Below, piece after piece: positions 1-64,000 of a DNA stretch of 64,000 nt. A model generated the notes under the pieces. It worked only from the letters and a program-made list of their open reading frames with translations, was not told the origin of the DNA and did no database searches. This stretch comes from Perna viridis (lineage: Eukaryota): contig CM074516.1 in the NCBI GenBank assembly GCA_037379345.1, positions 47,777,626 to 47,841,625 of the forward strand, read 5' to 3'. Every line of letters starts with the position of its first letter. Position 1 is the first letter of the stretch. The position numbers and the translations under genes were made by a program.

Positions 1-1908
1 CAGATAAAGATATTTTTAAGTTTTATTAGCCGTAATAAATTAAAAATGTAATTTGCATAAGTACTCTAGTTGGTTTATAACATTTTGTATAAATTAATTA
101 AAACAATAAAACAAATAAACAATAAAATATTATGTGTAAACAGTTGTCTATTTCGTCGTAAGCTTTTATCATTTGTGGATTTAAGGTTAAGAGAAAGAAC
201 AATAAAAATAAGGAATAAGTTTTTTTCTTTTTTTTTTAAATTGTCTTTGATTGTATATTCTACTGAACAATTTAAAGAAATGTCTAAAAAGAATAATTGT
301 TGATTCGTTGGTTATCGTTCCATACAATTTCAATAAATATTTGCCTTTTATAATTGGCCAAACAATAACTATATGTCTAAATACACACTCTAAACACCAC
401 CGCGCTACCATTGATAGAGGTTAAAGTATTTCCCTTCTTTGTTGCTAGAGGAAACAGATAAATACTTTCACTCTTCAATTCACGAGAGCATTCACTTGGT
501 ATCCTTATTTTCTCTTTAAATGTTATTACTTCCTGATTGAAATCTTGATAGATAAATATTTTTAACATATGTCATTTGATAGTTTAGTACTTTACATACT
601 GACATAAGCCTAGGTAAGTATTTGCATATCCGTCACAAACAGTTAATCTTTTTTTAAGCACTTCATAACCATTACGATGAACTTTGATGCTCTTATTCGG
701 GATATACTCAACATTGTACCTACAATAAAATTATGAATTTCAGCAATTTTGCTAAACATTTTAATTACAAACAACATGAAAAAAGCAAGTGAAAAAAATA
801 AAGTCATGAAAAATATGTGGGGATTTAAAAGTATAGGTTTCAAGCAAACGAATTTATTGCGATCTTTTTTGTTCATGAACTATCTTAATTCTTACCATGT
901 GAATTACATTTATTACGTATTTTCATCCTCACTTTTTATTGATATTGGCTCTCCATAACTTTCTAAAAGTAACTAGATTTTATTCAAAAAGACAAAAACA
1001 CCTTCGAATACACGTCCATGTCACTGTTATGATAAAAGTCAGGCAATGCTTAATGAAATTGAATACCATAGATTTTTATATGAAATATTTTGATATTTTG
1101 CATTTAACACTTCGGTTCTCTACTCCTCGTATTTTTTTTTCAAAAAAAGACAAAGAAATCAGTTATTGTTCATAACGGAGGAATAACAGTATTGAAGAAA
1201 TCATTAAATGAGAAACATCCAAATACGCCGGTTTGTTTTGTTTTTTTTTTTATTATTATTATTTTGAAAAAAGTACGTGAACTAACGTATTTTCTATCAT
1301 GGCTTTTAAATAAAAAAAAATCGTCCAATTAGGGCCCAAATACACATGACTTTGGAATACACACTGTCTTCTCGACTGTCATGCATTTAACTTTAAAAAA
1401 ATCTTAAAATGAACGAAAAGAAGGAACATCTGTTAATATAAGCTTATAAAATTTGTCTCATTCATTTTTCGTTTTGTTTTCTTCTTTTTCCATTATGCCA
1501 AATTATTTTCATTTATTGTATTTTATTACCTTATGTTTTTACAAATCCAGACATAAAACAACCATGCCATCTCTCGTTCCGTTTTTGGACGTTTTTATTG
1601 AGTACTTTGCGAGCGTTTCAAAAGATTCTTCATCAGGTACCTGTATTGATAAACAATTAATACGTCTACACACATATAAATATATATGGATATATATTAA
1701 CATTTGTATATGCATGAGCAGTAAAGGAAAAAATGATTGCATTCCTTTTTTTGTTTTTGTTTTAATATTTATTTTTTAAATTCATCTATTTATTTTTGGC
1801 GGATAGTTTTTTGTTTGTTTGTTTGTTTGTTTGTTTGTTTGTTTTTTTTTTTTTTTGTGAGAATAATAAATAAGTGAACAATAGCCATGCTTAAAAGGTA
1901 AAAAGGAA

Positions 1909-2045
1909 TTACATACAAATAAAATATAAATAAAACGGAAAACATTAGAGAATATAGGCCCAAATTTTCGGTGTTACGGCCTTCATCAGGGACAAAAGAA
2001 TCGAGGAGAAAACTGATATCTGCCAACCAATGCCACAGGGAGAGA
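1909..2045 (-). mobile_element. Inverted pseudo-LTR copy of the same PLE family
   Basis: Reverse complement aligns with 2836-2983 (ctgtgg..ggttggcag..ccctgaYgaaggccgtaa..aaatttgggcc..tattct..atgtttt). Confidence 0.8.
1958..1993 (-). ncRNA. Minimal type I hammerhead ribozyme motif (second copy, stem II eroded)
   Basis: GUCC-CUGAUGA-A-GGCCGUAACACC-GAAA-AUUU-GGGC. Confidence 0.6.
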
Positions 2046-2059
2046 GGCTATCCGAACAA

Positions 2060-2983
2060 AGTTCAGGATCGAGCGACCAATTTCCTATATTAAGAGGGTA
2101 AAAACACGAGTGACTGTGTTCCTTTGGTCTTGACATATCATCCTTACAATGTTGCAATCCAGAATATCCTGATTCGCAACTTTAAATCCATAGTTCATAG
2201 AGAAGAATACATATCGTCAGCATTCAACGATTTGCTTCCAATTACTGTCTATAGAAAAGGAAAGTCTGAAAGCTCATATTGTTACGAGTTCTTTCAAGAT
2301 TGTCACTAGACGCCCCCTGCCAATTACAAAGGTACACGGCACTGTAGGCGACCACGCTGTTCGACTTTCACTTGGAAAACTGACGAGGTCGTCGGGCCAG
2401 CCAACGTCTTTAAGTTAAAGATGGTTTCACCTGTACCTCAGAAAATGTCGTTTACGCTGTGGTTTTCAAACCTCGTGGGCGAGACCTATCGGAGGTTGGG
2501 TGATCGTTTTGTAGAATAAAAACAAAGCGTCACCAATAGATATGATTGTCAAGTCGGTGAACATTTTCGGGAGGCATACCACAGTGTTTACGACATGAAA
2601 GTAACACTCCTTTTGGAAACATGTTCAGACGTAAAACAACATAAGTTGTAGAACAGCGTATTATCGGCTTTCTTGGGACTGCCCACCCCTTTGGAATGAA
2701 TTTCAAAACCTTAATTTTTTAGTCAGCATAACCCGGTTATCAATTGCTTTTCGTCAGCTTACATACAATTTTATACTTTTTCATCTTGAAATTGACGCAT
2801 CTTCACAATGATCAAGATCGATTTTGAAGGACACGTTGTCTCTGTGGTATGGGTTGGCAGTTGCACATGGTTCATACAGTTTTCTTCTCAATACTTTTTG
2901 CCCCTGACGAAGGCCGTAAGGCTAGAAATTTGGGCCCATATTCTTTCATGTTTTACGTTTTATCTATATTTTATGTGTGTGTA
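2060..2983 (+). mobile_element. Degenerate Penelope-like retroelement 3' part: linker, Cys knuckle, GIY-YIG endonuclease, pseudo-LTR
   Basis: Frameshifted translation VPLVLTYHPYNVAIQNILIRNF...GTRHCRRPRCST...FTCTSENVVYAV...VGETYRRLGDRFVE...QVGEHF...HSVYDMKV...EQRIIGFLGTAHPFGMN matches the PLE C-terminal GIY-YIG pattern; followed by a hammerhead-bearing noncoding repeat. Confidence 0.85.
2900..2935 (+). ncRNA. Minimal type I hammerhead ribozyme motif (PLE-associated, possibly degenerate)
   Basis: GCCC-CUGACGA-A-GGCC(GUAA)GGCU-A-GAAA-UUU-GGGC: stem I, catalytic core CUGANGA/GAAA, stem II. Confidence 0.65.
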
Positions 2984-3101
2984 GTCCAGATAATTGATTC
3001 GTATCAATTCATAATTTTTGTTTACCTTTTTATTACGATTAAACATCGAGTTCCTATTGGCATTATCAATGGCCATAGGTCTCTATATAGTTTTTTTCTG
3101 A

Positions 3102-3591
3102 CAACTCATACGTTATGCCAGAGCTTGCCGAAACTATGCAGACTTTTTGTATCGAGCTAGAACTCTAACAAATAGGCTTCTGGCACAGGGTTATGTTGCT
3201 ACAAAATTGAAGTCATCACTACAGAAGTTTTATGGTCGTCATCATGAACTCGTGGATCGTTATGGTGTATCCATCTGCACCATGAAAACTGATTTATTCA
3301 ACGATTCATAGTTTTCCTTTCCTCGTGTGGGTATCCCGGTCTGGACTTTTTATGAACAACTCGGTGGGTGTTTCTAGAAAAGCAGAGGACGCTTACCCTA
3401 CCGGTGCACCTGGTCCATGCTCCCAGTTTTTAGTGGAGTCCGAGTTGCTCATTTGCTTTTGTTACTTTGTATGTATGATTTTAGTAACTTCATGTTCTTT
3501 GTTGTGTATGTCTGTTTTCCATGTCTGGTCTTTGTCCTGGATTACATTCTTTAGATTACCACTATAACCTTGGTTCTCTTGATTGCTCTTT
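3102..3591 (+). mobile_element. 5'-truncated Naiad-like PLE: RT thumb C-terminus plus 3' noncoding terminus (copy 1)
   Basis: 3102-3311 reads [69 protein letters not shown]; RT ends without a C-terminal endonuclease; close copy at 38686-39117. Confidence 0.8.
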
Positions 3592-4106
3592 AAAAGGTTT
3601 ACGGTAACGATTAAATATAATCAAATCTTCAAAAAGCAAAGGGATCAGGTCTTTATAGAGAACAAACGCATTTTGAATTTCTTGACGTGTCGGGAACCGT
3701 TTCTTATTCAATAATAATATCATGACAAAACGAGTGTTTGGAAAATTGAATAATTTTACTTATGCAGTAACTTTATTTCTTCATTTATTTGACTTTACTA
3801 ACACTATAAACCTTCCGTCACAACACGATTTCACGTGCAGAGTTTGATCGCTTTACAAAAAGTTGGATTACGTTTCAATACGTTACCGTACGTGCTTGCA
3901 AACAGCTACCAAGGTTACTGTTCTTGATTAAATGACTGTATGTGTTTTACAATTTTTATCAGTTTGCTTGTTCTTTTTTTTTTCGTGAAATAAAAACACC
4001 ATTTAAAAAACGGAAAATCAGTATAAGTCTAACAGCGTTTCTCTTTTAATAACGGAAAACAGCATACACTTCAATACTAACTGTTTCATGTAGACAAATA
4101 AAAGAG

Positions 4107-4316
4107 CCCCGTGCAGGTCCGGGTGTTAAAAGAATAGGCCTGCTGCAGCGCTAAGCTTGTCGTAAAAGGCGACTAAATAGTGCTCAGAAGCCTAGCCGGC
4201 GGCTAGGGCGCTCTGCCCACAGAGCAACTGGGATGTGTGCCCCAGGTGGTGGAATGGGGTACCCCTGGCGTGTTACATGCTGGGGTTGTCAGGCTATAAT
4301 ACCGGTATAGACAGAC
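4107..4316 (+). other. GC-rich, multi-hairpin interspersed element (SINE head or non-LTR 5'UTR-like structured RNA)
   Basis: Consecutive stems GCAGGTC/GGCCTGC, AGCGCTA/TAGTGCT enclosing GTCG/CGAC, CCTAGCC/GGCTAGG, GCTCTG/CAGAGC and CTGGG/CCCAG in an AT-rich background. Confidence 0.55.
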
Positions 4317-5766
4317 CTTTCGAAATTCTCGAAAATAAATCAAATCATACGTCGTTTGAAAATCGGATAAGGTCGCCTAAAATCATTCACTTTTTCCCGA
4401 CTTTGCATTTTCTTATAAGGCAGGCTGCAGCGTCTAGAGTCAGTTTTGAAAGTCAGATGGTGTATCAGAGCTTGGGTCAATTAAAGCTTTTATCACTGTA
4501 GGATATGATTAAGATCTAAAATACACGACTTAGAAAGAAAACAACCATTGTACCCATTTTTAATTCATGAATCACTTAGTTTGCATGATTCTTACATGGA
4601 CTGATACCTAACTACATCAAAATAGAAATCTTTATTGAAAAAAAGATTCATAAAAGGGGACGTCCCTATGATTCTGGTATATTCTTTAAAAGATTCGTGT
4701 ACCACCTCTATTCTAATGTGTCAATAATTACAATAGTATAATATGGTCACAACCCTCGAAATAAAGGCCCCGATAATAGACATTTATCTGAGGTTTTGTT
4801 TTATCTCCATTCAAAATCACGAGCATTTTTTTTAAATTTCGTTAGAACTATGTGTATTTTTAAAATATAGTAATTATTTTTGAAGTGACAATAACACGAT
4901 CATACATTTGAATACAATATTATAGTTTAGAAATATAATTGTGAGAATTTCATTTCGTGCATGCCAAGTAATTATGATTGAGCACAACAAGCGATCCCTT
5001 TGCGTCATGCTTGAATGCTTTATGTGGCGATAGGTAGTCATACGTTGATAGGTAGAGATACGTAATGTCAAAATGCTATTGTTCTCTAATATACGAATGA
5101 CTGAATCTTATAATAATATTCTCTGTACGTTTTTCTTACTTTTCTACTGCTTTTGTTTGGTATTTTGTTTCATTCGTTGTTTTATATGATTGGGATTCTG
5201 ATATTTGGTTGTATTCGACGTCGTCTGCAGTGTTCTTTGACTTGTTATCAACAAAGTTTCAGTCGTTTTGTTCTGAGTTGTGTGAATTGTTTGCAAAATT
5301 CGTTTTTTTATTATATGAATACATGGATACGATATGTCATGTCAGTTGTGGATTGTTTCAATTTGTCTAATGATGGATGTGTAAAAGTAAAAGCACAGCG
5401 TAAAATTTCAACAACATTAATTAGATTTAATCGTATATTTGGTCAAGTAATTGTTATGTAATATGAAAGTGATTGAACCTATCTCTGATAACCCATAGTT
5501 TCTTTATAACATCATATGTAACGAAATAACACGTCTTGAAGAGATTTTTCACAAATGTGTCTAATTCTTTTCGAGTTTTTATCAAATATTCGAGGAATTA
5601 AGGTTTCAGAGAAATATGTTATTTTCGGTCTTATCCTTAGACGTAAATTTTGTAAAAATAAGTCTGGTGTTTTCTACTATCTATGTTTCTTATAAAAATT
5701 ATGAATATTCCTCTTCTGATTTGATACTTTATAGTCTTTATATAAGTGTAACTGTGTCTGTCTCAC

Positions 5767-6245
5767 GATTATCCATGTGGACTTCGAGCATACTTCTCGT
5801 TTTTATCCATGTCTCTTCGGAGCTTTCCTTTTACTACTATCCATGTACCTTTGGAGCTTTCTTCTGATTATAATCCATGTCTATTTGGAGCTTTCTTCTG
5901 ACTATAATCCATGTCCCTTTGGAGCTTTCTTCTGACTATAATCCATGTCCCTTTGAAGCTTTCTTCTGATTATAATCCATGTCCATTTGGAGTTTTCTTC
6001 TGACTATAATCCATGTCCATTTGGAGCTTTCTTCTGACTGTAATCCATGTCCCTTTGAAGCTTTCTTCTGACTATAATCCATGTCCCTTTGAAGCTTTCT
6101 TCTCGTTATTATCCATGTCCTTTTGGAGTGTTTTCTTATTATTATCCATGTCCCTTTGTAGCTTTCTTCTCACTTAACATTATTATTCATGTCAACTTGG
6201 ATCTTTCATCTCATTATTATCCATGTCCCTTTGGATCTTTCTTCA
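5767..6245 (+). repeat. 34-bp minisatellite, ~14 copies, eroded at both ends
   Basis: Unit taatccatgtccctttggagctttcttctgacta. Confidence 0.92.
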
Positions 6246-6842
6246 CTAAAATATTGTTGAATCCTTGTTTCGGATTTTTAAATTTCACAATAATTTTATG
6301 TTCAGCGGGATAGTTTTGTGATTTACAATTGATCGTTTAATTGTTAAATCTGCAAGAGATGATACAGACCCTTTGTGTATTTACTGAAAAAAAAACTGCG
6401 TTTAATTGCTACGCAAATAAATACTGCTTCACAGACAGTGGTGATGCATCACAAAGCAATTCAAAGTCAATGGGAATACGTTATATTATTAATTCTGTTT
6501 TTATACTTTTTGACTAGTAATAGTTCATTAAAATTTTGCTACAATCTTGGTTCCCTTAAACGTAAATGGTCGCCTCTCGTTAATTTTACGACCTATTTTG
6601 GTTGTGGTTCCCTAACAATTCAAAAGATTTGTGCCATTGTTTTCTTCTTTTGTTTATCGGACATAATTTACATAACTTGTTGGGTGCTTTAACTTTTGCG
6701 TCTGGTAGTTTTCTTTTTGTGTTGTTTTGTCTTGTGTTTTACATTGTATTTCATTTTGTTCGTATCCTTTTACAAATGTTGCTAAACGAAATATTCATCA
6801 TTAAATTTATGACGTGTTCTCTTGAAATAATCTCAGTTTGAG

Positions 6843-7195
6843 GGATTACCTAAATTGAATCTACCCAAATGAACTTTGAAATTAAAGAGCCATGTACATG
6901 ACGTTTGAAATCGAAACGTTATGACAAACGTAATGATTGTGACTTCCTAATGGTAAACTTTCCCTTTCTTAGTGGGAATATACAAACATCTCCAGTCTAT
7001 GGAGTATTCAATTCACTGTTGTTCAGTAACTGTTAAGCCTGTGATCTGTACACGGACTTTCTCTGCAGAGCACGGATATTGTTGTATAAACTTCTCAATC
7101 AGCCTTATTTAATACCATCACTGCAGAAGTTTTGTGGTCTTCACCATAGTTCAATTGACTGATATGAAGTTTCTATCGAACAAATGAGATATTTT
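6843..7195 (+). mobile_element. Old Naiad-like PLE RT remnant
   Basis: Degenerate IYPNEL...YDKRNDCDFLMVNFPFLSGNIQTSPVYGVF...ACDLYTDFL..RAR...KLLNQ...SLQKFCGLHH. Confidence 0.75.
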
Positions 7196-7944
7196 CCATT
7201 AGATTCCACGTCTTCCGGTATTGACAATCTACAATACTTGATACCTACTAGCTTAAGTGGTGTAGCTCATTTGTCATAAGTGTATTGGAGCAAGTCAAAG
7301 GATTCAATACAGCATCTTTTTTTTCAAATGCAGTTACACTACCATCATGTGATGACAATGAAGTAACACAAAGATACATTTCTTTTCCTTTGAAATCTTC
7401 TATTAAATTCTTGACATGACATTATTTTTTCGCATTAATTATTGCTATGTTTTATTAAGGTCAAGATGAAATAATGCTCTGGCGTTTTTTATCAATTTAG
7501 TTGATATTATTTTATGATGATATTTGATTACTTTTAGTTAAATTGTCTACTTTGATAATTCTACACTTTTTCCGAATTAGTTACTATATTTTACATCATG
7601 AAACTTTGTTTAATTAAATGATATCGCCCAAATGTGATTTTTCATGGGTCACTTTATAACTCGTTTCGGTGGCTGCATTTTTGTTGCTAGACTCAACCGG
7701 ATTACACTCACTTGCAATATGACGGGTGCCGCTTGTGGAAGACATGCTTACCTTTCAGGTGCACATGATGTCACTCCCGTTTTTTTTTTTTTTTTTTTTT
7801 TTTTCGTTATCTTCAGTTTCATATGTAATCTAATTTTATTTTATTCGCTTCATTATGTATGTGGATTGTCTTTGTTTTCTGTTTTCACGTTCTAGTCTAG
7901 CATTTGCTTTTTGACGTATTTGAATTGTTCGCGGTTAGGTTTTT

Positions 7945-8490
7945 TTTCGATATTTATTAAAGTATTTGAAGGACATGTGTTCCACCAGACCAATTGGAAA
8001 CACCAATTGAAATTGTGGAAATAAAATGTGTGCCAATTTTACAAGGTTTCTGAAGAAAAAAGACAAGCGACTAACCTAGAACTTCAATTCCAGTTTTTGT
8101 ATACAGATGATGCATTATCTTATTATTCTTTTGATTACCGCTATAACCTTGGTTCCCTTGATTACTCTCTCTCAATAAAACTAATTTTAAAGATTACTTA
8201 TATCAATGAACTTGTTGCATATGAAAAGACAATACACTTATACACCTTCTTCTGATTGTTACTTATACCTTAACATTTAATGCGATGATACGCTGAAGAT
8301 AGAAAATCGAATAACTAATCGACAGTAAACATACCTTTTCTTAGTAGCAATATGTGGCATACATTTCACAGTTGGTTCATTACTTATACACTGACGTTAT
8401 TCATAGTGCGAGGGTGCTGTCAAATAAGCTTCTAAAACAGGGATGTGTAATGCCTTTATCGATATCATTACTAAAGAAATGGTATACTAG
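7945..8490 (+). mobile_element. Old Naiad-like PLE RT core remnant, interrupted by a 3'-end fragment (8124-8170)
   Basis: Degenerate ...LKKKDKRL..NSSF.YTDDALS (YxDD motif) ... PFLSSN..AYISQLVHY..ARVLSNKLLKQG. Confidence 0.65.
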
Positions 8491-9627
8491 TACTCTAAAC
8501 ATTGTGAATATCTATCTATATCTCACAGTTGAGACACGCTCAGTCTCTAAAAGACAATTATCGAACTTGAATCCGGATTTTTGAAAATCAATTTATTGTA
8601 TTTTCGGTTTAATTTTTATTTTTTACAATTTCATGGTATATTCTTATGTTTGTCTACATTGTGTTTGTTTTATGGTTTAGCATTCTCGCCATATATTTGA
8701 ATTTTGATGTCTCTGAATTGTCCTGATGAATGGAAAAATGAACATATGTGTTGATGTAATTATGCAGTTCATAAAACCAAAATTATGTATTCATTCGATT
8801 TTTTTTTCGAAAAGGAATTATATAAGATGGAACAAAAACAATTAATCAAATATTGAGCAAACATCGACAATATGTGACTCATTTGTGATTTTTTAGTGGC
8901 AAAAGCCCTCATTGTCAATTAGTGTTCTGAAAAATGCATGAACATTATTAAAGGACGTGTAGTTTATCGACAAATCGTTTTCTTTCACAAAAAGTCTATA
9001 ATATGAATATGAACAAGTCATATGAGTCCCTCGAATTATTTCCTTCTTTAAAAGAAACTGATCTGAAAAAAGTACTAACTTATATGTAAAAATAATCAAT
9101 AAGATTCTAGCAGAAATCAAAATCGAACTGTGTCTGCATCGAGTCAAAATTCAAATGTTGTGAATTTATAATCTAAATAAAAATAAATATATGATAATCA
9201 GAACTACACTATATATTTACCGAAGCCTAAAAAGGTAAGAACTGTCCACTCTCCTTACTAATTCAACAATACTTGTATATGTACCTATCTAGTCCTCGTT
9301 GTGTCTGGGGCACTAGGATAGTGGGTACAAACTGGAGCTTTTCTCCAATTTCCAATTCGGCCCTTAATATTCATCTAACACTTGTTTCGCCCAAGGGTAC
9401 AAATATGGTAAGTGCTATATGCTAACTATTATGTGCTAAAATATAATACTCGCTTTTTGGGTTTTTTCAAGTTTAAACAATTCCATTCGTATTTTGCAGT
9501 TTTTCTGTTGCACTAAGACGCCATTAGAATAATTTTATGGTTCACATAATTCAATTAAAAACGAATAACATAAAAAAATATGAATGCTATCGACAATAAT
9601 TTCCTCTTTCGTTCACAAACCATTTTT

Positions 9628-9666
9628 TTCTTCTTCTTCTTCTTCTTCTTCTTCTTCTTCTTCTTC
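9628..9666 (+). repeat. (TTC)n microsatellite
   Basis: ~13 units, ~300 bp upstream of the TLR start. Confidence 0.95.
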
Positions 9667-9970
9667 TGCACGAATGACCTAAAATTGTATAAATATGATG
9701 TGAGGAAGTTAGTATTTTTTTCCATTTTTTTGCCCTTTATTCTGTGAAGAGATCAATGTTCATGTCCGTGTATACTTATATGCTATTATAATTTCAGTCT
9801 ATTTTATGATGATTTAATAGTGGATTTTGGTCTTAAGTATTCAGAATATCTGTTATTTCCGAATATCTGTTATATTTTTTAAAAATAAAGATGTGAAGAT
9901 GTGAATAATCAACAAGGACTTCAACAAGTATTTCTCTCGTGTTTATTGTATATCAACAACATGAAATCAT

Positions 9971-12362
9971 ATGTCACCTACTGAGTGTGGATTTGTGTTT
10001 GTGATTTGTTTGAAGATTGCTCTTTCACTCAATACTAGCTGTGTCGTTACCACTGTGAATCACACGATTACAGCTAATTGTAGTTACCAGAATCTTACCT
10101 CTGTACCGAATGATTTAGACAACAATAAACAAGAACTGAACTTGTCATGGAATCTTATTACAGCACTTCAAAATTGTTCTTTTGTTAAGTTGGTCCATCT
10201 TACAGAGTTAAAGTTACGTCATAACAGGTTGAGAACAAGTGAAGTTGAAGCCTTCCGTAATCTGGGAATGCTGAGCAAGTTAGATATATCAAGTAATTGG
10301 TTCACTGACATCAACACTGTTCTGGTTCCTGGGATCTTTAATCATATCAATAACTTAACGACATTAGATATTCGATATAACATGGACATCAAAGCTTCTA
10401 TGTATCCGTCTAAGGCGATTTCCGAGCTAGCACATTTAACCGATTTGTATATGGACCTTGTTCCTAATCCGATTTTTGGTAAAGAGTTCAAGCGTATGAA
10501 ACATCCTCAAGTTTTGTACTTCGATTACTAGTATATCTAATTCAACACTAGTCAACTTTACCGCTGACGATAACTGAAATTCATATGATAGTATGTCACA
10601 AGATTAAAAATGTAGAATTCAGCTTTCTGTCGCCAATTAAAAATTTGAAAGTTTTGAATCTAGCAGATTCATATATATGGTTGAAAAAAGCACTCGCCTT
10701 GCTTTATCCTCTTGCAAATTTAGAGTATGGATGGTATTAATTTTCAACATGGGAACAGAGGTCGTTCAGTAGAAGAATATTTTCATGCAACAATCGTCAG
10801 CAAAAAAATGATGCAATACCTTCGAACTATCTGTGTGAAAACGTTGAACTTATCTGATAATGACATTGTTGATTTCGAGGAACATTCGCTTTTTTCGTAT
10901 GATCACCCAAACTGTCTGGAGAACGTGGTCTTTTCGACAAACCGGTTGACATTGGACACTAATAAAAAAAAAAGGTTAGAGTTGTATATTTGATTTATAA
11001 TGCCGTCAATATCAAGCTATTCGATTGTTCCTATGTCCGGACAGAAAATGAGCACTATTTCTAGATTCCGAATGGAGCAATAAAATATCAACCAACTTAT
11101 GCGAGATGTGAGGCTTCTAGGGGAATGGAATTTCGTGTAAATGCACCTCCAAAACTACACACACTACGCATATCGTATGTTTTTGTAGATTTGTGCGGCC
11201 AAAGTATTTTTGTGGAAACTGCTGCATCATTGGAGTTTCTAGACATTTCAAGCTTGCTTTCCAAGAATATTCTAACCTTACTTTCACTGACAACAGTATT
11301 ATAACGTTTTTAAATCTAACATCGGCCAAGTTTTGTTCAATCGATACCATCTACTATTGTTGCCAAATATGACGGTGCTTGATTTATCACATAATTCACT
11401 AATGACATTGCATAACGACGCATTTGGAAAGAAATCAAAGCTAAAGAAATTAATTTTATCTCGCAATTTTTTTGCAGAAATTCCATCGGCCGTTATGGAT
11501 TTGCATAATCTAGAATATTTGAATTTGGATAACAACAATATACAATCGCTTCCGGTCAAATTCACTAACTGGCTGTACAGCAATTCCGCAAAAAGAGAAG
11601 TTCAAGTCTGTATGGAAGGGAATAGCTTTATTTGTAATTGTGACAACAAAAAATTGTAAAATGGGTTTATAAAACTAATGTTGTTAAGGACAAAAATTCC
11701 ACATACAGATGCAGGTATGCCAATGGAGATGTAAATGATATGGAGGATATAAATAGAAAGTATCATGAACTGTTCTCTAAATGTGATGCTTCCTTTTTGA
11801 TCCAGGTAGGTGCAGCCCTACTAGTAGCATTTTCTGTCGGTGTACTTGTCGTGGCTTTAATATTCAACTTCCGCTGGAGAATAGCTTACTACATTTACAG
11901 AAAATTCAAACTGGTTCTTGAATCGGATATGGAACTGAACTTCCGTTATGATGCATACGTTTCCTATGCCGACGACAGCAAAGACTGGGTATAAGATTTT
12001 CTAGTAAATAAAGCTGAGAAAAAATGGGGTCTTAAACTTTGTATTGATTAAAGAGATATCAGTCCAGGCAAATCGCTGATCAGTGGAATAGCTGAATGTA
12101 TCCATGCAAGTCGCCAAGTTCTCTTTATTCTTACTCCAGAACTTCTACAAAGGGAAATAACTAGATTTGAAATAGAACGAGTGGTTTACGAAAAGGCAAA
12201 TAATTACACACAAATCACTTTGATTAACCTAGGAGTAGAGGGGAGCAATTTACAACAAGAATTCTCGCCTATATGACAAAATGTACGTCTTGTTGAACCA
12301 AAGACTCCATTTTCTCTCTCGGACATCGCTTGGGGGAGTTGAAGATGAGATTAGTACAGTGA
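9971..12362 (+). pseudogene. Intronless Toll-like receptor pseudogene (single-cysteine-cluster type)
   Basis: Signal peptide, LRRNT (NCSYQNLTSVP), LxxLxLxxN repeats, LRRCT (GNSFICNCD), TM (LIQVGAALLVAFSVGVLVVALIF), TIR box 1 (YDAYVSY) and BB-loop (LKLCID*RDISPG). In-frame stops at 10529, 11062, 11992, 12049 and 12274, plus several frameshifts (~10720, ~10970, ~11300, ~11655, ~12335). Confidence 0.9.
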
Positions 12363-13990
12363 ACAGATAAACAATCACAGCATCACGGATCATTCAACGA
12401 ACTAAATACATTCTTGAAATCAACTACCAGGAAACCCTTTTCACTCTGACTTATTATGATAACCTTGTGTCACATTGTGGAGTTTTCAATCAAAGTGTAT
12501 TACTTACATAGAACTGAAAATGTTAAAATATGAGGACTTTTCTTTGTATGTTTCAAATAGTTTTATCAGTACAAATAAAAATGATTACAATAGAGCCTCC
12601 ATATTGAAAATGGGTTTATTTTATATCACTAAATCTATTTACAGATATGAAATTTTAATGCCGTGATACTAATGCAACTATACACTAAAAACATTGAATT
12701 GAAAACGTTTGAAAAAACTAAACATTGAAACAAATAAGAAATTTCAAAGTCATTAACCATGAGTATGCGGGGGTGCGCATATGCATGAAACAGGTATGGA
12801 GCTATGATCATTGAAGTAATGCTCTTGCAACCTTATACGAAAATGATGTACTTCGTCTCGCCTTCTTCACTTTGCAAAACAAAGAACGATTTTAATGATT
12901 TTGTTTATCTAGACGACAGAAAATTTCATTACAAATATATGGGGAAACTGATGATGATAAGGTTCATTGATAATCATCGCTTTTATCTTATTATGTATTT
13001 TTTCATACATGTAAATGGTTAATAAAACAGCTTTTGGAGCACCTACAATATATAGGGCCGTTGTTATAGTGATGACATACTGTTTTATCTAATATAGGTT
13101 TCTATCAACCACGAGAATTATAAGGCATTGTAAAGACATAATATGGACACAATATTTTTTTCAAAATAAGGCTTCAACCTTGTATTAGACCTCATTGTTT
13201 AATAAATTTGTGATTTGCAATAAAGATGTGCGGTCCAAAGTATTTCCTTACGCACGAGTTCGATTTTTTATCATTATTTTCTAAACAAGTATAAGTTTCT
13301 AGAAATAAATATGAAATGAGACATGATATATCTTGCACTGTTAAAAATTGGACAAAACAGACTTCTGTCTGATCTCATGTAACATAAGGCCTTCAACGTT
13401 AACGCAGCACATTAAGTGGAAGATTAAAGTATATTCCCAAGCTTGCCCCAAAAGATAACATTTTATAACTACATTTATTTTTAAAATATCTTGTTGGGGT
13501 AAGCTGGAGGCGACATCGAAACCGAGAGTAAATTGTATTTTTTTTCCTTTATAAATTATACCCTCCGTGAGAGATCCAAGGACGTTAAGAAACACCTCGG
13601 TCCGTCATGTATTACACATATGGGTGCAAACCAGGTCTATCAGTATTGAGTATATATGTTAGTACAAAAACGAAAATCAAACCAAGCGTAGGTTAGCCAA
13701 AGCTAATATATCCATTTACAGATTCCGTAGTCCATAAAATTCCATATTTGGTTTCAATCACTGATCTATGTCCCGGCATTGGCAATCGTTTCCTTCGGTC
13801 CAGGACCATATCATTACATTCCATCTTTCAATATAACGTGTAGCAGCTATTCAAAATATGGTCATACGACTGCTCCCGACAAAAACCTGGCACTAATTGA
13901 TACCGACTGATGTCACCGCCTTCGTTTCATTTGATAATATTTTATGTTGTATTTGTTATCATTATTGTACTTATATTGCTTTGTTAAAAG

Positions 13991-14057
13991 TTGAACGTAT
14001 GTCTCATTAGTTTAACTGATAACTTGAACGTATGTCTCATTAGTTTAACTGATAACT
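13991..14057 (+). repeat. Tandem duplication of ~33 bp
   Basis: ttgaacgtatgtctcattagtt(t)taactgataac x2. Confidence 0.9.
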
Positions 14058-14136
14058 TTGCTGGTTTTTTTATATAAATAATTTTTTTTCAGATATTGCT
14101 TTAGATTATTATATGGATTTTTACAGTTTAAATGAG

Positions 14137-14456
14137 GTTTATAGTGTGTCATAGGTCAATATTGGCCGGATGTTTATAGTGTGTCATAGGTCAATATTGG
14201 CCGGATGTTTATAGTGTGTCATAGGTCAATATTGGCCGGATGTTTATAGTGTCTGATAGGTCAATATTGGCCGGATGTTTATAGTGTGTCATAGGTCAAT
14301 ATTGGCCGGATGTTTATAGTGTCTGATAGGTCAATATTGGCCGGATGTTTATAGTGTGTCATAGGTCAATATTGGCCGGATGTTTATAGTGTCTGATAGG
14401 TCAATATTGGCCGGATGTTTATAGTGTCTGATAGGTCAATATTGGCCGGATGTTTA
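14137..14456 (+). repeat. 35-bp minisatellite, 9 copies, two variants
   Basis: Unit tttatagtgt[gtc/ctg]ataggtcaatattggccggatg. Confidence 0.95.
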
Positions 14457-15693
14457 CTTATATAGTTTTATGTTATTTTACATATATATAGTATTATGTT
14501 TATAATCTGTGTGACACTGATTAGTAGCAGTAGTAATTAATCTGGTGGTATTTTGCTTTACGAATGTCAAAAAATCCTACACCTGGTAGACATCAGTTCA
14601 GAGAACACTATAAACACCAGCTACATTACGGTTATTTGGTCAGTGAATTCAACTACGGTACCACTGGTGACATTTACAGACACTTGTATTATACAATTTA
14701 ACATACTGAGATTAGAATATGGAAGTGTTCGTACGCACATGGTTAAACAATTCTTCAGATGTGTATTCACTTCATTAGATTTTAATCTAAAGCTACATGT
14801 TAATAAATTTGTCAATTCCTCCATTGTATACAGCAAATGATAATCATTATGCCATGATCTGTCATTTTCATCGGGCACAATTAAGATATTATGCATATGC
14901 ACAGTTAATGATTAGTATAATTGTATAGTTTTTCTTGGATTTACATACTTACATACCTACCCACTGTCCAGTTAGGATATACCACCGCCATGAATTGCTG
15001 TCTGCTATGCATGGCTTTGTGGTTAAACCTATCTTTAGAAGCCTGGTTGCACACTTTCTTAAAACTCTATAAACAGTATGTAATGTTTTTTTTTTCATGT
15101 CGAAATTCTATTTATAACAGTTTGAAGATTTAAAAAAGATGGGATATAGAAAACATTCAAAAATTCATATTTTAGCTTATTTGCCGTGGTGTTCATATTC
15201 AAGGTAATTTTTCTCTAGGTAGAAATATAACACTTATTTATCTTATATTTTGTAAAATTTTAAAAAATCAATTATCTATGGATGAGATTCTTTTTTATAG
15301 TTGCTTATTGAAATTCACTAAAAGTAGCTTTTTCTTGTGATGGAAAAATGACCATTTGTTTGAAAGGTACCACAAGACTGTTTTGACCACGAATTATAAC
15401 GGCAGTGTTACAAATACGACAAGTAACTGTATATAATATTAAAATGTAGGTTATAATAAATTCAGAACAAATTTATGAAGTAAATCCATTAATGGTTTCC
15501 ATGGAAACTATACGATTGAAAATGGCATGGAATGACTTCTCCAGATGTAGAATGAAATTTCTTTAATAGTTACCATATACTGTAAAATTCAGCAGTATCT
15601 GCCACTTGTGTTTTCCAATTTTAGGTCCTTACAGAAAATTGCTCTTAATTTATTAGCAGATTGAATAAAATGACTGACAAACAATTAGAAAAC

Positions 15694-16280
15694 ATTATCA
15701 ACCATAGTGTCAGTAACCATGTAATGTCAGTATTATTAACCATGTGTGTACAGTGTCAGTATTATCAACCATGTGTGTAGTGTAAGTAATCATCAGTGTA
15801 AAGTCAGTATTATCAACCATGTGTAGTGTCAGTATTATCAACCATGTGTGTAGTGTCAGTATTATCAACCATATGTGTAGTGTCAGTGTTATCAACCATG
15901 TGTGTAGTGTAAGTAATCATCAGTGTAAAGTCAGTATTATCAACCATATGTGTAGTGTCAGTATTATCAACCATGTGTGTAGTGTCAGTATTATCAACTA
16001 TGTGTGTAGTGTCAGTTTTATCCACCATGTGTGTAGGGTCAGTGTTATCAACAATGAGTGTAGTGTAAGTAATCATCAGTGTAAAGTCAGTATTATAAAC
16101 CATATGTGTAGTGTCAGTATCATCAACCATGTGTGTAGTGTCAGTTTTATCAACCATGTGTAGTGTCAATATTATCAACCATGTGTGTAGTGTCAGTTTT
16201 ATCCACCATGTGTATAGTGTCAGTATTATCAACCATGTGTGTAGTGTCAGTATTATCAACCATGTGTGTAGTGTCAGTAT
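15694..16280 (+). repeat. ~27-bp minisatellite with a recurring variant unit
   Basis: Unit tattatcaaccatgtgtgtagtgtcag; variant aagtaatcatcagtgtaaagtcag occurs three times. Confidence 0.93.
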
Positions 16281-16381
16281 AGTCCAAAGTTTTAAAACAT
16301 TGCTGTTATACAGGGAAACAATATAGGAGAAGAAAACCTTGTTAGAGATATAAGGCAAGACAAATGTTCAATCAAGATATT

Positions 16382-16387
16382 TTTATT
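16382..16387 (-). terminator. Candidate polyadenylation signal (AATAAA) of the dynein gene
   Basis: tttatt on + strand ~650 nt downstream of the stop, at the end of an AT-rich putative 3'UTR. Confidence 0.5.
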
Positions 16388-17039
16388 TATCATTTTCAAA
16401 CAAAAGAAACAAGAAATACACTGTACTCCAAACAATGTTAGAACAACAATATGTAAAGTGAAAAACAATAAAAAATATAAATTCTTTGAATAAATATATC
16501 AGTCAATATATCATTATATCACACGTTTTATAAATAAATAACAAAAGAACACACAATAAATACTGATTAGTAAGATCTGGATCATAATCACATCTGGACG
16601 GAGAAATTTCTGATTAAATAATCATTAACAAATATTTTAATATATATAAACTTTAATAATCAATAGAAACTGACAATGAAGAATCCACACAATAGAAACA
16701 ATGATTTACTTTCTGAGAAAGGAATACATAGAACAAGTTTCATTAATAATACAAGTATACACAACAAAAATGAGATTAAACAAAAATATTCAAAAGTGTA
16801 AACTGTATGTTATTAATTCAACATGAACATAATGTTGAAACAAACTATTATAAATCATCCACAAAAAATGGCTTGGTCAATAAAAGTGGTGTTAAAGATA
16901 AGCTACAAAATTCGAACTAGTTCCTTTCTGGACGGATATGTTTTCATCACAAGCAGTTGTAAAAATTGTTTGTATCATAATTCAAACCAATGAAAAAAAA
17001 GTTCACCAAAAGATCAAAGTAGTCCATTTGATAAGAAGT

Positions 17040-17326
17040 TTATTTGGTATCGCAAAGAAGACCCACACCACGGAGTGTCCAGTGATCTGGAGGCTTGGAT
17101 GTTTTCAGAAACAGTGGGAAGATATAGGTCAAGTCTGTACGTCTGGGCTTCTTGTATACTGGACATTCATACATACTGGCAATCTTGGCTCCTTTCTCTT
17201 GGTTAGTGGCAAAGACATGGGCCACTGGTAAGTTGGTATATAATACCTTAGGTGTTGGTTCTATCAGTTTACAATTTCTTCTATCCCAGCCAGCTCCATC
17301 AAGGTACAATCCATAGATATACACAC
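17040..17326 (-). CDS. DNAH5: Dynein HC terminal exon 68
   Basis: [14 protein letters not shown]...YECPVYK...[14 protein letters not shown], stop TAA at 17040-17042. Confidence 0.95.
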
Positions 17327-20300
17327 CTGTAAGATAATTTTATACAATTTGTAATTTTGGGAATGATATAATTTCAAAATTGGAAAAAAGAAGAATAAAA
17401 CATTGTAAGAAAATCCTTCATTTCCTTAAAACTTATTCCATATGAATATTTGAATTTCAGTGAAGTTAAAATGAAATGGAACATCAGTTATGGACATTAA
17501 AACAAAGGTATAGAACAGAGTACCCTCTGTCTGTTGAGGAATACAATTTGTTTTTGTTCATTTCACTTTTTTTTTAACTTTATACATTATATCTGTATCT
17601 GTACAGAAAAAGCACTTTAGTTAGGGATAGATATGGAGTATTGTTCATTAAGACGGTGCTTCTTCATTTTGTATCATCTCTACCATTGGCAATGTCTGTA
17701 TATAGATTTATAAATGGTCTGGGTGAAAAACCAACCTTCATTAGGTGGTCCATGTAAGTCTTCCTTCATCATTCTGGTGACCTCATTGTCCAAGATGACA
17801 TTATCTAAAGCCCATCCTTTGTGTGCTCTGGTAATCTCCTGTCTCATGGCAGTCAGGAAACCCTACATTTCATGTATTATAAAATTAAGTTGGAAAATTT
17901 GATATCTTCAAAAATTACTAAAAAAAAAGATTTTAATTCATAGGTCCACTACAGGAGTAATATGCCTTATTTATTTGAATCTGAAAACTTTGATGTAAAA
18001 AGTAAGAAATCAACAAAAAATGGTAGGAGGTGCCCTAATATTCTCACTGAACAATTAGTATATAAAGGACTAAGAGAAGTAATAAAAGAAACTCTAGCAT
18101 TAGAAAGGTACATAAAATTGATTGCATATAAAATTGATAAAGTTGGTAACAATAAGAATAGTTTGGAGGCTATTTACCTGTGGGTTGAAAAATCCTGTCA
18201 TCCAGAAGGAGTGTGGTCTACCATCAAATAACCAGCTATTGAACTGAGTATTTCTCTCAAGCAGATCAGTGAACCAGAAACCCAGTGTGGCTGACTCCCA
18301 GGAAATCTTCTTCCATTTGTTGGGTACACGGGCATCAAACATGTTATCAAGGGCATCACGAAGGTCCTCACTCATAATTATCGTACCGTCAATGGCAAGC
18401 TTCAAGTCCTTAAGTGTACTTCGAACAAGGGAAATAACTTTCTGCATTCTGTCAATCTCCTGACGGAGGAAGATGTTCATTGGCTGTAGGATACCCATCT
18501 TTCTCAATCTATCTTTCACCTGTACAGAGATTAATCATGTCATGAATATCTTCTAGCATGATATTCAAAGAATACCCTAACATCTTACTTGATCTAAATA
18601 AGGTTCTATTACCAGCAGCAAATAATGAACCTGTTTTACAAAGAATTCAATATCTTCAGTAAGTCTGAACACAATAGAAATCTAAGTCAGCTCAAATGAT
18701 GACACCCTCTACTTACAACATGTAATACCCTTAACTAAAATTATCTCCCTTTGTAAACCAACAAGATGATTCCTGTACATCCCCCAAAACTTTTGTTTTT
18801 TGGGTTTTGTACCCATCTTGAATAAAGACCTTTGAACAAAAAGCTCATAGTGGTCACAGTTAAAACAAGCCATACCTCATATGGAACGTAATCATCAGGA
18901 AGTTTTTCCAGCATATCTTCAGCTAGTCTGTATACAACCATTTCTCTGGTCTCACCACCACCACCACCAGAATCTTTAGGCTGAATGTTTACAATGGTAG
19001 CTAACATGTTATTAGATGTGTTGGTTTGGTAGGTGATGTCAGCATTAGAATGTAAACCAAAGCATTCAGGAGAATCTACCAAAGGTAGTTGTTCTATATT
19101 GTTCCTGTACTCCTCAATAGATTTACATTTAGGTATCTTGTAGCCTGTAAAATAAAAAAATGCTTTAAATTTTTCCACAGTATCATGTACAGCTGAACTA
19201 TTAAAATAAAACTAATTCATTGCTAGTAATTAAAATGGGTTCTATTCCTTAACAGATGTTTCTATTAGTATGGTTTCCTTTCAGTAAGGGGTCTTTTAGA
19301 TCTACAGGTAGTTTACCTGTGTAGAACTGGAATGAGTCTGCAAACATGTTCTCTCCAAACCATACTTTACAGTAGGTGTTGAGGAGACGTTTATCATAAT
19401 CATCTGTGACACGCCCACCATACTGCACTTCACCAATCATATATCTCACTGTCTGCCAGGATACCCCCTGAAAAAAAAATAATTTACATATTTATCAATC
19501 AAGTAAATCAACTAAAAAGTGATCAATAAAAAAACAACAACTAAGTCCATTATTCTATCAAAGTTTTATAACTATACCCTAAATTAAAATAATAGTATTT
19601 TGTTTACAATCATTGATTATACTGGAAAAGTAGAAGTTAAAATTTAAAAATAAAAAACCTTTTCTTTAAAAAAAATATTTTAATTCAATCCACCAAGTAT
19701 TCATAAGCATGAACAGAGTGTATGTACAACACAACCTTGAATATGAGACCTGTGATTTGACAATGATCCCCTGACTTCCTTCATATATTTGAAGATTTTG
19801 TAATTTGAGTGATTACTGTAATGGAAGTTGAAACAATGACTACCTTCATGGGTGAAGATTATGTCACTTTAGTGAATACAATGACTACCTTCATGTGTTC
19901 AAGATTATGTCAGTTCAGTGATTACAATGACTACCTTCATGGGTGAAGATTATGTCACTTTAGTGATACAATGACTACCTTCATATGTTTCAGTGATTAG
20001 AATGACTACCTTCATGTGTTCAATATTAAGTCAGTTCAGTGATTACAATGACTACCTTCATGGGTTGAAGATTATGTCAGTCCAGTGAATACAGTGACTA
20101 CCTTCATGGGTTGAAGATTATGTCAGTTTAATGATTATAATGACTACCTTCAGTTTGAAGATTATGTCCTTCAGTGATTACGACAACTTTCTTGGTTGAA
20201 GATAATGTTATACCTGCAATACTTATATACAGTACTTGGTACTGGGTGTCATTAAACATTGACGTTTTACCTGTAAACATTACATTCACTAAGGCAATAT

Positions 20301-23300
20301 TGTTATTACCCTTCATTCAGTGAGTACTACATCTTCTTACCTTGGGTCTAAAGTAACCAGTATAACATTGGTTTGTCTACAAAGTGTTTTGTCAGCATAA
20401 TTAAAGCATTCATAACCAAAAGAATATTAGATGAAAATGATTAAGTTCACAAGTCAATTTTTTTAATAATTTTACTCCCAGTATTATACCATCTGAACAT
20501 TATATTTTACAAATAAATACCAACCTTCTTTGGATCCATATCATCCAGATGATTCTGTACAAATTGTACTGTAGCATTAAGATCACCCTGGTTAAACTCA
20601 TATGGAATGTTCCAACCAATGGGTCCAAATTTACGTCTCTCCTGTACTGTAGTATGGAGGAAGGCTACACCATACAGCATGGGTTTCCACTGGGGGAAGT
20701 TGGAGTAATCCAGTTGTTCCTATAACATGTGAAAATGTCAAAATCACATCCAATTCTAGACATAAAATTAACCTATGTACAACGACAAAAATCAGAAATA
20801 TCCAATTTTATGGCTAATAAATCTGAAAAATGAAGATCCTTTTTTGAGCCTTATAAAGGGATATGTGATTTTCAATCCACTTAAAAAAATATCTTTTTAT
20901 TTTTCACACTATCCACGATATCTTACTGACCTAATTGACACAAACATACCTGTGACACATTGTTGTAAGTTCTCTTCAGACCAGCCTTGACACCCTGTGG
21001 AGGTTCATTAGTAAACTTGATTGAGGACTGTAACATATTGATGGGGAACTTTGGATGTGGTTCTAGTGTTAACCATAATCTGAAACCATCATGGACATTC
21101 TCAGCAGACAATACCTGAAAAGCAAATCAGACCAATTACTACTGTAATCATTTAAAATTGAACTAAGTTTTTATTTACCATACCTTTAAATAAATTTTCA
21201 GGATCTCATAAGCAGATTTGAATTAAAAAAAAAAAAAATTGAGAAAATACTCTTGCCTTAACAAGTTACATTAACAAAATAATGAAAAATATAAGAGGTA
21301 AAAAATCTTACTGTATCTAATAATTCATCCATGAAGTCAAGACCCAAGTGACAGTTCTGTAACAACACCCAGCGACCTTCAGCCATAGACAAACTCAACA
21401 GACGTCTGGCATGGACATCCTGTCCCTGTCCCATAGATATGGCTCCACACATAAAATTCTTCTTCTTGGCTAATGACATGATGTTTTCTGTAGGATCTGA
21501 ACCCATAGACAAGAAACAGGTCAGTGGTACACGGGTGTTTGATTCTTCCCACATCTCTTCCATGTTGAGGATAACTCCTTCTGCAAACTGACAATAAAAA
21601 CAATCATCATTAAAATTGCTTCTAAACAATAAAAAAAATCTAAATTTTTTTTTAAAAAACCTCTCTTGCCTATTTTCAAAAGGCACATTTAGTATATTTC
21701 TATATTTTCATATAACAAGGTGTGCAGATTTTCATATTATGAGGTGTTTAGTAAAACACACTTATAATTTTTCTAAATACACATTACATTTGTTTATTAA
21801 GAGTACATGACAGCTATTGTACTTACTCTAAGACCCATGGCTTCTGCTACATATTTTTTACACATAGGAATGGTACGATCCGGACACCAACTTCTGATCA
21901 ATAAGAGTTTACGCCAGGTATCTAATGTGGTACTATAACCATCAGGTAAAGGTGATTCCTCTGGGGCATCTTCATCAAACCATGCTTTCCAGGCCTGTAA
22001 ATGTCAACCACACACTTAAATTGTATTTGATATTTTGTTAGTATTTCACAATGATTATAGTATACATACTTTTAAACTTCACACCATCATTCAATGTATT
22101 ACAATTCATCTCACTTCAAAGCTAAGCATAACCTACAGCAGTTTTAACAAAAAGTAATAAACTTGGTTGTGCAAGTTCTGAGAAACAATGAGAGCATGAA
22201 GTGTGATTTAAAGATTATGATAATTTTTACACTAACTTTTTTTAACACTGAATGTGTTTTTTTTTTAAATTTCTGCCTGTTTAAGACACTAAGCTATGAC
22301 ATGTTTTATCTCAGTAGAAACCTTTAAAATATCTTACCTTATCATTTCTACCAACTTGAGCCAGGATCTGTGAGAACTGTGGTAGTTTACTAAGTTCTAC
22401 CAAGTTAAGCCAAGTCATATCTGTGATCCATTTCTTTGGTTTAGGTTCTACAGCATTCAAATCTAAAGCAGCACCACCTGAAACATAACACAAATACTGA
22501 CAGCATATGCTTTTACACAGAAAAAGACACTCAAGTTCACTTGAATGCTGACTTATTTTTTGAACAAGAGATTTTTTGCAAGCTGGAGAGATTATACATG
22601 TTATACTCATACAGTCAAACAATATTTCACTTCCAACAAAATATTCAAAATCATTTATCCTTGATAAAAGTTACCTTTAATAAAGACTTGGAATTCTTCA
22701 GGACGAATTCTGCCATTGGCCATCTCAATCTTGCAAGTAAGAAGGGTGGTGTAGAGGAACTTATCTTCCTCATAGAAACCTCTTGCAGTGTAACTAAACA
22801 CAGCAAATGTTAGGTATTCAATAATGTTGTTAATTCTCTTCTGTGTGATTGGAGATTTCTGAGATCTGGCCATAGAAATGTCAAATATTTCTAAGAACTG
22901 TTTGAGAGAAGTCTGATACATGACATTCACCATAGACATCTCTACAATGACGAAGTACAGAATACTGCCTCTGGATGCTACTGGGCGGAACTCCTCACGA
23001 GCTGAGTTAATTTTAATTTCAGTCTCAGCAGCAATTTTCAGTTTCTCACTAACTTCCTCAGCTGTTGCCTTGGTGATTTTCAATACCTCAATCAAAGACT
23101 CATCCTCAACCAATGATCCCTCAGTTGAAGTAAGACGATACAAGAGATTATCCTCAAGTTCTTTCATCTTTCTCTTGTTACCAGTGACTTCCTCTAACAA
23201 CTGTGTTCTCTCTTGTTCTAACTCCTGTTTCTCGGTAAGGATGACAATACCCAGTAACTGATCCTCCAAACCTTTCATTGTCACAGTAAAGTCTACTATT

Positions 23301-26300
23301 GATGTCCTAGCTGAGATCTCAGGTGTATATGTTGGGTTAGCTAACTTTGTGGTTATATACAGACGGAATCCTTTCATTACGTCTACTTCCTTGTCTCCTA
23401 CTTTCACCTGTTTGAAGACAAAGGTAAGTTATTATTTTCAAATACAGAACCATAATAAACATGAATTAAAAAAAATAAAACCAAAATACCTGAAAATTAT
23501 TTTAATTTATATAAATTTAAGTGCAGCATACTTTTTATCATTACAGAAATATCATGCATCATGAAAACTAGATGTAATGGAGTAACAACTTTAACTGTAA
23601 CAACTAGCCTGACTAATGTGAATGATTCACTTACCTTAAACGTAGAACCAGATTTGATGAAGTTTTTCTCTAACACGTTGTCCAGAGCAGGATCTAAATC
23701 TTCTCCAACATCTTCAATTAGTAATGGTCGACCAAGTGACAGAGCATCCTCTAAGTGGGATCTGAAGTACTTGTGATTCAGAGAAGTAAGTTGTAAGTCA
23801 TTGCTCTTTTCTCGGCTCTTGATCCAGAATTTACCTTGACCTTGGGGATCTATGAGAAGTGGGAAGCGAGCAGCCTTTGTAACGATTAGACCGTTCTGAA
23901 TAGACAGCTCATCATTAGGCAGTCCTTCTAAGTTCCATTCACTGACTGTAGCATTATCTACCAACATGGTTACCACATTTATGTCCTGGAAAAATAAAAG
24001 TCAATTCCTCATCATATCACCTGGAAATTAAAGTCAATTCCACATCATATCACCTGAAAATAAAGTTAATTCCATAACATATCACTTGAAAATAAAAGTC
24101 ACTTCCCCATCATATCACCTGAAAATAAAAGTCACTTCCATATCATATCACCTGAAAATTAGTCACTTCCATATCATATCACCTGAAAATTTGTCAATTC
24201 CATATCATATCTCCTGAAAATAAAAAGATATTTCTCCTCTATATTTACTTTGCTTAAATATATAGTTCTACACCATTATTCTTTACTAAAGATGAAACAT
24301 TGTCTGACAAATATCTGTCATCGAATTATTGATTTGATTTTACTTATACTTACATCACTAAATGGAATCTTGTTTGTTATCATTTCTTTTTTCCAGCCTT
24401 TAAGAACCAGATTACGGAATTCCTGGTTGAAGGGACCAGTATATGACAAGAATCCAGTACACAGCAGTACATCACCTACAAGTCTCTGGATCTGAGCTTC
24501 AAATCCCTTACTGGCCTCAGTCCATCTTACCCTCTCACCAGACAGACCTTCAATCAGTGCTGTGGCATTCACCATCTTCCTTCTACAGGCTTCGGCATCA
24601 TCTACTAAGGCCTACAACAATCAAGCCAATAATATATCAATAAACATTCAGTAAATTATTTTTCTGTTTTGTTTTTTTTTTGGCCAAATTTATCAAGAAA
24701 TGCACAGACCCTTTGAAATGAGTTTTCAAGAAAAACAAAACTTTGAACCAATAGTTGGTTTCATAAGACCAAAATATAAACTCTGTACCTGTTTCTCTTT
24801 CATTGCAGCATCATACATAGCCATCACTTCAGCTAATTCTGCCTCCTTTTCATCTAACTGAGCCTGAGCTTTGTTCAAGTCACTCATGGCAGCCCCTAAC
24901 TTGGCCTCCTGTACAGCCAGATTGGCCTTCAGTGGTAAGACTTCTTTGTTAATACTGTAGAAGAAGGACATAGCCTGTGTCCAAGCAGCCAGACCAGCTA
25001 CATCACCACACACTTTCTGGGCCTGTTCCATGTTATAATCCTCTGCAGCAAGGTATGGGGCCAACAGTTCTACTGTCTCTTCATTAATAGAGTCCTGCAA
25101 TATTTTAAAATTTTAGATAGATCACTAAAGGTCATTATAATCTATAGTCCTACATTTAAACATTGAATGCTTTTTCATATAATGAAGCTGCTTTATATAT
25201 TTTAACAAATAATCTACTTAACTTGTTTGTCATGTGAAGAAGGTTTATCATAGTTAGGTGTTCATAACAAATAAACAAAAAAATAAAACAATATACAACT
25301 ATACAATTATCATTTAATCATTGTTTGTCCTATACCTTAGGGAAGTTGAGTAATCCTTGCAGAAAACCTCCACCACCCATGAGTTTGAGTGAATCACCCC
25401 AAGACGGTTTGACAGTTGGTCTCTCTGGGTCCTGTTCTACAGCACCAAGACGACGTTGGAAGAGAATCAATACACAGTCCATAATTCTCATGATCAAATG
25501 TGGAGGTTTGGCCAACTTTCTCACTGTAATATAAATCATAATGGCTTACTATTATTTATTGATATGTTAACATTAACTCTTTCAAAATACAATTATTTTC
25601 TTCTACAGAAAAGCAGTTAAAATGATATAAACTTTTCCTTATAATCCTAAGAGTATCAAAATATTCAGATTAATTTTAAAAAGATATTTTAAAATCACCA
25701 TAGACTCAGGAAGACATGTGACTGATGATTTACCTGTAGAAATGTGAGCTGGTTTGATGGTCTGTAGAGCAGCCTCAGCAGACTCCAGGGCAGGTCTGGC
25801 AGCCTCTAATTTTGTCTCAGCCTTAGATTTATCAACAGAGATGTCATCTACAATGGCCTGAGCCTTGTCTTTGACTGCTTGTACTTGTACCTTGACTTTC
25901 TCAGCAGCTGTAGCTTTCTCTGTCACCTCCTTCAATACAGCATCAGCTTTCTTGGAGGCCACAGCTAATTCCTTCTCTTTTACAGCTAACTCTTTAGACA
26001 ATTCATTCACAGATTCTGTAGCTTCCACCAACTTCTTCAAACCTAACAAATAAAAATTGTCAATGTTAATTACTGGGTGAGTAAAAAGCTTTATTTTGCC
26101 CTTCATTCTATACTCATGCTGTCCTCTTTTTTTTTAATACATCATATTTACAGTAAAATTTTACAATGGATTTCCATAGTCATATGTCCAACACCAAGCA
26201 AGTTGCTACATCTTTGCCAAATCTTTTTTTTTTCATCAAACTGGGATAAGTGTGTCTTACCTAACAATAAATGACTTACCAGTGTTCATTCTCTGAGCCA

Positions 26301-29300
26301 GGATTCCAATTTCTCCTCTCTTCTCTGTGTAAATTGACTTGTATCCAGCAATGAAGGAGAGATATGACTTAGGCGTGACATAAGTCTGTCTCCTGAATCT
26401 TTGGAAGTACTCAATACAATACTCAGCTACCATATCCTAAAATACAAAGAAATAACATTAGACATTTGACACAATTGCTTTCTCTCATTCCAAGCCAGTG
26501 ATACACATGACTTTTTAGTGGTGATTGAATTTCTATGAGTTTTCCCGCCATTTTACATTAGAAGTTTTCTACCAATTTCATAGGAGAAACAGATTCTCTT
26601 CAGTTCTACTCATGATTTAAAATCATTCCTCCACTTTCTATATCTAAACTAAGAATTTAACATTCTCACTAAAGCTTGCATATTGAAAATCTCAATTTAA
26701 CCATCTGGAATGGAGACTCATTACTGAAGGAAAATCTGTTAATCTTACATGAAATATTATTAATGTAGGTAATATAGATGATAGATTCCAAGTTTGTCAT
26801 GTTTAGATATTCTACATTATACACATTGAATTATAGCACAACAAATATCAATGATCAATTCAAGAATTTTAATTCCACAACTGTTTATTGGTAATTCTGA
26901 CCTATATTAAAAGCAACACTTCAAGATATATCAATATGTACAACATCTTTATGGCACAATAATTTGTTTTAGATTGATATCAACCTAGTATGAATAATGA
27001 TTACAGCTTGCCCAATCATCATACTGAAAGTTATATAAATCCATGCAAGACCCATATCATGTGTAGGACAATTTATTGTACATGCTTTCTTAAAACATCT
27101 GATAGGCTGTGCTTGGATATAGTATATGTGTTTTCTTAGAAACAGTAGATGGAGAATAGATAAACATCAATTTTACATTTCTGTAGAGTCAAAGAAAAAA
27201 GTGAATTGAAGTTATACATGTGAAAAATTGACAGAACATTTAGGTAGACTTACATCCTGTTAAAAATAATATAAAAGATTTAAACTAAAATAAATAGCCA
27301 TACTACATGTCTAAAAGAAAACATTCTTAAATTTCATGATTTGAAATACAAATGAAAGAATGACAACTACTTTAAACATGATATTAAAAAAAAATGAAAA
27401 TATAACTTAGTAAGTAAAGAAAATGAAAAATTAGCTTACAGAAAAAAATGACTTTATTTTCTACTACAACTTTTTACAATGTATGTACATGAGGAAATAA
27501 GAGTGATTGGAATAAAACCTAATAAAAATTGTTAAATGGATTCACAAGCAAATTGCTACTGAAATGTTATCTGCAGATCTTACCTTCAGCTAATAAAACA
27601 ATTTAAGCTTCATAATTAAGGAAATTAATACAGTAGTTTTCCTACTTTCCCCTACCTGGAAGACACCCATGGTGCTGACAACAGACTGTTTGACAGCAGG
27701 TGTGCACACGATGTCAAAAGAAGCTAAGAAGTGGTTGGACACAGCAATCAGGGCATCCTTGGGCCATCTCTGGAACCAGTTCATTGTACAACCAGAAATC
27801 AGTCCAGGGAACTTCAATGACCTGCTACGGAATTTCTCACCAACCTATAACACATCACAAAAAATGAACATTGTGTATCAACAGATTGGTTTTACTTAGT
27901 ATGACAATATGATATCTAAAATATTGGTTTGTATAACAGTATTTTTTATGGCTACAACTTACAGGGGAGAAGCAGAGAACAACGTGGAGATTCTGTCTAC
28001 ATCTGTTCAGATAGTACTCGTATAGATTCTCATTAGTTGGTGGACGTCGTGGGAAGTCTTTCTTCATTGGGGCAATCAACTCCTGAAGGATTTCATCCAT
28101 CTCATCCCTAGCAAACAATCCAGACACTTCACCAGAGGATAAAATATTGTTCATGTATTCCAGGAAAGCCTCGTCTTTAATCTCGTTATCAGTGAAGAGG
28201 AAGGTAATACCATTACCCTGTTGTCCAGCAGTACGGTACAAGAACTTCAGGTCTTCTAGTAAGTTGCTCACATTGTAAGATCTATAAAGATAATTATGTC
28301 AGACAGTGTCTAGTTCTATCAATCAATATCATACTATCCCAATCCATAACTGATTTAACTCTTTTTTAATACAAAAATAATTCATTTTGAGATTTGACCA
28401 AATTTACATTTTATAAGATATCAAATTAGACATTCAGGCAAAGACCATTTCTATTTCCACTAATTCAACAAAATGGGTTGTTACAATATCTTTTAACTAA
28501 TACATTTTTATTTTTACTTGAATTAATAATTCCTTTTTAAGAGATAATAATAACTTTTACTGAAAAGGTCCATGACATATCTAAAAAAACATATCAGTGA
28601 ATCACAACATCAAACAAGGACATAAAAAGCCAAAGTAACTTTCAATGCAATATCAAGTAAAAGACACAGAAACTTAAACAAATCATCATAACTGAATGGG
28701 ACAATTTGTAACAGAAATTTAATATTGAACATGTGTGGTAACGAAAATAAACAAAAAATACCAGTGTCTGTAACAACAGAAAAGTGTCTATGTAAAAAAA
28801 GAAAACAGCATTATTGGCTATGAAATAAACAACAGTTTTGGCTATAAAAATAAACAACAGTTTTGGCTATAAAAATAAACAACAGTTTTGGCAATGAAAA
28901 TAAACAACAGTTTTGGCTATAAAATACTTGATTACTTAATAAAAGGCTGATATATAGTTCCAATATTTCATTAACTTACTTGCTACCGTGAGAAGAAAAA
29001 GACAGATATACATTAAACATTTTTACATAATTCTGTGACATGGGAAAACAATGATATAACTTACTTCACACTTAGGTCAAACGAGAAATTATAAACTTAA
29101 TAACACATAGAATAACACAATCCTGTCACTAATTGTGGTATGTAAAAGTACTTCTCCGTCGAAGAATATAAGGTGTGGCACATGAAGGAAAAAACAGATT
29201 TTATTGCATTAACCAAGTATTTACACCTGATAACCTGCAGAAATAACCATCAAAGTATTCGTAAAATTTGCCTTTTTAAGATCTTGATAGGTCAGATTCT

Positions 29301-32300
29301 GATGAAATGCAATATGGACGAATAGCAGGAAAATTTTCCCTCACTTTCCTTATATATGCAGACCAAAAAAAAATCTATGTCAAAGATGCTTCAGGATAAA
29401 TTTAAATAACTTTTCTGTTGTTTTCTAGATGTGTTTAACATACTTGAGGCAAAAAAGACCAAATTGAGAATTATAATGTGCCACTCATTGCCTGCTTCTT
29501 ACAAAAATAGTACTTAATTATCATGGAAACTCAGATAATATAACTATTAACCTTTTTACACTTTAAATAACAATAATTATCTTCACATCATTTCTTTTTA
29601 CTTAAAAGGATTGTATTTCTTAATAATCATATGTATCAAAACAAATCAAAGTTAAACTGAATGAGTAAGTGTAAATGGTTTTCATGAAAGGAGACATACC
29701 TAGTCAGTGTGATCTGGAATGTTTTGTATCCTGCTATAAACGAAGACAGTCTAGTCAAACTCTGTTTACCAGAACCACCAACACCTACCAATAAAGCATG
29801 GCCTCTAGGTGTTCTGATCACACGAGAAATCTTGACCAGATTAGTCATGGCATCCTGAAGAAGAAATATCAAATCTATTGAAACAAAGGACTTCACAATA
29901 CCGTGATTTACATATTTAATTTTTGTTAACTGAATATTGTGTTGTGTAGAAATCCTAAGTCTTGGCTTAAAAATGTTTTTCACAGCCTTTCTCACTTTAT
30001 GAAACCATAGTTACATACAGAGTACATAACAAGATTTATGATCAGAAGGGCTGTACAAGCTATACAGGAGAGATACTTACTTTAAAGAACACCATGTCCA
30101 TTTTAGCTCCTCTGACAGTTTCATTGTACTGTTCCATGTAGCCATTCAGTCTCTCAGACAGGGCATCAAGTGTGGGGATAGGTTCATAAATCTTTGGTGC
30201 TTCTAAATCAGCATCTTCAGGTTCATCACCTACAACCAAACCAGTCAGACATGTTAAGTCAAGTAGATATATTTCCTATAAAACAACACTGTGATTTGAT
30301 GGGCAAAAATTTTCTTCGTATTCAGTCAGAGCAGCTTATTTTCCACTTGAAATGTATAAGTTCTATTCATAATTTTGATGCTGCAACAAAGTTTAAAAAA
30401 CTGGAAAACAGTAAAAACGGTAATACACCACAAAACTTATACCCAGGGAAATTCTTTCACAGTAGATGTTAATGATGGTGAAGTAAATAGAATTTCCTTA
30501 GTTTCTCATTCAATACTTTCAATTTGATGAATATTGGTGATATAAATACAATTTACCTCTCTATTTAAAAGAAAATCTCATTTAAAAAAAATGCATTTCT
30601 ACAATGTCTTATGTTATATACCATAGTATCAGAATCAATCATGGTCATACAAAGAATTCACACAAATGACAACATCAAGTGTTTTATTTATACTTGGTGG
30701 CAACAGTACATTAGTGACACTCACTCAATCACACATGTACACTGACAACATATCATGCCAAACCATGTACAAGGCACATGAAACAATCTTAGCAATAATC
30801 TTAAGACAAGGTGATATTAAGTATAAAAGTATTACCCTAAACGAGGTAAGGTTGGGTTATACTTCAGTTTTAACAGAGGAAAGACACTATCATGGAAACC
30901 CAACTGCTACAATTTAAATTTTTAAGCCACAGTTTATTCATGGAAAAGATTGAGACATTGATTGAGGACGCAGAAATTATGTACATGAAATTCATAGCAC
31001 AAAGATTACAATGGAGGAAGACATCATGCAAGCTTTATCATTAACAATGTACAAATAATAATGACAGACTCATATATTTGAGAAATGAAAAGTAAAATCA
31101 TAAAATGGCCACTGTGAACAAACAAGGATGTGAAATACCCACCACCTGAGTTTTTTTGTTTTTCCTTTTCTTATGTGAATATCAAATAAATGAAGTTATT
31201 ATAATGTAATTGATGTATAGAGTAACTAATATTATAATGGTTATATGTATCAAGCTGCAAGGCTAAATAGAAGATATAATGGAAGCACACAATTAAAAGC
31301 ACCACTCATCAGTGGTCCCAACCTGTAAATCCAGCTTTGTTGGCAAAGAAAGTACCATAATCAATTAAACGTTGTAAGATGCAGATTAAGGTCAATTAAA
31401 CGTTGTAAGACGCAGATTAAGGTCAAATCTCATATTGGTGTAATCAAAGTTAGTATAACACAACAGATTTCATTGTTGGTGATGTCTAGTTTCACTCATT
31501 TTATTTGTTTCATGTTTATGAATTCAATGAATCATATTGTGTGTGATGGCAATAATATCCATCTGCATCATGAAAACTGATTTGTTTAACGTGTCATAGT
31601 TTTCCTTTCCTTGTTCGTCTACCCCGGACTTGACTTTTTATAAGCAACTCAGCAGGTGTTTCAAGAAAAGCATAGGACGCTTACCCTACCGGTACACTTA
31701 GTCCATGCTCCCAGTTTTTAGTCCTGAGTTGCTCATTTACTTTTGTTAGTTTGTATGTATTATTTTGTTATTTTGTGTTCTTTGTTGTGTGTGTCTAGTT
31801 TCCATGTCTGGTCTTTGTCCCTGGATTATATTCTTTTGATTTCCACTAGAATCTTGATTTCCTTGATACTCCTCCAATCTATTTCCACCTTATTTCATTG
31901 ATAAAAGGAACCTACCTGTAGGTTCTGGGGCTTCCCTCAGGAAATCCACAAAGTATGGCTCAGCTTCCATCTCATTGACAACGGCAGAACCACATTCTTC
32001 TTCTGCCACCTGAAACACACCACACAATGTGTAATTACCAGATGATATTACAAGTGCATTGTTTCTTACTCAATTTGACAGCTGTAAAACATAATTACTC
32101 TAATTGAGAGTTGTAAAAACATGATGTTTGATTTGAACATGGATGAACTCAATAACTAAGTAATATACTGTCACTGACCATGTATCAGTTATGTGTAGTC
32201 AATGTATTCTAAGTGTTCTAGAAAGTAACAAAAACTACACTCTTAATCCCTGTACAGATAATATCTTGAACTTTTTATCTAAAAACTTACCTGTTTCAGG

Positions 32301-35300
32301 GTCTTCTCAAACCACTCCTTATCTGACATATCAACAAATCTATCAGCAATGACTCTGTAGCATTCATGTTTCCATAGAGACATCATAACACCAGTAGTGG
32401 TTAGAACCTCCTCTGTTACATTCAAAATACCCTAAAATCAACAAAGTATACCTTACTTTGACCATTTCAGTATGGTTTATAAATAAGATAATTTTATGAT
32501 ACAACATCAAAACAAGTTAATTCTTGAACAAACCAAGTCCTAATACAGAAGTCCATAATTAATATTTTATCAAAGCATAAAATAATAATACATGTACTAG
32601 TGATTAAAATAAGACAAAAATATTAAGGAGTTGACACTAAACAAATAGCAATAACTGTAGTCCTTTTATTCAGTCATCCATGTCTTTATTTCCACTACAA
32701 TAGAGACATAGAGATTTTCATTCAACCCATGACTAGACATATAAGCTATTTTTCATCACATACCTGCCATATTCTGCTGAGATCTCTCAAGTTGAAAACA
32801 TAATGGAATTTAGCTGGGGTAGGTAACATCTTAACTTTAACTTTCTGCCAAAGTCTCCTGGTAGAGGAAATCAATCCATCAACCAATTCACAACAGTCCT
32901 CACTGAATCCTCTAGCCTAGTAGAAATAATAAATATTATTAAAACATCTTTCTAAATAGAAAACCCATCAATATTTATTTATTACTCAATTTTCAATAAA
33001 TGATACGTCCAAAGCTAGACACATCTGTGACAACATTGAATTTTTCAAAAGTATCATTTCAATTTTCCAGAACTGTCAGATTTTGAAAGATCCTCAAACT
33101 CAAATACTTTTATCATCTATATCTTTTCGTACGTACCTTGACAAAGAATCCCTTTCCAATTGTCTTGAAGATCTTATCTATGGAGTTGTTAGATGGTAGA
33201 GTACAATTGAATATGTTAAAGTGACGTTTGAGACGTTGAGGAATGTCATTTCTACCTCCTCCTGGATGGATCATAGCAGCTAAGAACTGAATGTCAACAA
33301 TGTTTGTAAATTCTCCTGGTTTCTCAAGATTGTAGAATCCTCTAGCCTCCATCAGCTGACGGGTAATTTCGTTGGTGACCTGATCTCCCCACTCATTGAT
33401 GATGGGCATGTTTATGTCATCAATGAAGACTGACATCTTCTTACCAGCTGGTGGACCATAAGTTGTACCCATTCTCTTGTCAACATAACCTTCCATGGTT
33501 CTCTGTATAACACAAATATTTCAGTACTAAAGCTTCTATTCTTGTTAATTCAAGGACAAAATGACAAAACTATTTTTACATGATCTCATTTAAAACAAGG
33601 AATTTCAAATAGATATCTGTATCCATCTTGATTAATAGATGGATACCTGGACCAATGAAGGAGGTCATCAAAAAGAAATGAAACTAAAAGCAATATAAAT
33701 ATGTTCATACTTCTGTGTGGTACAACTTACAAACAACTTATAACTTACCTGGACCATGGTGGGAGTGGTTGCACTGGAGAAGTTAAAACTCTTGAAAAGA
33801 TGATCCTCTGGGTCCATTTTACCACAAAATCCCTGGACCATGACTGTTTTGGCTGTACCCTGTTCACCAATCAATAACACAGCCTTGCCTTGTTTGGAGA
33901 TGATATTCAGAAGATAATCTGTTCTGACATTGTCAACATTAGGGATAAGGATAGTTGTGTATTCTGGGACAGAATCTGGTGGATACACATACTCTGGTAC
34001 CTACAAAATAAAAAACAAGGTCAGCACAAGGGGTCATAATAGTTGTATATTCTGGGACAGAGTCAGGTTGATGTACATACTCTGGTATCCATTCATTACA
34101 ACTGACATTCGTCAACCTGGAAGATCATAATAGTCAAGAACTCTGACAAAGAATATACTTGCTTTTATGCATGAAATTTCTTATTACACAATCACTAAGT
34201 AGAGATTGTTCTACTATAATCAAACTTTCAGCAGGATTTTGACGAGTACATTTTTTTCATCCCTAAACAAATCCTTACCCTTCCTGCCCAGTGTTCCCAT
34301 TCTCCTTTCTCATTCACCATGTATTCAAATATTGTGTCTTCTCCTTCACATTTAGGTAAGGGCAGCTTGCTGTTCTGTTCCAGCCATTCTTGGAGCTGTA
34401 GAAAGAGAAATAATTCGTTTTTATTGTTTTTAACAATGGAATAACCATATTACGATTTTACATTAAATTAAAGAAATACTTTATTTCTATTGTAAATAAA
34501 GTGCATTTTTTATGATAAAGATTACTTGGAATAACAATATGCATGTACCTTTTAAAAAAAAACTTAAAATTTAATACTGTACCTTCTTCCTATCATCCAA
34601 CTCTAGAATGGCACCGAGTGAGAACATGATGGCAAATATAAACAGTTTCTGTAGATGGTCTGGTCTGATATCCTTGCCCTCATCTCCACCTGGTATTAAA
34701 CCTTCCAACAGATCTATAGATTGCCTCACATACATACATTCCAACAGCTACAAAATATTACATACATATAACATATGCCCACTGTGTTGATATAGCGACT
34801 TTTATATTCTTTTTTTTAAAGCAATTAACTGCTACAGTGACTATTTCATTCACAGACATTTCTTTAATGTTTCAACTGAACAATCATTGTTATTATTATA
34901 GTTTTAAATCCAAGTAAATGTAGCTTTCATTGAATATTTCATTTCCACTGATTTTTTTATAATTCATATGTATTTACAAACCTGCATTTTTGGGAGGAGT
35001 TTCTGGATAACATAACTGTACAACATGAAGAAGCATTCCTCATAACAGCTGAATATGGCATCCTGCTGGTTTGGTGGTCTTGTAAGCAACCAACCTGAAA
35101 TCATTGTACAATATTAATTATATGCATCTATCTAATTATAAATAAAATATTATTTCCAAAGACTGAACACATTTTACATGTCCAACAATTTGAAAGTCTT
35201 TTTTTTTTTTTTTTAAGTTTTGACACACTAACCATTAGGTATTTCAAAAAGGAAGGTGACCCAAATTGAATATTTAATGTAGTCGTAAATGTTCACAAAA

Positions 35301-38066
35301 CTGCATGACTTATGAAGTTTCAAAGTCTTGGGATATTATGCCCAGAGTTTCAAAAGAATCAATTTACCTATGTTAACAGCCTTCATGACTCTTTTCAAAT
35401 ACTTAAAAATCCAAAGAATATTCCAATAAGAACTGCATCATATTAGCATCAATGTAAGAATAAACTGTTACACACCTTTGATGATAGGACTCCAATCTAG
35501 GATAGAACTAGACATGAACACCATACCGTTCCTAGATACAGTAGCTGGGGAGGCATTGTCAATGTTGTGTACCTCAAAGATGATTTTACACAGGGGTGCC
35601 ATTGGAATTCTGTCACCATTGGCTAAGGTTAATGTTTTGTTGTCATCCAATACAGAGTTCAAGTTTTCAATCCAGATAGCATCTACTGGTCCATCCAACA
35701 ACAACCAGATATGTTCACCCTAAAGTAAATATATCAAGACAAATGAAAAACAGAAAAAAACATTAAATTATTTATTGCAAAGATTGTAATAGTCCATATA
35801 ACACACAATAAGCATGTAAACATTACATCCATGGATATCACCGTCATCGATTGTGGTTTCAAGTTTGTCTACCTTATTTGTCAAATGATGCTAATATTCG
35901 ACTATTGCTAGGCATAACACTTAGTTTGAATGTGAATAAACCCAAATAATCCCTGTCCAACAAACAATGGCATTATAATTGCATGTACACAAGTACAACT
36001 AATTAATTAGTCTACCTTCTTAGCTTTGTGAGTCCTTCTCCACAGTGTAGAGAAAATACCATCTGTCCAGTCATTAGTGGCCACATCAAGTCGACCAAAC
36101 ATCTGTGGTGCTGTGATAGCCTTAGGATTCATTCTCATCTCTCTGTGAGGTTCTCCACAATCTGACATGGCTTTCATCAAAGTGTGGATACATTTTGTCT
36201 TACCAGCTCCAGTGGGCCCAAGTGTCATCATACCATGTCTGACTCTCTGTGTCTCATACAGTTGGATAAGTTTCAAAACCCATGGGTCATGTTCAATCAG
36301 CCCTCCTTCTGTAATCTATGAAAGAAAATAGAAAATTCCTTACTGACCTGAAAGTAGTGCATAGCTCTTAAATTAATAGAGTAAAAAAATTCTCAGGAAT
36401 TTTAGAATGCTCTCTTCACGTAGAACTTTACATTAATATTTTAGATTTTTTTCTTACATTTTGAGTAAAATAAAATATTCCTCTTGTATTTGTATTTCAG
36501 TGGCGTCATGCTAAAATTTAATGCCTTTTTATCAAAACAAACTTACATTTTTGGAAATGGCAGCTTCTATTTCAGGGTATCCAGCCTTGTCTAGTGTAAT
36601 ACCAGGGAACAAGTCATCAATTAGGGACATAAACAGAGGTTCATCTTCATCTACCAACTTGGACAGATTCATGTCTCTCAACACTCTCATCACAACAGTT
36701 GGCTCAGGATCATCTGGGTTAGCTCTTTTGAAAGCTCCAAGGGTACGCAATACAGACAGAATGTTTCTCAGACCAAAATCATAATGGACTTGTTTGGTCA
36801 ATTGTTCCTCACAGAGTTTGTATAAAGTAAAGAATTTCTTTGACAGTACAACGTTTTGTTGGAAACCACAACTAGCCAGTTTGACACGGATGATAATAGC
36901 TCTGTCAGGTACCATCATAGCTACTGTACGGAAGTTAATCTTCAAATTTTCTGGCAACTCCTGACGTCCAGCATAACCAGGGTTCTGTAGATGGAAAGAT
37001 GTAAAATGTCATATTGCAGAATTAAGGAGAAAAACAGGAACTTGGAAAGGTTTTAATGTTAATTTCTTATCAAACTATTCAGGGAGCTTGTTTGTATGTT
37101 TTATAATATTAGAGTTTTGTAATGTTTTAATTCTTAATAAATTATTGTGCCCTATGGTACTATAACACTCATTAACTACCTTTAAGGTACAGAATGAGCA
37201 GTTTTCTTACCATAGTCAAGAACATGCCAGATTCTTTGTCAAAGTCTACAATATCACCATCAGTAAAGACAAATTGAGTCTTCTTTTCTTTCTTACACTG
37301 TAATACAATGGCAATCTGCTGAGCAGCTACGGACAGTACAGGCAGCTCAATACGATTGAACTCATCAAAACATCCCCAGGATCCAGACTGGGCCAATCCT
37401 GTAGGCACATAGTAACAGTTTAACATCATTATAAGGATACAACCAATGGTCAACTTACATGTAAAGCATTTCAGTTGATGAGTAAACAGTTCTATACACT
37501 GTTAAATTAATTTATTTTTGTTAAATGCCATTAATAAAATAATACATTGGGGTCTCAGTGGCATTATTTGCTGATGAGTACATACAATAAATACAAGCTA
37601 TTTGAGAATTCCAATGTCTCCTTTATCATTACATTTTTCTTTCCTAAACATGAATGTTTAATATTAATACAAACCTTTGTAGATACGTCCCAGACCTCTG
37701 AAGTCCATCTGATCAGAGCAGTTGAAGACAACAACATATTTTCCAAGACAACGACCCATGTCCTTAGTTGTTTCAGTTTTACCGGTACCAGCAGGACCAG
37801 CTGGAGCGCCACCCAGTGACATTCCAAGAGCCTGAGCAAGTGTGATATAACATCTGTCAGTCAGTGGAGTAATCACAAGACGTTCAGTACAACCTAAGAA
37901 CTCATTCTGATACTCAAAGTCAACATCAGTTATAGAGATCAAACATTGATCTGTATCCTCCTTAAAATAAAATCTGGACTGTTTCAACCACTCAAAGTCA
38001 TTGGGTGATCGGATGTGCATCCTTACCTACAATACAATTATTATATATATGTTATATCTATATCTA

Positions 38067-38105
<39 letters not shown>

Positions 38106-41100
38106 ATATATATATATATATATATATATCTCAAGTTTGATATAAAATGATTATAGAAAATATCCAAAAATAATTCCGTAAACAAATAGGAGAAAGTAAA
38201 TAAAACACTTCTATTTTCTTAATTTTTCCACCAGAAAAAAATCTCCAAAATGGATTATAAATACACTAAATTCAAAATTGAAAGAAAGAAATAAAAAAAA
38301 ATATACATTTACTATCATACTTACCAAATCATCAAAAATATCTTTCTGATGTACATGTATGGTAATGAGAGTCTCAAACTTAGTTCTTTCTAACTTGGTC
38401 AGTTCTGTGGTTGTCATTTGAATAAGCTCATTCAAAATATCCAAGAATTTCTGGTTTGTGTTGGACATAATTTTCTTGTCAGTTCTGGCATTGTTCAGTG
38501 CATCTTCAGAATCTCTAGTCCACAACATTTGGATTCCTAACAATCCAATCTACAAACAAACCATAAAACCACAATAACAATTGGATAATACACTTTGTAA
38601 AACTAGATACTATATTGCCTAGTCTTGTTACTGAATTATTCAATTGGCATATAATTTATGATAAAGTTTATATCATTATAAGATGAAACTCTAACAAATA
38701 GGCTTCTGGAACAGGGTTAAGTTGCTACAAGATTGAAGTCATCACTACAGAAGTTTTACGATCGTCATCATGAACTCGTGGATCATTATGGTGTATCCAT
38801 CTGCACCATGAAAACAGATTTATTCAAAGGGTCATAGTTTTCCTTTCCTTGTTTGTCTATCCCACACGACTTTTTATGAGCAACTCGCCAGGTGTTTCTA
38901 GAAAAGCAGAGGACGCTTACCCTACCAGTGCACCTAGTCCATGCTCCCAGTTTTTAGTGGAGTCCGAGTTGCTCATTTGCTTTTGTTACTTTGTATGTAT
39001 GATTTTAGTTACTTTATGTTCTTTGTTGTGTATGTCTGTTTTCCATGTCTGGTCTTTGTCCCTGGATTACATTCTTTTGATTACCACTATAACCTTGGTT
39101 CTCTTGATTACTCTTTCATATTTATAGATCTGATTTTAGCCAAAGCTCAACTATCCATAATTTAGACTAGTTCATTATATCTGTCCATAATCATTTTGAA
39201 CTTTATGATTATCTTATACCTGGTGTTTTTTGTTTATAATAGCAATCTGTAATGTGTAATTTGCACTGCAAATTCATATAAGTTATGGAGATTAAGCAAG
39301 AAATGGGTATATTGTGTCACTCACCTGTGCTGGGAACATGTTCTCAAATTCAATGAGTTTGAATGCAGGATCAGAGATAGATATAGCAGCAGATCTGATG
39401 ACACTATGTATAGACTTCCTGGAGGTCTTCAGAAGTTCTCCTAACCATACTTCTACATTACCCTGTCAAAAACATTAATATCAAACAGGTTATTTTGCCA
39501 GATACCTCATTTTATACAAATAATAAAAGAATATTGAAAACACACAACAGAAGATTTCTTGGTACATTAACATAAGACTGCAATGAGGTACCTTAATCTT
39601 ATTGCTTATTGTGAAAGTACTTTATTTTGTTGGTTATCAATTTCTTTTTGCTGCAATAATTTGGTAGTTTGTGAATTTTTGATTTATTGATTTCATTGGG
39701 TCATCATAGCTTTCAATGGAAATTTAACATTCTGTTGGGAATTTAATTTGCAGTTTCAGCAAACCACGAAAACTAGTATTAACCAATAATAGTTCTTCGA
39801 AGTATTACTTTAAAGTCCTTACCTGTGCCAAGACAGGTTCATCCAATGCTACATTTTCTCCTTCCTGTGAGTTCATTGATAAGATCTTATCATAGACCTT
39901 CTCATCAAACACTACAGTCTTGGTGTTGTCAAAGATACTCAATAAATGAGCCTGAAACAAGATATCATATCAACGTCATGAATAAGAACTTATTTTGAGT
40001 ACTCAATGGTGATGGTTTTCTTTCCTGCTTCGTCTTACATTGTTTAAACATTTTTGTACATAAAACCATCTGAAAACTTCACAGGTCACAGTTGAATGTT
40101 AAGTGATTGATATGAGATTCTCAATACAATGTTTTGGGTTTTTTTTCTGACAACTTGAGGAAAACTATAACAAATATTGAACAATAAACTAGGTACTATA
40201 GATTACCTGAATGGTGTGAGAGTCACTGGCCTGACCAAGGATTTCCAGTAAAGCTGGATCTGACACAAAGAAAAATCGAGGGAAGACAAGACGTTTCTTC
40301 TCCAGGTATCCAGTCAGAGATTTCTGACAGATTTCTAACTGTTCCAATAAATGTGGGAGAAGTTGACTAAGTGTATCATCACCAACACAGCACTGTACTA
40401 CATTAGAGTTCTCATGAGCTTTCTGCATGATTTTCATCCATGATTTGTCAATGTTACTGAATCTCTTGGCTTCTTGTGGCAACTGTTTAGCAATGTCACC
40501 ACCAACAAATACAGCTTCTAGATAGATCCACAAGTTCTGTACAATGAGCCAGTTCTCAATGATTTCTGTTGTACCTGTCAGTTTCTGTACCCATTCCTGG
40601 ATCTTTGGTTTGAATGGAGCATTGTATCTGTTACTGAGTAGAGAACCAAGAACCATCAAGCTGTCCTCCATCAGAGCCACTGTCTCACTTGTTGTGTCAC
40701 CTGCATAAATATTAATCAATTAATCACTATGTTCATGTCAAACATTGTACTAGGACAGACAGAAAGAATATTACTTCTGTAACTTTGATATTTTTTACTT
40801 GTCTTTACTTGAAACATTATCTAGATTCGAAATATTTATAGTACGAAAAACACAAAGTTAATTAATTAAACTGAATCAATTCCAAGAACAAATTATATTG
40901 TACAGAATTCTATAACCTAAGTTCCCAGATAGGTATAACTGACCTTTAAGTAAAAGTTCTCCTCTGGTTTTGAAGGAAGAGAACTGGAAGTCCTGTGCAC
41001 TCCAGTCATTGATCACTTGTTTAAGTTTGGCTTCAATATCCTTCTCCTTTACAGCTGAGATACAGACATCCTATAACATTCATTGTTAGTCAGGTTATGT

Positions 41101-44100
41101 GTACTTGTTTACATTTCTTATGATCAAATATAAATAATATATCTTTAAACCTTGAACATTTATCAATACTAACATAGTATTTTAAATAACTTGTAAACCT
41201 AATGACATTGAATATTATCTAAGAAAAATTCATCCCTAAAAATCAAACTACAATTTGTTTACCTCAATATCCTCTTTGTACTGTAGAAGAGGCGCCTCCA
41301 TGAGGTTTCTGAGGAGGAAGTTATCAGCTTCCACATCAAAGCTATGTCCAGTAATCTGGGCAATTCTATCCCAGTGACGGCCCATCATAGCTTTGTTAGC
41401 CATCATTTCTAACAGAGGACAGGTTTCATTGAAGTCATCAATAGTCTTCTTCAGATCCTCAAAAGCTTGCCATTCCTTCAAAGCTTTAGGAAGCTTACGA
41501 CATCTGGTAACATAAAATCAGTAAATATAGTGCAATACTCCACACAACTTGCGTCACTTTTTTATTACGAGAATAATTTTGTTGAAAAGGAAAAGTATAC
41601 AAGCTAGTGATTTAAGTTCACTAACACATTTAAAAAAGATGAAAATGAAAGTTTACAATAAGTGTGTATTACAATTAGAAAGTTCTATATCCATCAAGTT
41701 GCATACTTGTTTTGGAAGTCCAGCAATTCATTGTTGATCTTCTCGATATCAATTTCCACCCAGGCAATATCATAGTAAGCATTTACTGTCTCCAGTACAA
41801 CATTGTACAGTTGGTAAAGTTTCTGGGCAAGGTTAAGTTCCTTCCTGATTCTCTGTAACTCAGGGTACTGGGTGACAGGCAGACCAAACAGTTCCTCTCC
41901 TCCAGAGAATGTCACAAACTTCCTCCATAACTCATCAAACCTGGCTTGGTATATGTTTAGTCTATCGGAGGCCTCACGTGGAGCAATACCAGTAACCATT
42001 GGTCCTCTATCGAACAAATGATAATAATATTAAAATGAGTACATACAACTTTGGTTGCAGTATGTATCAGTTCTTAAATTCATTAAAATAAAAATTTTAA
42101 ATGAGCATTTTAGCTAAAATTGATGACATTAAAAAGCCATCTTCAAAAAATGTCTTCTTCCTTTTTTTTAAGAACTCATGATTAACTCACTTGTCATCAT
42201 AATCACCAATAAAGTCATCTGAATCCTTTTTGAATACCTCAACACCTTCCAGTAAATCTGCCTTAAACTTAGGTTGGATCTGTAGCAGATGGTTCTGTAC
42301 TTGCTGGGACTATAATACAATATGAAAATGTCAAACATTATCAGTTGAAAGGCAGAAAAAAGGAGAAAGTATCAGCTAAATTAGACACCCTAGAAACTCA
42401 AATCATGACTTATTGATATTTTTATACAGAGGTAAAGCATTTTTTTTTTAATCTATTTGAATGTACTACTATAAAATTGATTCAAGTCGTACCTGAGCAA
42501 TAAGTTTCTTCCATCCATAAGACAGAGTATCTACTCTCTCAGCATTACCATCATTAAAGAAGATATTGTACTTGTTAAGCATGGCATATGTTTCCTCAAT
42601 TGGTGTGATTGTCATGTCAACACGGATCTCAGCTTCTCGGATCTCATTCAATGAAGCCATGTGTGATCGAACATCATCCAGATCCTTGACAGGGCGAGAC
42701 AATTTCTTGGTCAAATTCTCAATGAATTCTAAAATGTCATCCATCTCTGTAGCACACTTCTCATTAAGGGCCTTTGAGTAAGCCATTTTCCAGTTTCTAG
42801 CTTCAGTAACGAAGGCTAGTTTGAGTTTATCAGTAACACACATAACAGAGCCAACACGGTAGCTTGGCTGGATCTCCTCAATCTCCTGTTCTAGTTTCTG
42901 TAGAAGGATAACTCAACAGAATAAATATATTACAAAAAACTTGTAAAAAAGGAAAAAATTGGAGTTTTTTTTCTGAATTGCAGACATAGCCAGTGAATTT
43001 TTTCTTAAATTTATTTATAATTAAGTAGTTAAATTTGCAGTTTTTTTTTTATTAGAAAATGTATCTATTTTTCTCATCAGATTATTTTTACCTGATAGAA
43101 TTTGATCTGGGCTTCAATTTCAGTCAGGATTGGTTTGGCCTCCATAAATTCCTTCACAGTCTGGTCAATTTCCTGTTAATAGAACAAATATCTTTAAAGT
43201 GACACTGATTAGGAAGATGTAAACATCATTATAGAAAGTTTTCAGAAGGTATTTAAATATACTCAACATCTTACTGATTACTCCTCAAAATATGAACTGT
43301 TTTATTTTGTTCAGTTTGAGAAATAAAAATGAGTAAACAATTCCATTCTACAGAATATCAATCTTATAGTGTCAGATCATTTGAAGTAAGGAAACTGTAA
43401 GCCAACTTACCTTGTCCCAAAGATGTGAGTACTTGACAAAGTTCTCCAATACTTCATTCACATCTATCTTAAAGGTACTGATGATGGAGTTGAGCTGGAT
43501 GACAATCTTCACAACATCTTTATGGTCACTGATAATCTTGTGGAGTGGTTTAACAGCAGAGGTCTGCATGATCTTACCTCCTTCCTCTCCAGCCTCGCTG
43601 GCGGCAATCTCCATCTCCTACAACCACAACAACACATTATTAACATTGTTCTAAAGTAATTTAGTAAAGAATATATCAATCCAGAGTAAATGATAAATTT
43701 TATCATAATTGTTCCTTTATACGATGATAAACAATGTTGTTAATGTTAGCATAATGTACAAATGAGTACAGTCAATTGTATTAATACTTTAAAACTCCAA
43801 TTCGTTGTAAGTATTCATTTAACACTCACTATTATTAATTAGTTCGAAATTACATCTGCAGTTCTCAACTCTCTTAAGTTCAAATATACATGAAATAAGA
43901 ATGACAAAAGTTTAACAATTTTTTTTTAAAAACACTGAGACAACAATTAAAATATGCAATGTTTCATGTAATTGTACTTGTCTAAAGGAGAAGTTTCACA
44001 ATATCAATTTTTTTGTCTATAGTTTGATATAACATGAGACTTCGACTTAAGAAGATTATTTATTTAAGAAGTGAAGCATCAGATATCTCCAAATAGATCA

Positions 44101-47100
44101 ACTGGTAATGCTTATTTTGAACCTCATATCAATACATCCAGATATTCAATATAAAGACCTGATCTTTGAGTATTGGTTCTACTCGTAACTATTAAACTGA
44201 TGAATAGTGAACCACATCCCATGTGAAGATTATACAAAAAGATTAATACATAGAAAAAAAAATAACAAAATTTAGTCTGTCAGAAAAAGCTTCTCTTATC
44301 TTTAAACCATCCAATGTCAAGAGCTAAAAACACTGAAGAGCATTTTATTTTCAACTTAACCCTTTCTGAATACAGAGAAGGTCTTTTCACTGGTTATCAA
44401 CTCCCAAGTGTGTGTTACATAGAGATGATTTCAAGGTCTGCATTCCAAAGCATCAAGATTTTTAAAGTGACAGGCTTTTATAATTCCACAACTATTCTGA
44501 GATTTTACCAACAAAAAAAAACAACATTCATCTTGATTGACAAAAGCTTTGTTTTTTTTTATCTTTTACGGTTTTACTACCAGAGTGTAGTCAGGGACCT
44601 ACTCAATGTAGCTAATTTAATACCCAGAAAGGGTTAAAGCACAGCATAATTGACAAAACTTAGAAATAAACTTGAAGATACCTTGGCTTCTTTTGCTTGC
44701 TAATGATAAAACAAAAATATAATTTTTACTTTAATCAGCTATAAATAGGTATAAATTTCTTGATATATTTATATTTGAAATAATACTTAATTACTAATAT
44801 ACCCCTTGTCCTCTTACAAATCTAACACAAAAAGTTAGAGTGCAACTATCTCTAATACAGCTACACTAATCTTCATATTTAAATGTCATGTTTACATATA
44901 CGAAAGAATTAGTTTTCAACAATATGAGCACTATATAAATGCAGGATAATGAGAAAAAAGTCTACTTTTCATAAATACCTGCACTAAATCTAAAGTTCAA
45001 AGCTATCAAGACTAGAACTAAAAGCACACTTAGAGAGCAACATTTAATTTTTGAGTTGCTTTCACATGCTGACAATATGTGTAATCAGTACATGAACTAT
45101 CTCTCATTTTATACCTTTGTTCCTGATTCCCTAAAATTTGTACATAGTTTAAAATTTCTACTGCATATTCTGGTAAATATTTGAATTATTTAAGAGTAAA
45201 TAAACAGATTTGACATTAGACAATACAGAATGCAAGTGACTGGCTACATATAAAATTAGAATAAAAACTTTGTAAATTATAGACATCAAATAAACCGTGT
45301 ACTACAAGTTTTCATTGATAATGAAGGAGTTCTGATTAGCTTTGCAAAGGAAGGTATGATCCAGCAATGGTTATATATACAACAGCACACACACACACAG
45401 ATAAAAGTAATCAACCAATTAGAATGACTGTTACATACCTTCTGTTGTTGTTTCTGATGTAGGATCATGTGACTCCATTGAGGTATATCCTGTGAAGCCT
45501 TGAGGATAATCTGTACAGCCTTGTTGAGGGAAGACTGGAGGTCATCCAGACTGGGTTTCATCACTACATTGGGTATAGCCAGAGTTATGTCAGCATAGAA
45601 AAGAGGGGGTTTAGAGTCCTCCTTCTGGGCATCCTTACTGTACTTATTAGATACTTGTAGTCTCCTCTTGATAGCATCCAATGACAGTCTTGTGCCTAAG
45701 AACATCATAAAGTCATTGTGAGACATGTAGAGATCAAAACTAGATATATCTCCTTAATGTTATATTGTGTAAACTTTCAATGCTCGTCAAGTCAAAGACA
45801 ATAACAATTCCCAAAATATTTTTATTGCAAAAAAACTCATTTTCATAATAGTGACAGCAGAGTTTAATAACTTCACAAAAATCAATACACTATACAATAA
45901 TGCATTAGTGTTGAAGTACTAGAACACTTACACTTAACAAGAGCTTCTGTGTTTCTCTGTGTGAAGTAATTCAGTAAGGTATAGTAACAGCATGGCTGAC
46001 ATTCCTGACACCTCTGTTTCTTGTTCTTCGTATCAGGCTGAGTACAGGCATAGCCTACCTCTGGTGATAAATTAGTCTGCTGGGCCTCAGACAGGTTTGC
46101 CTTAAGGGTGTCAACAATGTCATATACAGCTATCTCTACCAGTTTGCTTTGACTGTAAAATAGGAAATATTTCCATGCATGAACTTCCTTAAAATTTCCT
46201 TTAAGACTATATAGATAACTTTCAGTTTCAAAATCATAGGATATCCCATGATTCAATGCATCATCAGAAAATTAGTTAAAGACAAGAGTGATTTAAAATT
46301 GATTTCACAAAAATGCTTAAAATCTCAATAAACCCAAACTTACGCAGCTAGTTGTTGAGAAGCCTGTCCAACAACAACAGTAGTTAGGTCCAGGAAAGTA
46401 TCAGCTGTGATAGCTTCATCTTCAGGGAGGTCACATAAAGCTGTAATGGACATGTCTTGAAGAACAGCCTCAACACGACAGTCCAATATGTCTTTCACTG
46501 TTTTAGACAGCTTCTCTAATCCTGTCATCTGTTTGTATACATTTTCTATGTCTACAATCAAAACATGGAATCAAATCATTTAAACATACCACTGTACCAT
46601 TCCTTACTTTTTACTTAAACCATTTCTTTTGTTATTTTCATATTGATCTCCTGCCGACCTTTTCACAAAAAGTAGTAAATGTATAATTCATCAAAAGTTC
46701 TGACAACAAAAATGTTACTTTCTATTGTGACATCAATATTTACTATCAATTTTATTCTTGCAAGTTTGTGTGAAACTGAAGACTGGACTTTGCAGCTTGA
46801 ATATAGAACTGTCCAATTTTTTACTTTACAGTCTTCTCAACAACATGTTATTTTAAAACTGACAACTTTGACTTAAACTGCAACTTACATTAGAAATTCA
46901 TCATTAAAAATAGATGCCGAATAAATATTTACTTACAGCCCTCAATGTTAAGGGATGACCAAGAAAGGGAGGTAACTCCAGGATTGAGAGCATCACCAAC
47001 TTTGTCAGTGAATGGTTTCATCAGTGGTAGTAAGACCTGTGGTATCTCTCTAACAATCCTTTGGTACTCATTCAACATTTCCATCAATCTGGAAAAGAAG

Positions 47101-50100
47101 GAAATGGTTGTTCTGAAGGAATGAATAATAAAAATATCCATAAAAATAAGTTACGTAATGCATACAAGTTCATTCCTATGACTGAAACAATGAATGCTTC
47201 ACTACTCTTAAATGATTAAAGATGCTTCTTGTCATTTTCTTAATTCTGAATTATGCAATAAGTGCTCTATTATAACTATGTTTTATTTTATTTACTACTA
47301 TAACACATACAAGATGGCTCCATTGGTCTTACTGACATTAAAACTTACGAGACATGATTGGTCTTTATGTCATCCTCCTTGACCATTAAGTTTTTGGCAG
47401 TTACTGGTATCTCCAAGTTTAAGGCAGCCAAACACTTGGATTCTTGAATCAGTTCCATAATCTGGGAGTCAAAGTTGACAAACAAATCACCAGTTTCTGG
47501 GTTTTTCACTAGGAGGGCAGCAGTCAGACCTCCCTTGGCAGCTTCTACAGCTCTACACCAACCACGATGATACAACATCTAAAAATTAGATATGAATATT
47601 AATGTTTCTAGTAAATAAAAAAATACCTATTTCAATACAAAACTAAAGAGTGTATGTGTTCTGATATAATATTCTTTACCAAAATCTACGAAGATATTTC
47701 AAGTATGCTATTGATTATACTCAGCTCAATAATTCTATTTATTACAGTTAGAAAGCTTACCTCATACTCCAGAAGTACACTAGCCATCTTGTTGTAATTG
47801 CGAACTATCTTCTTGGCTTCTGGATGCTGGAAACATACAAATATTAACATTTTATTCATTCAACCAAACAAAACAATGTCATAAGTTACATGTCACACAA
47901 TTATGTCATTTAATACAGAAGGAAAGCTATTGCATATACATAGCTACTTTCCAGACTTCATTCCAGCACAACAAATAAACTGGAATCATTGTATATTCTT
48001 CACTTTTTTCCAATTTCAATCAAAAATTATCCAATCTTAGTGTAAAAAGCCTCTTAATGAAACAAACCTTAAGCAGTTCTGGCTTGGTTTTGAAGACTCT
48101 CATCGGGTGTTCAATTTTACGGTAAAGTTGACGAGACCAGGCGATACGACCAGCTACAGGTGGAAGATTCCTAGGAATGGGTGGTTCCTGTTTACATTTC
48201 TGATAGAGTTTTCTGATAGATTCCAGATCTTTCCCATAGTTCATCAGTACTCTCATGTATTTCTCGTTCATGTCCAAGTTAGCCCCTCCAATACTCTCAA
48301 ACTTAGACAAAAGCTCTACTGATTTCTCAGTCTACAATAGTAAAAAAAAAGTATAGTTTGTGTAATAAATCTGAGGTAACTTTTTCCTCTACTACAAAAC
48401 TACAAAAGACGTTTTCACACACTTTTTCGGAGTTAAACATCCTGTATATGGTACATTATATTTGCGATACAAGTTTAGAAGACTATGTAAACAAAATATC
48501 GAATATTATATATAGCCAAAATTAAATTAACAAAATAATGTAGTATTATATGAAGAATATAAAATCAGACAACCAAACTTCGTACAAAAGGATTTTCTTC
48601 ATTTAAAGATCATTTCCCTTAACATTACAGAAAACTAGACAAACAATACTACATAAGTTTAGAGGTGTTACTTACTGTCAATGATCTTGAAAACCAGGTG
48701 TCCATGAAGTTCTGAATCATCTGTCTCAGGGCTTCAACCTGGGCTCTGAACTCAAGATAGTCAGAATCAAACTGTAATATCAAATAAATCAACCACAACT
48801 ATAAATATGACCAATGCATGGGATATATCTTTTTAATCAGTACAATTAGCCACTTTATTTAAAAATAAATTATGAATAAATTACAACAGTAATCTTGTTT
48901 AATGTAGAGATTTTATATAATAAGCTTCATTCTATATTAATAACTTACATCTCCTTTCCTGTGGTCCAGAAGGTTGTAATTCTTCTTCTTGGTAGCATCT
49001 ACAATAGTCTTGTATTTGTTGGCAATGACATCAATGCCTTCAATCTTGATTTCTCCCAGTCCAGAGAACATCTCCATGGTGTTAACCATATCAGCAATTC
49101 TTTCCAGGCGACGACAGAACGTGTCAAACTTTCCAAAGATGTAGTTCTCACTATAAAAGGGACAAACATATCTTATTAATAATTCTACAAACATCCAATG
49201 AGATTACTTGTTTATAAGAAATGTTTCACTAACCTAAGTATTGAACTTGTTATTTCCATCCCACATTACAATGTTCCCTATAAAACATAGACAAGTTCTC
49301 TACATCAGATTCACAACAAAATTTACCTGAACTCAAACTGTCTTTCATTCGGATTTTGTCTGAGTTTTTCTTTAGTTTTCTGGAATTGCTTCTGATATTC
49401 CTCATTCAGCTGAGTACATTCATTCAGTCTTTGTAACAATGTAGGTCTGAAAGTCAACGAATAGAAAAATTAAGACTTTTTTGAGTTAATGAAAACAAAG
49501 TTATTTCATTATATCAAATGTTTGAATGTAGAGTGGTTCTTTATTTTTTGTTTTCTTCTCCTTTCTGTTTTGGTTGTTTTGTTTTTTTTCTAAGTGCCCC
49601 ACTGCAACAAACCATTCAAATGTGCTTTCTAACATTAGAATTAGATAAATGTATTTCAAAATTTGTAGGCATTAATCATGGATTTGATAGTTGCAAAATA
49701 GAGCTTACTGAGGACTAAGTCAGTGGAGCCAGAACACAGAGCTTACTGAGGACTAAGTCAGTGGAGCCAGAACACAGCTTACTGAGGTCTAAGTCAGTGG
49801 AGCCAGAACATCGAGCTTACTGAGGACTAAGTCTGTAGAGCCAGAAATGTTTTTCTGTTTGTTTGGTTGGTTTTTGTTTTTTTTTAACCCATTAAATCAG
49901 AATATAAACATGAATGTACCTTGGTATATCCCAGATTCTAGAGACATCATGGAGGATGTATTTTTTACAAGTGGTGATCATTTGATTAGTGACTTTAACA
50001 AACAGTGATGTCATCCTCTCTGATGTGTTGTAGTACTGGGAGATACTATAGATCATCCTGATAGCATTCATCAAACTAGGAATATGTTCCACCATAGACG

Positions 50101-53100
50101 CCTGAAAACACACAATTGTAACATATGACATAGTATGCAAGCTGATGATTACTAGAATCACTGTGAGCACAGCTCACTTGTTGGTGTTTTGTTGTTATCA
50201 TTTTTTTACTTGTTGATGCCCCCTCCTCCCCATCCTAGAAAACATATAGAAAACCCTGAAGTCATTAAGATGGAAAAACAAAATAAAATGGCATCATGTG
50301 ATAAAGAACAAATATTCATCAAATTCCATTTAGCTCTTTAAGAGAAGTTGCAGATTAGAACTTAGGACTGATGAATGGATCAAAGGACAGCATGATCACT
50401 TCATACGTCCCACTTTTAAAGCAGGGGGTATAATAAAAAATATGCAGTATGTAATATTATCCCACTTTGATTGATACATGTATTACACTTGCAAGCCTGT
50501 GCAATAAATTATAATACTATGAAAAATATTTCGAAATATTTCTGCAATACTTATAATAATAATTTTTTAAAGCATAATTTATTATTGCCAAATATTAAAT
50601 TTATGGTATTAAATTTGAACAATTAAAACCTTTTTTAAAAATACTAAGTGCCAATCTACATGACCATTATAATCAAATAACATGGGAAAAAAATGTTTGC
50701 TATATTCTAGACTTACCGGTGTACATTTGACAAGTGGTCCAAAGAATTTATCCAGTGTGTATAGGTACTTCACATTGTCTTTGGCTTCATTAGCAGCATC
50801 AGTTATCTGCCCATCCTGTAAAATATACAATATAATTCATAGTCCATCCTGTAAAATATATATAGTCTTGATTACAATGAACTATCAGGTGAGAAGTATA
50901 AAAGTTAAATGAACAATACCAAATAGACTGTTTTAACTTAAGATTTCCATGATTATCAAATATCCTAACACATACATTTTACTGCAAAAATAAATTACAA
51001 AGAAAAGAAAAGAAAAGAAACATTTGTGTTTTTTGTTGTTTTTTTTCTTCAAAATAAAATATTGTCTTCTTACCAGTTCTTTCCATGTCTTAAGAGATTT
51101 AGATTTAGACACATTCAGCACATTGACGACTGCTCTTACTCTTGGGCTCTTCATTTGCTCCAACAAGCTGAAATATAAAATTTAATTGTAGTATAGTTTC
51201 AATGTGATTCAAAATTTATTGCACAAAGATAAATATTTGACACAGTTGTCTACCTTTGCCCATGAAACCCCAAAAGAGTAAATAGATCCTAACAACAAGT
51301 CAAAAAGAATCGTTTGTGAATTTTTTTTCTAAAAGAGAATGAAATAATGTACTTGTTAAACTTAGCCATTCTACTCTTCCAGTAGGCCAGTTCAGCTGTT
51401 GGTCCTATATCATCAGCTTCACGCCTCATCTGTTCACTTTCAGCCAGGACTTGTATAATCTGTTTAGACCAAGTCTGTAGTAGGCTTTCTAACTTCTCCA
51501 AGAAATCAGAGTTGGAGGCTGAAAACAAGACAGAAATGGTGTTAAAAGAGATCAACTGTCTTTAAAATATCACCAAGTTGTATTATTTTTTTATTGTTGA
51601 AATCTACACAAATGATTTGCCCATGTACAATTTCATAAAAAGGCTGTTTTTCCTTTTGGTTTGACAAACAACAAGTTATCAATGCTAGAAGATATTCCAA
51701 CAAAATATAAATAAGAAAATTCATGACATGCTTAACTCACCAGCAGCCTGAAAGTCAGTAGGGGAAGATAATCCATCTATCTGAGGTCCTATTCCATTCT
51801 CTGCAAGAGTTACCTGCCCTTCCATATTGTTGACAGCAGAGAGGAGGTTAGTGATGAACATTTCCAGATGTTCTAGAAATTCATCTATTTGTGGGTTCTT
51901 ATCATTCTCTACAGACACATTACCCCATTGCTGAAAAACATGTATATAAACTGTAATTCTTTCCAAAAAGATAAAAAAAATTTGTTCCTAGTAGCAGGTG
52001 AATTTACAACCGTTTTAACATGGAAAACTTTAGCAATAAGAACTTTCAAAAGACTACATATATCTATTTAACAGATTTTCTTCACAATAAATGCCTACCT
52101 CTAGTGACTTCAGTGATGGTAGCACTATTTTAGACAGATATCCTTCAAATCCTTTGAGAACTTTTCCATTGGTACAGTTGAGTACCCCAAAATTAACTTC
52201 ATTGGCAATGTTCTGGATTGTAATGGCTTTATTTGTGGTCCTCAGGAAATAACAACAGATCCCATTCAAGCCCTGAAAAGATAAACAATCATAAAACATA
52301 CAATATAACATAACAAACAAAATCAAAATGTACAGATATCAAATGAAACAACAACAACAACAGACAACTAACTGGATTCATGTGAAACTTTAATGGTTGG
52401 GATACATAAACTAAACAATCAATATCTAACTTTTTAAAAACAAGTAAAATCATTTAGTAATTAACAAGTCAGATCTCCCACACAGGAAAACAAAAGAGAC
52501 AACAAATTAATTTTTAATTTGATTATTAATATAAATATGTACTTAAAACAATTTCATGTGTGAACATTAAAAATACAATATTATTATATAGATAGCAGCG
52601 TTTTGTCAAATGTTCCCAGTTTAATAAATTTCGATAATTCACAATGTGAAAGAAATTCAGTAATTTCACTCTTAGACTCTCTCCTGCCAAAATGTCACAG
52701 CATAGATATCAATCCGCAAATCATTCATGTTGAAAATATCGATAAATTATGAAGAAAATCTATACAATAAATAGTATGATCAATTGGTTATAGTGAATAA
52801 CCAAAATATGATCACTCGTGCCAAGAATGCTTGAGGATTTATCTCGTGTGCAGAACAAGTTATGCACACTCGTTAAATCTAGGCGTTTTTCGGCACTTAT
52901 GATAATATTTTTGGTTATTCATTCTTTCCAATTAATTATCCTATTAATAATTTTAATCAAAATATCTACTGACTTTCCTTGAAGTTAACTATCTTAGTTA
53001 TGACTCATTTATGTCTTGTCTGTGAAATGAATAAAAAAAAAGATACAAATAAAAATTCTTATAACAGCATAAAAGCATAAAGAATGTTGAAAATTTAAAT

Positions 53101-56100
53101 ACATGGTAACAAATTAACCTATAATGACCTTTCCTGTAGGGACAATTTTATTGGTCTTTATCTATTCCATTTATTTGACATTAGTATGCATGTCTGTTAA
53201 GAACTGAACATGAAATTTAGTTTTAATCAAATTCATTTGTGCCAATATAGAGCAGTTAACAATTAAATTGTCAAGACAATAACTGGGCCACAGTATAGCC
53301 AGTCAGAGTGATAAATTCAGTTTAAATTTCAATGGACCAATTAAAAATGTTTCAAATCTAGGATACATACCAACCTTTATTTAGACTAACAGCTACAGAG
53401 TAGATATAGCTTAGTAATTCAATAATAAATAAATCTGAACCATTAAAGAAATGTTATCAGCTATTATTGACATATTATATTTACTTGTGAAATTAATTAC
53501 CCTCACCATCAAATATTGATCATTCATTTAGTTAATCAGACCCCTAATCAATTTATCATCAAGTACTATATTGATTATGTGGTATGATTATCGCTAGATA
53601 TGCATGTTGACAATAATCAACTTAATTAATATTTCCTTTCTTTTCACTAAACGCCAAGTGGGGTACTAATATTGTCTAGCTTTTAATTGCAGAAAACAGT
53701 GGAAAAATAATTCCATATGTTTATGGAACATGCAATTCCTTACAGCGGAAAAAGCACTTAAAGATATCAACAGAATGGTTTGTAGAAATTGTAATTGTAA
53801 TTTTAATTGCAGACTGAATTAAATACAAGGACTATTGAACACAAATATTAGATGTAAATATATACAAAATGTAGAAAAAAAACTAGAAACCCTGTGAGTA
53901 AAGTACTATTGATTAATCCCCTTGCTACCCTTCCATGAATAGCAATGGCATCATGTGATAAAGAACATGTAAAAAGTTTCATCTAATTCCACTCAGAGGT
54001 TAGAGAGGAATTACAAAATAAAGCTGGAGACAGACAGCATGATCACTATTCAAGCAGGAAGTATAATAAGATTAAAACATGCAGTAACAGTGACAAACTT
54101 GACCTGGAACGTGTATTTGCTTATTAGCGATTTGGTTTTTTTTTTTACTTAATTCAATAAATGATAACTAATATTGTGTCAATTCATCATTCTTATGTGT
54201 TCATGAAGAAGACAGAAAGTACATCCAAGTGTGTAATCATTGTAAATACTTTATCAATCATATTTATGCAACACATGGATGAATTTAACATCACTTACAG
54301 TAAATGTGTTAATTTTCTCAGGTTTTGTAAAGTGAAGTACTTGGAAGTATCAATTTTCATGGTTTCAAAAAAATGATTAGAGTTACATAGTGTTAAAAAT
54401 CAAATTTGTGGGTTTTCTGAACACCGCCAAAAATAATGTTTACAGTACTGTATCTGTTTTGTTTCAAAACTTGAACTGAATCAATTCTGAGTTCAAGATA
54501 GTCTTACAAAAACAGAAACATAAGGGTTGAATGGACAATGTAGTAAATAAAACATTCAACTGGGCAAGTTCATAATAAGAATAATTTATATTACATATGC
54601 CAATTAATCATGCCACTTTCATGAAGAGGCAGTAGCTACATATATAAAAGGGATATATAACTTGATTAATGAAAGGTTTTCTGCAATAAACTTTATGACT
54701 CCCAGTGAATAGCCAGTGTTCAACACCATTTCAATCAGGTATACAAGAACTTCAAGGTAATATAGATTTAACATCAGAAGCAAACATCCTATAAAGAGTG
54801 TTTACGACTAGAAGGAATCCAAATATTGAAAAAAATAAGTGTAAGTTAGCTATTAAGTGTTAAATAACAAGAAAGTTTATGTGCAGTTTATTACCATTAA
54901 TTGAAGATCTCTATAGAAACTTCATACAAATCAATGGAGTTAACCAATTATAGTGAAATCTTTTCTATAACTTGATCATTTATAAAGTGCATTTCTTTGT
55001 TAAGATTTATGAATGTTTTGTATAGTATGATTAAATTCCTCAGATGTAGACCTACATTGATGTATTAATGAACAGTCAGTCTAGACAGACAGTCAGTTTA
55101 TACATAGTTCAGTAACTAAAGTTTCTACTGTACAGATGTAGACCTACATTGATGTATTAATGAACAGTCAGTCTAGACAGACAGTCAGTTTATACATAGT
55201 TCAGTAACTAAAGTTTCTACTGTACAGATGTAGACCTACATTGATGTATTAATGAACAGTCAGTCTAGACAGACAGTCAGTTTATACATAGTTCAGTAAC
55301 TAAAGTTTCTACTGTACAGATAAACTATGTTATTATACCAACAACCTTGATTAAATAGTGACTAGCCTGGTACAAATTAATGCTTTTATAAATGGATAAT
55401 CAATTAATAATTCTATAATTGTCCTGTTATAGAGTACTGACATGGCATTTACTAGAATGGTGTACTTAAATGGTCAATAAAACTAAACAAGATCCAGTTT
55501 TCTGTACTATAGATAGGCTATTAACTAAAACTGTCATTCTACCATTAACTTACAAAGACACATTCAAATGCGTTGGCTAGCTTAAAACATTCTATGTGTT
55601 CAAAAATCAATACATTTAAATTTGTTTTTGAATAGATCACACTTCTTTAATTTGAACATGAAAAGCATTTCAACAACAAATATAAAGACATCCTTCAACA
55701 CAAAGGAAAATTACTGAAGAGATTTTATTTAAATTGATTATAAATCAGGGAGGAAAAAATATGTGCCAACAGAAAAATCTGTTTGACGATGATCATTTTA
55801 AATCCATTATCAGTTTATATCATTGCAGTTTAAATGGACTTCACTAAATAAACACAGAGTAACCCTAGTGAGCATATTATCTAACCAAGCCCATCGTATT
55901 CCAATGAAGATTCCTAACAGGGTAACCCTAGTGAGCATATTACCTTACCAAGCCCATCGTATTCCAATGAAGATTCCTCACAGGGTAACCCTAGTGAGCA
56001 TATTATCTTACCAAGCCCATTGTATTCCAATGAAGATTCCTCACAGGGTAACCCTAGTGAGCATATTATCTTACCAAGCCCATCGTATTCCAATGAAGAT

Positions 56101-59100
56101 TCCTCACAGGGTAACCCTAGTGAGCATATTATCTTACCAAGCCCATCGTATTCCAATGAAGATTCCTCACAGGGTAACCCTAGTGAGCATATTATCTTAC
56201 CAAGCCCATCGTATTCCAATGAAGATTCCTCACAGGGTAACCCTAGTGAGCATATTATCTAACCAAGCCCATCGTATTCCAATGAAGATTCCTCACAGGG
56301 TAATCCTAGTGAGCATATTACCTTACCAAGCCCATCGTATTCCAATGAAGATTCCTCACAGGGTAACCCTAGTGAGCATATTATCTTACCAAGCCCATCG
56401 TATTCCAATGAAGATTCCTCACAGGGTAACCCTAGTGAGCATATTATCTTACCAAGCCCATTGTATTCCAATGAAGATTCCTCACAGGGTAACCCTAGTG
56501 AGCATATTATCTTACCAAGCCCATTGTATTCCAATGAAGATTCTCTGATTTGTAAAGTGTTTTTTGCCTAAATATGATATGATTCAAATTCCACAGACAA
56601 AACATGACTTTATCTAAAGTCAATAAGAGTTCAAAATCTATTTCTGATACTTTTCATATTTATTCAGATTCAATTACAACATTACAGAAACAAAACATCA
56701 AGTAGATATTACATGTACTAGTATGCATTTAGCCTGGATTGATTGTATCAGATTTTCAAACCTACTTTTGCTTTATTGGTGAAGTGACCTATAATGACAA
56801 TCTCCCTTGGCTAAAGTATAAATAGGAAGATCTAGTTGAATGGTAGAGGTCTAGATGGGTGGTTGTCTTTACAACTATACTACAGTAGTAACCTACATGT
56901 ATCTAATGTATTGGAATATAAGACTCAACCTTCATGACCAAATAAAAAACTTAACCAGGTGAAAAATGCATGTCCTTACCTCAACATCTCCTGGTGTTAT
57001 AAATAGTTTTTTGTTCTGTGTTCCAGTGGGATCTCTAAAATCTTTAACCTGAAATTGAACTCTTTATGTAACAACTTTTTCTCTTTTCATGAAACGCGAC
57101 AATTCTTCAACTATAAACACTGAACACAATTTCAGCATCTACTGGAATTAATTGTCTGAGACATTATTACTACTAATAAATTATATACATGTAACATTTT
57201 AAGAAACCAACATTTTAGACTGACAATATACTTTATGCTACAGTCAAATATTTTAGGGTAAAATCTGAGATTGTTGTACCCATTCCTGTTTGTTTTATTT
57301 TGTAATCAATTTTAAGAATAAAATTTGTAAAAGAAAATAAGAATTTAACATCATGTACTAACTGCATGATAAATAAATCTCTGACACCCAAGAGTAAGAT
57401 GTAATTGTTCAATAACAAGGCTCTGATTATCACTGGTTATCCTCATACAAAGTACAGGATTTTCAGACACCAATGTGTAAGATTTGACATTTTCTGAACT
57501 ATTTCATTCCATTGATCTAATTGTTTTAAAAGAAAATGTATGTGTTCTCTCCCAACCCGTGAATTACATGGGACTTTTTTTTATCTAATGAGAAACAGTA
57601 GTTAGAATTACCTTGTGACTGAAGGGCTGTTGTGTTCTAGTCAATTAAAATACTATTTTTATAAATCCAGTACATTTTTATGTATAAACTTACTGCTTGG
57701 TAGAAAAAGATAAGTTTTCTTGATCCGTCAGTGTCAAAGAAATTTTCTATCAGTTCAAACTACAAAGAGAAAAGAAAAGTTTATCATATGCTGCTGAAAT
57801 AGAAATTAGGTGAGACCAATCCAAGTTGATATCATTCAGAGAATTTTGTACATGTAAGTTCAATAACCTTTCGAATTCCTAGGGAAGCAAATAGCTGAAT
57901 TAAGTAAATCTATAAGCAACTCATTTTTTGGGAACACCATACTGAGGGACTGTAATCAATAGATCTATTGAACTGACATTAATATGATCCTTGGGAGTTT
58001 GGTAGGAGTATATCTTCAGCAGACAAACTTATCAAATAATTCTCAGGTCATACTTGTCCAAGTACTGGCTATGTCAATATTGTCATGGATCAAATATTTA
58101 CTGGACACTTTAAACCCTACTTCCAAATCGTAACATTACCTATTTGTGAATAAATTTCTTTGAGATTGAAGAGTTTCTCAAATCATTAATGTAAACAGTT
58201 TTTAACTGGTTAATCTATAAATCGGGTCTACTTGTGAGACCTAAACTAACTTTTATGATTTAAATACACACGAATTTGCTTTGACCCTGCATGACCCTGT
58301 CAAGAAAATATACCCCCAAAACCTATCACATAAATCCTTAACTGTACCTAGCACTTTTACAACTGAACTGAAATCTGTCTTTATTACTACAATTGTCTAT
58401 TTAAACTTGTAAAGCAGTATCCATTTACTGTTAAATGAAGTTCAGGGCAACATAAATCATGATGCAATTCATACTGAAATGGGTCATAAATTTAACTATA
58501 AACAAATTCCTAGGCCTTGGAACAACAAAATGTTGTGTTGAGTTAGTTGGAGACCATTGATTGCATATTTCTCTGCAACTGTATTTAGACAGATGCATAC
58601 AAGGCACCACATGCAGTGATTCAAAAGCCTTTAGGTTCATAAATACAATTAATCATTCCTTGTTTTATAAAATTCTGAATTAGTTACAAACACAATTCAT
58701 ACCAGAGTAACATTTAGCTAATATGTACTACTATATTATTTGAGTGTGACAGTGGTCATATTTTGATCAAATCTAATCAGGACTACCAAAAAAATATTTT
58801 GATTTCACCATAACATATTATGTAGTTAAAGTCATTAACCTATAACTCATATATCATCAATAAGTTATAAAACTAAGGACACCCTAAAACCCGGATTTAT
58901 AACATTTATCTCAGTTAATCTTACATTTCAAATATTGTGAGACCTACAGATTTTAAAGATTTTGGGCAGTGTTGACTTTTATCTCAGTCAATAATATCTA
59001 GACAAAACCTAAGTATCTAGTGATTTTTTACCATTGTTACAAAGAGTAATCAAGGGAACCAAGTTTATAGCGGTAATCAAGAGGATGCAATCCAGTGACA

Positions 59101-62100
59101 AAGACCAAACATGGTATAAATCATAAAAGTAAACCCCCAGGCTTTAGAACAATTATAGGTTTATTCCAGACAATCTTACCCTTTCATCTCCTAAAACAAA
59201 ATCTTCAACAGCATTGATATCTATACCAAGTGCATCACTTATCTGTAATAGATCATACAAAATGGCAGAGGTATTAATCATTTACTGATTTACTGTGCAT
59301 GTAGTGCATTTTAAAATTCACATAATTCTTATTTTCATTATAATTCTCAAATTTACTTTACCATGTCATATTAGGCTATATAACTAGTACTTCATGCTTA
59401 AAAACAAGAACACATATCTTGCCATCATTGCAACCGTTAGAACTTAAAATATATTCAGCTGGAAAATACAACTTACCTGTCTAAATAAATGCTGATGTCT
59501 TGCATCACACTGAAAAATATGAAAACAAAAGAATGCTTATTATCCCAGTTTTGGCAGAACCAAAAACATTGTATATAGAATGTAGATATACATGAACAGT
59601 GTTCTACCAAGGTGTGTGGCCACTGTGCTATAATTTTGGAGAAGTATACATACATATTTTCAGCTGTGCTATGCCAGTAAGCTCTGTGCTATTTTAAATT
59701 CATGAATAGAGCACTGATATATTTATCTCATACAACTATTACGGATGAGAGAGAATATTTTAGCATGAAAATTATAATTTAATACATGCATATAAATGTA
59801 CACATTTAGGAGTTATACCATAATCTGCAAGGCTCAAAACATGGAGAAGTGACTTCTCTTCCACAGAGATATCAGGGAGAAGTACAGAGTGGTCAAGGAG
59901 AAGTGAATCTGGCATAATGATGTATTTATATGTGTCATTTATTACAAAGGACTTGACATTCAGACTATTACTTTTGTAGACAGGAAGTTTTATTCATTTT
60001 GAAGAGTACTCAGAAAGGGAATATTGTCAATGAAGTTAAGAATAAAAGCTTTCTGTTGAACAAGTAAGGAACTAGAGAAGAATGGTTCAATATTATGACA
60101 TAACAGTATGAAGTATAGCTGACAATCAAATGTCAACAGAAAGTCATATACAGTACATGTACCTGGCAACAGTGAAATGAACAATATATATGTGGTGTGA
60201 ATACTTGTACTTTACAGACCACATGCACATTTTTATCAATCAATACAATCCATTATATCATAACCATTCTTTAGACATAAGGGTGAGAATACAATGGCTA
60301 AACTACATCTATGTTTATTTATAATTACACAATCAGCAACTTCTTAAATAAGAAAAAAAAACTTCTGTCAATAAAAGAAATAAAGTTTGTCCAAGGTTCC
60401 CCTAATTCAACATTAAAATGTACACTATTATAAAGGACTATAAGATTGACCGATTAGTTTTTTTTCTAGACACAGATTAACCCCATACAGTCACTGTTTA
60501 TAGCAAAGACTTCTAACCAGTTCAGGCAGTAGAACATTAATAAAGTAATATTTATTTCCATACAAATGCCAACATAATAGATTTATAAAGAATTTAAACC
60601 TATCAATATTAAATGGTTGTTCTCCTGCAAAGATTACAATGCACTTAGAAGCAGGTAAAACTTTCATTGATGAAAACAAAAACTTGATAACAAAGGAGCT
60701 TAATTACTAAGGCCACAGAGGACATCAATAAACTAATAACTTCACATGTAGCAAGGACTGATCATTTTACATGAAAACTTGGAACCTATAAATTTTATAT
60801 CTAATGCAATTTTTATCTGTCTATATAAGAAATATTGATAAAAAAACTCAAAAATGAAGTCTGAGACTTATAATGTTAAAATATTAAGACTGGCTTAGAT
60901 CTTAGGTAAATTTAAAAAGATATGTACAAATAGTTTAGCTGAGATGTTTCATATAGATTTTTGTTACAAGGCTCAAGAGTACATGTACATGTAGGAAATC
61001 ATTTATTGTCCAAGAAAAAAACACCTGAGACCAAATAGATAGACGGATACTCTTCTGATAATGATTCATACTGGGCTGTGGAGGCATACTTATGTATGAT
61101 CATCTCTTTATAGAAACCTTTATAGAAATATGTAATTTAAGAAGGTAAATGTAACTAGAGGAACATTTAAACTGTACAGAAGGACAGATCAGGCTTAAGT
61201 AACACAATATAATCTACTTAAGACAAACCCTAATCAATACTTTAATCTAAAACAAATTATATTGTTACAAAAGACCTCAGTTTATTGTACCTGAATTATA
61301 TTTTATTCCTGTTGGACTTATCCATTAATTTAAATCCTACTGCCAGATTGTTATTGTGTAGCCAAGACTACACTATAGAGATTAAATGATCAGGTCACAC
61401 TTATTGAAAATATACAAAGGGATTTATAAACTATAATCGTTCCATCAATATAGTTATATACATAATATTATGGTCTTGTAATATATCACTTCTTTGTACC
61501 CACAATGAGATTCATCAAGCGAGAATTAATTGGCTCTGTGATTATTTCATGTCATTTACAAGGACTAATATGTAAAAAATACCTCAAGATCTTGTATCAT
61601 TTATATATGCAAACATTACCACTGTGGATATTTAACTTCAAAAAATTAGTTTTAATATTGACTCAATACATTAAATGAGTCAGTTGATAAGTTTTAAAAC
61701 TATGTTGTTCAGCACTACGATCTATCAGTACTGCATTCTTACAATACAATTTTTTTCTGATATACATATTTATTGTTTTAATTACTGTTATCCATGTACA
61801 TGTATCTATATGCATGTTCAAACTGTGAGACATTAAACTAGACATCAATATTAAAAAACAGTCATACATATTTTACCTTTCATTTCTTGCCTTAAAATAT
61901 TCTATTTTTGAAATTTAAATACTTGTGAAAATATGTGATAGTTTCAATTTAAACCAATATCTTTGGGCAGACAAAGTTTTACACTGCAACATTAATAAAT
62001 GCAATATTCATATTACATGTACATATTTATACTGTTGTCACTAGCTGTACATCAACAGAAATTAATTTCTGTAAATTTAGTCTGAGGAACGTAGATATGT

Positions 62101-63794
62101 TATCTGGTGAACTAATAAGTCAGTCTGATCATTCTATACCAATAACATTTATCATGTAACCTTCAAATTATACAAATACTGTATACATTTTATTTAAACT
62201 CTACATTTAATGTAAACCCACAGCTGAACATGCATTAGGTAAACTTAAACTAAAACTTAAGTAGATTAAATATATAACTAAGAATCAAAAATTAAAAGTC
62301 TTTATAAATGGAACAAGCAAATGTGATTTCAGGAGCATAGAAAACCTTCCATCCATGACATTAATTATGTCTATATCGTCACACCATTTTACTTAATTTA
62401 CCTGGTACTAGAGAATGTTTCATGATCAATACAAGGTCAAAATTTGGAAGGACTGAATTCAATGTTATATTAGGTACAAGGAATATATCTTAAAAGACTA
62501 CTTTAAATTTCATGGTAATTCTTCAAGTAGAACTGCCATATTGAAAACCTACAGTACATATATAATAGTAAGCATAGGACAGAAATCCAAAGTTTGCATG
62601 CAAAAGCTATATTCATAGATTTTTAACTTTGTACTTGAGTGTTACTAAACAGATACTGCAACACTAACAGCACCATAATATCAGTATTGAGATGAACACT
62701 TGGCCCCCTACCTGCATTCGCCTTTCTTCTCTTTTTTGTTTGGCCTGTTGTTGGATCTTTTTCATGTCTTCTCCAACAATGATAACATTTTTCTTGGCAG
62801 GCCCCTGAAATATATCAATGGCAAACTTATTTTCACTATGCTCATTTTTATAAGGTATAATACCATAACAAACACATTTTTTTTTCAAATAATGCTTAAA
62901 TATTTTCCGTACAACAGTGATGAACTATTTCTAATAGATTGACACATGAACAATTTTAATATCAAAGGTCATGATGTAGCTTTGAGTATTCAATATACAT
63001 GTAGGTACATGAGCATATATGTTAGCATGCTATCATGCAAGGAGAAAGTTTCACTTTTAATGTGTACATCATACTAATAGTAATCGAGACAACACACATT
63101 TGTAATAAATGAAGTGACTGGTGTTTAGATGACTGTTATGATGTCATAGCCATTGTGACCACATTTATTGACATTCAAGTGAACACAATAATAGCAATCA
63201 GGGCAGAGAGATGAAAACTCTGTATGTATGTGTACAGTATATGTACACCATATGTACACATGTTGTACAATGTACCAATATCCTTTATTGCATGCATTCC
63301 CTATGTTTAAGTATATGGTTTTGCAATGCTCAATGCATGTTATGAGCTAAGCTATTTTTACATGATACATGCATATTATAAACAACGCAGTGTGCTTGAG
63401 TTATCGAGTAATAGTTTTAAATAGTGAAAAGTTCTAGACTAATATAATGAAGTTCAGTGAAACAAGATATACACATGTTAATAATGCTCATAATAGAATC
63501 ATAAGGGTCAATGTGTGCTTTACTCTCTGTCTTCGTGTTATGTATAATCAATACTTAAAAAAAAAACACAACACAAATCTCCCTATCATCATCAGATTGT
63601 ATCCATTTTTTCTCTTGCCAATATCTAACCATGAAATGACTTGTAGCTATTGATACTAGATTAAAGAATATATCTATTCTCTATTATCATGTCGAGAACC
63701 ACATGCAAGATTCTGACTACAGAAATTTTCTTTATGTTGCATGCAGTACCTTGCTTCTGACAATTGTATGCCAGGCTGATCGCTCTACAGGGGT
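17040..63794 (-). CDS. DNAH5: Axonemal outer-arm dynein heavy chain, DNAH5/DNAH8 (gamma) class; multi-exon gene, 5' end outside window
   Basis: 68 hand-traced GT-AG exons with consistent phases, 13731 nt in total including the stop (~4576 aa). P-loops: AAA1 [11 protein letters not shown]2 [11 protein letters not shown]3 GEQGTAKT (typical of DNAH5/8), AAA4 GVGGSGKQ. Other motifs: [31 protein letters not shown]; C-terminus [18 protein letters not shown]5 versus DNAH8 versus an invertebrate paralogue cannot be resolved without a phylogeny. Confidence 0.95.
17736..17862 (-). CDS. DNAH5: Dynein HC exon 67
   Basis: GFLTAMRQE...WALD...PPNE. Confidence 0.94.
18178..18519 (-). CDS. DNAH5: Dynein HC exon 66
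   Basis: VKDRLRK...[10 protein letters not shown]...[10 protein letters not shown]. Confidence 0.94.
18876..19144 (-). CDS. DNAH5: Dynein HC exon 65
   Basis: YKIPKCK...FGLHSNADI...[11 protein letters not shown]...VPYE. Confidence 0.94.
19317..19467 (-). CDS. DNAH5: Dynein HC exon 64
   Basis: [29 protein letters not shown]. Confidence 0.94.
19808..20200 (+). repeat. ~45-bp intronic minisatellite
   Basis: Unit acaatgactaccttcatgggtgaagattatgtcactttagtgaat, ~9 imperfect copies. Confidence 0.9.
20525..20719 (-). CDS. DNAH5: Dynein HC exon 63
   Basis: EQLDYSN...[19 protein letters not shown]...DPKK. Confidence 0.94.
20950..21114 (-). CDS. DNAH5: Dynein HC exon 62
   Basis: VLSAENV...FRLWLT...NEPPQG...NVSQ. 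Confidence 0.94.
21312..21587 (-). CDS. DNAH5: Dynein HC exon 61 (AAA6)
   Basis: FAEGVIL...SMGQGQ...WVLLQNCHL...LLDT. Confidence 0.94.
21827..21994 (-). CDS. DNAH5: Dynein HC exon 60
   Basis: AWKAWFD...[12 protein letters not shown]...MGLR. Confidence 0.93.
22338..22477 (-). CDS. DNAH5: Dynein HC exon 59
   Basis: GAALDLN...[10 protein letters not shown]...RNDK. Confidence 0.93.
22675..23407 (-). CDS. DNAH5: Dynein HC exon 58
   Basis: VKVGDKEVD...GLEDQLL...[12 protein letters not shown]...VFIK. Confidence 0.95.
23635..23985 (-). CDS. DNAH5: Dynein HC exon 57 (AAA5)
   Basis: DINVVTML...GLPND...LLIDPQGQG...STFK. Confidence 0.94.
23985..24227 (-). repeat. 31-35-bp tandem repeat in which each unit carries a 3' splice site
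   Basis: Minus-strand unit gtgatatgatatggaagtgacttttattttcag; 8 acceptor-like positions. Confidence 0.9.
24354..24611 (-). CDS. DNAH5: Dynein HC exon 56
   Basis: ALVDDAE...GERVRW...[10 protein letters not shown]...PFSD. Confidence 0.94.
24789..25094 (-). CDS. DNAH5: Dynein HC exon 55
   Basis: DSINEET...EVLPLK...KEKQ. Confidence 0.94.
25336..25523 (-). CDS. DNAH5: Dynein HC exon 54 (microtubule-binding domain)
   Basis: [17 protein letters not shown]...NFPK. Confidence 0.94.
25734..26042 (-). CDS. DNAH5: Dynein HC exon 53 (stalk CC1)
   Basis: LKKLVEAT...[12 protein letters not shown]...HIST. Confidence 0.94.
26280..26436 (-). CDS. DNAH5: Dynein HC exon 52
   Basis: DMVAEYC...[10 protein letters not shown]...RMNT. 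Confidence 0.94.
27656..27844 (-). CDS. DNAH5: Dynein HC exon 51
   Basis: [15 protein letters not shown]...GVFQ. Confidence 0.94.
27963..28281 (-). CDS. DNAH5: Dynein HC exon 50
   Basis: [10 protein letters not shown]...[10 protein letters not shown]. Confidence 0.94.
28814..28925 (+). repeat. 25-bp tandem repeat, ~4.5 copies
   Basis: Unit aacagttttggctataaaaataaac. Confidence 0.9.
29700..29854 (-). CDS. DNAH5: Dynein HC exon 49 (AAA4 P-loop)
   Basis: DAMTNLVK...[13 protein letters not shown]. Confidence 0.95.
30081..30229 (-). CDS. DNAH5: Dynein HC exon 48
   Basis: [16 protein letters not shown]...MDMVFFK. Confidence 0.93.
31361..31425 (+). repeat. 31-bp tandem duplication
   Basis: tcaattaaacgttgtaagaYgcagattaagg x2. 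Confidence 0.9.
31556..31873 (+). mobile_element. Naiad-like PLE 3' fragment (copy 3), antisense in a dynein intron
   Basis: Aligns to 3268-3590 (tatccatctgca..gaaaactgat..gacgcttaccctaccgg..ccatgctcccagtttttagt). Confidence 0.8.
31916..32009 (-). CDS. DNAH5: Dynein HC exon 47
   Basis: VAEEECGS...[13 protein letters not shown]. Confidence 0.92.
32291..32431 (-). CDS. DNAH5: Dynein HC exon 46
   Basis: GILNVTEE...[14 protein letters not shown]...KTLKQ. Confidence 0.94.
32764..32916 (-). CDS. DNAH5: Dynein HC exon 45
   Basis: ARGFSEDC...[22 protein letters not shown]. Confidence 0.94.
33137..33502 (-). CDS. DNAH5: Dynein HC exon 44
   Basis: [10 protein letters not shown]...FIDDINMP...PGGGRNDIP. 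Confidence 0.95.
33749..34000 (-). CDS. DNAH5: Dynein HC exon 43 (AAA3 P-loop)
   Basis: VPEYVYPP...GEQGTAKT...NFSSAT. Confidence 0.95.
34279..34395 (-). CDS. DNAH5: Dynein HC exon 42
   Basis: LQEWLEQN...GEWEHWAGR. Confidence 0.92.
34583..34747 (-). CDS. DNAH5: Dynein HC exon 41
   Basis: [10 protein letters not shown]...LELDDRKK. Confidence 0.92.
34982..35094 (-). CDS. DNAH5: Dynein HC exon 40
   Basis: [10 protein letters not shown]...LPKMQ. Confidence 0.9.
35476..35719 (-). CDS. DNAH5: Dynein HC exon 39
   Basis: [28 protein letters not shown]...ASPATVSR. Confidence 0.95.
36016..36315 (-). CDS. DNAH5: Dynein HC exon 38 (AAA2 P-loop)
   Basis: ITEGGL...GPTGAGKT...NPKAIT...WTDGIFS. Confidence 0.95.
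36547..36984 (-). CDS. DNAH5: Dynein HC exon 37
   Basis: [15 protein letters not shown]...HYDFGLR...AISKN. Confidence 0.95.
37211..37398 (-). CDS. DNAH5: Dynein HC exon 36 (AAA1 Walker B)
   Basis: [16 protein letters not shown]...MFLTM. Confidence 0.95.
37675..38026 (-). CDS. DNAH5: Dynein HC exon 35 (AAA1 P-loop)
   Basis: [13 protein letters not shown]...[12 protein letters not shown]...[10 protein letters not shown]. Confidence 0.95.
38041..38130 (+). repeat. Compound (TATC)n/(TA)n microsatellite
   Basis: Directly visible, beside the exon 35 acceptor. Confidence 0.95.
38325..38549 (-). CDS. DNAH5: Dynein HC exon 34
   Basis: [11 protein letters not shown]...[15 protein letters not shown]. 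Confidence 0.94.
38686..39117 (+). mobile_element. Naiad-like PLE 3' fragment (copy 2), antisense in a dynein intron
   Basis: High visible identity to 3160-3591. Confidence 0.85.
39325..39462 (-). CDS. DNAH5: Dynein HC exon 33
   Basis: [11 protein letters not shown]...MFPAQ. Confidence 0.93.
39823..39951 (-). CDS. DNAH5: Dynein HC exon 32
   Basis: AHLLSIFDN...PVLAQ. Confidence 0.93.
40207..40700 (-). CDS. DNAH5: Dynein HC exon 31 (linker)
   Basis: DTTSETV...[11 protein letters not shown]...FPRFFFVSD...HTIQ. Confidence 0.95.
40944..41070 (-). CDS. DNAH5: Dynein HC exon 30
   Basis: [16 protein letters not shown]...RGELLLK. Confidence 0.93.
41263..41503 (-). CDS. DNAH5: Dynein HC exon 29
   Basis: [14 protein letters not shown]...RHW...EDIE. 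Confidence 0.93.
41707..42006 (-). CDS. DNAH5: Dynein HC exon 28
   Basis: [16 protein letters not shown]...GEELFGLP...DFQN. Confidence 0.93.
42191..42309 (-). CDS. DNAH5: Dynein HC exon 27
   Basis: [16 protein letters not shown]...GDYDD. Confidence 0.92.
42493..42897 (-). CDS. DNAH5: Dynein HC exon 26
   Basis: KLEQEIEEI...[12 protein letters not shown]...KLIAQ. Confidence 0.93.
43092..43172 (-). CDS. DNAH5: Dynein HC exon 25
   Basis: [27 protein letters not shown]. Confidence 0.9.
43411..43617 (-). CDS. DNAH5: Dynein HC exon 24
   Basis: EMEIAASE...HLWDK. Confidence 0.9.
44682..44699 (-). CDS. DNAH5: Dynein HC candidate 18-nt microexon (exon 23)
   Basis: ttttgttttatcattag|CAAGCAAAAGAAGCCAAG|gtatct, phase 0-0, QAKEAK. 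Confidence 0.55.
45439..45695 (-). CDS. DNAH5: Dynein HC exon 22
   Basis: [11 protein letters not shown]...[16 protein letters not shown]...KQQQK. Confidence 0.92.
45932..46152 (-). CDS. DNAH5: Dynein HC exon 21 (Cys-cluster segment)
   Basis: QSKLVEIAV...[11 protein letters not shown]...NTEALVK. Confidence 0.9.
46344..46551 (-). CDS. DNAH5: Dynein HC exon 20
   Basis: IENVYKQM...LCDLPEDE...QQLA. Confidence 0.9.
46937..47088 (-). CDS. DNAH5: Dynein HC exon 19
   Basis: [10 protein letters not shown]...[15 protein letters not shown]. Confidence 0.92.
47349..47578 (-). CDS. DNAH5: Dynein HC exon 18
   Basis: MLYHRGWC...LFVNFD...KTNHV. Confidence 0.92.
47761..47826 (-). CDS. DNAH5: Dynein HC exon 17
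   Basis: [22 protein letters not shown]. Confidence 0.92.
48068..48331 (-). CDS. DNAH5: Dynein HC exon 16
   Basis: TEKSVELL...[20 protein letters not shown]...PELLK. Confidence 0.92.
48676..48771 (-). CDS. DNAH5: Dynein HC exon 15
   Basis: [12 protein letters not shown]...FSRSLT. Confidence 0.9.
48949..49150 (-). CDS. DNAH5: Dynein HC exon 14
   Basis: [15 protein letters not shown]...LDHRKGD. Confidence 0.92.
49327..49446 (-). CDS. DNAH5: Dynein HC exon 13
   Basis: [10 protein letters not shown]...NERQFEF. Confidence 0.92.
49700..49846 (+). repeat. 38-bp tandem repeat, 4 copies
   Basis: Unit agagcttactgaggactaagtcagtggagccagaacac. Confidence 0.92.
49920..50101 (-). CDS. DNAH5: Dynein HC exon 12
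   Basis: [10 protein letters not shown]...[19 protein letters not shown]...WDIP. Confidence 0.92.
50288..50436 (+). repeat. Dispersed repeat, copy A (possibly Helentron/HINE-like 3' end)
   Basis: Shares atggcatcatgtgataaagaaca...ttcatc.aattcca...gacagcatgatcact...gtataataa with 53945-54069; class assignment tentative. Confidence 0.55.
50717..50815 (-). CDS. DNAH5: Dynein HC exon 11
   Basis: [21 protein letters not shown]...KCTP. Confidence 0.92.
51074..51167 (-). CDS. DNAH5: Dynein HC exon 10
   Basis: [10 protein letters not shown]...KTWKEL. Confidence 0.92.
51353..51518 (-). CDS. DNAH5: Dynein HC exon 9
   Basis: [10 protein letters not shown]...[17 protein letters not shown]. Confidence 0.92.
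51741..51930 (-). CDS. DNAH5: Dynein HC exon 8
   Basis: [10 protein letters not shown]...DFQAA. Confidence 0.9.
52099..52272 (-). CDS. DNAH5: Dynein HC exon 7
   Basis: [11 protein letters not shown]...PSLKSLE. Confidence 0.9.
52770..52945. mobile_element. Palindromic (foldback/MITE-like) element
   Basis: Imperfect inverted repeat over its full length: tgaataaccaaaa/ttttggttattca, gtgcc/ggcac, gattta/taaatc, gtgtgca/tgcacac. Confidence 0.7.
53945..54069 (+). repeat. Dispersed repeat, copy B
   Basis: Homologous to 50288-50436. Confidence 0.55.
54297..54446. mobile_element. Degenerate MITE-like element
   Basis: Ends tacagtaaa...tttacagta (short imperfect terminal inverted repeat); a similar-looking remnant lies at ~39608-39804. 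Confidence 0.35.
55041..55321 (+). repeat. 92-bp tandem repeat, 3 apparently identical copies
   Basis: Units begin cagatgtagacctacattg at 55041, 55133 and 55225. Confidence 0.93.
55852..56543 (+). repeat. 63-bp minisatellite, 11 copies
   Basis: Unit cacagggtaaccctagtgagcatattatcttaccaagcccatcgtattccaatgaagattcct; gives 21-aa periodic spurious ORFs. Confidence 0.95.
56980..57048 (-). CDS. DNAH5: Dynein HC exon 6
   Basis: [27 protein letters not shown]. Confidence 0.8.
57694..57759 (-). CDS. DNAH5: Dynein HC exon 5
   Basis: [26 protein letters not shown]. Confidence 0.85.
59041..59114 (-). mobile_element. Short 3'-terminal fragment of the same Naiad-like family
   Basis: Reverse complement of ccatgt.tggtctttgtc.ctggatt...gattaccgctataa.cttggttcccttgattactcttt. 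Confidence 0.7.
59180..59242 (-). CDS. DNAH5: Dynein HC exon 4
   Basis: [25 protein letters not shown]. Confidence 0.85.
59477..59509 (-). CDS. DNAH5: Dynein HC exon 3 (33 nt)
   Basis: tttttcag|...|gtaagt, [11 protein letters not shown], resembles the DNAH5/8 LDxRHxYL motif. Confidence 0.8.
62712..62804 (-). CDS. DNAH5: Dynein HC exon 2
   Basis: AG/GT bounded, GPAKKNV...[11 protein letters not shown]. Confidence 0.8.
63750..63794 (-). CDS. DNAH5: Dynein HC candidate exon 1 (in window)
   Basis: ttcctgacgtttcag|...AAG|gtactg, 45 nt, open phase 0-0, [15 protein letters not shown]; no homology support. Confidence 0.5.
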
Positions 63795-64000
63795 CTGAAA
63801 CGTCAGGAATTAGTATAACACAATATTCTCAGGGTTTTATGTGATACAAATACATGTACACCTATATATGTTACATATTTATACACAGGGCAGTACATCT
63901 ATTTGGCCAAAATTGAAATCAAGTTTGTTTCCTCTTACCCTAACCTACCCAAATAATTTAATTGCCATTATCTGACAAGAATTTTTTGTATTTTTAAAGC

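Follow-up and report, generated by a model that had tools for sequence, protein, structure and literature searches.

A covarying RNA pseudoknot at the head of a Perna viridis SINE, shared with LINEs and RNA-virus contigs

Introduction

The LP SINEs of molluscs were described by Matetovici et al. in 2016 (PMC4758252). In the available text of that paper, these SINEs share their first ~70 bp with the 5' ends of three LINEs, two of the Nimb type and one RTE element (the domain is named in Nimb-17_LMi, I-3_DR, and RTE-9_CPB), and in oyster SINEs the LP head takes the place of the tRNA head. A promoter was presumed for the head (LP, "LINE promoter"), tests of it were called for, and the head was compared with the 77-bp promoter-ribozyme of L1Tc; the treatment is one of sequence only, with no structure. 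The same text names no mytilid family (the word Mytilus has no match) and no viruses. How SINEs and LINEs with neither a Pol III head nor a known ribozyme obtain full-length RNA is an open question.

We analyzed a 64,000-nucleotide stretch of the Perna viridis genome (GCA_037379345.1, contig CM074516.1, positions 47,777,626 to 47,841,625), referred to below as the window. A first-pass annotation, made from the letters alone, had described 4107..4316 as a compact island of adjacent RNA hairpins, a candidate self-cleaving or structured retroelement leader. The follow-up reported here identifies the start of the island as an LP head, describes its RNA fold, and traces that fold into other retroelements and viruses.

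Results

A search of the P. viridis genome with 4080-4330 as the query gave 1,259 candidates, and identity over query positions 25-223 was 96-100% in the 40 that were scored. A 21-nt core that the first-pass annotation had placed at the head of mollusc repeats is indeed abundant, with 7,485 exact genome matches and a further 124 to a one-letter variant. The repeat is a non-coding SINE of ~510 bp whose full copies run past 4302 to a (CAAA)n or (CAAT)n tail; exact target duplications of at least 8 nt (mode 12, mostly 11-14 bp) flank 57 of the 87 full-length copies. ARAGORN found no tRNA gene at three of three loci, and no B-box match was found in the one copy checked. By eye, 4106-4181 matches scallop and snail copies in figures S2 and S7 of the PMC4758252 supplement, as far as these are available, so that the head is a known sequence domain. 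Judged by its head, its target duplications, its tandem-repeat tail, and the non-tRNA nature of the head, all features of sequence, the family is a member of the LP SINEs.

The window holds the 5' 197 nt of this LP-headed SINE on the plus strand (4106..4302), which align with positions 1-196 of a full copy at 98% identity; the end of the body, the tail, and a second target duplication were not found inside the window. The copy differs from the family majority at 4144, 4190, and 4200, all outside stems, and its unique upstream flank received no reads in a 19% sample of one RNA run. It is an ordinary, inert, 3'-cut SINE fragment, and the interest lies in the motif that it carries.

Several arrangements of the repeat were seen along the way. 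Another common repeat, well covered by RNA reads, adjoins the window copy at ~3050-3590, and elsewhere (L016) a copy of that repeat has received a SINE insertion. A minus-strand (CAAA)n run with no SINE body lies at 1810-1843. The SINE is often clustered, in or beside its own copies and in both orientations (L013, L026, L028, L043, and L254), and at one locus (L413; G000:C1:9835986-9837518) four copies stand head to tail with a 504-bp period. More diverged copies occur at L039, L050, L032, and L037, in which G-C replaces an S2 pair (see below), as A-U also does in L039; they suggest an older subfamily with compensated stems.

The 5' end of the SINE is sharp. In 33 of 57 copies the target duplication is separated from CCGT by exactly GCC, the element beginning 2 nt before stem S1 (see below); for loci chosen without regard to flank similarity the count is 19 of 35. 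We considered a cap-derived G as the first base and disfavor it: the 5'-most base is G in this family, A in the L123 family, and absent in the scallop copies of PMC4758252 that are available, and such variation between families argues against a cap origin. No LINE with this head was found in the P. viridis genome at the pattern-match loci examined (30 of 124 and 30 of 46), all of which are SINE copies. A partner LINE sharing the SINE tail was likewise not found among 7 Nimb-like copies or 30 reverse transcriptase loci, for which the best 64 of 5,271 and 142 of 3,639 candidates were scored.

The head itself (4106..4185, plus strand) scores 57.1 bits (E 2.4e-12) against R1, a model built from nine sequences that were picked for intact, matching geometry and include none from this genome. 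All features of the fold are on the plus strand. It begins with an H-type pseudoknot, in which a short stem S1 (4-6 bp among elements; here 4108-4111 with 4120-4123) is followed by a single U, a 7-bp stem S2 (4113-4119 with 4137-4143), no middle loop, and an A-rich third loop. The single U (U4112), predicted to form the one-base loop L1, is invariant in all nine sequences; the third loop, L3, ends in the conserved AGAAUA (4131..4136), which is predicted to pack against S1. Downstream, helix P3 (4147-4153 with 4178-4184) closes a conserved internal loop, and within it stands the nearly invariant hairpin P4, GUCG-UAAAAGG-CGAC, with four pairs, a 7-nt loop, and a following UAA (4159..4176; pairs and loop, 4159-4173). 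This invariance is partly built in, because the pattern search selected loci by P4; relaxed pattern scans turned up no locus that combines the pseudoknot with different P4 pairs, and among 80 loci examined the pseudoknot was present in none of 74 other loci.

Folding energy alone does not distinguish the island from chance. The z-scores are -1.16 for 4100-4320, -1.62 for 4106-4245, and -0.70 for 4106-4186, the last two from a program that cannot form pseudoknots, and Rfam gave no relevant match in window positions 1-12000 or in 10 loci with the intact motif. With z at chance level and no Rfam match, one sequence by itself is not proof of a structured RNA. Comparison with other elements does lift its first 80 nt above chance. 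A metagenome pattern scan returned at least 120 loci, and together with nine loci from bins and two viral loci 135 matches were listed; removal of those with short flanks or >75% identity left 65. The word AGAAT, which unlike P4 lies outside the search pattern, occurs 20-36 nt upstream of the pattern in 42 of these 65 listed non-redundant loci; two control windows gave 3 and 2 of 65. In 9 of the 42 families the seven bases after AGAAT pair at all seven positions with the 5'-proximal 7-mer, where swapping partners gives 1.5; pairing at six or more positions is found in 19 of 42, versus 8.9 after swapping. None of 500 partner swaps reached either observed count, to which we attach no probability value because the families are related.

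Compensatory changes are found in all three helices. Among the nine R1 sequences, all seven S2 pairs and two of the four S1 pairs are changed on both sides, S1 is paired in 94% of cells, and sliding the register drops pairing from 90% to 32-48%. Among 69 model-fitted sequences, every S2 pair and four of four modelled P3 pairs are changed on both sides, and P3 is 81% paired; at least 5 bp of P3 can form in 34 of the 65 listed loci, versus 8.2 after shuffling. S2 cells contain 42 G-U or U-G combinations versus 17 A-C or C-A, and the strand-specific G-U pairs on which the first-pass annotation had based an RNA-level structure thus have a counterpart across elements. We conclude that 4106-4185 is a conserved, covarying RNA structure, a pseudoknot plus an internal-loop hairpin, as read from aligned sequences. 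Every stem of the original description, from 4108-4111/4120-4123 through 4228-4232/4241-4245, does exist at its position; the pairing of the 5' CCCG with a CGGG loop is a real pseudoknot, and covariation, proposed as a check, is present across other elements.

The island as first drawn stands only in part, the conserved RNA being confined to 4106-4185. The three hairpins of the SINE body (4191-4207, 4210-4225, and 4228-4245, plus strand) are family specific, have no functional evidence, and receive no support from comparison: 4186-4302 has a folding z of -1.04, sequence after 4186 recurs outside the SINE family in 1 of 129 metagenome or MAG loci (L100, itself a member of the same family), and departures from the hairpins within the family (108 copies) are mostly single changes. 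Homology to the family stops at 4302. The description as an unclassified structured RNA also needs qualification; the motif belongs to no Rfam family, and its sequence is the LP domain, as far as PMC4758252 documents it. No description of the fold as a structure was found in the literature searched, which was mostly without subscription journals, Repbase reports, and figures. The head is a known sequence domain with an undescribed RNA fold and a surprising distribution.

That distribution begins with LINEs. The motif heads LINE ORFs in L110, L131, L156, L163, L164, L216, and L220, in elements to which clade names (RTE, Nimb, R4-like) were given from architecture alone. Those of L156 and L164, and the partial ones of L110 and L131, have a single endonuclease-reverse transcriptase frame; L216 and L220 have two frames; and in L163 the motif heads a reverse transcriptase frame that lacks the endonuclease domain and is inserted in (TAA)n. 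By sequence, the fold is therefore at the head of LINEs of three architectures, RTE-like, Nimb-like, and restriction-type. The proposed identity as a retroelement 5' leader is thus borne out at SINE and LINE heads alike, and a lead into an RTE-like ORF is seen in other elements; the window copy leads into no ORF. Tandem copies stand at element heads in L110, L206, and L069; those of L206 and L110 are arrays of the bare motif with periods of 74 and 76 nt.

The P. viridis genome has a Nimb-like LINE with another head. This family (L252-L258; for example L253:1753-7823, G000:C12:15112252-15118322) is intact, 6.07 kb long, and young, its copies being 99% alike, and encodes an ORF1 of ~490 aa and an ORF2 of 1,247 aa (endonuclease, reverse transcriptase, and RNase H). 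Its first 65 nt have an HDV-type look by eye, with an imperfect P3, and the leader of L253 was matched neither by Rfam nor by our own HDV descriptor. This different head precedes the same downstream UTR word as in L216 and L220, which indicates that heads are swappable modules. A second module of the leader resembles the motif hairpin by eye; kinship was not supported, as R1 gave no match up to an E value of 10.

Bacterial copies were also considered and rejected, the nine matches of the GTDB scan looking like animal DNA in bins or being core-only (L214 and L221). Animal-type LINE or SINE DNA is seen in L216 and L220 (LINE ORFs), L215 and L219 (microsatellites), L213, and L217; it probably reflects chimeric contig ends or contamination by host DNA.

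Viral contigs gave nine matches: six of the full motif near a contig end, one in a 212-kb DNA virus, and two core-only. The six near-end matches represent five distinct contigs (L261 and L266 are near-identical). In all five of these small contigs the full motif is in sense orientation, separated from the last stop codon by 10-105 nt and from the end of the contig by 27-119 nt. Four of the five encode RNA-virus Pfam domains (RdRP_4, RdRP_3, Peptidase_A21, and nodavirus capsid); the fifth, L260, had no Pfam match. Tandem pairs of the motif occur in the virus tails of L260 and of RNA-virus contig L429. A motif carried by RNA viruses has to function at the RNA level, and the presence of the same covarying fold in their tails rules out a purely DNA role. 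In the DNA virus, an AT-rich contig, the full motif (L091:2957-3030) lies between genes; a 959-codon frame that has no Pfam match opens with its ATG ~150 nt downstream.

A variant with perfect pseudoknot stems lies between the genes of a phage-like contig (L426:2490-2563, minus strand; the same DNA is in L430). It scored 34.1 bits against a model built without it, a score that is not significant for a collection of this size; the flanking proteins had no PHROG match, and no relatives of the variant were found. From its sequence it is a possible phage copy of the motif.

Transcripts were examined in one ordinary RNA-seq run, a weak source here, since many copies are decayed or mutated and such libraries show ends poorly. 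At least 454 reads extend from unrelated flank across the 5' junction into the SINE, with local depth near 600; read-through RNA is therefore present and escapes efficient cutting. The run had no end pile-up and no site where a fifth of molecules begin. Sense depth rises from 371 to 574 over 4108-4139 versus 235 to 291 for antisense, a hint only, for which 5'-cut copies could account. Sense reads of the SINE are about twice the antisense reads; a similar bias towards one strand is seen in the flanking repeat.

Known ribozymes were sought individually. The HDV-like architecture, a nested double pseudoknot P1-P2-P3-P1.1-(P4) with a catalytic C in J4/2, gave no descriptor match in 4080-4320 (8 of 100 shuffles match); the same descriptor missed the HDV-looking head of L253 and so is not exhaustive. 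Hammerheads have a CUGANGA and GAAA core, and twister ribozymes an L4 loop motif with two pseudoknots. No CUGANGA is found in the window stretch or in a full copy; the twister L4 pattern is absent, and Rfam was negative. The pistol ribozyme has a P1 loop pseudoknot of ~6 bp and a conserved linker; both its sequence pattern and a loop pseudoknot are absent here, and Rfam was again negative. The pistol resemblance noted by the first-pass annotation, and membership in the HDV-like, hammerhead, or twister classes that it mentioned, are accordingly not supported, and self-cleavage of the island finds no support in an RNA run that reads through the 5' junction.

Discussion

We think it on the whole probable that this ~75-nt fold has been traded among three kinds of LINE and their SINEs, unrelated RNA viruses, and a large DNA virus, with a phage as a further possible carrier, and that by itself it makes RNA 5' ends, either as a new nuclease-blocking RNA or as a new ribozyme class. 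If it blocks a nuclease, promoter-less retrotransposons would get an exact start from a fold, and the fold would be the first retrotransposon xrRNA, with an architecture new among xrRNAs; if it cleaves itself, it would define a new class of ribozyme. With more than 7,000 copies in the genome, many in transcribed RNA, either activity, if real, could shape the decay of host RNAs.

Our tentative first choice, to which we give not quite an even chance, is that the fold blocks 5'-3' exoribonucleases, as a putative xrRNA of an undescribed kind, and thereby sets the 5' end of the element. SINE and LINE copies would be transcribed from an upstream start or as part of host RNAs. Degradation of the host portion by an Xrn-type enzyme would then stall one or two bases ahead of S1, and the unit-length RNA left by the stall could be copied back by a LINE reverse transcriptase with its head intact. 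Since full SINE copies all keep the whole fold, any processing would have to occur at or before the first base. Such a block would be a passive version of the job done by HDV-like ribozymes in other LINEs, and in viruses it would leave a protected 3' fragment. Several observations fit: the element starts 2 nt before S1, tandem copies occur both in virus tails and at element heads, swappable heads with this fold serve LINEs of three architectures, and a roadblock tolerates uncut read-through RNA. Against these, a simple H-type pseudoknot is not generally regarded as able to stop Xrn1. The most conserved bases are in the downstream hairpin, away from the 5' end, and would suit catalysis or ligand binding equally well, and the RNA run lacks the preferred start site that a block might leave. 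The position in virus 3' UTRs is where known xrRNAs lie, as the accessible parts of PMC12397905 and PMC10520033 describe them; it also suits a translation enhancer or a replication signal, and the secondary structure fits none of the xrRNA classes described there.

A self-cleaving ribozyme of an undescribed class, cutting at its own 5' edge to free the element from read-through RNA, would account for the sharp 5' end and for invariant loops set between covarying helices, and would occupy the same place in LINEs as the HDV-like ribozymes of R2, RTE, and L1Tc, according to the accessible parts of PMC6765202 and PMC3383444. Bare motifs in head-to-tail arrays (L206) and the possible phage copy (L426) would be in keeping with it, and RNA-virus UTRs do contain ribozymes, although hammerheads in the 3' UTR are called exceptional (PMC13725137). 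We nevertheless consider it unlikely: the fold has no known ribozyme core, cutting at the motif would cost a virus its last 100-190 nt, and the junction-spanning reads are uncut with no pile-up of ends, though most copies are mutated.

About as doubtful is a fold that binds ribosomes, an initiation factor, or a polymerase and enhances cap-independent translation from the 3' UTRs of viruses and the 5' UTRs of LINEs; SINEs would borrow the head to meet fresh reverse transcriptase, as is thought for tRNA- and 7SL-derived heads. The invariant exposed loop, the placement before LINE ORFs and before the 959-codon frame of the DNA virus, and the substitution for the tRNA head in oyster SINEs (PMC4758252, available text) are as such a role would have them. 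It would by itself leave the 5' ends 1-2 nt before S1 unexplained, and resemblance to described enhancers, compared via Rfam, was negative. That the head is only an internal DNA promoter with incidental pairing, as the LP name proposes in the available text of PMC4758252, would fit its 5'-terminal position, the missing tRNA head and B box, and the twofold sense excess, but we hold it to be very improbable, since compensatory changes in S1, S2, and P3 and full copies in RNA-virus contigs are beyond what a DNA promoter can explain and the flanking repeat has a similar strand excess. The head may still have a dual promoter-plus-RNA role like that of Pr77.

Among known systems, the pistol ribozyme is a superficial likeness. 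A hairpin followed by UAAAUAG-UGCU is shared in this one SINE family; that run is unconserved in other families, where its place is taken by the 3' strand of the covarying P3. The viral xrRNAs of classes 1-3 and coremin, as far as PMC12397905 and PMC10520033 present them in their accessible parts, are likewise compact (pseudoknotted), placed at the start of the 3' UTR, found in unrelated RNA viruses, and sometimes tandem. The motif differs in having neither the three-way junction of classes 1 and 2, nor the stem-loop with apical-loop pseudoknot of class 3, nor the coremin hairpin. The accessible text of PMC12397905 describes no xrRNA at a retrotransposon 5' end (the word retrotransposon has no match). 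With the HDV-like ribozymes of R2, RTE, and L1Tc/Pr77 the motif shares its nature as a short pseudoknotted 5'-tip module of unrelated LINEs and their non-autonomous derivatives, and the location of the whole fold 3' of the first base of the element (PMC6765202, PMC3383444, and PMC5786205, accessible parts); it lacks their nested double pseudoknot, having nothing between the 5' strand of S2 and the 3' strand of S1, the site of P3/L3. Closest are the LP SINEs, as the available parts of PMC4758252 depict them. The body between head and tail is particular to the Perna family, whereas both have a ~70-bp LINE-type head (which by eye has the sequence of Pan_3 and of the scallop "Nimb-17 homology" block), a body that contains a Nin-like GCACGTTAAAGA word (also by eye), target duplications, an AATATA hexamer before the tail, and a tail of short tandem repeats.
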